A DNA stretch of 24,000 bases from an uncultured Dehalococcoidales bacterium (lineage in GTDB: Bacteria > Chloroflexota > Dehalococcoidia > Dehalococcoidales > JAUVZE01), in NCBI GenBank assembly GCA_964572285.1, contig CAZNEL010000008.1, positions 9,064 through 33,063 on the forward strand, in the 5' to 3' direction. Both the position numbers and the translations under genes were made by a program. Below the pieces are notes generated by a model. The model saw only the letters and a list, made by a program, of their open reading frames with translations. It made no database searches and had not been told where the DNA came from. Shown here in pieces: positions 1 to 24,000 of the stretch. Every line of letters begins with the position of its first letter. Position 1 is the stretch's first letter.

Positions 1-216
1 TTTCCGCCACGAAATTTCCAACGTAGAAACCCTCATCGCAATGACGCTCGTCGGCATACCTGACGACGCCACATCAATCACCGGGGCCCCGGAAGGGAAC
101 GGGGCAAATGGACTCATCAAGAGAGATGATAGCGCCAAACCTCTAGAATATCAACGTTCCGTCTCCCGCTCATACCCACAGGATAAACGCACCCGTTGCT
201 ATCCAATTAATAGTCG

Positions 217-268
217 TTCTCCTCCTTAATCCCTTTTCGAGAATAAGTTGTAAATTGAAGGAGGAGGA
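217..268 (+). promoter_or_regulatory. Inverted repeat pairing a CU-rich tract with the Shine-Dalgarno of the 270..683 ORF (candidate SD/anti-SD hairpin)
   Basis: Seen: 217-227 (ttctcctcctt) is complementary to 258-268 (aaggaggagga), giving 11 pairs including one G.U, with a 30-nt loop. The right arm is the SD for the ATG at 270. The left arm could equally be the last codons of the edge ORF ending at 229, or an SD on the minus strand. Confidence 0.3.
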
Positions 269-269
269 A

Positions 270-683
270 ATGCCAGAGAAACCTAAAGACGACACCATAA
301 AAAGCCGATTACTTGAATTACTTCAAAAAGGGTATTCGCGCAACCAATTGATAAATGATTTGAACTTTGCTGAACGCACTGTAGATAACGCCATCAAGGA
401 GTTTAAGGAATTGTATGGGAGCGAAGAGAATAGTTCTCCCGCTCCATCGGGTAAAGACAGCTCGCTCGCCCTACGGAAAGAAAAGGAGTCTGTACTCCCC
501 GAGTGGCTGGAAGCCGATGTTGCTGAAATCTTCGATGGCAACCTTAGGGACCGCAAGATATTCCTGACTGGAATGAGTGTTCCCATGATGGGTCTAAGGA
601 TGTTCAGTGAGACCGTTAAGCCGCTGACTAACCTTCTATCGACTTGGCAGAAAGGACAGGCAGAAGCTGCCAGAGCTATGTAG
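270..683 (+). CDS. Hypothetical protein with N-terminal helix-turn-helix-like segment
   Basis: ORF-track frame is 255..683. I prefer the ATG at 270, which has GGAGG (260-264) 5 nt upstream. The segment [36 protein letters not shown] reads like an HTH. No family recognised. The ORF stops at TAG 681-683, but the frame stays open to 857. Confidence 0.55.
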
Positions 684-853
684 GGCAGCGGTTATGAGAC
701 TGCTCATCTGGCAGCTCAACAGGTGATATCGCAAGCGATGCCGCAGATACTGGGCGCTAATAAACCTCCCAATGGTTGTATCATAGTACCGGGCATTATA
801 GAAGTAAAGTCCCGTCCCGTCCAGTCTCTGCCCGGTGAAATAATCTTAAGGCG

Positions 854-1219
854 TTAATCTTGCGAAGGTGGTATTACAATTGTCCAATCAATGTCATCTA
901 TCTCTTGCCAGGTAAATTCTTCAGAGTAGACCACTTCTCCATTCTTAGTCTTGCCCTCGATTAAATACTGATAGTCCTCTGTGCCTCCAGGTTGATTAGG
1001 TTCGGGCCATATCTCCAGAGTACCAATCTCTTGTGTTACACCGGGTAGTACTTCGCCATGGTTGACCCCCTGTATATAAATACTAATTGCTACATTGGAC
1101 TGATTGTCTATCTTAATAAAGGTACCCGGATCACCCCAACAACTCGTCAAAAGCGAGATGAGCACAATGGTACTGACAAATATCAATGCTAGATGCATTA
1201 TTTTAATTCGATATTTCAT
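854..1219 (-). CDS. Small putative lipoprotein
   Basis: ATG at 1219 is preceded by AGGTGA. The N-terminus [27 protein letters not shown] is a signal peptide with a lipobox-like LTSC. No family recognised for the mature part. Confidence 0.65.
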
Positions 1220-1231
1220 CTATGTCACCTA

Positions 1232-1450
1232 TTAGTTATCACCAAGAATATTTTTTAACCACCCTGGGCCAGGAGTATTACCTACATACTGACCAGCAGC
1301 ACGCCGGGCAATCACTTCCTCACTGTTGTATTTATAAGCTTGGCCCCACGGATCATTCACTTTAAGAGCTGCATAAACTGATCCCCTGATTCCTATTTCA
1401 GCAAAATAGCTTATCGTCCACCCTATCTCTCCGGCTTCTCGCTGTCGCAT
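1232..1450 (-). CDS. Hypothetical 72-aa ORF (possibly a remnant)
   Basis: Ends 12 nt upstream of the lipoprotein gene on the same strand. No convincing SD. It contains DPWGQAYKY, reminiscent of the DPWGxxYxY motif of GspG-type pseudopilins, but lacks the N-terminal hydrophobic pilin helix. Confidence 0.3.
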   Translation of the reverse strand: MRQREAGEIGWTISYFAEIGIRGSVYAALKVNDPWGQAYKYNSEEVIARRAAGQYVGNTPGPGWLKNILGDN

Positions 1451-1546
1451 AATATGAGTGCTAGGTTAGATAGTCAGACTGAAGGCCAGTTTAAAAGTTC
1501 TACCTATTAATACCTCAGCTCCACTTCCTTTTATCAAGCCGCCATT

Positions 1547-2059
1547 TTACGTAGCTTCTTGAAACTCAGGCTGATATTTTACTGTACCTTTACGCCCGGC
1601 AAGTCCACCCTCATTAAGTTCCAGCAGCATCCACGCTTCATCGGGGGCCGGGAACTCACATTCAATACCCTTAGACCTCGCAGTAACAAAACCAAAGCGT
1701 GGATAATAATCCGGGTGGCCTACTACAACTATAATCTCATATCCCAACAGCCGGCACTCTTTAAGACCAGCTAAAACTAATTGTGAACCGACTCCTTTAT
1801 GCTGGTACTCTGGTAAGACTGCCATTGTAGCAAGGGCTACTGCTCCAAAGCTCGATCTCTTTGACTCTACCGCTACCGGGCTAAACGCAATATGCCCAAC
1901 CACCTTATCGTTCTCAACGGCAACTAGCGAAATAGCTAGTTTAGCCCGTTTACGTAGCTTTTCAACAATTTCTGCCTCCGCATTTCGTCCAAACGCCTGC
2001 TCATTGATATAGCGGATAGACCTTACATCTTCAGATGTTTCTGGCCGAATAGTTAACAT
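1547..2059 (-). CDS. GNAT-family N-acetyltransferase (YhbS-like)
   Basis: Track ORF is 1547..2101. I prefer the internal ATG at 2059 (MLTIRPETSEDV...), which has AAGGGGA upstream. The acetyl-CoA binding core LPEYQHKGVGSQLV is typical of GNAT motif A (Q/RxxGxG/A). Confidence 0.85.
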   Translation of the reverse strand: MLTIRPETSEDVRSIRYINEQAFGRNAEAEIVEKLRKRAKLAISLVAVENDKVVGHIAFSPVAVESKRSSFGAVALATMAVLPEYQHKGVGSQLVLAGLKECRLLGYEIIVVVGHPDYYPRFGFVTARSKGIECEFPAPDEAWMLLELNEGGLAGRKGTVKYQPEFQEAT

Positions 2060-2116
2060 GCTAAAACTTCCCCTTGGTATCTCAACCCCACCAAATCCCA
2101 TCCGGAAATAATAACG

Positions 2117-2566
2117 CTAGAACTTATCCCGACTATCCAGCAGTATTGTTACCGGGCCATCATTGTAGATTTCTACCTGCATATATTGCTGAAATCGTCC
2201 GGTTTCCACCTTTAATCCAGTGGCTCTAACCTGTTCCACGAAATACTGGAATAGTCCCTCAGCCCGTTCCGGTGGTGCTGCCTCGATAAAACTAGGCCGT
2301 CGTCCTTTCCTTGTATCAGCCAGCAGAGTAAACTGGCTCACCAGTAACAATTCACCTTTAATATCCAGAGCCGAAAGATTAAATCTACCTTCTTCATCAG
2401 CAAAAATGCGCATGTTAACCGTTTTTTGTACCAGATACTGCGCATCTTTTTCTGCGTCCCCATCAGCTACTCCGACAAAGACCACCAGCCCCTTGTCTAT
2501 CCGGCCTACTACTTCACCGGTCACACTAACTGAGGCTTCATTAACTCGCTGGAGTAGCGCTTTCAC
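2117..2566 (-). CDS. dtd: D-aminoacyl-tRNA deacylase
   Basis: 149 aa. MKALLQRVNEASVSV...VSQFTL...GRRPSF... is the classic Dtd sequence pattern and length. Confidence 0.95.
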   Translation of the reverse strand: MKALLQRVNEASVSVTGEVVGRIDKGLVVFVGVADGDAEKDAQYLVQKTVNMRIFADEEGRFNLSALDIKGELLLVSQFTLLADTRKGRRPSFIEAAPPERAEGLFQYFVEQVRATGLKVETGRFQQYMQVEIYNDGPVTILLDSRDKF

Positions 2567-2810
2567 TACTGTTTTCCTTACCCTTTACAGGGAATTGCTT
2601 CTTATTTTCCCCTGACTCTGTCACCTGACTTTTACGATTATCCGTAATATAAAAGCCACTGCCCTTAAAGATAATAGGAACCGAGTGAATAACACGACGT
2701 GATTTTCCTTCACATTCGGGACACACTGCTACCGGTTCCTCGTCAAACCTTTGCCGTCTTTCAAAAAGACAATGGCAGGCTTCACACTCATACTCATAGA
2801 TAGGCACCAT
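2541..2810 (-). CDS. FmdB-family putative regulatory zinc-ribbon protein
   Basis: MVPIYEYECEACHCLFE...CPECEG is the FmdB/CxxC-CxxC zinc-ribbon signature. GAGGTGA SD lies upstream. The 3' end overlaps the dtd start by 26 nt (operon). Confidence 0.85.
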   Translation of the reverse strand: MVPIYEYECEACHCLFERRQRFDEEPVAVCPECEGKSRRVIHSVPIIFKGSGFYITDNRKSQVTESGENKKQFPVKGKENSSESATPAS

Positions 2811-2838
2811 TTCACCTCACAAAAGAATTCTCCTACAC

Positions 2839-2867
2839 ATTTTACCGTAGTAGCCCCACTAAGGCAA
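2839..2867 (-). promoter_or_regulatory. Putative sigma70-type promoter for the zinc-ribbon/dtd/GNAT operon
   Basis: On the minus strand: TTGCCT (2867-2862), 17-nt spacer, TAAAAT (2844-2839), about 30 nt upstream of the ATG at 2810. Confidence 0.4.
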
Positions 2868-3013
2868 ATTAGAAAATTGGTTACCAACTATCCCTTAGTC
2901 CTCTTTGCATAGAGGGCCCAGCGCAAATAGCGGCTGACTATGGGCTTGCGCCCATCTAGAAGAACCCCGCCTCTATCTATACAGAGTACACAGAGAGTGG
3001 AGGAGACTAAGAG

Positions 3014-3043
3014 TTGACACAGCTGTGCAATTATGATTAGAAT
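3014..3043 (+). promoter_or_regulatory. Putative sigma70-type promoter of the tubulin/FtsZ-like gene
   Basis: Consensus -35 TTGACA (3014-3019), 18-nt spacer, -10 TAGAAT (3038-3043). It sits just upstream of the ORF start (3061/3073). Confidence 0.5.
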
Positions 3044-3060
3044 AGTGCACCTGACTACTA

Positions 3061-4248
3061 TTGAGGTGTGCAGTGAAGTTAACGATTATAGGTTGTGGGC
3101 AGTGTGGCGGCCGGATTGCTGACGAGTTTGCCCTACTAGGCAAAGCAACACACGCTCAGCGCAAAATTGAAGCAGTTACTAACGTCTTAGCTATCAACAC
3201 AGATATTGCCGATTTGAGTGGACTATCTCATATAGGGTCCGATTACCAGCACAGGATTCTCATCGGGTCCCAGAAAACAGGGGGCCATGGTGTGGGTAAA
3301 ATGAATGAGGTGGGGGCTGAAGTCGCCAGAGAAGATGGCGACAAGGTCTTGGAAAGTGTCAGCCAAACACACCGCTTTTTTGAGACAGACGCATTCCTGG
3401 TAATTGCCGGTGCTGCCGGCGGAACCGGCTCCGGAGCTCTGCCGGTAATAACACAACTCTTAAAAGAGCGTTATATCCACAAACCGGTATATAACCTGAT
3501 AGTTCTCCCCTTTAGATATGAAGAGATGACCGAGGAAAGGTCTATTTATAATGTAGGCACCTGCCTTAAATCTTCCTACCTGATTGCCGACGCTGTATTT
3601 TTGGTTGATAATCAAAGATTTATTAAAAAAAACGTACCTATTAGTAACAACCTGGCTAAAATAAACTATCAGGTAGTTAAGCCCTTTTATAACCTGCTCT
3701 GCGCCGGAGAAGAGATAAACTCCAAATATATCGGGTCAAAGGTGCTTGATGCCGGAGACATCATACAGACTCTGGCCGGATGGTCGGTCATTGGCTATGG
3801 CGAAGTAAAGCTACCACGGATCAGGCTTCTCGGTGAAGACAAGATTCACTTTAGGGACAAAGTTTCTGGCACCCAAAAGGGAGCCCAGGCGATGGATAAA
3901 GCCATCGGCGAGTTATCGCTCAAGTGCAACGCTGCCGATGCCAGAAGAGCCCTGTATCTCCTGACAGGACCACCTGAAGAAATGAGCATGGATCTGATAA
4001 ACGAACTCTCATCCTCTTTAAAGAATATAGCTACCGAGGCTATAATACGGAGTGGTGATTATCCCAGGGATAAGGGCTTATTGAGTGTTACCGTTGTTCT
4101 ATCTGACCTTGTTAACTCAAGGAAAGTGATGGGGTATTTTACTAAAACTATCAATTATATCTCTCTTACCAGGAGAAGGCGTGGAGAGACAGAGCATGAA
4201 CACAGAGGAATTGACGAGGTTTTCAAAGACATACCCTCATTACTGTAA
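3061..4248 (+). CDS. Divergent tubulin/FtsZ-superfamily GTPase (CetZ/tubulin-like motifs with an FtsZ-like C-terminal peptide)
   Basis: Start uncertain: TTG 3061, or GTG 3073 after GAGGTG. Motifs by residue number from 3061: IGCGQCGG (10-17, T1, GQxG type); GGHGVGKMNEVGAEVARED (74-92); AGGTGSG (119-125, tubulin-signature-like); FLVDNQRF (180-187); LDAGDI (229-234, T7-like DxxD); C-terminal DEVFKDIPSLL. Confidence 0.85.
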   Translation: MRCAVKLTIIGCGQCGGRIADEFALLGKATHAQRKIEAVTNVLAINTDIADLSGLSHIGSDYQHRILIGSQKTGGHGVGKMNEVGAEVAREDGDKVLESVSQTHRFFETDAFLVIAGAAGGTGSGALPVITQLLKERYIHKPVYNLIVLPFRYEEMTEERSIYNVGTCLKSSYLIADAVFLVDNQRFIKKNVPISNNLAKINYQVVKPFYNLLCAGEEINSKYIGSKVLDAGDIIQTLAGWSVIGYGEVKLPRIRLLGEDKIHFRDKVSGTQKGAQAMDKAIGELSLKCNAADARRALYLLTGPPEEMSMDLINELSSSLKNIATEAIIRSGDYPRDKGLLSVTVVLSDLVNSRKVMGYFTKTINYISLTRRRRGETEHEHRGIDEVFKDIPSLL

Positions 4249-4298
4249 TTAACCAACCTAAAGCCATATACAAAATGCGCCAGTAAACCCGGGCTTAC

Positions 4299-4760
4299 TT
4301 ACTTTGCCTTATCACCGTGGAAAATCTTCCAGGTTTGCTCTGAAGTTTCTCTCGAAATATTCCAGGCTTGCTCTATGGCTTCCTTACGCTCCCCTAGCAC
4401 TTGCCTTACACTCTCCTGGTAAACATCCACGGCTTTTTCTCTGGCCTTCTTATATGCTTCTTCGGCTTCGAACTCAGCCTTTTGACGATCTTTCAAAGCC
4501 TGCCCCAAAGTCTCTTCGCAGATAGTATCAGCCTTCTGTTCAGCTACTTTATAAAGCTTCTCCCTTTGCCTTTCTCTTTCCCGATAAGCTGTAGCTGCCT
4601 TTCTTTGAGCTTCCACATAGGCTGTTTGAGCTATCTCAAGTTGTCCCAGAACTTCACTAAAAGGGTCAGTAATTTGCTCAGGAACCATAGTTTCCGGTTC
4701 CAAGGATTGCTCTTCTGTTTGTTTAACAGCCCTTTTTATCTGTTCCTTTTCACTGACCAT
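4299..4760 (-). CDS. Hypothetical coiled-coil protein (153 aa, charged, phasin/apolipoprotein-like composition)
   Basis: Track ORF is 4299..4811 (GTG). I prefer ATG 4760 (MVSEKEQIK...), which has GGAGGT 8 nt upstream. Highly charged A/E/K/R/Q-rich sequence predicted helical. No family recognised. Confidence 0.6.
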   Translation of the reverse strand: MVSEKEQIKRAVKQTEEQSLEPETMVPEQITDPFSEVLGQLEIAQTAYVEAQRKAATAYRERERQREKLYKVAEQKADTICEETLGQALKDRQKAEFEAEEAYKKAREKAVDVYQESVRQVLGERKEAIEQAWNISRETSEQTWKIFHGDKAK

Positions 4761-4885
4761 GAAAAAATACCTCCACAAATCCTGATTCCCAACTTTATTT
4801 ACCAGTAACACATTTTAAAACCGGTTGCTGTCCACCGCAATAGTATATGCTAATACAGCTTGTTGCCATACATACTTTTTTAAGT

Positions 4886-6631
4886 CTATTCATCCTCTTC
4901 CTCCTCTTCCTCAAAACCCCGGTCCTTATTAGACGCATACATCTTGGCCAAGTACTTCAAACGGGTATCCATCCTTCTCTTAACATCCCTGGCTTCTTTA
5001 TCTTTATTTATGTCAACCTCTGCTATGTTTAGTGATTCACCAAAGGTCCTTGCCAACGACTCGGCTTTATCCTCGAAAGCTTCATCTGCTTCCTCACAAT
5101 TGACGTCATCTACCCGGGGTATATTCATCGTGATATCGGCAGCTTGCTTGGCTATCTGTTTACCAGTTTTATCTATTTTACCAGTGCCGCCCATTAATTC
5201 CTGAAATGCCCTTACTGACATCTCTGCCGCTTCTGCAGTTGCTCTTTTGGATGCTTCAGTAGCTTCCTTGCTCGCCCTTACCGATTCTTTAGCAGCCTTC
5301 TTAGCCGATTCGCTCACCTTCTCAGCCCTACTTATTGTTTCCTGTGATGCCCTTATTGATTGTTCAGCTGCTTCCTGGGCTGATTTACTTGCTTCCTCAG
5401 CCCTGCTTATTGCTTCCTGTGATGCCTTCATCCACGCCATAGCACTCGCTGTTGTCGTCTGGCTTATTTCCTGAGCTTTAGCAATAGCGTCTTGTGATGC
5501 TTTTATTGAGATCTCAGCAGTATCGTTAGCCGCTCTTATCGATTGCTCAGTCACCTCCCGGGCTGATTTACTTGCTTCCTCAGCCCTGCTTATTGCGTCT
5601 TGTGATGCTCTTATTGATTCTGCAGCCATTTCCCTGGCTGTCTTGCCTGTCTCCTCAGCCCCACCCGCCGCTTCTTCAGCTAATCTCCTCGCTTCTTCCG
5701 CAGTTTCCTTGGCTGAGTTCCCTGCTTCCTCGGCCTTAGAGATAGCTTCCCGTGATACCCGTATTGATTCCTCAGCCATTTCCTTGGCCAGTTTTATAGA
5801 TTGTTCAGCCGCCACCCAGGCTGATTTTCCTGCCTCCTCAGCCTTTATCGCCATTTGTGCAGATACCGTTGTTGCTGCTTCAACGGCTGCTTTGGCTGAC
5901 TCACCTGCTTTCTCAGCACTAGTTATTGCTTTCTCAAAGTTTTTTTTGTATGCCTTAGCCGTCTCATCAGCCGATTTAGTTGCTTTCTCAGCCCTTCGTA
6001 CTGCTTCCTGCGATGCCTTTGTTGTTAACTCAGCCATATCTTTAGTCTGTCTGCTTGCTTCCTCAGCCCTGCTTCTAGCATCCTGTGATATTCTTATCGA
6101 TATCTCAGCTGCCTCCTTGGCAGCTATACTTGTCTTTTCAGCCCGGTTTATTGCTTCCTGTGATATTCTTATTGATTGCTCAGCTGTCTCCTTGGCAGAT
6201 TTTGCTGTTCTCTCAGCTTCATGTACTGCTTCCGCAAACGTTGAGACCAGGGCTTCAGTAATTTCTTTAGTTGATTTTATCGTCTCTTCAGCCCTGCCTA
6301 TCGCTTCCTCAAAGGTTCTCTTCAACGCCTCAGCCATCTCCTCAGCCGATTTGCATACCTCCTCGGCCTTGGCCACTGCTTCTTGCGATGTTCTCGATGC
6401 TGATTTAGCCGTCTCTTTTGCCCGTTTGCCTACCTCCTCAGCCCTGTTTATCGCCTCCTGTGATACTCTTATCGATGTCTCAGCAGCCTCCCTGGCTAAT
6501 TCACCCAGTTTCTCAGCCCTGGCTACCGTTCCCTCAAACGTTCCGGTATCGCACGCTGTGCTCTCTAGAACTTCAGAGGAGATGTTGTCTAGTGTTCCGA
6601 CCTCAGGAGATTTAACTTTTCTACTACCCAT
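4886..6631 (-). CDS. Large Ala/Glu/Ser/Lys-rich tandem-repeat protein (25-residue repeats) with acidic C-terminal tail
   Basis: 581-aa ORF. ATG 6631 has AGAGGT upstream. Residues 38-482 form about 16.5 repeats with consensus RAEEAxKSAKETAEQSIRxSQEAIx. The C-terminal 99 aa are non-repetitive and end FEEEEEEDE. Antisense ORFs exist but are Cys/Ser/Leu-rich shadows. Confidence 0.7.
   Translation of the reverse strand: MGSRKVKSPEVGTLDNISSEVLESTACDTGTFEGTVARAEKLGELAREAAETSIRVSQEAINRAEEVGKRAKETAKSASRTSQEAVAKAEEVCKSAEEMAEALKRTFEEAIGRAEETIKSTKEITEALVSTFAEAVHEAERTAKSAKETAEQSIRISQEAINRAEKTSIAAKEAAEISIRISQDARSRAEEASRQTKDMAELTTKASQEAVRRAEKATKSADETAKAYKKNFEKAITSAEKAGESAKAAVEAATTVSAQMAIKAEEAGKSAWVAAEQSIKLAKEMAEESIRVSREAISKAEEAGNSAKETAEEARRLAEEAAGGAEETGKTAREMAAESIRASQDAISRAEEASKSAREVTEQSIRAANDTAEISIKASQDAIAKAQEISQTTTASAMAWMKASQEAISRAEEASKSAQEAAEQSIRASQETISRAEKVSESAKKAAKESVRASKEATEASKRATAEAAEMSVRAFQELMGGTGKIDKTGKQIAKQAADITMNIPRVDDVNCEEADEAFEDKAESLARTFGESLNIAEVDINKDKEARDVKRRMDTRLKYLAKMYASNKDRGFEEEEEEDE
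5186..6520 (-). repeat. Degenerate 75-nt tandem coding repeat (14 units of 25 codons, 2 units of 36 codons, 1 partial)
   Basis: Counted by hand between xAE(E/K) anchors: spacings are 25 residues, except two of 36 (25+11). At DNA level, strings such as gcttcctcagccctgcttattgc..cctgtgat recur (e.g. near 5391, 5574, 6055). Confidence 0.8.
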
Positions 6632-6649
6632 AACTTTGTACCTCTGCCT

Positions 6650-6678
6650 ATTCTACAATAGGTTGTTTAGTTTATCAA
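6650..6678 (-). promoter_or_regulatory. Putative sigma70-type promoter of the repeat-protein gene
   Basis: On the minus strand: TTGATA (6678-6673), 17-nt spacer, TAGAAT (6655-6650). The predicted transcript start would leave only a very short leader before ATG 6631, which weakens the call. Confidence 0.35.
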
Positions 6679-6985
6679 TAGTCATTTCTTGGCTCAAGGT
6701 TTATGCCCACATGTATGAGTAATGCTGTGGGAAACAATCAGGCCACAATGTTAAGCACTACGGTTCACCCCACATGCACGAAGAACAATATTCATTCCCA
6801 GTTCATTAATTGGATAGGGAACTGCTGCGCTACAGAGCAAACTTAGTTAAGATACAAACTACAATAAAGAACGAGACCCATATCTGGAGGAACCATTGCC
6901 GTGGGTAATGACAACACATTTTTCAATGTCCGTCGTTTCCTACATCCTATCTCTTATTCTTCTTACTATAATTATTTGTCTGAAG

Positions 6986-7978
6986 TTAACCCATAATCAA
7001 GGACAGAATCGCCTTTTCAGTATGGAGCCGATTCTCGGCTTCATCGTAGATAACAGACATAGGACCGTCTACTACCTCGGCCGTGGCTTGCATTCCCCTT
7101 CGTAAGGGCATACAGTTCATAAAGATAGCATTCTTAGCAGCAATATCAAAATGCCTCTCATTAATACACCAGCTAGCAAACGGCTCACGTAATTTTGCAT
7201 CTTCATCTTTGTTTGAAACTGACCCCCAGTAGGTAGCTAGAATGACATCGGCATCCTCGCAGGCTTCATCAAGACTACTTGTTATCTCTATTGTCGCCCC
7301 AGACTGCTCAGCCCGCCTTTTAGCCTCGTCCATATATTTCGAGTCCAAATCAAACCCGGGCGGGTAAGCAAAAGTCAGGTGCATCCCTAAGGTAGCTCCG
7401 GCTAAAGCTGTACTGTGAGCCATTCCCGGGCTTACCCAGTGGTTATATTGTACCCAAGGAACCGCTATCTTCTTTTTCTTAAAATCAGAGCCAAGCTTTT
7501 CCATTATGGTCATGATATCTGCCATCGTTTGGCAAGGGTGCTCCTCGTCATCAAGGGCATTAACCAGCGGTATACTAGCATTATCAGCCATTAACTCTAG
7601 GGTCTGACGACACTCACCATACTTCAACGTGGGGAACGGTGCTGGCAACCGAGCGAGGCGAACTACCAACCCGTTCAGGTAGCGGGAGAAAACCTGGGCA
7701 GTATCAACCCAGTTTTCCGATAGATGGCCCTGTATCGTTTCAATACCGAAATATTGAGCATGCCCACCTAATTGAGACATCGCCGTTTCAAAAGATGCTC
7801 GCGTTCTGGTGGATGGGCTACAGAACAGCATACCTAAATTCTTACCCGCTAAAAGGGGGGTGGGTTCCCCGCTGGCCAATTTCATCTTCAAGTCAAATGC
7901 CAGATTTAGAATCGTCTCCAAGTCTTCCCTGGAATAATCCAGCAAGGTTAAGAAATCTCTGCCCTTTAGTTTATTCAT
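6986..7978 (-). CDS. Aspartate/ornithine carbamoyltransferase-superfamily protein, atypical second-substrate motifs
   Basis: SPSTRTR (carbamoyl-phosphate site) and HPCQ are present, and the C-terminal AENRLHTEKA is OTC-like. However, the OTC SMG-loop (DxxxSMG) and HCLP motifs are replaced (TYWGSVS, NCMPLRRG), and there is an insertion (RLPAPFPTLKYGECRQ). AAGGAGG SD. Last gene of the TRAP operon. Confidence 0.85.
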   Translation of the reverse strand: MNKLKGRDFLTLLDYSREDLETILNLAFDLKMKLASGEPTPLLAGKNLGMLFCSPSTRTRASFETAMSQLGGHAQYFGIETIQGHLSENWVDTAQVFSRYLNGLVVRLARLPAPFPTLKYGECRQTLELMADNASIPLVNALDDEEHPCQTMADIMTIMEKLGSDFKKKKIAVPWVQYNHWVSPGMAHSTALAGATLGMHLTFAYPPGFDLDSKYMDEAKRRAEQSGATIEITSSLDEACEDADVILATYWGSVSNKDEDAKLREPFASWCINERHFDIAAKNAIFMNCMPLRRGMQATAEVVDGPMSVIYDEAENRLHTEKAILSLIMG

Positions 7979-8013
7979 CTAGTGTCCTCCTTCTATCGCA
8001 AAGTATTATAAAC

Positions 8014-9357
8014 TTACTTCTTAATCCCAAACACTACGTTAGGAAGCCACAAGGCCAGCTGAGGAAATACCATGACAAGAACAAGGGCAACCAACTGGAT
8101 GCCGACAAAGGGCACGATGGAGCGGTAGATATCCCCCATACTTATATCAATACCAGTTTCTCTTTTTATGAAGGGGGTAATCCCCCTCATAAAGAACAAG
8201 TTGAAGCCAAAGGGTGGCGTGAGGTAAGACGTTTCTATCGTCAGTACATAGAGAATGCCAAACCATAGCGGGTCGAAGCCCAGGGTTCGAACCACCGGGA
8301 AAAAGACGGGAGTAGTGATAGCCAGGATACCAAAGTTATCAAGAAAACACCCCAGGATAACCCAAATAAATACCATGATTATGAGAGGCCCCCAGCGACC
8401 TCCCGGTAACCCCAATAGCACCTTTCCTATAAGTTCATCAGCTCCTACAGCAATATAGGCAACGGAAAGACAACAAGCCCCGAAGATAATCCACATCACC
8501 ATGGCACTAAGACGAATAGTCTGGTCGCAGGCTTCCTTGAACATTCGCCAGTTAAACCTGCCGTAAACAGCGGCACAGATAATGCTGCCAAAAGCACCGA
8601 TACCCGCAGCTTCGGAAGGTGTAGCCATACCGGCAAGAATCGATCCCAGAACAGCGACTATCAATAAAACAGGCAGGATTACTGCTCTTAAGGAGATGAG
8701 TTTGTCTCTCCAGCTAGACCTCATTTCTGATGGTAACGCCGGAGCCAGATTTGGCTGCAAGAAACTTCTTATCAGTATATAGATAATGAACAGGGAGGAA
8801 AGGATAAGCCCGGGTATCATCCCACCGGCAAAGAGTTTACCCACCGACAGCTGTCCAAACAGGGCAAGGACTATCATTATGATGCTGGGAGGGATGAGGA
8901 CCCCCAGAGCCCCACCCGCCTGGACGGAGCCCATGCCCAATTCCTTCTCGTAGCCACGCTTAAGCATTGAGGGGACAGCAATGAGCCCCATACTGACGGT
9001 GGCAGCGGCGCTGATGCCGCTCATAGCAGCGAATATAGTGCAGATTATTACGGTTCCTACAGCTAAGCCGCCTCTTAATGGGCCAAACCAGCGATACATC
9101 ATCTCATAGGCATCGTCAGCCACTCCTGACCTTTCCAACACATTGGCCATAAAGATAAATAGAGGAATAGCAACCAGGATAAAGTTGGTCATCTTGCCGA
9201 AGATATCCAGCGCCACGGCAGGTAACGCCGATATGTCCCACAGGAACACGATAAATATTACCCCAATCCCCCCTAAGGTGAAAGCCACGGGTAATCCCAG
9301 GGCGAGAAGCAGTACCATGGAGCCAAAAAACAATATGGTAATAAGCTCTATACTCAT
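8014..9357 (-). CDS. dctM: TRAP transporter large permease subunit
   Basis: 447-aa polytopic membrane protein with typical DctM sequence and length. ATGA overlap with dctQ. Confidence 0.95.
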   Translation of the reverse strand: MSIELITILFFGSMVLLLALGLPVAFTLGGIGVIFIVFLWDISALPAVALDIFGKMTNFILVAIPLFIFMANVLERSGVADDAYEMMYRWFGPLRGGLAVGTVIICTIFAAMSGISAAATVSMGLIAVPSMLKRGYEKELGMGSVQAGGALGVLIPPSIIMIVLALFGQLSVGKLFAGGMIPGLILSSLFIIYILIRSFLQPNLAPALPSEMRSSWRDKLISLRAVILPVLLIVAVLGSILAGMATPSEAAGIGAFGSIICAAVYGRFNWRMFKEACDQTIRLSAMVMWIIFGACCLSVAYIAVGADELIGKVLLGLPGGRWGPLIIMVFIWVILGCFLDNFGILAITTPVFFPVVRTLGFDPLWFGILYVLTIETSYLTPPFGFNLFFMRGITPFIKRETGIDISMGDIYRSIVPFVGIQLVALVLVMVFPQLALWLPNVVFGIKK

Positions 9358-9872
9358 CCTGACTTACTCCTACCAATGCCGATAGCCGTCGTGAAGTCAC
9401 GGATGAACTGAGCTATTCCCTGCAGCAAAAGCAGTGATGCCCCTATGGGTATCATCATCTTGACCGGGTAGACAGGGGGATTCCAGAGCGAACCTGTGGT
9501 TTGCCGGATCTCGACGGAATGCCAGGCATACTGGCTCCCTTTCCACACTAGCGCCACAGCAAAACAAAAGAAAACTAGGGAGGTAAATACATCCAACGCA
9601 GCTTTTACCCTGGGCGAGAAGCGGGTGTAAAGTATGTCCACAGCAACATGCGAGTGGTATAGAATGGCATATCCGCCGGCCAAGATGACATAGGTACCGA
9701 AAACAAAGCCAATTGCCTCAAAGCTCCATGCGGTGGGTGCATCTAAGCCGTACCTCATTACTACTGTAAAAACTACCATCAGCGTTAAAGCGGCGATGAG
9801 GAACATAACCCCCTTACCCACCTTGTCATTGAGCTTATCAATAAGGCCTAAAGCAAACTCCAGCTTCTTCAT
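9354..9872 (-). CDS. dctQ: TRAP transporter small permease subunit
   Basis: About 172 aa with 4 predicted TM helices, positioned between dctP and dctM. Track start is TTG 9875. I prefer the adjacent ATG 9872, 6 nt after AGGCAGGA. Confidence 0.9.
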   Translation of the reverse strand: MKKLEFALGLIDKLNDKVGKGVMFLIAALTLMVVFTVVMRYGLDAPTAWSFEAIGFVFGTYVILAGGYAILYHSHVAVDILYTRFSPRVKAALDVFTSLVFFCFAVALVWKGSQYAWHSVEIRQTTGSLWNPPVYPVKMMIPIGASLLLLQGIAQFIRDFTTAIGIGRSKSG

Positions 9873-9888
9873 CAAGAATCCTGCCTAC

Positions 9889-9921
9889 TCTACGGGGTGG
9901 ACACTTTGCCCACCCCGTAGA
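9889..9921 (-). promoter_or_regulatory. Intercistronic GC-rich stem-loop between dctP and dctQ
   Basis: Perfect 12-bp stem (9889-9900 pairs with 9910-9921) with a 9-nt loop. No U-run follows on the minus-strand RNA, so it is more likely an mRNA-stability/processing element than a terminator. Confidence 0.5.
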
Positions 9922-9938
9922 TTGGTCATGTCTTACTA

Positions 9939-11050
9939 CTAAATGCGCCCCAAGCCTGTGAGGTAATCCTTGTAAACTTGAGCACCTCTAGCAAAATAAT
10001 CGTCGGTGCTAGCTTTCTGGTCAAGATAATATAAGGATCTCTCCCTGAACTTAGCGATTGTCTCATCAGTCCATATTGACTTGGTGACCCCGTAGTTCTG
10101 CGACATGTCTTCCCAAGCTGCCATGTCGTCCTGATAGAAGGCGGCATAATAGTGAACAAAAGCCTCCTCACCAGCCATATCAAGGATAGTCTTGAGGTCA
10201 TCAGGCAAAGAGTTATAAAGTTCTAGGTTGATAAGAAAGCCGGTGCCAAGTATGGGCAAATCTGGCGGCAATACATAGTATTGACATACTTCATGAAGCC
10301 CAAAGTCATAGAAGTCAGCTAGAGGACTCCAGCAGCAAGCGTCAATTACGCCAGTAGCCAGCGCAATGTAAATCTCCTCAGCAGGGACTTGAACCACAGA
10401 ACCTCCTAGCTCTTCGTAGATATTCCCGAGTGTGCCGAAGGTCCTTATCTTGAGCCCTTTTACATCACTTTCCTTTGTTAATTCCTTGGTTGACATCATG
10501 TCCCGTAGTAGGGACCGGTATGGTAGGCGATGTAGTGTAGATTATGTTCGGCGTAAGCCTCCCTCATAACATCGTTAAGGCCAAAGTTCCTTTGCAGGGT
10601 GAGAAATTCAGGAATACTCTCTAAAAGCCACGGCCAGCCGAATAACAGCTCAGCTGAGGGTATCGAACCCATGTCATAGGTGCTAGAACTGTAACCCATC
10701 TCAATTATCCCTTCTCCGACAGCTCCGTGGACTTCAAAGCTGGGTACTAACTCACCGGCGGCGAAGTGCTTGATCTGGATACGCCCGCCAGATGCCTGTT
10801 CGACCGCCTTAATATAGGGCTCAGTACGCTCGACATAGCTGGTACTCCCGGCAGGAGCATAATCCTGGAGTTTCCATTGATAGACCTCCGCTGTCGGGGA
10901 CGGTGCTGGTGTAGGACTTGGGCTTGGCGATGGAGATGGCGTTGGAGACGGCGTCGGTGCCGGCGTCGGTGCCGGTGCAGCACAAGCTGCCAAAAGAAGC
11001 GAAGTTCCTAATACTAAAGCAAGTAAAACAGTTAAAATCCTCGCTTTCAA
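9939..11050 (-). pseudogene. dctP: TRAP substrate-binding lipoprotein split by a frameshift into 10496..11050 and 9939..10499
   Basis: The N-terminal fragment starts at TTG 11050 (AAGGAGG 8 nt upstream): MKARILTVLLALVLGTSLLLAAC lipobox, then a Pro/Thr/Ser-rich linker, ending ...HTGPYYGT*. The C-terminal fragment starts MMSTKELTKESDVKGLKIR... in the -1 frame with an ATGA overlap. One extra base in the C3 run at 10502-10504 would restore ...GPYYGDMMSTKEL... Confidence 0.7.
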
Positions 11051-11238
11051 TTTGATAACCTCCTTATAAAATTTAGTCAACCGGGTATTTAATATAATCA
11101 CCTCATTGCTCACCTCCTATCTTAATACTCATTGGCCTTCTGTCCTAGTCATTCAGACAAGCCTCCTAGCATCACAGCAATACAAAAATAGAACTATACA
11201 GCTTGTCAATACATAGTCAGACATAGTTTTGAAATTAA

Positions 11239-11267
11239 GTGAAATTATCAAATTTTCAGTGTATAAT
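11239..11267 (+). promoter_or_regulatory. Putative promoter of the NYN-domain gene
   Basis: GTGAAA (11239-11244), 17-nt spacer, consensus TATAAT (11262-11267). It lies about 60 nt upstream of ATG 11329. Confidence 0.4.
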
Positions 11268-11328
11268 AGGTTACAGAGAGATAGAGAGATTATCAAAAGT
11301 CACTGATAGGTCTAAAAAGGAGAAGGTT

Positions 11329-11961
11329 ATGGAAGATAGAGTTGCTATCTTCATAGATGGCAGTAATCTATATCATGCTTTAAAAAGTAACTTTAGGCGT
11401 AACGACCTCAACTTTACCGAGTTTGCTAACAGACTCTGTGGCTCGAGACGTTTGTTCCGAACCTACTATTACAACGTGTTACAGGACTCAGCTCAACGTC
11501 CCGATGGCTCCAGGGAACAACAGGAATTCCTTGGTATCCTCCGTAAGACACCATACCTAGAAGTTCGCCTAGGGACTACCAAGATAGCACAGGGAATACC
11601 TGTTGAAAAGGGCATAGATATTATGTTGGCCTCGGACCTGCTGTATTTCGCCTGGAACAACTTCTACGATGTAGCCGTCTTGGTAAGTGGAGATGCTGAT
11701 TTTGCTTATGCGCTACAAGCCGTAAAGAACATGGGGAAACATGTTGAGGTTGCCTACTTTGAGAGCGGAATATCTAAGGACCTGTTAGATGCAGCCGATA
11801 ACCGACATCAGTTAGACCAGGGGTTCTTCCGTGGTTTGTGGGTAGGTAAACGTCATGGCAAACGCAAACCAGTTGGCAAAGAAGGAACCAAGACTGACCG
11901 AGGTGGCGGGTTAATCTCTTCACCTGAACCAAATACCCACAACAATACTCCACACCAGTAG
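11329..11961 (+). CDS. NYN-domain (LabA/DUF88-like) putative RNase
   Basis: Track ORF starts at 11239. I prefer ATG 11329 after AAAAGGAGAAGG. VAIFIDGSNLYHAL... and VLVSGDADFAYAL are the NYN/LabA acidic-residue motifs. The C-terminal tail is basic and low-complexity. Confidence 0.85.
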   Translation: MEDRVAIFIDGSNLYHALKSNFRRNDLNFTEFANRLCGSRRLFRTYYYNVLQDSAQRPDGSREQQEFLGILRKTPYLEVRLGTTKIAQGIPVEKGIDIMLASDLLYFAWNNFYDVAVLVSGDADFAYALQAVKNMGKHVEVAYFESGISKDLLDAADNRHQLDQGFFRGLWVGKRHGKRKPVGKEGTKTDRGGGLISSPEPNTHNNTPHQ

Positions 11962-12032
11962 CCAGATTTTAGAAACGACTACACCCCAAAAACCTCTCCG
12001 GGGATTAGTTTGTTAAATTACTTCGATTTGGC

Positions 12033-12061
12033 TTGTTTTGGTGAGATACTTGTGTTATTAT
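12033..12061 (+). promoter_or_regulatory. Putative recA promoter with extended -10
   Basis: TTGTTT (12033-12038), 17-nt spacer, TGtTATTAT (12053-12061). The leader to ATG 12076 would be very short. Confidence 0.35.
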
Positions 12062-12075
12062 GCAACTAGGCGAAT

Positions 12076-13089
12076 ATGACCACAGATAAGGAAAAGGCAC
12101 TAGAGTTAGCTATAAGCCAAATCGAAAAGCATTTTGGCAAAGGTTCCATCATGAAGCTGGGTGAAGCAGCTGTTGCTTCACCAGTAGATAGTATATCCAC
12201 CGGGTCACTGGCCTTAGACTTGGCCTTAGGCATTAATGGTATCCCCAAGGGACGGATTGCTGAAATATTTGGTCCTGAATCATCGGGGAAAACCACCTTG
12301 GGTCAGCATATAATTGCTGAGGCGCAGAAACGAGGCGGCTTGGCTGCCTATATTGACGTGGAGCATGCGTTAGATCCCGCCTATGCTGCTAACTGTGGTG
12401 TCAAAATTGATGACTTGCTTATCTCACAACCGGATACGGGGGAGCAGGCACTGGAGATTACCGAGGCACTGGTCAGAAGCGGTGCTATTGATGTAATCGT
12501 AATTGATAGTGTCGCTGCCTTGGTGCCCCGGGCTGAAATCGAGGGGGAGATGGGCGATACTCATGTTGGCTTGCAAGCCCGCTTAATGTCACAAGCATTA
12601 AGAAAACTGGCAGCCGCTATTGGCAAATCAGGGACAGCGGTAATATTCATAAATCAGTTGCGAGAAAAGGTAGGTATCGTTTTTGGTAATCCTGAGGTAA
12701 CACCAGGTGGCAGGGCCCTTAAATTTTATAGCTCGGTACGGATAGACTTGAGACGAATTGAAACTCTTAAGCAAGGAAATGAAGCAGTAGGTAACCGCGT
12801 CAGAGCTAAGGTGGTCAAAAATAAAGTTGCCCCTCCATTTAAAAGTGCCGAGTTCGATATAATGTTCGGCCATGGGATAAGCAGAGAGGGTGACCTTATC
12901 GACCTTAGTGTAGAACGGGAAATAGTAAAAAAGACTGGAGCCTTTTTCTCATTTGGTGACATTCGCCTGGGGCAGGGAAGGGAAAATGCCAAGAAATATC
13001 TAAGTGAACATCCCGAGCTTGGCCAAGAAATTGAGCAGCAACTTAAAGCCTCAGCCGTCACCAACTATTATCCTGTCAACAATGATTGA
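12076..13089 (+). CDS. recA: Recombinase RecA
   Basis: The Walker [24 protein letters not shown] and the rest of the sequence are unmistakably RecA. 337 aa. Confidence 0.98.
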
Positions 13090-13137
13090 TTAGCACCTTT
13101 AATACGTTAGGTTAATAGCTGATGATAATAAGTAAGG

Positions 13138-13167
13138 CTGGGGCGTAGGCTCCAGTTTTTGTATTTT
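13138..13167 (+). terminator. Possible partial intrinsic terminator between recA and recX
   Basis: 7-bp stem (13138-13144 pairs with 13149-13155, one G.U) with a GTAG loop, followed by TTTTTGTATTTT. recX starts 30 nt later with its own SD. Confidence 0.45.
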
Positions 13168-13195
13168 AAAGGGTACAATAAAAAAGGTAGCGGCA

Positions 13196-13822
13196 ATGAG
13201 TAAGATTACTGCACTGCATATTGGGAAGAGGCAGCAGAAACGAGTAAATATGTTCCTGGATGGCAGGTTTGCTTGTGGCCTGGAAGCTGAAGTAGTCATA
13301 AAAGAGAGTTTACAGGTTGGGCAAGAGCTATCAGCTAGTCAGATTGAAGCGCTAACCAAGTTGAATCACTTTCACCGCTGCCTTAATGCTGCTACTCACT
13401 ACCTTGGCTACCGACCCCGGAGTGAGTTTGAGGTAAAGGAGCGACTTCTGCGGCGAGGCTTTGATGATAATACCATAGAGGCGGTGATAGTCAATCTGAA
13501 AGAGCAGGGGCTAGTAGATGACATGGCATTTGCTCAATTCTGGAAGGAAAACCGGGACTCGTTTAGCCCTCGCAGCCAGTGGCTAACTAAGTTAGAGCTA
13601 AGACAAAAGAGGATAGCTGACGACATCACAGGCCAAGTAATCAAGACTATTGATGATGACGATAGCGCTTATCGAGCAGCCCTGAGTAAAGCCCGCAATC
13701 TACCCCGGGCTGATTACCCGGGTTTTCAGCGCCGATTGGGTGCATACCTTAAGCGACGCGGTTTTAGTTACGAAATTATTAACAATACTATTAAACGACT
13801 TTGGTCGGAAAGGAGAGATTAG
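13196..13822 (+). CDS. recX: Recombination regulator RecX
   Basis: Immediately downstream of recA. YLGYRPRSEFEVKERLLRRGFDDNTIEAVIVNLKEQGLVDDMAFAQFW shows the RecX three-helix repeat pattern. Confidence 0.9.
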   Translation: MSKITALHIGKRQQKRVNMFLDGRFACGLEAEVVIKESLQVGQELSASQIEALTKLNHFHRCLNAATHYLGYRPRSEFEVKERLLRRGFDDNTIEAVIVNLKEQGLVDDMAFAQFWKENRDSFSPRSQWLTKLELRQKRIADDITGQVIKTIDDDDSAYRAALSKARNLPRADYPGFQRRLGAYLKRRGFSYEIINNTIKRLWSERRD

Positions 13823-13871
13823 AACCAAATAGTCCCTACAGAGGTGGAGGCTAAAAGAAAGGGAGAGATAA

Positions 13872-15410
13872 ATGGAAGTAATAGGATATTTAGCAATTTT
13901 CTTTAGCTTCATTATAGGCATCACGTTCGGAGGGATGGCTGTCTTCCTGGGACGGAGGACAATAATTAACCGTCAGCTCCGTATTGCCCAAAGAAAAGCC
14001 AGCAGAATGGTGACTGATGCCAGCCTTGAGGCTAAAGATATACTCCATGAGGCTAAACAGGAAGCGGTAAAGGTTAAAGCAGCAACGGACACCGAACATC
14101 GAGAGTCGCGAGCCGATTTGCAACGACAAGAAAACCGCCTAGCTCAGAAAAACGATACCTTAGAGCACAAGCTAGAGGCCGTAGAACACCGAGAACGCAA
14201 TCTACTCAACAAAGAAAAGGAGATAGATTCTACACAAGCTCACCTTGGTGAAATTAAAGATAAGCAGTTAAAGCAGCTGGAGCTAATTTCAGGCATGACG
14301 AGTACCGAGGCGAAAGATTCGCTATTGGCAGCTATGGAGGTTGAGATAAAGGAGGAGGCTTCTCGGCGTCTTCGGCAATGGGATGCTAAGTTAAAAGAGG
14401 AAGCCGATATGAAAGCCCAAGAGATCCTGTCACAGGCTATCCAGCGTTCTGCCTCTGAAATTGTATCGGAAACGACGGTTTCCGCTGTTCCCCTCCCCAG
14501 TGATGAGATGAAGGGTCGGCTTATCGGACGAGAAGGCCGCAACATCAGAGCTTTGGAGCAAGCTACCGGTGTTGACCTAATTATTGATGACACCCCCGAA
14601 GCAGTGACTCTATCCAGCTTCGACCCGGTGCGACGGGAGATAGCCCGCGTAGCGTTAAACAAACTTATCCTGGATGGTCGTATCCATCCGGCTCGTATTG
14701 AAGAAGTAGTAGCCAAAGCTAAAGAGGAAGTAGAGGCTACTATGCAGACTGCCGGAGAGCAGGCAGCGTATCAGGTGGGAGTACCCGGACTACGCCCCGA
14801 GTTAATAAAAATACTCGGTCGACTTAAATATAGGACCAGCTATGGTCAGAACGTCTTAGCGCATAGCATTGAGACAGCTCACCTATCTGGTATGATAGCT
14901 ACCGAACTAGGCGCCAACCCTGCCATAGCCAAGAAAGCCGGACTCCTTCATGACATTGGTAAAGCAGTAGACCGCGAAGTGGAAGGGACTCACGCTGCTA
15001 TTGGTGCCGACCTGGTTAAGCAATGGGACAAATCTTCTGAGGTGGCTCAAGCCGTTGCTGAACACCACGGTGAGTCCGGCACTACTAGTATCTTGGGTTT
15101 TATCGTCGCTGCTGCTGATGCCATCAGTAGTGCCAGACCTGGAGCCAGACGTGAGTCTTTAGAGAACTACCTAAAGCGTCTAGAGGCACTGGAGTCTATC
15201 GCCAATGGCTTCAAGGGAGTGGAGAAATCCTTTGCTATCCAGGCCGGTCGTGAAATCCGCATTTTGGTCAAGCCAGAAGAGATTGATGATTTAGGGTCAA
15301 TGAGACTTGCCCGAGATATTGTTAAGAAGATAGAGGAGGGTATGGACTACCCCGGTCAGATAAAAGTAACCGTACTCAGAGAAACAAGAGCCGTAGATTA
15401 TGCTAGGTAG
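13872..15410 (+). CDS. rny: Ribonuclease Y
   Basis: N-terminal TM helix, coiled coil, KH domain ([15 protein letters not shown]) and HD domain (HSIETAHL...LLHDIGKA). 512 aa. Confidence 0.97.
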
Positions 15411-15421
15411 GAGGTATGAAA

Positions 15422-15464
15422 AAGAAGGAAAGACAGATCTTGGTGAAGTAGTTCTTTCCTTCTT
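15422..15464 (+). other. Intercistronic stem-loop between rny and the ymdB-like gene
   Basis: Perfect 12-bp purine/pyrimidine stem (aagaaggaaaga 15422-15433 pairs with tctttccttctt 15453-15464) with a 19-nt loop. No T-run follows. It ends 9 nt before the GTG start at 15474. Confidence 0.4.
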
Positions 15465-15473
15465 AAAGAACCA

Positions 15474-16241
15474 GTGCAAATATTAATGATTGGTGATATA
15501 ATTGGCAGACCTGGCCGGCAGGCGATAAGAGAGCTTCTACCAAACCTCCGGCAGCAATATGGGCTAGATTTGGTTATTGCTAACGCGGAGAATGTCGCCG
15601 GAGGTTTCGGTTTGACTCTAGCCACGGCTATGGAACTACTGAATGCTGGTGTTGATGTGCTGACCTCAGGTAATCATATCTGGGCTCAGCAGGAAATCAT
15701 CTCCCACCTTGACGGAGATATGCCAATCCTGCGTCCACTAAATTATCCCTCCGGAGTGCCCGGTAGGGGATATCTAGTCAACAGGCAGACTATGGTGGTC
15801 AATTTGATCGGCCGAACCTTTATGGGTGATGTTGATTGCCCATTTAGGGCTATTGACCAACTACTAAACGAGGGTAAGCACAAGCCACGGGTTATAATTG
15901 TTGATTTCCACGCTGAGGCAACATCCGAGAAGATAGCCATGGGGCACTACCTTGATGGACGTGTCAGTGCAGTGTTGGGCACCCATACTCATGTAGGAAC
16001 TACCGACACACGGCTATTCCCTCAAGGGACGGCCTATGTTACCGATGTAGGTATGACTGGCCCTATTGATTCGGTAATCGGTATGGAAACTGACGTGATA
16101 ATTCAGCGCTTCCTCACTGGAATACCTCATCGGATGTCCGTAGCCAAAGGTAGAACAATGTTTAACGCAGTATCAGTAAGAATCGATGAGCGCAGTGGGC
16201 GGGCAACAAGCATCGACCGAATTTATAAGGAGGTAAGATAG
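15474..16241 (+). CDS. ymdB: YmdB-like metallophosphoesterase (TIGR00282-type 2',3'-cyclic-nucleotide phosphodiesterase)
   Basis: GTG start. (M)QILMIGDIIGRPGR..., NAENVAGGFG, DFHAEATSEK and GTHTHV are calcineurin-like phosphoesterase motifs. Conserved position downstream of rny. Confidence 0.9.
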   Translation: MQILMIGDIIGRPGRQAIRELLPNLRQQYGLDLVIANAENVAGGFGLTLATAMELLNAGVDVLTSGNHIWAQQEIISHLDGDMPILRPLNYPSGVPGRGYLVNRQTMVVNLIGRTFMGDVDCPFRAIDQLLNEGKHKPRVIIVDFHAEATSEKIAMGHYLDGRVSAVLGTHTHVGTTDTRLFPQGTAYVTDVGMTGPIDSVIGMETDVIIQRFLTGIPHRMSVAKGRTMFNAVSVRIDERSGRATSIDRIYKEVR

Positions 16242-16244
16242 TAA

Positions 16245-17096
16245 TTGTCCAGGGTTGACCTCCATATCCATTCCACCGCTTCTGATGGTCGCCTTAGTCC
16301 AGCAGAGGTCGTCCGCCAAGCGGCAAAGAATGGGTTAAGCGTTATTGCTATCACCGACCACGACACCATAGATGGGATTGCCTCAGCCCTGATAACAGCC
16401 AAAGGCTTCCCTGGGCTCGAAGTTATACCCGGTATTGAACTGAGCACTTATGTACCTCAAGGTGAAGTCCATATTCTCGGCTACTTCATAGATTATAATG
16501 ACCATGAGTTTCAAGCCATTTTAGAAGGATTACGCAACTCCCGAATCAAGCGGGCTCAAGAAATGGTTGCTAAACTGAAGAAGTTGGATATCAATATTGA
16601 CTGGAAACGGGTTAAAGAAATAGCTGGAGAAGGCTCTATCGGGCGCCCCCATATCGCTCAAGCCATGCTGGAAAAAGGCTATATCAGCTCACTGAAGGAG
16701 GCCTTTGACAAGTATATCAGCCGTGATGGCCCGGCCTACGTTGAGCGGGAAAAGATGACCCCGGTTGAAGCAGTAGAGTTAATCATTAAGTTTAACGGGC
16801 TGTCAGTGTTAGCCCACCCATTCACTTCCAATAACACCAGGACGCTGGTTGCTGAGCTGAAGATAGCCGGCCTAGTAGGCATTGAGACCTATTACAAGGA
16901 CTATACTACCGATAATATTAATGAGCTGATTGGCCTTGCTGATAAGTATGGTCTTATTACCACCGGCGGTACTGACTACCACGGGCTAAAACCCGCCAGT
17001 GAAACTATAATTGGCGGTGTCGATGTGCCAATGGAATCTGTAGAACGCCTTATAGCCTTAGCTAAAGACCGAGCACTAAACCTGACCGGTCTATAG
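16245..17096 (+). CDS. PHP-domain phosphoesterase (TrpH/YciV-like)
   Basis: VDLHIHSTASDG...ITDHDT... are the PHP metal-binding His/Asp motifs. TTG start with AAGGAGG upstream. Confidence 0.85.
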   Translation: MSRVDLHIHSTASDGRLSPAEVVRQAAKNGLSVIAITDHDTIDGIASALITAKGFPGLEVIPGIELSTYVPQGEVHILGYFIDYNDHEFQAILEGLRNSRIKRAQEMVAKLKKLDINIDWKRVKEIAGEGSIGRPHIAQAMLEKGYISSLKEAFDKYISRDGPAYVEREKMTPVEAVELIIKFNGLSVLAHPFTSNNTRTLVAELKIAGLVGIETYYKDYTTDNINELIGLADKYGLITTGGTDYHGLKPASETIIGGVDVPMESVERLIALAKDRALNLTGL

Positions 17097-17120
17097 AAAG
17101 CAATTTCAACGGAGGTTCCG

Positions 17121-17861
17121 GTGGCTATCGAGTTTGGGCTATTAATCATAGGTGCCTATCTTTTAGGTTCGGTGCCATTCGCTTACTTGGCGGCTAAGTG
17201 GTCCCGAGGGATAGACATCAGGCAATACGGCAGCGGCAATATCGGAGCCAGTAATGTACTGAGGACAACTTCAAAGTGGCTTGCTATTCCGGTTACTATC
17301 TTCGATATCGGCAAGGGTATATTAGCCGTGTGGGTAGCTCAACTAATAGGCCTCGGGACTATGGAACAGGTAGTAGTAGGTTTAGCGGCGATAGTAGGAC
17401 ATAACTGGTCTGTCTTTTTACGTTTTCAGGGAGGGCGTGGTATTTTTACTAGCCTGGGCGTTATTCTCATTCTATCACCCGTAATAGGACTAATAATGAT
17501 AGTCATAGCTTACTCTTTAGCTCTATTTCGAAAGCTATCTCTAGGTGTTCTTATAGCACTGGGCTCTTTGCCAATACTGAGTTGGTTTCTCAGCCAGCCA
17601 TTTGGTATTGAGGATAAGCTAACCATTACGCTAGGTTATCTCGCTATACTGTTAATAGCTTTATTCAGACGATTAACAGCACCACGTACCTCAGTTACAG
17701 CGTCAGTGAGTACCAGGCGATTACTGGTCAATCGCCTGCTCTTCGACCGTGATATAATAGACCGGGAAGCTTGGATACATCGGACACCGCTCCAGACTGG
17801 TTCGGCAGAACAAACCCCTGGACAAGAGGAAAAAAAAGGAAAGGATCCTCAGATAAGATGA
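17121..17861 (+). CDS. plsY: Glycerol-3-phosphate acyltransferase PlsY with a roughly 50-aa hydrophilic C-terminal extension
   Basis: GSGNIGASNVLRT and GHNWSVFLRFQGGRG are PlsY signature motifs. GTG start 5 nt after GGAGG. Confidence 0.92.
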   Translation: MAIEFGLLIIGAYLLGSVPFAYLAAKWSRGIDIRQYGSGNIGASNVLRTTSKWLAIPVTIFDIGKGILAVWVAQLIGLGTMEQVVVGLAAIVGHNWSVFLRFQGGRGIFTSLGVILILSPVIGLIMIVIAYSLALFRKLSLGVLIALGSLPILSWFLSQPFGIEDKLTITLGYLAILLIALFRRLTAPRTSVTASVSTRRLLVNRLLFDRDIIDREAWIHRTPLQTGSAEQTPGQEEKKGKDPQIR

Positions 17862-18343
17862 AGTGTGCCACTCACCCTCAGGTTGAAACTAATCTCAGGT
17901 GTGGTAAATGTGGTAAACCTATATGTCCCAAGTGCATGGTGCAGACTCCAGTGGGAGCCCGATGCCTGGATTGTGCTCGGCTATACAAGCTACCTACCTA
18001 TCGTGTCTCTACTCAATACTACCTGCGAGCTGCTGGAACAGGACTAGGTATGGCGATTGTTTGCGGCACTATCTGGAGTGTGATAGGAAATTTCGTGCCG
18101 TTCTTTTATCTTAACTTACTAATAGCCCCCGGCATTGGCTACGCTATCGGAGAGGTAATTGGCCTGTCAGTTAACCGTAAGCGCGGCACCGGCTTAGCCA
18201 TTGTTGCCGGAGCCGCTGTGGTAATAAGCTACCTGGTGAGCATTCTACTACCCTTGGGGTTCCCTCTAGGTTTATTTAATATCGTTTTTGACCTGATAGC
18301 CCTAGGCCTAGGTATCTGGATTGCCATAACACGGTTACGTTAA
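17858..18343 (+). CDS. B-box zinc-finger membrane protein
   Basis: Track ORF starts at 17771. I prefer ATG 17858, which overlaps the plsY stop (ATGA). MKCATHPQVETNLRCGKCGKPICPKCMVQTPVGARCLDCAR is a Cys/His B-box-like cluster followed by about 4 predicted TM helices. Confidence 0.75.
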   Translation: MKCATHPQVETNLRCGKCGKPICPKCMVQTPVGARCLDCARLYKLPTYRVSTQYYLRAAGTGLGMAIVCGTIWSVIGNFVPFFYLNLLIAPGIGYAIGEVIGLSVNRKRGTGLAIVAGAAVVISYLVSILLPLGFPLGLFNIVFDLIALGLGIWIAITRLR

Positions 18344-18416
18344 GGCCCGGATTAATTGATTTAGCATAAACCGATTCTACGGTAAAACTACTTAATAAGG
18401 GAGGAGTCAAAGTATC

Positions 18417-20456
18417 ATGACGCCGGTTAGTATGATGTACGGAAATATCTCAGGGTATGTGCTCTTTTGGGGGATAACGGCTCTGGCTGTGGGTCTATTC
18501 CTGCACCGGATGTATCAGCTTTTGCGATACATGTTCCTCGGGCAGAAGATGCAAAGTGTTAGCCACCTGTTGCGACGAACACTGGACACCGCCTGGATAG
18601 CATTAACACAGTGGTGCCAATTGAAAAACCTGGCCCCCAAGGATAGAGCCAGTATCGGCCATGCCTTTATGTTCTGGGGTTTCTCTGTTTTTGTCCTTTT
18701 CTATTTCCTGTTCATTATCCTCGGCGCTGGCTTTGGCTTGTCCGAAACACTGGAAAACACCGGCTTCTTCTTCCGTTATGCCTGGGTCATGGATATCATG
18801 GCTGTCTTTGTTATCACCGGTGCTGCCTGGGGCATCATCCGCAGATATATCGTTAGGCCACCAAGACTTGAAGGTGAGCAGACAGTTGAAGCCATGGTTA
18901 TTCTGCTTACTGTCCTGGTCCACCCGATGACCCATCTTTTTAAAGAAGCAACCAGTATTGCCCTAGGACACCCCCCGGCTGGTATGGGTTTTGCGACTCT
19001 ACCGCCGGTAAGTGCTGCTCTCAGTAATATTTTTAATGGTAGCTCTATAGCGACGATTGAGACGGCAAGTATCTGCTTCTTCTGGGCACACTGGCTCACC
19101 GTTCTGTTTGTCCTGGTCTTTATCGCCTATTCAAGGTATCTCCACATGCTGGCGTCCCTATTTAATATCTTCCTGAAGTCACCGCTACCTACGGGCGCTC
19201 TCCGCTCCATCGATTTTGAATCTGCAGAGACTCTCGGGATTTCCAAGATAACTAACCTTGACTGGAAACAGGTTCTAGACCTCTATTCTTGTGTATCCTG
19301 TGGGAATTGCCAGGTTCTATGCCCGGCATTTTCCAGTGGTAAAACACTTAGTCCCAAAAATATAATTCAGGACCTCAAGCACCGATTGCTTGAGGTCGGA
19401 CCTAAGCTAATCAAAGCTAAAGACGAGGCAGAATCATCTGCCATCAACCCCGATAATTCGATAGTCGGCACCGTTCTTACTGAAGATGACATCTGGGCTT
19501 GCACCACCTGCCGTGCCTGCGACGAGGTTTGTCCTGTCTGGGTAGATCATATTGATAAGATCATCGATGTAAGACGAAATCTGGTTATGGAGCAATCGCA
19601 AATTCCTGAGACAGCTGAGGCTGCTCTTAGAAGTATTGAAAATAGAGGCCACCCATGGCGAGGCACTACCTTCAGCCGAACCGACTGGGCTGAAGGACTA
19701 GATATTAAGATTCTAGCTGAAGATAGTGACATAGACATTCTATTTTGGGTTGGCTGCACCTCAGCGTTGGAAGAACGAAGCATGAAAGTAGCGCAATCAG
19801 TGGCTAAAGTACTGAAGCTGGCCGGAATCAATTTCGGCATTCTGGGAGCTGAGGAAAGCTGCTGTGGCGATCCAGCGCGCCGCCTGGGTAACGAGTACCT
19901 TTTCCAGATGCAAGCCGAGAAAAATATCGAGCTATTGAAACAATACAATGTTAAGAAAATAGTTACCGCCTGTCCCCATGGCTATCACATCCTGAAGAAT
20001 GAATACCCTCAGTTTGGTGGTAAATTTGAGGTTATGCACCATAGTGAATTTATCGCTAACTTGTTAAAAGAAGGTAAAATAAAGGTTAACAAAGGTGCTA
20101 AAGGCATAATAACCTACCACGATGCCTGCTACCTGGGTAGATATAATAATATTTTCGAGCCACCGCGAAATATTTTACATAGCTTGCCTGATGCTACTTT
20201 AGTTGAGATGGAGAACAACCGGAAGCAAGGGTTCTGCTGCGGAGGTGGTGGTGGTCACATGTGGCTTGAAGAGCATGCGGGCAGTAGAATTAATGAGGTA
20301 CGTACCGAACAGGCAATCGATACTAAAGCCCAGATTGTGGCTACTGCCTGTCCTTTCTGCCTGCAAATGTTCGAGGACGGCATCAAGACAAAAGAGGCTG
20401 AAGAATCGATCAAGGCTATGGATATTGCCGAGATAATAGCAGAATCGGCAGTATAG
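18417..20456 (+). CDS. Membrane-bound Fe-S oxidoreductase: NarI/DsrM-like 5-TM domain fused to an HdrD/DsrK/GlpC-like domain
   Basis: The N-terminal ~250 aa are hydrophobic with conserved-looking His residues (GHAFMFWG, WAHWL, YLHM). There are two ferredoxin motifs (CVSCGNCQVLCP, CTTCRACDEVCP) and two CCG cysteine-rich domains (C..CCGDP, C..CCGGGG...CPFC). Confidence 0.9.
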   Translation: MTPVSMMYGNISGYVLFWGITALAVGLFLHRMYQLLRYMFLGQKMQSVSHLLRRTLDTAWIALTQWCQLKNLAPKDRASIGHAFMFWGFSVFVLFYFLFIILGAGFGLSETLENTGFFFRYAWVMDIMAVFVITGAAWGIIRRYIVRPPRLEGEQTVEAMVILLTVLVHPMTHLFKEATSIALGHPPAGMGFATLPPVSAALSNIFNGSSIATIETASICFFWAHWLTVLFVLVFIAYSRYLHMLASLFNIFLKSPLPTGALRSIDFESAETLGISKITNLDWKQVLDLYSCVSCGNCQVLCPAFSSGKTLSPKNIIQDLKHRLLEVGPKLIKAKDEAESSAINPDNSIVGTVLTEDDIWACTTCRACDEVCPVWVDHIDKIIDVRRNLVMEQSQIPETAEAALRSIENRGHPWRGTTFSRTDWAEGLDIKILAEDSDIDILFWVGCTSALEERSMKVAQSVAKVLKLAGINFGILGAEESCCGDPARRLGNEYLFQMQAEKNIELLKQYNVKKIVTACPHGYHILKNEYPQFGGKFEVMHHSEFIANLLKEGKIKVNKGAKGIITYHDACYLGRYNNIFEPPRNILHSLPDATLVEMENNRKQGFCCGGGGGHMWLEEHAGSRINEVRTEQAIDTKAQIVATACPFCLQMFEDGIKTKEAEESIKAMDIAEIIAESAV

Positions 20457-20461
20457 CGTAC

Positions 20462-20482
20462 TTCTCCAGTATTACTGGAGAA
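20462..20482 (+). other. Small intercistronic hairpin
   Basis: 8-bp stem (ttctccag 20462-20469 pairs with ctggagaa 20475-20482) with a 5-nt loop. No T-run follows. It lies between the oxidoreductase stop and the thiolase SD. Confidence 0.3.
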
Positions 20483-20503
20483 AGTCCAATTTAGGAGAAT
20501 CGC

Positions 20504-21682
20504 ATGAGAAAGGTAGCAGTAGTTGGTGTTGGGGAAACGAAATTTAGTGGTCCTCAGGAAAAGACAGAGGTTGAGTTATTTGCCGAAGCGGCTATGGACG
20601 CTCTTAATGAGTCAAACCTGAAACCAAAGGATATGCAGGCCCTATTTATGGGTAACTGTTTGGGAGACTTTTCCGAGGGACAGGGTATGGTGCAGGCTTT
20701 TGCTGCAGAAAACATCGGTTGTGCTGGAATTCCGGCTACCAGATATGAGGGAGCTTGTGCTTCAGCCAGCATGGCGTTAAGGGATGCTTTTTTGTGGATC
20801 GCCTCCGGTTTCTATGACATAGCCCTAGCCGGAGGCACAGAAAGGGCAGCTACCATGGGTACCCCCTTAGCCACTCGAACCTTTTCCATGTTTAGTGATA
20901 GCCACTATGAATACCCCTCAGGCATCACCTTCCCGGCTGTCTTTGCCATGTTAGCCCATCTTTACTCAGCCACGTATGCCTTACCTTTACCTAAGCTCAA
21001 AGAACAAATGGCTATGGTATCGGTTCAATCTTACCGTCGTGGTATGTTTAACCCCAAAGCACACCTGCGTAAGGAGGTAGATATAGACACGGTGCTTAAA
21101 TCTTTCATGGTGTGCTCACCTATCCAACTGCATGATTGCTGTCCATTCTCTGATGGTGGTTCTGCCATCGTCCTAACCTCAGAAGATGTAGCCAGGAAGC
21201 TTACTGACAAACCAGTCTATATTATCGGCGTTGGTCAAGCTTCAGCCGGACCTTTATCCAGCCAGCAGGATTATTTACCACGGATTAGAGCCAGGGAAAC
21301 ATCAGCCAAGCAAGCCTACGATATGGCAGGGCTCACCCCTCAGGATATAGACCTCTGTGAACTTCACGATTGCTTTAGCATTGCTAGCCTGATTGCCGCT
21401 GAAAGTCTTGGCTTCTTTGAATTTGGTAAATCAGGCGAAGCCTGGATGAAGGGTGAAGCCGATATTGGTGGCAAGATAGCTATAAACCCCTCTGGTGGAT
21501 TGAAATCTAAAGGGCATCCTATAGGCGCCACTGGTGCTGGTCAAGTTTACGAAGTAGTGAAACAATTAAGAGGAGAAATAGAACCAGAGCGACAGGTAGA
21601 AGACGCTAAAATAGGCATGACCGATACACTGGGTGGAGACGGCGGCACCCTGGTTAACCTGATTCTACAACGGGGCTGGTAA
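20504..21682 (+). CDS. Thiolase-superfamily protein, SCP-x/non-specific lipid-transfer-type (acyl-CoA C-acyltransferase-like)
   Basis: MRKVAVVGVGETKF..., YEGACASASMAL (active-site Cys region), ELHDCFS and NPSGGLKSKGHPIGATG are typical of the DUF35-partnered thiolase family. Confidence 0.9.
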   Translation: MRKVAVVGVGETKFSGPQEKTEVELFAEAAMDALNESNLKPKDMQALFMGNCLGDFSEGQGMVQAFAAENIGCAGIPATRYEGACASASMALRDAFLWIASGFYDIALAGGTERAATMGTPLATRTFSMFSDSHYEYPSGITFPAVFAMLAHLYSATYALPLPKLKEQMAMVSVQSYRRGMFNPKAHLRKEVDIDTVLKSFMVCSPIQLHDCCPFSDGGSAIVLTSEDVARKLTDKPVYIIGVGQASAGPLSSQQDYLPRIRARETSAKQAYDMAGLTPQDIDLCELHDCFSIASLIAAESLGFFEFGKSGEAWMKGEADIGGKIAINPSGGLKSKGHPIGATGAGQVYEVVKQLRGEIEPERQVEDAKIGMTDTLGGDGGTLVNLILQRGW

Positions 21683-21716
21683 GACATTACATGATTTACT
21701 TCTAAGGAGACTAAAA

Positions 21717-22127
21717 ATGGAACATAAGCTTACTTTCAAAGAGTATAACGAGGCTCTCAAGCAGAATAAACTGTTAGGTTTAAAGTGCCAGGATTGTGGT
21801 GCTATCACAGTGCCGCCCAAGATGGTTTGCCGCAAATGTACCAGCCCAGATATGGAAATCGTTGAATTAACCGGCAAGGGTAAAATTAAAACTTTTACCA
21901 CCGTTAATGTAGCTCCAGAAGGGCGCGAGGGTGAGGTCCCCTATATTATAGTACTGGTTGAACTTGACGAAGGGCCATGGCTAATGGGTAACTTTATCAG
22001 TACCGACCCAGGTAACGCCAATATGGAACTAATCAGCAAAAGGGTAAAGATGGGGCACAAAGTATTCACAGGCGATAAGTATTCGGCTGGTGAGGCAGCT
22101 AGCCCGCTATTTAGCTTCGAAATATAA
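21717..22127 (+). CDS. DUF35 OB-fold/zinc-ribbon protein (thiolase partner)
   Basis: 136 aa with a rubredoxin-like CQDCG...CRKC followed by an OB-fold-like segment. Located directly downstream of the thiolase, as is usual for this pair. Confidence 0.9.
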   Translation: MEHKLTFKEYNEALKQNKLLGLKCQDCGAITVPPKMVCRKCTSPDMEIVELTGKGKIKTFTTVNVAPEGREGEVPYIIVLVELDEGPWLMGNFISTDPGNANMELISKRVKMGHKVFTGDKYSAGEAASPLFSFEI

Positions 22128-22207
22128 CATCTTAGGAATCTTAATAACCACCGATAAGTCTTTTATTCTACTTGAAATACATGGGTAGCTTTGCCGATTG
22201 GCTTAGC

Positions 22208-22420
22208 TCATTTACCAAACCGATTAATAATCTCCAAGGCAACCGAATGCAGACTGATCTTCCTTTGTACCAAGTGGTCTTCCAGTCTTCCCTGGTAATC
22301 ACCTTTACCAATCTGTTGATGAATATAATCTTTAAGAGGGCTTTCAATAGTCTCAATATCTCTCATAAGCCTGGCGGCAGCTCGAACGTCATATTCCAAT
22401 ATCTTGTTGGTCAGTTCCAT
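22208..22420 (-). CDS. Hypothetical 70-aa ORF downstream of the acyl-CoA ligase
   Basis: The most protein-like of three overlapping ORFs here. Weak SD (AAGGA abutting the ATG). The segment ILEYDVRAAARLMRDIE faintly recalls the N-terminal helix of MeaB/ArgK GTPases, but no P-loop follows. Could be a remnant. Confidence 0.3.
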   Translation of the reverse strand: MELTNKILEYDVRAAARLMRDIETIESPLKDYIHQQIGKGDYQGRLEDHLVQRKISLHSVALEIINRFGK

Positions 22421-22443
22421 TCCTTGACGTGCCTTACTGATAT

Positions 22444-24000
22444 CTAGGCTTTCCCGTACTTATCACGTAGTACCCGTCTCAGTACCTTGCCCATTTGATT
22501 ACGAGGAAGCTCATCCACAAAAACCACCGACCTCGGTCTCTTGAAACTAGATAGCCTTTCTCGACAATACTCCATTATCTCATCAGCAGTAGCTACTTCG
22601 TCACGTTTGAGCACTACTACTGCTCTGGGTTGCTCGCCCCACTCTTCATCAGGGATACTAATTACCGCCGCCTCCTCAACTTTAGGGTGAGTGCGCAGTG
22701 CAGCTTCGACTTCCTCAGGAGAGATGTTTTCTCCACCACGAATAATCATATCCGTTGCTCTGCCGGCGAGATAAAAGTAGCCACCTTCATCCGTATAGCC
22801 CATATCGCCAGTGTGGACCCAGCCGTCCTTATCTATGGTCTTTTCTGTTTTTTCCTCATCCTTCCAGTAGCCGGTCATCACCCTCGGCCCACGAGCCACA
22901 ATTTCTCCCACCTCACCTGTAGGTAGTTCACGACCACCCTCATCAATAATCTTCATTTCAACGTCGGACATGGGCCTACCAATAGAGGAAAGCCGCTCTA
23001 GTTTTTTCTCTCTTTCTGCTTCGGTTCCACTAATGATGTGGTCTTCGGGACCCAACGTAGTAATAGTTGAGGCTGTCTCCGTCTGCCCAAAAGCATTAAT
23101 AAAGCTAACCCAGGGGAAAACTTCCACGGCTTTCTTGATGACTGTAAGAGGCATCGGGGCAGCACCATAGGTTATGACCTTCAGGCTGCTCAAATCATGC
23201 TTGCCAAATTCAGGGTGTTCCATTAATTGTTTTAGCATGGTGGGAACCATCATCGCACGATTAGCCTTTTCACTTTCAACCAGCTCCATCCACTCTTTGG
23301 CACCGAACTGTCGCTCCATAACCAGTGTCCGGCCGCCATAAATGGCAGCCATCATCGCCTGGATGCCAGCCACATGGTACAGCGGAACGGTAAGAATATT
23401 CCTCTCCTCTAGTTCTGGGTCAGCTGGGGTTACATTCTCCAATACATAAACAGCAAAACTATTGTGAGATAACATAACTCCTTTAGGAAAACCGGTAGTG
23501 CCTGCGGTATACACTAATATGGTAGTATCATCATCGTCAATCTCAGTAACTATCTCACCAGCCGATGACGAAGCTAACATATCTTCATAGTACAGCATGT
23601 TGTCATGCCTACTTTCTATGGATATAAAGTAACGCACCGAGGTCAGATTCGACCGTAGGGAGTTCACTAGATCAATATACCGTTCACCAATAAGCAGCGT
23701 GCTAGATTCAGAGCTATTGAGCATGTAGGTAAGTTCATCCCCTTTGGCTCTAAAGTTTAATGGTACATAGATAGCTCCAAGTTTTGCTGTCGCAAAATAG
23801 GCTTCCACAAACTGATTACAGTTTACCTGTAGCATGGCTATCCGGTCGCCCTTCTTCACCCCCAGTTGTACGAGAGCATTAGCCAGACTATTCACCCGTT
23901 CATTTAACTGGCTGAAGGTATACCTTTTCCCTTCAAAGACAATGGCAGTCCGCTCGGGACAGATGGCTGTAGCAATACCAAGAAAATCTGCGGTGTTCAT
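22444..24000 (-). CDS. AMP-dependent acyl-CoA synthetase/ligase (fatty-acid-CoA ligase-like)
   Basis: The AMP-binding motif YTAGTTGFPKG, plus GEIVARGPRVMTGYW, TGDMGYTDEGGYFYLAGR and the C-terminal PRNQMGKVLR. The ATG lies exactly at the window edge (24000), so the true start could be upstream. Confidence 0.93.
   Translation of the reverse strand: MNTADFLGIATAICPERTAIVFEGKRYTFSQLNERVNSLANALVQLGVKKGDRIAMLQVNCNQFVEAYFATAKLGAIYVPLNFRAKGDELTYMLNSSESSTLLIGERYIDLVNSLRSNLTSVRYFISIESRHDNMLYYEDMLASSSAGEIVTEIDDDDTTILVYTAGTTGFPKGVMLSHNSFAVYVLENVTPADPELEERNILTVPLYHVAGIQAMMAAIYGGRTLVMERQFGAKEWMELVESEKANRAMMVPTMLKQLMEHPEFGKHDLSSLKVITYGAAPMPLTVIKKAVEVFPWVSFINAFGQTETASTITTLGPEDHIISGTEAEREKKLERLSSIGRPMSDVEMKIIDEGGRELPTGEVGEIVARGPRVMTGYWKDEEKTEKTIDKDGWVHTGDMGYTDEGGYFYLAGRATDMIIRGGENISPEEVEAALRTHPKVEEAAVISIPDEEWGEQPRAVVVLKRDEVATADEIMEYCRERLSSFKRPRSVVFVDELPRNQMGKVLRRVLRDKYGKA

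Follow-up and report, generated by a model that had tools for sequence, protein, structure and literature searches.

A conserved convergent gene trio of Dehalococcoidia encoding a CetZ-like GTPase and two helical proteins, a candidate cytoskeletal module

Gene organization and promoter-like sites of the locus

The window analyzed here, a whole stretch of 24,000 nucleotides from an uncultured Dehalococcoidales bacterium, is chromosomal and bacterial, as recA, recX, rny and plsY lie alongside the genes under study. A first-pass annotation had placed in it a tubulin-like GTPase gene on the plus strand facing two genes on the minus strand that encode proteins of 153 and 581 amino acids (hereafter cc153 and REP), and all three genes were confirmed from the sequence, with the following features.

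3014-3043, plus strand: promoter-like site TTGACA-18-TAGAAT of the GTPase gene (11/12 consensus match, the best in the region)
3073-4248, plus strand: GTPase gene (391 aa), GTG start preceded by GAGGTG
3418-3435, plus strand: tubulin signature GGTGSG of the GTPase (residues 116-121), invariant in alignment A1
3748-3759, plus strand: T7-loop DAGD of the GTPase (residues 226-229), D226 and D229 invariant in A1
4171-4182, plus strand: basic linker RRRR of the GTPase (residues 367-370)
4228-4245, plus strand: C-terminal peptide DIPSLL of the GTPase (residues 386-391), D386, I387 and P388 invariant in A1
4299-4760, minus strand: cc153 gene (153 aa), ATG start with GGAGG ahead, encoding a helical protein
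4886-6631, minus strand: REP gene (581 aa), encoding a 25-residue-repeat rod protein with an acidic tail
4889-4912, minus strand: acidic tail EEEEEEDE of REP; the same stretch is a 9-bp DNA repeat
4937-4963, minus strand: C-terminal motif RLKYLAKMY of REP (residues 557-565), with R, L and M invariant in alignment A5
5222-6523, minus strand: about 17 tandem 25-residue repeats of REP (residues 37-470)
6650-6678, minus strand: promoter-like site TTGATA-17-TAGAAT of REP and probably also of cc153 (10/12 match)

The automatically called ORF of the GTPase begins upstream of the start given here, with a TTG at 3061. The trio had been located between dtd and a transporter operon; both are indeed near, but an FmdB-type zinc-ribbon gene separates dtd from the GTPase gene, and a carbamoyltransferase gene sits between the REP gene and the transporter, which is of the TRAP type.

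The two promoter-like sites lie where they had been proposed and are the top two sigma-70-like matches within positions 2500-7200, a region whose nine such sites in total are not above chance (6.2 ± 2.5 in shuffles). In a comparison with locus L001, the site of the GTPase gene belongs to a near-identical block upstream of which the DNA has diverged, and that of the REP gene is a conserved island in otherwise diverged intergenic DNA. A site of the form TTGnnn-N16-19-TAnnnT was present upstream of the GTPase gene in 89 of 103 homologues and upstream of the REP gene in 52 of 62 (TAGAAT in 30 of those). Because such a site of its own is rare for the cc153 gene (16/41 homologues), cc153 is probably co-transcribed with the REP gene. 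Convergent genes are not co-transcribed, and the evidence that links the GTPase to its neighbors is therefore purely positional.

The GTPase and its two helical neighbors

The assignment of the GTPase to the tubulin/FtsZ superfamily held, as the protein matches Pfam Tubulin (PF00091; 1.1e-32, 114.3 bits versus a gathering score of 33, residues 7-189), contains the [SAG]GGTG[SA]G motif in the form AGGTGSG (residues 115-121) and has the acidic residue of the T7 loop, where its DAGD aligns with DSSE of CetZ1 and the acidic residue falls on the catalytic position of the latter. It also matches CetZ_C (PF21011; 2.7e-19, 69.8 bits versus a cut-off of 21.6, residues 196-357), and its closest solved relatives are Haloferax CetZ1 (4b46, 1e-43) and CetZ2 (4b45, 2.5e-31), compared with 4e-15 for the best FtsZ, 1.7e-6 or weaker for tubulin-like proteins and 5e-5 for TubZ. 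Judged by its Pfam domains and best solved relatives, the GTPase is CetZ-like. Its homologues number more than 6000, and the top 120 are all at least 68% identical to it. Canonical FtsZ was rejected as an identity (64.5 bits with the TIGR00065 equivalog, for which the cut-off is 295.2, and no FtsZ_C match). One locus, L075, carries ftsA, a canonical ftsZ (Tubulin plus FtsZ_C) and then a CetZ-like paralogue, and the GTPase is distinct from the division FtsZ.

The 25-residue periodicity claimed for REP is evident from its self-identity, which is 31% at a lag of 25, 28% at 50 and 22% at 75, whereas most other lags give about 5-16%. The hydrophobic period is 3.57-3.58, equal to 25/7, over about 430 residues, and the repeats consist of heptads with one regular four-residue stutter per repeat. 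Among 62 REP homologues the best period was 25 in 47, while a further 10 had 50 or 75. In the predicted structure, which has low confidence (mean pLDDT 60), long helices prevail. Close to the C terminus, R[LM]xxLxxM[YF] is found in nearly all 62 homologues (L054 and L068 have variants of it), and in most homologues an acidic tail comes after it. The first pass had noted this tail and, in the GTPase, a basic RRRR linker, at whose site a [KR]-rich stretch is retained across the GTPase homologues. Both are present in the sequence, and their conservation is compatible with the partnership suggested between them.

A long ORF (359 aa) on the opposite strand of the REP gene might suggest that the 581-aa ORF is a low-complexity artefact. 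Against this, the REP frame, the 25-residue register, the C-terminal motif and the promoter are all kept at 25-68% identity, and gene calls on independent metagenome contigs include the exact 581-aa product.

No curated family matched REP, which constitutes a new family; BORCS6 matches to its homologues are patchy and look compositional. Phasin_2 (PF09361) was rejected, since the REP of the window has no match and the 6 of 30 homologues that match do so inconsistently across the family. When three matching homologues were viewed in detail, two lacked any single passing stretch, and the summed score was above the cut-off in 2 of 10 homologues; because the signal is patchy and spread over the repeats, it was read as compositional similarity. 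Nevertheless, the Phasin_2 matches and summed scores, together with ApoLp-III matches in 2 of the 30 homologues and the Ala/Glu/Lys/Ser-rich composition of REP, would fit a different account of the locus, in which the genes share a process or regulon without binding of the GTPase and REP serves something other than the GTPase as an amphipathic coat or scaffold, for instance as a phasin- or apolipoprotein-like cover of membranes or inclusions or as a nucleoid-associated rod. A coat is at odds with the spread of the Phasin_2 signal, its inconsistency and its absence from the REP of the window, and also with the conserved C-terminal motif and tail of REP, which look like a docking element.

The 153-aa protein had been described as a coiled coil. 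A long helix is indeed predicted, as the AlphaFold2 model shows a single unbroken helix of 116 residues (residues 32-147, pLDDT about 98), but the hydrophobic period is 3.66, equal to 11/3, so that the pattern is one of hendecads and not of heptads. Conserved motifs of cc153 are EVLGQAE...AYxxYxEAQ and EQAW...EQAWxI[FY]; no Pfam or NCBIfam family matched, and cc153 is also a new family. Both REP and cc153 have the regular hydrophobic period of coiled-coil-rich, intermediate-filament-like proteins and are predicted to form long helical rods.

Conservation and paralogue specificity of the neighborhood

The neighborhood was analyzed in 79 GTDB loci gathered by the GTPase (58-86% identity) and searched by tblastn with the window proteins, all of them from Dehalococcoidia MAGs except for two short, probably mis-binned contigs. 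REP is directly downstream of the GTPase gene and convergent with it in about 60 of the 79 loci, and cc153 is convergent and immediately downstream in about 43. The genes flanking the trio in the window (dtd, fmdB, carbamoyltransferase and TRAP genes) were found by tblastn in none of the 79 loci, and gene maps placed the module in at least seven distinct flanking contexts, in many genomes between gap and dnaX or beside dnaX-ybaB-recR. The convergent GTPase-cc153-REP layout, whose conservation had been proposed as a check, is hence seen again in dozens of genomes of Dehalococcoidia as well as on metagenome contigs. Since the trio persists in altered surroundings, it very probably represents a real cytoskeletal module. 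The layout varies, as cc153 is missing from a whole sub-clade that retains the GTPase and REP (20 loci), and some Dehalococcoidales have a CetZ-like GTPase without a nearby REP, in the layout gap-GTPase-dnaX.

All loci come from one bacterial class and are related by descent, so these counts are not independent events, and shared ancestry, which adds to them, would be expected if the adjacency were inherited synteny without functional meaning. However, conservation stops at the trio, with none in the flanking genes, and the association follows one GTPase paralogue and not its sister clade. We regard this explanation, like that of REP as an artefact, as largely refuted and give it hardly any credence.

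The association with a single paralogue was apparent when GTPases were typed by a sequence signature, independently of gene context. A convergent REP accompanies 56 of 61 'YF'-type GTPases and none of the 20 'YY'-type ones, which are dnaX-adjacent, and two of the five 'YF' exceptions (L068 and L054) do carry diverged REPs. In a neighbor-joining tree, the REP-linked GTPases are apart from the dnaX-adjacent clade. Linked and unlinked GTPases differ within the last 65 residues (S327/N, F356/Y, I360/T) and in the tail (A[FL]KDIPSLL versus ASKDIPSLL). In the reverse direction, a metagenome search starting from cc153 showed that whenever REP is upstream a convergent GTPase is present, except in L090 and in L159, where the GTPase is on the same strand. 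Only 36 of 72 cc153 homologues in this search are linked to the GTPase, about half being paralogues elsewhere, some of which adjoin small helix-turn-helix genes, and linked and unlinked copies are intermingled in the cc153 tree. The reverse evidence is weaker than the forward one, and the cc153 family is not exclusive to the module.

The occurrence of cc153 paralogues in contexts without the GTPase, and of the module beside dnaX-ybaB-recR in many genomes, would also suit the account given above in which the genes share a process and the GTPase is not bound. Without a direct functional tie, however, it is difficult to see why the genes should remain strictly adjacent, and only to one paralogue, when their flanks vary, and we consider that account unlikely.

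Tubulin-family GTPases such as TubZ and PhuZ, with small accessory genes, position plasmid and phage DNA. The many different genomic contexts of the module and the helix-turn-helix genes beside cc153 paralogues might then point to a plasmid, a prophage or some other mobile element whose TubZ-like (type III) segregation system uses the coiled-coil proteins as adaptors. This is disfavored by the chromosomal window and the gap-dnaX placement in many genomes, by a TubZ match that is weak next to that of CetZ1, and by the lack of a DNA-binding partner within the module and of flanking tandem DNA repeats. In addition, 2.9 million viral contigs contained no close relatives, only matches of 28-32% identity, and no PHROG or PADLOC family fitted. 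DNA segregation is in our view very improbable.

Proposed mechanism and comparison with known systems

We favor, as the probable explanation, that the three genes are one conserved functional module of Dehalococcoidia, organized in two convergent transcription units, with a GTPase-scaffold mechanism. The recurring convergent trio, its unconserved flanks and its association with one paralogue support a cytoskeletal module, most likely a polymerizing GTPase with a rod-shaped coiled-coil scaffold. The gene identities, the sequence features and the conserved, paralogue-specific linkage are established, and polymerization, direct partner binding and a cellular role are inferred. The first unit would provide the CetZ-like GTPase, which, like CetZ1, most likely polymerizes into filaments in a GTP-dependent manner, and whose DIPSLL is a putative conserved C-terminal docking peptide. 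The second would provide REP, a presumed long alanine-rich coiled-coil rod, plus cc153 in many lineages, and REP, aided by cc153, may bind the GTPase polymer and bundle, space or anchor it. The GTPase tail may dock onto a membrane anchor such as FtsA, and the three proteins would build a scaffold beneath the membrane, distinct from the division ring of FtsZ.

The cells concerned reportedly have no peptidoglycan, and such a scaffold could plausibly shape or organize their envelope; a role in cell shape is possible by analogy with archaeal CetZ1 and in view of one proteomics remark. In co-cultures of Dehalococcoides mccartyi BTF08, in which the cells shift from discs to barrels, there is less of an 'FtsZ/Tubulin GTPase' (btf_0551) and also of a hypothetical protein encoded nearby (btf_0548) (PMC8163811). 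As candidate counterparts, these two proteins offer an external lead for the module. No description of a GTPase-cc153-REP module was found in the literature searched.

Non-FtsZ tubulin-family genes beside dedicated accessory genes are known in bacteria from TubZ-TubR(-TubY) and from BtubA/B-BtubC of Prosthecobacter. The module differs from these systems in its weak TubZ match, its unrelated accessory proteins and its chromosomal housekeeping context, and from TubZ-TubR also in having neither a DNA-binding adaptor nor a centromere. The bacterial intermediate-filament-like, coiled-coil-rich proteins crescentin, FilP and Scy are cytoskeletal scaffolds that act without nucleotide and are long rods with non-heptad regularities, a 51-residue repeat in the case of Scy and FilP. 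REP resembles them as a long rod with a non-heptad regularity, of 25 residues and period 25/7, without detected sequence homology to any of the three; they are not known to pair genetically with a tubulin homologue.

FtsZ is a polymerizing GTPase with a C-terminal docking peptide, and small or long helical partners bundle or anchor it. The tail DIPSLL of the GTPase resembles the peptide LDVPSFL of the canonical FtsZ of the same lineage (L075), whereas the GTPase scores below the FtsZ equivalog cut-off and is without FtsZ_C, and its partners, unlike the FtsZ modulators, are encoded beside it in a fixed convergent layout. Because neither REP, cc153 nor 30-31 homologues of each gave a Pfam or NCBIfam match to ZapA, ZapB, EzrA or SepF, the comparison of the coiled-coil genes with these modulators is one of analogy.

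CetZ1 and CetZ2 of Haloferax volcanii (4b46, 4b45) share with the GTPase the CetZ_C domain, the tubulin signature and the T7 acidic residue, and coexistence with a canonical FtsZ, seen here in L075, is a further feature in common with archaeal CetZ. The GTPase departs from the archaeal (Euryarchaeota) distribution of that family in having a bacterial host. Recent papers call the CetZ family archaea-specific (PMC11621097, PMC9856176), and in a survey the sequences from Dehalococcoidia are given no closer label than 'CetZ-like' and fall into sparse, paraphyletic groups (PMC9871819). In archaea, the conserved neighbors of cetZ are type IV pilus genes, cofactor genes and sugar-epimerase genes rather than genes for coiled coils (PMC9856176). 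The C-terminal peptide LESLF of CetZ1 resembles IPSLL of the GTPase in being short, conserved and hydrophobic, and its mutation in Haloferax CetZ1 abolishes rod development (bioRxiv 10.1101/2024.04.08.588506).

The CetZ-like GTPase gene and its surroundings

The first-pass annotation had placed three adjacent genes at 3.0-6.7 kb of the window, and this arrangement was borne out, with the GTPase gene on the plus strand and the genes encoding a helical protein (cc153) and a 25-residue-repeat protein (REP) on the minus strand, as follows:

3073-4248, plus strand: GTPase gene (391 aa), with a GTG start after GAGGTG
4299-4760, minus strand: cc153 gene (153 aa)
4886-6631, minus strand: REP gene (581 aa)

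At the position matching the GTPase start, the homologues open with MKL or VKL. An FmdB-type zinc-ribbon gene and dtd lie to the left of the three genes, and a carbamoyltransferase gene and a TRAP transporter lie to the right. The window also carries recA, recX, rny and plsY-like genes and therefore represents a bacterial chromosome; no foreign island was revealed by base composition, and neither a tRNA nor an Rfam RNA was found in it. A phage, defence or mobile origin of the three genes was considered and rejected: they fit none of the phage or defence families, and the tubulin-like genes in viral contigs are only distant ones.

Three other genes of the window deserve mention. A gene for a NYN-domain (LabA-like) protein (11239-11961, plus strand) immediately precedes recA-recX-rny. 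Two overlapping ORFs, each in its own frame, share the TRAP solute-binding protein DctP (9939-11113, minus strand) and cover positions 8-113 and 123-280 of the Pfam DctP profile; this break reflects either a frameshift in a pseudogene or a fault in the assembly. The carbamoyltransferase adjoining the TRAP genes (6986-7978, minus strand) stayed below the curated thresholds of all models for ornithine, aspartate, putrescine and N-acetylornithine carbamoyltransferases (at best 271 bits, cut-off 306), and it may act on a different substrate.

The GTPase matched the Pfam Tubulin model with 114 bits and the Pfam CetZ C-terminal domain with 70 bits (cut-off 21.6), and it failed the FtsZ equivalog model (64.5 bits versus 295.2). 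Among solved structures, the best matches were Haloferax volcanii CetZ1 (1e-43), CetZ2 (2.5e-31) and Methanosaeta CetZ (4e-16), followed by the best FtsZ (4e-15), most other FtsZs (about 1e-8) and TubZ (5e-5). The GGTGSG tubulin signature and the acidic residues of the T7 loop are invariant across the homologues, and so is the extreme C-terminus, ...KDIPSLL (window 4228-4245). At the sequence level, the protein is thus CetZ-like, with intact catalytic and docking motifs. The current label "cell division GTPase FtsZ" is misleading for it, as "hypothetical protein" is uninformative for REP and cc153.

The possibility that the GTPase is the division FtsZ was ruled out by L075, a fetched locus of the same lineage in which a canonical ftsZ (Tubulin plus FtsZ_C) is followed by a CetZ-like paralogue. 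The division cluster of this locus (3811-9176) comprises mraZ, rsmH, ftsA and ftsZ, the FtsA and FtsZ products being confirmed with Pfam, and mur, ftsW and ftsI genes are absent between rsmH and ftsA. The CetZ-like paralogue comes directly downstream of ftsZ, and nrdR and a 715-aa ORF that resembles ribonucleotide reductase by eye come next.

The KDIPSLL tail of the GTPase resembles the C-terminal docking peptide of this canonical FtsZ (...ELDVPSFLRK... in L075, 6686-7816) and the DIPAFL-type peptide by which FtsZ binds FtsA, ZipA and SepF. FtsA or SepF might serve as a membrane anchor for both FtsZ and the CetZ-like protein. The tail also resembles the terminal LESLF of Haloferax CetZ1, a conserved hydrophobic peptide that cannot be mutated without loss of rod development (bioRxiv 10.1101/2024.04.08.588506).

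The GTPase is common and strongly conserved, with matches to more than 6000 clusters, the top 120 of them at ≥68% identity. When the representative genome of each GTDB species was scanned, relatives were confirmed at no fewer than 478 places, the best 79 of which all belong to Dehalococcoidia except for two short contigs that are probably mis-binned. These contigs, L003 (labelled Bathyarchaeota) and L067 (labelled Syntrophaceae), carry Dehalococcoidia-type GTPases (73% and 60% identity) together with cc153 and gap, respectively, and their labels could mislead taxonomic surveys of CetZ-like genes.

Conservation of the gene neighbourhood

The first-pass annotation had proposed a candidate cytoskeletal module and named conservation of the neighbourhood as the check. 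We therefore compared the window proteins with the best 79 of the at least 478 GTPase loci, taking the REP and cc153 homologues from the fetched loci. REP homologues were present in 60 of the 79 loci and cc153 homologues in 43, always convergent with and immediately downstream of the GTPase gene, whereas none of the loci contained dtd, fmdB, the carbamoyltransferase gene, the TRAP genes or any other neighbour from the window. The check was thus passed, and the proposal of a module is supported.

Clustering of the ORFs and inspection of the gene maps revealed four recurrent layouts. In the first, the GTPase gene converges on cc153 and REP in varied contexts (the window, its closest genomic relative L001, L004, L010, L016, L033, L061, L063 and others), and in the second, found at 20 loci, it converges on REP without cc153. 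The third layout, which occurs in many Dehalococcoidales, contains two CetZ-like paralogues about 4 kb apart in the order gap, GTPase1, the opposing cc153 and REP, GTPase2 and dnaX-ybaB-recR, so that REP and GTPase2 are divergently transcribed from a common spacer (at about 3.7-9.2 kb in each of L034, L036-L038, L040, L042, L043, L047, L048, L050, L052, L053, L056, L060 and L071). In the fourth, the GTPase gene lies between gap and dnaX without coiled-coil genes, and this is the only such copy in some other genomes. The flanks of the module are varied housekeeping genes, such as enolase, GAPDH, dnaX and recN, as well as two-component systems and others.

In a neighbour-joining tree of 102 GTPases, the REP-linked clades are separate from the dnaX-adjacent clade. 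When the GTPases were classified independently of gene context by a YF or YY signature in the last helix, a convergent REP gene with the C-terminal motif accompanied 56 of the 61 evaluable YF-type GTPases and none of the 20 YY-type, although the loci are related by descent and these counts are not independent events. Two of the five YF exceptions (L068 and L054) have diverged REPs. REP-linked GTPases are set apart from unlinked ones by positions within the final 65 residues (S327/N, F356/Y and I360/T) and by the tail, which reads A[FL]KDIPSLL in the former and ASKDIPSLL in the latter. The module is kept amid changing flanks and follows one paralogue but not its sister, which points to selection on this linkage.

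For the reverse test, the starting point was the set of cc153 homologues on metagenome contigs. Of the 72 evaluable cc153 loci, 36 had a convergent GTPase gene, and REP was upstream at 31 of 61. Wherever REP was upstream the convergent GTPase gene was there too, except at L090 and at L159, where the GTPase gene is on the same strand. The other cc153 homologues are paralogues from different gene contexts and are interspersed with the linked copies in the cc153 tree; cc153 is therefore less specific to the module than REP is. Of these GTPase-free paralogues (L098-L100, L104, L113, L118, L119, L133, L135, L145, L155, L157 and L161), some lie between small XRE-type helix-turn-helix genes and a gene for a double-helix-turn-helix protein, some follow a MerR/AlpA-like helix-turn-helix gene, and others precede genes for large secreted surface proteins of 866-1182 aa. 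The cc153 family is small: in a set of 1.84 billion proteins, it has 138 representatives at the 50% identity level.

Two rod proteins and their transcription

REP and cc153 are helical rod proteins. The 25-residue periodicity previously ascribed to REP was recovered as 31% identity at lag 25, with further peaks at 50 and 75, and about 17 repeats span residues 37-470 of this protein rich in alanine (20%) and glutamate (16%). Its hydrophobic period of 3.57-3.58 residues equals 25/7, i.e. three heptads and one 4-residue stutter per repeat. Of the 62 REP homologues, which are about 400 to 918 residues long, 47 have a best period of 25 and a further 10 have one of 50 or 75; in L022, the best period is 66 residues instead of 25. 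Long helices were predicted at residues 146-324 and 329-479 (AlphaFold2 with a single sequence, at a low confidence of mean pLDDT 60). At the C-terminus of nearly all homologues, the motif R[LM]xxLxxM[YF] is separated by a short spacer from an acidic tail, which in the window is EEEEEEDE. This tail and the RRRR located 21 residues ahead of the GTPase C-terminus had both been pointed out in the first-pass annotation, and both are present. A sub-clade of REPs (L021, L022, L024, L028, L032 and L054) ends in a conserved ...DDHVIE[ED]D peptide rather than in a plain acidic run.

[quoted passage not shown] Neither REP nor cc153 belongs to a curated family, and sequence and profile searches of the PDB with both proteins returned only designed helical bundles and chance matches. 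Some REP homologues match Phasin_2 or BORCS6, but these matches are patchy and mostly summed from weak repeat matches, and in the window REP they are absent or under the cut-off; the matches were read as compositional. Homology between cc153 and REP was rejected (hhalign probability of 4%).

No other sequence of the region matches the consensus as well as the two promoter-like sites singled out earlier. The total number of consensus matches there is not above chance, and the weight of the two sites comes from conservation rather than match count, since each forms a nearly identical island in spacer DNA that is otherwise diverged from that of the closest relative, L001. The pattern TTGnnn-N16-19-TAnnnT was found upstream of 89 of 103 GTPase genes and 52 of 62 REP genes (with TAGAAT in 30 of the latter), but of only 16 of 41 cc153 genes. 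In most loci, cc153 begins 55-110 nt downstream of REP, and the convergent stop codons are 26-80 nt apart. No intrinsic terminator was found by sequence scan, and the 50-nt convergent gap and the 125-nt REP-cc153 gap of the window fold no better than shuffled sequences (z = +0.96, -0.16 and -0.20). Because promoter-like sites at cc153 are few, the spacer is short and its folding is no better than that of shuffled sequences, REP and cc153 probably form a single transcript convergent with the GTPase gene. The gene arrangement is thus fixed, paralogue-specific and convergent, with conserved promoters.

Proposed role and relation to known systems

In the most likely mode of action, the GTPase would, by likeness to CetZ1, polymerise with GTP; REP, plus cc153 where present, would bind the polymer and bundle, space or anchor it, and the DIPSLL tail would dock on a membrane anchor such as FtsA. 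The putative contact between the acidic tail of REP and the basic linker of the GTPase, an idea of the first-pass annotation, fits the conservation of both features.

Dehalococcoidia, Dehalococcoides among them, reportedly have no peptidoglycan wall and bear an archaeal-style surface layer. In co-cultures of D. mccartyi BTF08, an "FtsZ/Tubulin GTPase" (btf_0551) and a nearby hypothetical protein (btf_0548) fall together as the cells turn from discs to barrels (PMC8163811). We consider btf_0551 a candidate counterpart of the GTPase and btf_0548 a candidate counterpart of REP or cc153. These proteomic data, together with the function of archaeal CetZ1 and the L075 cluster devoid of mur, ftsW and ftsI, suggest by analogy a role in cell shape or envelope organisation. 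A fuller proposal, which we regard as rather unlikely, is that Dehalococcoidia set their characteristic disc shape by a membrane-associated cytoskeleton made up of a CetZ-type tubulin homologue and two non-heptad coiled-coil proteins dedicated to it. If true, it would represent a bacterial cell-shape system built on a non-FtsZ tubulin-superfamily polymer and provide the first dedicated partners that bind a protein of the CetZ family; on this view, the family may have passed between archaea and the bacterial lineage. The module itself offers a handle on how Dehalococcoides-type organisms, which matter for bioremediation, organise and shape their reportedly wall-less cells.

CetZ has been described as archaea-specific in recent papers (PMC11621097, PMC9856176), against which stands the wide occurrence of the CetZ-like GTPase in a bacterial class. 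A survey had noted Dehalococcoidia "CetZ-like" sequences whose C-termini match the CetZ_C model, the available part of its text describing no partner genes for them (PMC9871819). The module also bears on the spread and diversification of tubulin-family cytoskeletons between domains. CetZ proteins are shape regulators, and the available portions of the CetZ studies name no direct binding partner and call the mechanism not yet understood. The conserved archaeal cetZ neighbourhoods contain pilus, cofactor and sugar-epimerase genes (PMC9856176) and have offered no partner candidates of the kind found here, where one GTPase paralogue is tied genetically to two new coiled-coil families and concrete candidates for biochemistry are at hand. 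A search of the full-text literature returned no description of the REP family, the cc153 family or this module.

Tubulin-superfamily polymers with helical modulators are already known, as in the case of FtsZ with ZapA, ZapB or EzrA, and TubZ and BtubA/B likewise have accessory genes. The module shares with these systems the general logic of a polymer plus accessory proteins; what it brings together is a bacterial offshoot of a supposedly archaeal family and two new and genetically dedicated coiled-coil families as candidate partners.

Follow-up and report, generated by a model that had tools for sequence, protein, structure and literature searches.

A CetZ-type tubulin/FtsZ-superfamily GTPase and its conserved repeat-protein neighbour in Dehalococcoidia bacteria

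The window analysed here is a 24 kb stretch of DNA (24,000 nucleotides) from an uncultured Dehalococcoidales bacterium. One of its genes encodes a 391-residue protein of the CetZ family of the tubulin/FtsZ superfamily, and two genes for Ala- and Glu-rich proteins lie convergent with it. Elsewhere in the window are genes for RecA, RecX, RNase Y, YmdB, PlsY, Dtd and a TRAP transporter. The features of the locus are listed below.

3014..3043, + strand: putative sigma-70-like promoter, TTGACA-18 nt-TAGAAT, a consensus match at 11 of 12 positions
3063..3068, + strand: Shine-Dalgarno-like GAGGTG, recognised from sequence, 4 nt upstream of the GTG at 3073
3073..4248, + strand: gene for the CetZ-type tubulin/FtsZ-superfamily GTPase, 391 codons plus stop; the earlier reading frame began at 3061
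3079..3627, + strand: tubulin/FtsZ GTPase domain PF00091 (Pfam E=1.1e-32, 114.3 bits, cut-off 33)
3091..3111, + strand: T1 loop GCGQCGG, residues 7–13, aligned with GFGQAGG of CetZ1 (4b46)
3415..3435, + strand: T4 signature AGGTGSG, residues 115–121, aligned with GGGTGSG of CetZ1
3646..4131, + strand: CetZ C-terminal domain PF21011, CetZ_C (Pfam E=2.7e-19, 69.8 bits, cut-off 21.6)
3748..3759, + strand: T7 loop DAGD, residues 226–229, within LDAGDI, aligned with VDSSEI of CetZ1
3811..3858, + strand: M-loop region, residues ~247–262, KLPRIRLLGEDKIHFR, aligned with the M-loop of CetZ1
4171..4212, + strand: charged linker RRRRGETEHEHRGI, residues 367–380, with lower pLDDT at 371–380
4213..4245, + strand: C-terminal tail DEVFKDIPSLL, residues 381–391, following a TRRRRG linker
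4299..4760, − strand: small 153-residue Glu/Ala/Lys/Gln-rich helical protein, convergent with the CetZ-type gene; the listed reading frame extends to 4811
4886..6631, − strand: partner gene for a 581-residue Ala/Glu/Ser/Lys-rich repeat protein, convergent with the CetZ-type gene

The open reading frame at 3061..4248 (+ strand) was confirmed, and its translation agrees with the one quoted in the preliminary description of this DNA. Translation probably begins at the GTG at 3073 (MKLTIIG...) and not at the TTG at 3061, because GAGGTG at 3063–3068 precedes it, because the length of 391 residues and an M/V-K-L start are shared by nearly all homologues, and because the N-terminus of CetZ1 agrees; residue numbers of the window protein are counted from this GTG. 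The promoter match is the top-scoring sigma-70-like match within 2700–7000. Both flanking genes lie on the opposite strand, so the CetZ-type gene is monocistronic, as in the earlier picture, with a near-consensus promoter match upstream. The dN/dS values of the gene relative to its orthologues are 0.08–0.15, and a reading as a spurious ORF was rejected.

The window protein was suspected from its sequence to be a divergent tubulin/FtsZ-superfamily GTPase of CetZ type, and the profile and structure searches bear this out. Both PF00091 and PF21011 are matched above their cut-offs, and all close homologues are annotated with the same precomputed domain pair. In a phmmer search of PDB sequences, the best matches are CetZ1 (4b46, E=2.6e-43) and CetZ2 (5.4e-31), while FtsZs score from 1e-8 to 1e-15 (best 4e-15) and the Asgard and Odin tubulins 1e-5 to 1e-6. 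Together, the two Pfam E-values and that of 4b46 place the resemblance far beyond chance. An AlphaFold2 model built from a 111-sequence alignment covering two subfamilies reached a pLDDT of 88.9, with residues 252–261, in the M-loop region, as its sole low-confidence stretch; a model based on 42 close homologues (pLDDT 56) was discarded. When the former was submitted to Foldseek, the three solved CetZ structures ranked as the top three and the first four chains were all CetZ. It superposes on CetZ1 with a TM score of 0.93 and an rmsd of 1.9 Å. The sequence identity between the window protein and CetZ1 is 34%, against ~20% in the structural alignments with FtsZ. The window protein is therefore a CetZ-family member of the tubulin/FtsZ superfamily with the two-domain CetZ fold.

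The other branches of the superfamily fit less well. The preliminary description had seen a mixture of CetZ-type and FtsZ-type hallmarks. FtsZ_C (PF12327) gives no Pfam match at E<=0.1, the FtsZ equivalog model TIGR00065 reaches 64.5 bits, below its cut-off of 295.2, and the T1 loop reads GCGQCGG in place of the GGGxGxN of FtsZ. Assignment to ordinary FtsZ was rejected. Bacterial and archaeal FtsZs share with the window protein the superfamily fold and probably the chemistry of GTP-dependent polymerisation. An assignment to tubulin, BtubAB or artubulin was likewise rejected, since Tubulin_C has no Pfam match in the window protein and the Asgard and Odin tubulins are such distant hits.

All the motifs quoted in the preliminary description are present, and each aligns to the loop where it would be expected in CetZ1 of H. 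volcanii (solved structure 4b46). The T3/H3 segment GGHGVGKMNEVGAEVARED of the window protein is aligned with KGHGVGADNELGAEIAEED of CetZ1, and LVDNQ of T6/H7 lies opposite VFDND. Loss of GTP-contacting residues was looked for by alignment, and the nucleotide-binding loops (T1–T6) were all found intact. The aligned loop positions are invariant among the 111 homologues from two subfamilies, including G7, G9, Q10 and G12 of T1, A115–G121 of T4, and D226, G228 and D229 of T7. D229 is aligned on E218 of CetZ1, for which a catalytic role has been described (bioRxiv 10.1101/2024.04.08.588506), so that the assignment of LDAGDI to the T7 synergy loop stands with its catalytic acid in place. CetZ1 (HVO_2204; PF00091 plus PF21011) thus shares with the window protein its fold, a T1 loop of the GxGQxGG type, GGTGSG in T4 and an acid at the E218 position of T7. 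The two differ in that T1 of the window protein is Cys-rich and its catalytic T7 residue is Asp instead of Glu. They differ also in the M-loop, which in the CetZ1 subfamily is long (14–26 residues) with a hydrophobic tip; that of the window protein is ~10 residues shorter than CetZ1's and has a conserved LPRIRL(L/P)F motif (consensus LPRIRLPF...FR).

The C-terminus deserves separate consideration, as it had been taken for an FtsZ-like tail attached to a CetZ-like core. The FtsZ C-terminal peptide, D-I-P-x-F-L, binds the anchors FtsA, ZipA or SepF, and DIPSLL does resemble it in sequence. The tail is nearly invariant within the subfamily (...EEAFKDIPSLL or DEVFKDIPSLL). Ends of the D-[IL]-[PDE]-x-L-[LF] type also recur in remote homologues from either side of the tree, one of them labelled Bathyarchaeia, and the motif type is one that archaeal CetZs have as well. 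A PDB search with the tail alone gave no matches. A conserved short hydrophobic tail behind a charged linker is common to CetZ1 and the window protein, reading ...LESLF in the one and DIPSLL in the other, and in CetZ1 it is required for rod formation (bioRxiv 10.1101/2024.04.08.588506). Such a peptide being already a CetZ feature, the idea of a mosaic falls away; as judged from these sequences, the DIPSLL end is a CetZ-type family tail and not a chimeric feature.

On its 3′ side, the CetZ-type gene faces two genes that recur beside its relatives. In the partner protein a 25-residue repeat, RAEEAxKSAKExAEQSIRxSQEAIx, occurs ~17 times, and the C-terminal part has a conserved R-L-x-x-L-x-x-M-[FY] motif together with an acidic tail. 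An Ala/Glu-rich 25-residue-repeat protein of 440–615 residues is the convergent neighbour at 16 of 18 genome loci, and also at loci L026 and L027. Reciprocally, a metagenome scan seeded with a single full-length partner protein found a CetZ-like gene at 13 of 15 loci. The small helical protein (~155 residues in the family) is present at 5 of the 18 genome loci and at 11 of the 15 partner-seeded ones; its homologues begin at the methionine of MV(N/S)(Q/E)K, hence the choice of 4760 over 4811 as its start. The genes upstream of the CetZ-type gene are not conserved across the genome loci. Both neighbour genes are under purifying selection, with dN/dS values of 0.26–0.32 for the repeat protein and 0.125 for the small helical protein. 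Long antisense ORFs over 4944–6722 are by-products of the repeat composition, as only the minus-strand frame is conserved over its full length in other loci.

The partner proteins gave just sub-threshold or designed-helical-bundle matches in Pfam, NCBIfam and the PDB, and the small helical protein has no relative in Pfam or the PDB. Judging by its composition and its 25-residue repeat, the repeat protein may be a coiled coil, although its sequence shows no clean heptad signal and a weak hydrophobic periodicity. Because of their convergent orientation, the CetZ-type and partner genes are not co-transcribed. The conserved synteny makes the repeat protein a candidate partner of the CetZ-type protein. 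Around divergent relatives the neighbours differ, consisting of IS/resolvase genes, a terminase or the nuo operon, and the partnership, perhaps the function as well, may be specific to the subfamily. The conserved repeat-protein and small-protein neighbours of bacterial CetZ-like genes, together with the tandem paralogues (two or three at some loci), are what is new here.

A neighbour-joining tree with 100 replicates placed the window protein in a monophyletic clade (96 of 100 replicates) which, together with the archaeal CetZs, is separated from FtsZ in all 100; the archaeal side is itself monophyletic in just 4. Brown and Duggin set the boundary of 'canonical' CetZ at the Thermococcales node, and the window clade may lie inside this boundary or beside it. 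The labelled members of the window clade are Dehalococcoidia (of 20 sequences looked up from its side of the tree, two carry a taxon label, both Dehalococcoidia), and those on the other side are archaeal. The tree thus sustains the expectation that the protein lies outside FtsZ, and at the same time groups it with the already described CetZ family. By its bacterial host and separate clade, the window protein is set apart from archaeal CetZs; the departure from an archaeal host concerns the known distribution of the family and not a molecular trait. The surroundings differ as well, since the archaeal cetZ neighbourhoods surveyed hold genes for cofactor and nucleotide biosynthesis, a sugar epimerase and type IV pili, in contrast to the 25-residue-repeat protein here. 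Multiple paralogues in some genomes are common to both groups, as is a host without a peptidoglycan wall.

What could such a protein do in a bacterium? Dehalococcoidales retain adjacent mraZ-mraW-ftsA-ftsZ genes and lack the peptidoglycan genes (PMC10608941), and their envelope is described in the literature as an archaeal-like S-layer. Since the division pair ftsA-ftsZ is kept while peptidoglycan is absent and the envelope is archaeal-like, an envelope-associated cytoskeleton outside division is the most likely role. Research on CetZ1 has likewise concerned cell shape and motility, not division. By analogy, the protein likely forms a cytoskeletal filament that is driven by GTP and serves a purpose other than division in these bacteria, which lack peptidoglycan. 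We propose that it would polymerise head to tail with GTP and hydrolyse it inside the polymer as CetZ1, FtsZ and tubulin do, the T7 acid completing the active site of the next subunit along. The C-terminal peptide would dock a partner or an adjacent subunit, and the repeat protein would associate with the filament as its scaffold or cross-linker, or would tether it to the envelope. Cell shape or the organisation of the surface would then be under the module's control, a parallel to CetZ1 in wall-less Haloferax. To this reading as a whole, namely a polymerising bacterial CetZ-branch GTPase that acts with the repeat protein as a non-division, envelope-associated shape module, we assign a probability of roughly 70%.

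A lead from the literature is btf_0551 of Dehalococcoides mccartyi BTF08, a second 'FtsZ/Tubulin GTPase'. It and a hypothetical protein encoded nearby are abundant in disc-shaped pure-culture cells and went unquantified in co-culture cells of barrel shape (PMC8163811). The parallel lies in a second tubulin-superfamily gene in addition to ftsZ, in a cultured member of the same class, with a co-regulated hypothetical protein encoded nearby and an abundance that correlates with disc or barrel morphology. Homology searches started from the window protein and from those of L017 and L016, and among the best 120 matches of each there was no protein labelled as D. mccartyi or another cultured organism; btf_0551 is a candidate member of the window clade.

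Three other explanations were weighed. That an ordinary archaeal CetZ sits on a misassembled or misbinned contig might be thought plausible, given that the specialist literature treats CetZ as archaea-specific and that one of the related genome loci, L003 on a 2.5 kb contig, is labelled Candidatus Bathyarchaeota. This is effectively refuted. Bacterial RecA, RecX, RNase Y, PlsY and Dtd are encoded on the same contiguous 24 kb, the gene has a bacterial-type promoter match and a Shine-Dalgarno sequence, and its clade forms a monophyletic group apart from the archaeal sequences. Dehalococcoidia metagenome-assembled genomes account for 17 of the 18 related loci, some on contigs of 494–525 kb, and the misbinned contig is that of L003, since the same partner genes occur on it. 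The host is bacterial, as first supposed, and the gene lies on a chromosome of Dehalococcoidia (Chloroflexota).

Archaea divide with FtsZ1 plus FtsZ2, and the window protein could by comparison be an accessory or alternative division protein, a second FtsZ-like ring component suited to a peptidoglycan-less envelope, whose DIPSLL tail would be held by FtsA or SepF. The likeness of the tail to the bacterial FtsZ peptide, the retention of FtsA in Dehalococcoidales and the shift in abundance of the second tubulin-like protein of D. mccartyi along with FtsZ all lend something to this explanation. We nevertheless consider it unlikely: the protein falls in the CetZ clade and not with FtsZ, the tail type is common to archaeal CetZs, the characterised CetZ1 has been studied for shape and motility, and ftsA and ftsZ are not near, the 24 kb window holding no fts, mur or min genes, just as the preliminary description had placed the gene outside any division cluster. 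Even less probable, to the point of being hard to credit, is a TubZ-like filament moving a plasmid, a prophage or a chromosomal locus. Divergent relatives of the same clade at L019–L021 do lie amid resolvases, IS elements and a group II intron reverse transcriptase, those at L024 and L025 adjoin a terminase large subunit, and weak matches to TubZ structures and Tubulin_2 exist. These matches, however, amount to E about 1e-4 to 1e-5 for TubZ by phmmer, against 1e-43 for CetZ1, and to 20 bits for Tubulin_2 (PF13809; cut-off 27). The window gene itself stands amid housekeeping genes with no adjoining TubR-like DNA-binding adaptor or centromere repeat, and what is conserved beside it is a repeat protein instead of one that binds DNA.

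Among the major prokaryotic branches of the tubulin superfamily, CetZ counts as the third, and its specialist literature gives it a role in shaping wall-less cells. A CetZ clade that is abundant, monophyletic and strongly conserved, in bacteria that lost peptidoglycan and acquired an S-layer-like envelope, would offer a natural test of CetZ filaments as a general solution for shaping wall-less cells. In the repeat-protein neighbour there is a specific candidate for a protein associated with CetZ, and the CetZ literature surveyed names no such dedicated partner. The clade is also relevant to gene flow between archaea and Dehalococcoidia, as well as to how C-terminal tails evolved from FtsZ to CetZ. 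More tentatively, and with less than even expectation, a Dehalococcoidia CetZ module of one to three paralogues, the repeat protein and the small helical protein might shape or organise the S-layer-bounded envelope, having been shared or exchanged with archaea together with the archaeal-like envelope. If true, no earlier bacterial system for cell shape would have had a CetZ/tubulin-like polymer as its basis in place of MreB and peptidoglycan.

The family is neither rare nor wholly new. Its close subfamily comprises well over 100 clusters at 90% identity, some records are already named 'Tubulin-like protein CetZ', and Santana-Molina et al. 2023 (PMC9871819) listed CetZ-like sequences in Chloroflexota-Dehalococcoidia with a C-terminal HMM match of ~1e-10, which are almost certainly the same group as the window clade. 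The protein is thereby less unusual than first supposed, and placement in a described family, which the preliminary description itself had named as counting against it, weakens its claim of novelty. Published work mentions the bacterial clade once, and it has never been studied. That mention is a single sentence, which calls the groups 'sparse' and 'paraphyletic', whereas the window clade is abundant in metagenomes and monophyletic by neighbour-joining; the subfamilies, tandem paralogues and conserved partner found here do not appear in it. Many of the source-named matches are annotated 'cell division protein FtsZ', an annotation that is misleading for these genes.

The CetZ-like protein of the window (391 aa) is a new member of the known CetZ family. 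Its Pfam matches are Tubulin/FtsZ GTPase (E=1.1e-32) and, at E=2.7e-19, PF21011, the C-terminal domain of CetZ, both well over threshold. Tubulin_2 was sub-threshold only, FtsZ_C and Tubulin_C were looked for in Pfam and neither was found, and the NCBIfam FtsZ equivalog gave 64.5 bits, where its cut-off asks for 295. A search of the protein against all PDB sequences ranked its solved relatives as follows.

PDB sequence matches of the window protein
H. volcanii CetZ1 (4b46): E=2.6e-43 over residues 6-353
H. volcanii CetZ2 (4b45): E=5.4e-31
Methanosaeta CetZ (3zid): E=4e-16
FtsZs: E=1e-15 to 1e-5
Asgard/Odin tubulins and TubZ: E=1e-6 to 1e-3

AlphaFold modelled the protein poorly from a shallow alignment (pLDDT 56) and well from one of 111 sequences (pLDDT 88.9, pTM 0.90). 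With the latter model, Foldseek ranked the three CetZ structures of the PDB first, above every FtsZ, with a TM of 0.93 and an rmsd of 1.9 Å to CetZ1, and the predicted structure shows a CetZ fold. The CetZ type assigned in the preliminary description is therefore borne out by the profile searches and the AlphaFold modelling it had proposed. The loop motifs it had read from the translation each lie at the proposed place when aligned to CetZ1.

Loop motifs of the window protein and of CetZ1
T1: GCGQCGG; CetZ1, GFGQAGG
T3/H3: GHGVGKMNEVGAEVARED; CetZ1, GHGVGADNELGAEIAEED
T4: AGGTGSG; CetZ1, GGGTGSG
T6/H7: VDNQ; CetZ1, FDND
T7: DAGD; CetZ1, DSSE

The listed T1-T7 positions show no variation in 111 sequences of two subfamilies, and the gene has a dN/dS of 0.08-0.15 against its orthologues. 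Asp229 aligns with Glu218 of CetZ1, whose E218A mutant forms hyperstable polymers (bioRxiv 10.1101/2024.04.08.588506). Judged from the alignment, the GTPase and the polymerisation interface are intact and, since the catalytic anatomy is conserved, the protein looks like a competent polymerising GTPase.

A HMMER search of 1.84 billion 50%-identity representatives returned 67 clusters at E≤1e-30; with the threshold relaxed to E≤1e-10 there were 266. In a neighbour-joining tree of full-length representatives and the three solved CetZs, two groups separate with 99% bootstrap: the window's, with just two labelled members, both Dehalococcoidia, and another holding the Haloferax and Methanosaeta proteins, with labelled members from Nitrososphaerales, Thermococci and Bathyarchaeia. 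A second tree took its root from the FtsZ of E. coli and the FtsZ1 of M. jannaschii, each sequence having been checked against the PDB; here the bacterial group is monophyletic in 96/100 replicates and stands with the archaeal CetZs, jointly apart from FtsZ, in 100/100. The archaeal group comes out monophyletic in just 4/100; neighbour joining thus does not fix which lineage is the closest sister of the bacterial clade or, consequently, which way any transfer went; for other genes, archaea-to-Dehalococcoides transfers have been proposed in the literature. Among the nearest archaeal relatives are CetZ-like 'tubulin/FtsZ family' proteins of Nitrososphaerales (Thaumarchaeota) MAGs, in the clusters of the homologues P0152, P0156 and P0166; they lie beyond the Euryarchaeota, to which CetZ is usually assigned.

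Could the gene be an archaeal contaminant? This is effectively excluded. As the preliminary description held, the host is bacterial: the 24 kb encode bacterial RecA, RecX, RNase Y, YmdB, PlsY, D-Tyr-tRNA deacylase and a TRAP transporter, with this taxonomic anchor:

12076-17861, plus strand: recA-recX-rny (RNase Y)-ymdB-PHP-plsY run

Scanning a single genome for each GTDB species gave 18 loci with 52-99% identity to the window protein, 17 of them in Dehalococcoidia, Dehalococcoidales or Dehalococcoidaceae MAGs. The contig of the remaining one, L003 (QMXQ01000207.1), spans 2.5 kb, was binned as 'Candidatus Bathyarchaeota archaeon' and encodes a 73%-identical protein annotated 'cell division protein FtsZ'; it is probably a misbinned Dehalococcoidia contig, because the same two partner genes are present. 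Within the window, the TRAP solute-binding protein DctP (9939-11113, minus strand) is split into two overlapping ORFs, 10496-11113 covering profile positions 8-113 and 9939-10499 covering 123-280, which suggests a frameshift, pseudogene or sequencing error. A 190-aa ORF (17771-18343, plus strand) with a borderline B-box zinc-finger match (24.3 bits, cut-off 24.1) overlaps the plsY 3' end by ~90 nt; this ORF, or its start codon, is doubtful.

Specialists call CetZ archaea-specific, their surveys having covered archaea alone; CetZ-like sequences of Chloroflexota-Dehalococcoidia were noted, without further analysis, by Santana-Molina et al. (PMC9871819), who also remark that coiled-coil regions are frequent among neighbours of archaeal tubulin-like genes. 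The claim that a bacterial protein with a CetZ-type core and an FtsZ-like tail would be unusual overstated its rarity, the clade being abundant and already noted in print. What seems undescribed is its abundance, its subfamilies, its tandem paralogues and its tightly conserved repeat-protein partner.

The subfamily's ending, ...RGI(E/D)E(A/V)FKDIPSLL, is nearly invariant and had been read as the FtsZ half of a mosaic. A graft from FtsZ is not supported: CetZ1 too has a short hydrophobic peptide at its end, ...LESLF, which is conserved and needed for rod formation (bioRxiv 10.1101/2024.04.08.588506), and endings of the type D-[IL]-[PDE]-x-L-[LF] turn up in numerous distant relatives from either side of the tree, one Bathyarchaeia-labelled protein included. 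The DIPSLL-type tail belongs to CetZ-family features. Santana-Molina et al. (PMC9871819) argue that CetZ derived from archaeal FtsZ, and the resemblance to the FtsZ peptide is therefore plausibly ancestral.

The ORF previously placed at 3061..4248 (plus strand) exists and is translated as quoted; its start is most likely GTG at 3073, since GAGGTG precedes it at 3063-3068, the product (MKLTIIG...) shares its M/V-K-L start and 391-aa length with almost all homologues, and its N-terminus agrees with that of CetZ1. The flanking genes make it monocistronic, as was claimed:

end at 2810, minus strand: zinc-ribbon gene, divergent
stop at 4299, minus strand: neighbour gene, convergent

The region's top sigma-70-like match, TTGACA-18-TAGAAT at 3014-3043, lies just 5' of the gene and, as a consensus match only, marks a candidate promoter. 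Genes upstream vary from locus to locus; downstream lie the conserved neighbours:

4299-4760, minus strand: small helical protein, ~155 aa
4886-6631, minus strand: Ala/Glu/Ser/Lys-rich repeat protein (partner), 581 aa

An Ala/Glu/Ser/Lys-rich partner of 440-615 aa lies directly downstream and convergent in 16 of the 18 genome loci and at two loci besides these, the contig of one being 494 kb long. In the window's partner a 25-residue unit, RAEEAxKSAKExAEQSIRxSQEAIx, is repeated ~17 times; conserved are a VFxELxSGxG segment and, near the C-terminus, R-L-x-x-L-x-x-M-[FY], which is invariant and has an acidic tail after it. Searching metagenomes reciprocally with the partner recovered a convergent CetZ-like gene at 13/15 loci, the other two contigs ending early. 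The small protein lies between both genes in 5/18 genome loci and 11/15 partner-seeded ones. Both neighbours are under purifying selection (dN/dS 0.26-0.32 for the partner, 0.125 for the small protein), and neither has a natural relative in Pfam, NCBIfam or PDB. L017 and L018, which diverge most among the genome loci, lack the partner, as do more distant relatives, all with differing contexts. Several long antisense ORFs (≤359 aa, Ser/Ala/Leu-rich; 4944-6722, plus strand) over the repeat gene are by-products of repeat composition; only the minus-strand frame is open full-length elsewhere and called by gene finders.

We propose that the protein would polymerise head-to-tail with GTP, hydrolysis being triggered by Asp229 of the next subunit; the C-terminal peptide may dock a partner or the neighbouring subunit, and the repeat protein may be a filament-associated scaffold or envelope tether. 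The system would be a cytoskeleton that does not serve division but shapes the wall-less cells of Dehalococcoidia or organises their envelope.

An accessory division protein is the likeliest of the three rivals. As had been claimed, the 24 kb hold no fts, mur or min gene; Dehalococcoidales and SAR202 keep an adjacent mraZ-mraW-ftsA-ftsZ and have lost peptidoglycan genes, and the D. mccartyi wall is S-layer-like (PMC10608941). In D. mccartyi BTF08, an 'FtsZ/Tubulin GTPase', btf_0551, is separate from FtsZ, btf_0595; it and a nearby-encoded hypothetical protein are abundant in disc-shaped pure-culture cells and were not quantified in unusual barrel-shaped co-culture cells (PMC8163811). btf_0551 is a possible member of the window's clade. 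A TubZ-like segregation system ranks second and archaeal contamination last. The non-division cytoskeleton remains our preferred reading.

A second Dehalococcoidia subfamily, of L017 type, has T1 GFGQCG, a ...VPSLF tail and ~52% identity to the window protein. Two or three tandem CetZ-like genes occur in the partner-seeded metagenome loci L031, L036, L038 and L042; the copy adjoining the partner genes is of window type and the second L018-like, ending GKDIP[ST]LL, and one of the three copies of L038 is just 39% identical to the window protein. They recall the multiple CetZ paralogues of haloarchaea, and heteropolymers are a possibility. Loci L019-L021 (gene 10001-11257) encode a divergent 418-aa CetZ-like protein of the P0147/P0297 cluster, which occurs on contigs 74 kb, 106 kb and 1.25 Mb in length. 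Around the gene are resolvases, transposases of the IS66 and IS605 types and the reverse transcriptase of a group II intron; the gene that follows in the same direction encodes 324 aa, with a transmembrane segment at the N-terminus, and matches nothing in Pfam. Members of the P0121/P0272 subfamily (Dehalococcoidia) have, as their convergent neighbour downstream, a homologue of the phage terminase large subunit (Terminase_6C) in place of the repeat protein (L024 2250-3623 and L025 3623-4996, both minus strand).

Follow-up and report, generated by a model that had tools for sequence, protein, structure and literature searches.

A predicted helical rod protein with 25-residue repeats encoded beside a CetZ-type gene in Dehalococcoidia

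The locus and its coding strand

The window, that is, the whole stretch of 24,000 nucleotides analysed here from an uncultured Dehalococcoidales bacterium, carries on its minus strand the gene of a long repetitive protein (P0001, the rod protein) and, adjacent and convergent to it, a CetZ-type gene (Table 1), whose product has the C-terminal peptide F-K-D-I-PSLL. Because of this orientation the two genes do not form one operon. The small ORF lying between them encodes 170 aa when read from its GTG, and probably about 153 aa from an internal ATG; it matched no family in Pfam or NCBIfam, and homologues were found by phmmer at the equivalent position in loci L004, L005, L009 and L012. A 186-aa coiled-coil ORF, a putative counterpart, occupies a like position in L024. 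Ahead of the rod gene an AGAGG Shine-Dalgarno-like site can be read 10-14 nt from the start codon, and a promoter candidate is placed 19 nt upstream of the ATG.

Table 1. Features at the rod and CetZ locus, in positions of the window
Feature	Position	Strand	Basis
CetZ-type tubulin/FtsZ-superfamily GTPase gene, conserved partner	3061..4248	+	PF00091 1e-32, PF21011 CetZ_C 3e-19
Small coiled-coil ORF between rod and CetZ genes, optional third module member	4299..4811	-	phmmer
Rod-protein gene (P0001), 581 aa, incl. stop codon	4886..6631	-	ORF list and translation
Acidic tail, residues 570-581 (DRGFEEEEEEDE)	4889..4924	-	Orthologue comparison
Conserved C-terminal helix, residues 546-569	4925..4996	-	Alignments and AlphaFold
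End-of-rod motif (V/A)F-x-E-L-(I/M)-x-G-x-G, then linker, residues 483-545	4997..5185	-	Alignment A2
Repeat array, residues 38-482, ~16.5 units of 25 (7+7+11), two of 36	5186..6520	-	Self-similarity, HMM, Fourier, DSSP
N-terminal non-repeat head, residues 1-37	6521..6631	-	Outside repeat array
Sigma-70-like promoter candidate TTGATA-17-TAGAAT	6650..6678	-	Consensus scan, 10/12 matches; pattern match only

Since an ORF of 359 aa runs on the opposite strand (5643-6722), the rod ORF could be regarded as no real gene, whether as the shadow of a coding frame on the plus strand or as repeats that do not code. The preliminary description had read the protein from the minus strand, and this assignment was confirmed: the minus frame was fully open in 12 of 12 orthologues, and the antisense frame of the plus-strand ORF contained from 2 to 13 stops in every one of them. 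Furthermore, the minus frame gave the lowest dN/dS among the frames tested (0.26 against L004 and 0.32 against L009), which at the sequence level indicates purifying selection; the C-terminal motif is conserved, and no fewer than 24 genomes have the gene, closed genomes of Dehalococcoides mccartyi among them. By these comparisons the no-gene reading appears effectively refuted, and we consider it scarcely credible.

The repeat array and the predicted rod

Self-similarity of P0001 (BLOSUM62, residues 31-490, against 300 shuffles) peaked at an offset of 25 residues with z = 19.8, and presented harmonics at 50, 75, 100 and 125 as well as sub-periods at 7, 11, 18 and 36. The xAE(E/K) anchors fall at residues 38, 63, 88, 113, (138), 163, 188, 213, 238, 263, 299, 324, 349, 385, 410 and 435, and a repeat HMM found 15 full units spaced 25x8, 36, 25, 25, 61, 25, 25. 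The anchor spacing counted in the preliminary description, including its two steps of 36 residues, was thus reproduced, and the 25-residue consensus given there agrees with the logo obtained from 88 units in 8 orthologues (R-A-E-E-v-s-K-S-A-k-E-a-A-E-a-S-i-R-a-S-Q-E-A-I-s), in which A2 (100%), A23 (88%) and A9 (79%) are the most constant positions. P0001 carries the signature of the rod family, namely 25-residue helical units with R-A-E-E...S-Q-E-A-I. The same period ranked top in the full-length CetZ-linked orthologues that were scored, with 50 followed by 25 in L014; L005 and L007 are short C-terminal fragments, uninformative for this scoring.

Hydrophobicity along the protein gave a single Fourier peak at 3.579 residues, which equals 25/7 (power 652 versus 91 for the 99th percentile of shuffles), and this period is coherent over 445 residues. 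Each 25-residue unit makes seven helical turns, so that Ala, Ser and Ile build one uninterrupted stripe that covers about 160 degrees of the helix surface; this anatomy of the rod rests on evidence. The apolar face, composed of Ala and Ser, is weakly hydrophobic and has Arg1 and Lys10 at its two edges, and the opposite face bears a ladder of i/i+4 Glu-Lys/Arg salt bridges (78 opposite-charge pairs at this distance versus 27 +/- 4.6 in shuffles). As to the composition, Ala accounts for 20%, Glu for 17%, Ser for 10% and Lys for 9%, with a net charge of about -22. In the AlphaFold model, whose mean pLDDT for the rod is low (50.6), DSSP assigned helices to residues 20-253 and 264-480. The Fourier peak and these helices bear out the helical rod with a 7+7+11 register that had been proposed from the letters alone, and P0001 is predicted to extend as an alpha-helical rod over about 65-70 nm, with about 67 nm for the continuous helix of the repeat array. 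Through its stripe the rod would associate with itself, in two or more strands, to give a low-twist coiled coil with a calculated pitch of about 33 nm as compared with about 15 nm for heptads.

Two other architectures were considered and rejected. A single alpha-helix (ER/K) domain would fit the enrichment in salt bridges, but the charged fraction is 35% and the apolar stripe is strong and continuous. A cytoplasmic hairpin similar to that of MCPs was discarded on the basis of the arm lengths measured from conserved aromatic landmarks, which are 125/108 typically and 75/183 in L009, and are therefore uncompensated across orthologues. In addition, the helix break at residues 254-263 of the AlphaFold model falls inside a 36-residue insertion that only P0001 and L004 have.

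Variation in copy number, which had been suggested as a check, was indeed found, since orthologues differ in alignment A1 by indels of 25, 50, 36, 22 and 11 residues. As these are whole units, the stripe stays in phase. The array of L009 advances through 17 exact 25-residue steps in succession, without compensating insertions. At the DNA level, just one 75-bp repeat pair is still recognisable (6062-6233, 77% identical), from which it follows that the repeats are old; orthologous units resemble each other more than non-orthologous ones do, for example 0.71 versus 0.45. As a natural example of low-twist coiled-coil periodicity the 25-residue (7+7+11) unit is a clean one, its indels coming in steps of 25 or 11 residues.

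Regarding the ends of the rod, residues 1-24 were modelled with low confidence, and alignment A1 shows moderate conservation in the segment directly ahead of the array. The linker that follows the end-of-rod motif is poorly conserved and variable in length (A2), with pLDDT below 50-60. The C-terminal helix consists of a basic run and then R557-L558-x-x-L561-x-x-M564-Y565, where R557, L561 and M564 are the same in all 16 sequences compared. P0001 fits the family form of this element, [KR]-x-R-[LM]-x-x-L-x-x-M-[YF], with a variable linker before it and an acidic tail after it. This helix had a pLDDT of 80 when the whole protein was modelled, and reached 95 in a fragment model. When the last 130 residues were folded alone, separate helices and a pTM of 0.23 were obtained, which argues against a hidden globular domain at the C-terminus. 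The preliminary description had emphasised a poly-Glu C-terminus; P0001 does end in it, and almost every orthologue has an acidic tail, but the Glu run itself is not conserved and the invariant element is the preceding helix. Membrane targeting by this helix is unlikely because its flanks are acidic in many orthologues (e.g. SRLEELEQMFSELEQ).

Pairing with a CetZ clade and family assignment

In loci found through the CetZ protein, a rod homologue was convergent and immediately downstream of CetZ in 15 of 17; the flanking genes otherwise differ among CetZ loci, and no other gene of the window recurs. When 401 Dehalococcoidia genomes were sampled, the rod model matched 33 and CetZ_C matched 85. 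CetZ_C was also present in 31 of the 33 rod-positive genomes, and both genes were within about 2 kb of each other in 24. These 24 sampled genomes span at least nine Dehalococcoidia families and include the cultured D. mccartyi, where the homologue has 441 aa and adjoins the CetZ of the AII58091/AAW39674 cluster; among the genomes sampled, the 25-residue-repeat rod was seen only in Dehalococcoidia. The 19 partner-linked CetZ proteins form one clade (support 100/98), and the genome of the window has three other CetZ paralogues without a rod partner. This pairing with one CetZ clade is observed and is the strongest functional clue: as the rod gene is kept beside one CetZ-type gene, its product is probably an accessory protein of a bacterial tubulin cytoskeleton.

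Some relatives depart from this arrangement. No CetZ lies within 6 kb of the distant homologue P0005 (locus L001), and a 1613-aa relative with the 25-residue period has neither the C-terminal motif nor CetZ as a neighbour. A paralogue in L004 bears a C-terminal transmembrane segment.

P0001 had no significant match in Pfam or NCBIfam, nor by a PDB sequence profile or a Foldseek search, in line with the preliminary description, where no described family was recognised for the repeat. The PDB profile search returned designed helical bundles and MCP matches at E 0.012-0.017, which are not significant; Foldseek found no structural match in the PDB for the model, and word-index homology searches yielded low-complexity candidates or no match. 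Nor did the literature searched contain any description of the protein that we could find. The CetZ-linked 25-residue-repeat rod family of Dehalococcoidia, defined here operationally, is thus probably undescribed. Profiles of ZapA, ZapB, EzrA, SepF, TubR/Y and BtubC were absent at Pfam E <= 5 and NCBIfam E <= 0.1. P0001 did not conform to the LEA_4/apolipoprotein type: the profile matches are sub-threshold (ApoLp-III at E 0.023 and 15 bits, where the cut-off is 36, and solely for the D. mccartyi homologue; Phasin_2 at E 2.1) and the primary period is 25 instead of 11 or 22.

Proposed function and competing readings

We propose, with a probability of roughly 0.6, that P0001 associates with itself into a low-twist coiled-coil rod whose role is to scaffold, bundle or anchor filaments of CetZ. 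It would be a cytoplasmic structural protein, dedicated to one bacterial CetZ-type clade in Dehalococcoidia, and would bundle, space or anchor those filaments under the membrane of cells without peptidoglycan and MreB. Its C-terminal helix, R-L-x-x-L-x-x-M-[Y/F], would dock on CetZ, on another module component or on the next rod; the physical binding, the oligomeric state of the rod and its role in the cell are all putative. In the genome of the window, FtsZ-FtsA is present for division, and a genome search found no PBP transpeptidase and no MreB. In the preliminary description the suggested roles were those of a ruler, a scaffold, a filament or a membrane coat. Lengths between 441 and 900 aa among the CetZ-linked members that carry the C-terminal motif make a ruler of fixed length unlikely, and the pairing with the CetZ clade narrows the remaining roles to that of a tubulin-cytoskeleton accessory.

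Accessories beside or acting on tubulin-superfamily polymers are familiar from ZapA, ZapB, EzrA and SepF, from TubR/TubY with TubZ and from BtubC with BtubA/B, several features of which are shared by the rod protein: helical or coiled-coil structure and short conserved docking peptides on flexible linkers. However, its neighbour is CetZ-type, and the rod itself is of much greater length and strict periodicity.

Instead of serving CetZ directly, the protein could be an autonomous cytoskeletal element in the manner of crescentin (Caulobacter) or FilP and Scy (Streptomyces), assembling by itself into filaments or a lamina independently of nucleotides and sharing a process with CetZ without binding it. 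These proteins resemble it in being long cytoplasmic helical rods with a strictly phased heptad/hendecad repeat, in having short ends outside the repeat, and in their connection with bacterial cell shape; the non-heptad coiled coil has head and tail segments, the conserved N- and C-terminal elements could mediate head-to-tail overlap, and the arrangement with CetZ is convergent, not operonic. Nevertheless, we judge this reading unlikely, as such tight clade-specific linkage amid variable flanks exceeds what is expected of a merely co-functioning pair, and no homology to IF-like proteins was detected above threshold in Pfam, NCBIfam or PDB. A 51-residue non-heptad repeat of Scy/FilP was reportedly described by Walshaw et al. 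in 2010, whereas the unit of P0001 is 25 residues at 3.57 residues per turn; its core is mostly Ala/Ser, and its gene, unlike theirs, is coupled to a tubulin-family gene. Very doubtful in our opinion is a membrane- or surface-coating amphipathic helix of LEA or apolipoprotein type, disordered in solution and folding onto membranes to protect or shape them, with an incidental or indirect link to CetZ. Group 3 LEA proteins and exchangeable apolipoproteins share Ala/Glu/Lys/Ser-rich amphipathic repeats with hendecads and basic edge residues, and the composition and the broad small-residue face edged by Arg1 and Lys10 recall class-A amphipathic helices; the weak ApoLp-III and Phasin_2 matches and the L004 paralogue with its transmembrane segment point the same way. 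But those matches lie far under the Pfam cut-offs (E 0.02 to 2), the period of such proteins is 11 or 22, the apolar face here is very weakly hydrophobic in a protein of net negative charge and acidic tail, and the genomic setting is a cytoskeletal one without relation to stress or lipids; the conserved CetZ pairing would be left unexplained.

The remaining readings involve contact with CetZ. A stathmin-like regulator, whose long helix would bind several unpolymerised or curved CetZ subunits side by side and control polymerisation without scaffolding, draws equally on the linkage evidence, and the polar motifs S-Q-E-A-I-x-R-A-E-E are conserved beyond the needs of a plain coiled-coil surface. 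Still, the continuous apolar stripe indicates helix-helix packing and the repeat number varies about two-fold between orthologues, and this role seems very improbable. Quite unlikely, too, is a rod lying along CetZ protofilaments or sheets like tropomyosin, nebulin or microtubule-lining proteins, in which successive repeats would contact successive CetZ subunits, occasional 11-residue insertions would adjust the register and the tethered C-terminal helix would serve as cap or anchor of the whole. With tropomyosin, nebulin and stathmin the protein has in common a periodic helix with conserved surface motifs, whose orthologous repeats keep their individual identity; those proteins, in contrast, are eukaryotic and bind actin (tubulin dimers in the case of stathmin), and binding of the rod to CetZ is only putative. 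The subunit repeat in tubulin-family protofilaments is roughly 4.0-4.4 nm, and a simple lattice with one repeat per CetZ subunit misfits because 25 residues extend over the shorter distance of ~3.75 nm; the 17 uncompensated steps of L009 also speak against it. If the filament-lining reading were true, the filaments of a wall-less bacterium would have their length set or stabilised by that of the rod, and the protein would be the first periodic filament-lining protein for any prokaryotic tubulin.

To our knowledge, the direct structural partners of archaeal CetZ are poorly defined. For the bacterial clade there is a candidate partner that is dedicated, conserved and physically simple, so that two recombinant proteins are enough for a direct test of the interaction. 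Cultured D. mccartyi likewise has the pair; its cells are disc-shaped and without peptidoglycan, and how their shape is maintained is, as far as we know, not understood. By PF00091 and PF21011 the neighbour in the window belongs to the same family as CetZ1 and CetZ2 of Haloferax volcanii; CetZ1 governs a disc-to-rod shape change in a wall-less cell, according to a published source (PMC13556191). A survey of archaeal cetZ neighbourhoods found pili, cofactor-biosynthesis and sugar-epimerase genes to be among the conserved neighbours, and named no coiled-coil repeat partner (PMC9856176). CetZ is still called archaea-specific in current papers (PMC11621097, PMC9856176), and bacterial copies received a single passing mention in a phylogeny paper (PMC9871819). 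A proteome paper on D. mccartyi BTF08 contains the tubulin-like protein btf_0551 and the nearby hypothetical protein btf_0548; judging from its position, btf_0551 would be the DnaX-linked CetZ paralogue and not the rod-linked one.

Coding strand and repeat array of the rod

The 581-aa repeat protein (P0001, here the rod) represents a real, well-conserved protein family. Its minus-strand coding, assigned from the sequence in the preliminary description, is settled: all 12 orthologues keep this frame open, the antisense frame contains 2-13 stops in every one, and dN/dS of the minus frame was 0.26 and 0.32 against two orthologues. The gene is under purifying selection, and the possibility that the ORF is a non-gene is effectively excluded. 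The 359-aa ORF on the opposite strand, which has wobble positions in common with the true rod frame, is interrupted by stop codons in every orthologue and was rejected as a gene.

Features of the window at and around the rod gene
Feature	Position	Strand	Remarks
CetZ-type tubulin gene	3061-4248	plus	Convergent with the rod gene; PF00091 and PF21011 matches
Coiled-coil ORF, 170 aa	4299-4811	minus	Between the CetZ and rod genes
Rod gene (P0001)	4886-6631	minus	ORF, 581 aa
Ser/Ala/Leu-rich ORF, 359 aa	5643-6722	plus	Antisense shadow of the repeat gene
Carbamoyltransferase gene	6986-7978		Adjoins the module containing the 170-aa ORF

Self-comparison of residues 31-490 (BLOSUM62, 300 shuffles) gave its top similarity at offset 25 (z = 19.8), with harmonics at 50-125 and sub-periods of 7, 11, 18 and 36. 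The hand-counted 25-residue spacing, including its two 36-residue steps, was reproduced by anchor motifs and by a unit HMM, and the 88 units of eight orthologues yielded the logo R-A-E-E-v-s-K-S-A-k-E-a-A-E-a-S-i-R-a-S-Q-E-A-I-s. At the DNA level a single 75-bp repeat pair is still detectable; therefore, the array is old. Orthologous units resemble each other more than non-orthologous ones do (e.g. 0.71 vs 0.45), which means that the repeats have positional identity and were not homogenised; Trp400 is invariant in the orthologue alignment. The variation in copy number for which a check had been proposed does exist, as lengths vary between orthologues through indels of 25, 50, 36, 22 and 11 residues, all of which preserve the apolar stripe described below.

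Helical anatomy and C-terminus

The Kyte-Doolittle hydrophobicity of residues 38-482 is dominated by one Fourier peak, at 3.579 residues (25/7 = 3.571), with a power of 652 compared with 91 at the 99th percentile of shuffles, so one apolar stripe runs in phase along 445 residues. On a 25/7 helical wheel this stripe is about 160 degrees wide, consists of Ala, Ser and Ile (unit positions 19, 12, 5, 23, 16, 9, 2, 20, 13, 6, 24 and 17) and is edged by Arg1 and Lys10. The polar face carries 78 i/i+4 pairs of opposite charge, against 27 +/- 4.6 in shuffles. AlphaFold2, with a 12-sequence alignment, predicted helices at 20-253 and 264-480 with low confidence (mean pLDDT 50.6), as is usual with isolated long helices. 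The peak and these helices bear out the helical rod of 25/7 period that had been anticipated. From helix geometry, the stripe would be left-handed with a pitch of about 33 nm, and the rod would measure about 67 nm. A conserved hairpin fold was tested and rejected.

The repeats end in the motif (V/A)F-x-E-L-(I/M)-x-G-x-G. Beyond it the chain passes through a linker of low conservation and a stretch of basic residues to R557-L558-x-x-L561-x-x-M564-Y565, in which R, L and M are the same in all 16 sequences. Modelled alone, the last 130 residues gave separate helices (pTM 0.23) with pLDDT 95 over the R-L-x-x-L-x-x-M motif: a confidently predicted tethered helix and no globular domain. As to the poly-Glu C-terminus noted at the outset, the chain does end in an acidic tail, but its sequence varies among relatives and the Glu run as such is not conserved.

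Linkage of the rod to one CetZ clade

Searching with the CetZ protein, one genome per species, recovered 17 loci, all labelled Dehalococcoidia except a 2.5-kb contig binned as 'Candidatus Bathyarchaeota' (L005, QMXQ01000207.1). A rod homologue lies convergent and immediately downstream of CetZ in 15 of the 17, and the other two have the most divergent CetZs (52-56% identity). None of the other genes of the window reappears at these loci; thus, the pair outlasts its surroundings. L005 carries a CetZ 73% identical to that of the window, together with the small ORF and the beginning of a rod gene, and is probably a mis-binned bacterial contig since in the tree it is nested within the Dehalococcoidia clade.

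Among 401 sampled Dehalococcoidia genomes, the rod profile matched 33 and CetZ_C 85, with 31 of the 33 rod genomes also CetZ_C-positive; by coordinates, 24 genomes of at least nine families have the two genes no more than about 2 kb apart. These counts are descriptive and carry no statistical test, because the genomes are related. In a phylum-wide sample, the C-terminal-domain profile found 15 genomes, every one of class Dehalococcoidia, plus one spurious match full of stops. Dehalococcoides mccartyi has the pair, a 441-aa rod adjoining a protein of 382 aa whose annotation reads tubulin/FtsZ family or CetZ; in the single D. mccartyi proteome paper found, the CetZ appears to be a paralogue other than the rod-linked one.

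The linkage is clade-specific: the 19 CetZs with an adjacent rod form one clade (support 100/98), outside which fall the three other CetZ paralogues of the source genome (G000) and the DnaX-linked paralogues. The four G000 copies are on contigs C8 (the window gene), C16, C40 and C48. Three end in K-D-I-P-[ST]-L-[LI], resembling an FtsZ-type C-terminal docking peptide, and C40 has the variant KGVPSLLRLV. Partner-linked CetZs have Phe five residues before I-P-S-L-L (F-[KR]-D-I-P-S-L-L in most), where G, S or A stands in the non-partner paralogues.

At L024 (G198:C4, 953-6709), the module of CetZ, small ORF and rod adjoins a second, DnaX-linked CetZ paralogue, so that two CetZ genes bracket the rod gene; the coordinates in G227, G254, G377 and G389 point to a like arrangement. 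Homologues of the 170-aa ORF occupy the matching position at four related loci (L004, L005, L009 and L012), and at L024 a 186-aa coiled-coil ORF fills the corresponding slot. A 158-aa paralogue of the 170-aa ORF elsewhere in the source genome (G000:C51:6382-6858, plus strand) adjoins two carbamoyltransferase-like genes; the carbamoyltransferase neighbours of both copies may reflect an old segmental duplication.

Proposed role and other repeat proteins

With a probability of roughly 60%, we propose that the rod self-associates and, working alongside CetZ, scaffolds, bundles or anchors filaments. Copies would associate through the apolar stripe, and rod and CetZ together would organise filaments in a cell without wall and without MreB, with docking through the tethered C-terminal helix, a likely, putative docking element. 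In G000, a MAG 90% complete (1.43 Mb), neither a PBP transpeptidase match nor MreB was found; two separate FtsZ-FtsA gene pairs are present (C19:2526-4909 and C48:1930-4309), which reflects either a true duplication or the 3% estimated contamination.

That the rod forms IF-like filaments autonomously seems unlikely to us, and we give still less credence, in equal measure, to an LEA- or apolipoprotein-like membrane coat and to a stathmin-like regulator of CetZ polymerisation. A simple lattice of one repeat per CetZ subunit is at odds with the geometry and is retained solely as a speculative case. The rod acting with CetZ would share the theme of coiled-coil cytoskeletal rods, from which P0001 differs by its repeat of 25 residues and by its constant pairing with one bacterial CetZ clade, the two notable traits of the family.

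As the preliminary description had supposed, the 25-mer matched no described family: Pfam, NCBIfam, the PDB sequence profile and Foldseek gave no match above threshold; nor did the searchable literature describe a P0001-type protein. When 1.84 billion representative proteins were searched exhaustively with phmmer, only 76 matches were returned at E <= 0.001, mostly short and probably fragments from short contigs. In the PAS histidine kinases P0003, P0004 and P0006 (JGI metagenomes), a long helical linker is built of Ala/Glu/Lys repeats (e.g. AKEEAEAAKKASEEAVVR, about 18 residues by count); their match to P0001 (E 1e-5 to 2e-9) is probably compositional or convergent, not homologous.

L004, the locus of the closest relative, also encodes upstream of CetZ a 555-aa rod paralogue (3519-5186, plus strand) of period 25 with a hydrophobic, transmembrane-like end (WEFLAMLILVFLGAVFAAVAISIGLMLMGG), of which no counterpart was found in G000. 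A 1613-aa protein at L025 (G053:C114, 3873-8714, minus strand) has the period of 25 of P0001, lacks both the R-L-x-x-L-x-x-M motif and a CetZ neighbour, and adjoins what, judging by eye, are ABC-transporter-like and HlyD-like ORFs. In G000, a 321-aa protein unrelated to P0001 (C17:10477-11442, minus strand) combines an array of near-perfect Glu/Lys/Ala repeats, each 40 residues long (offset-40 score 2.17), with a C-terminal domain that has no repeats.
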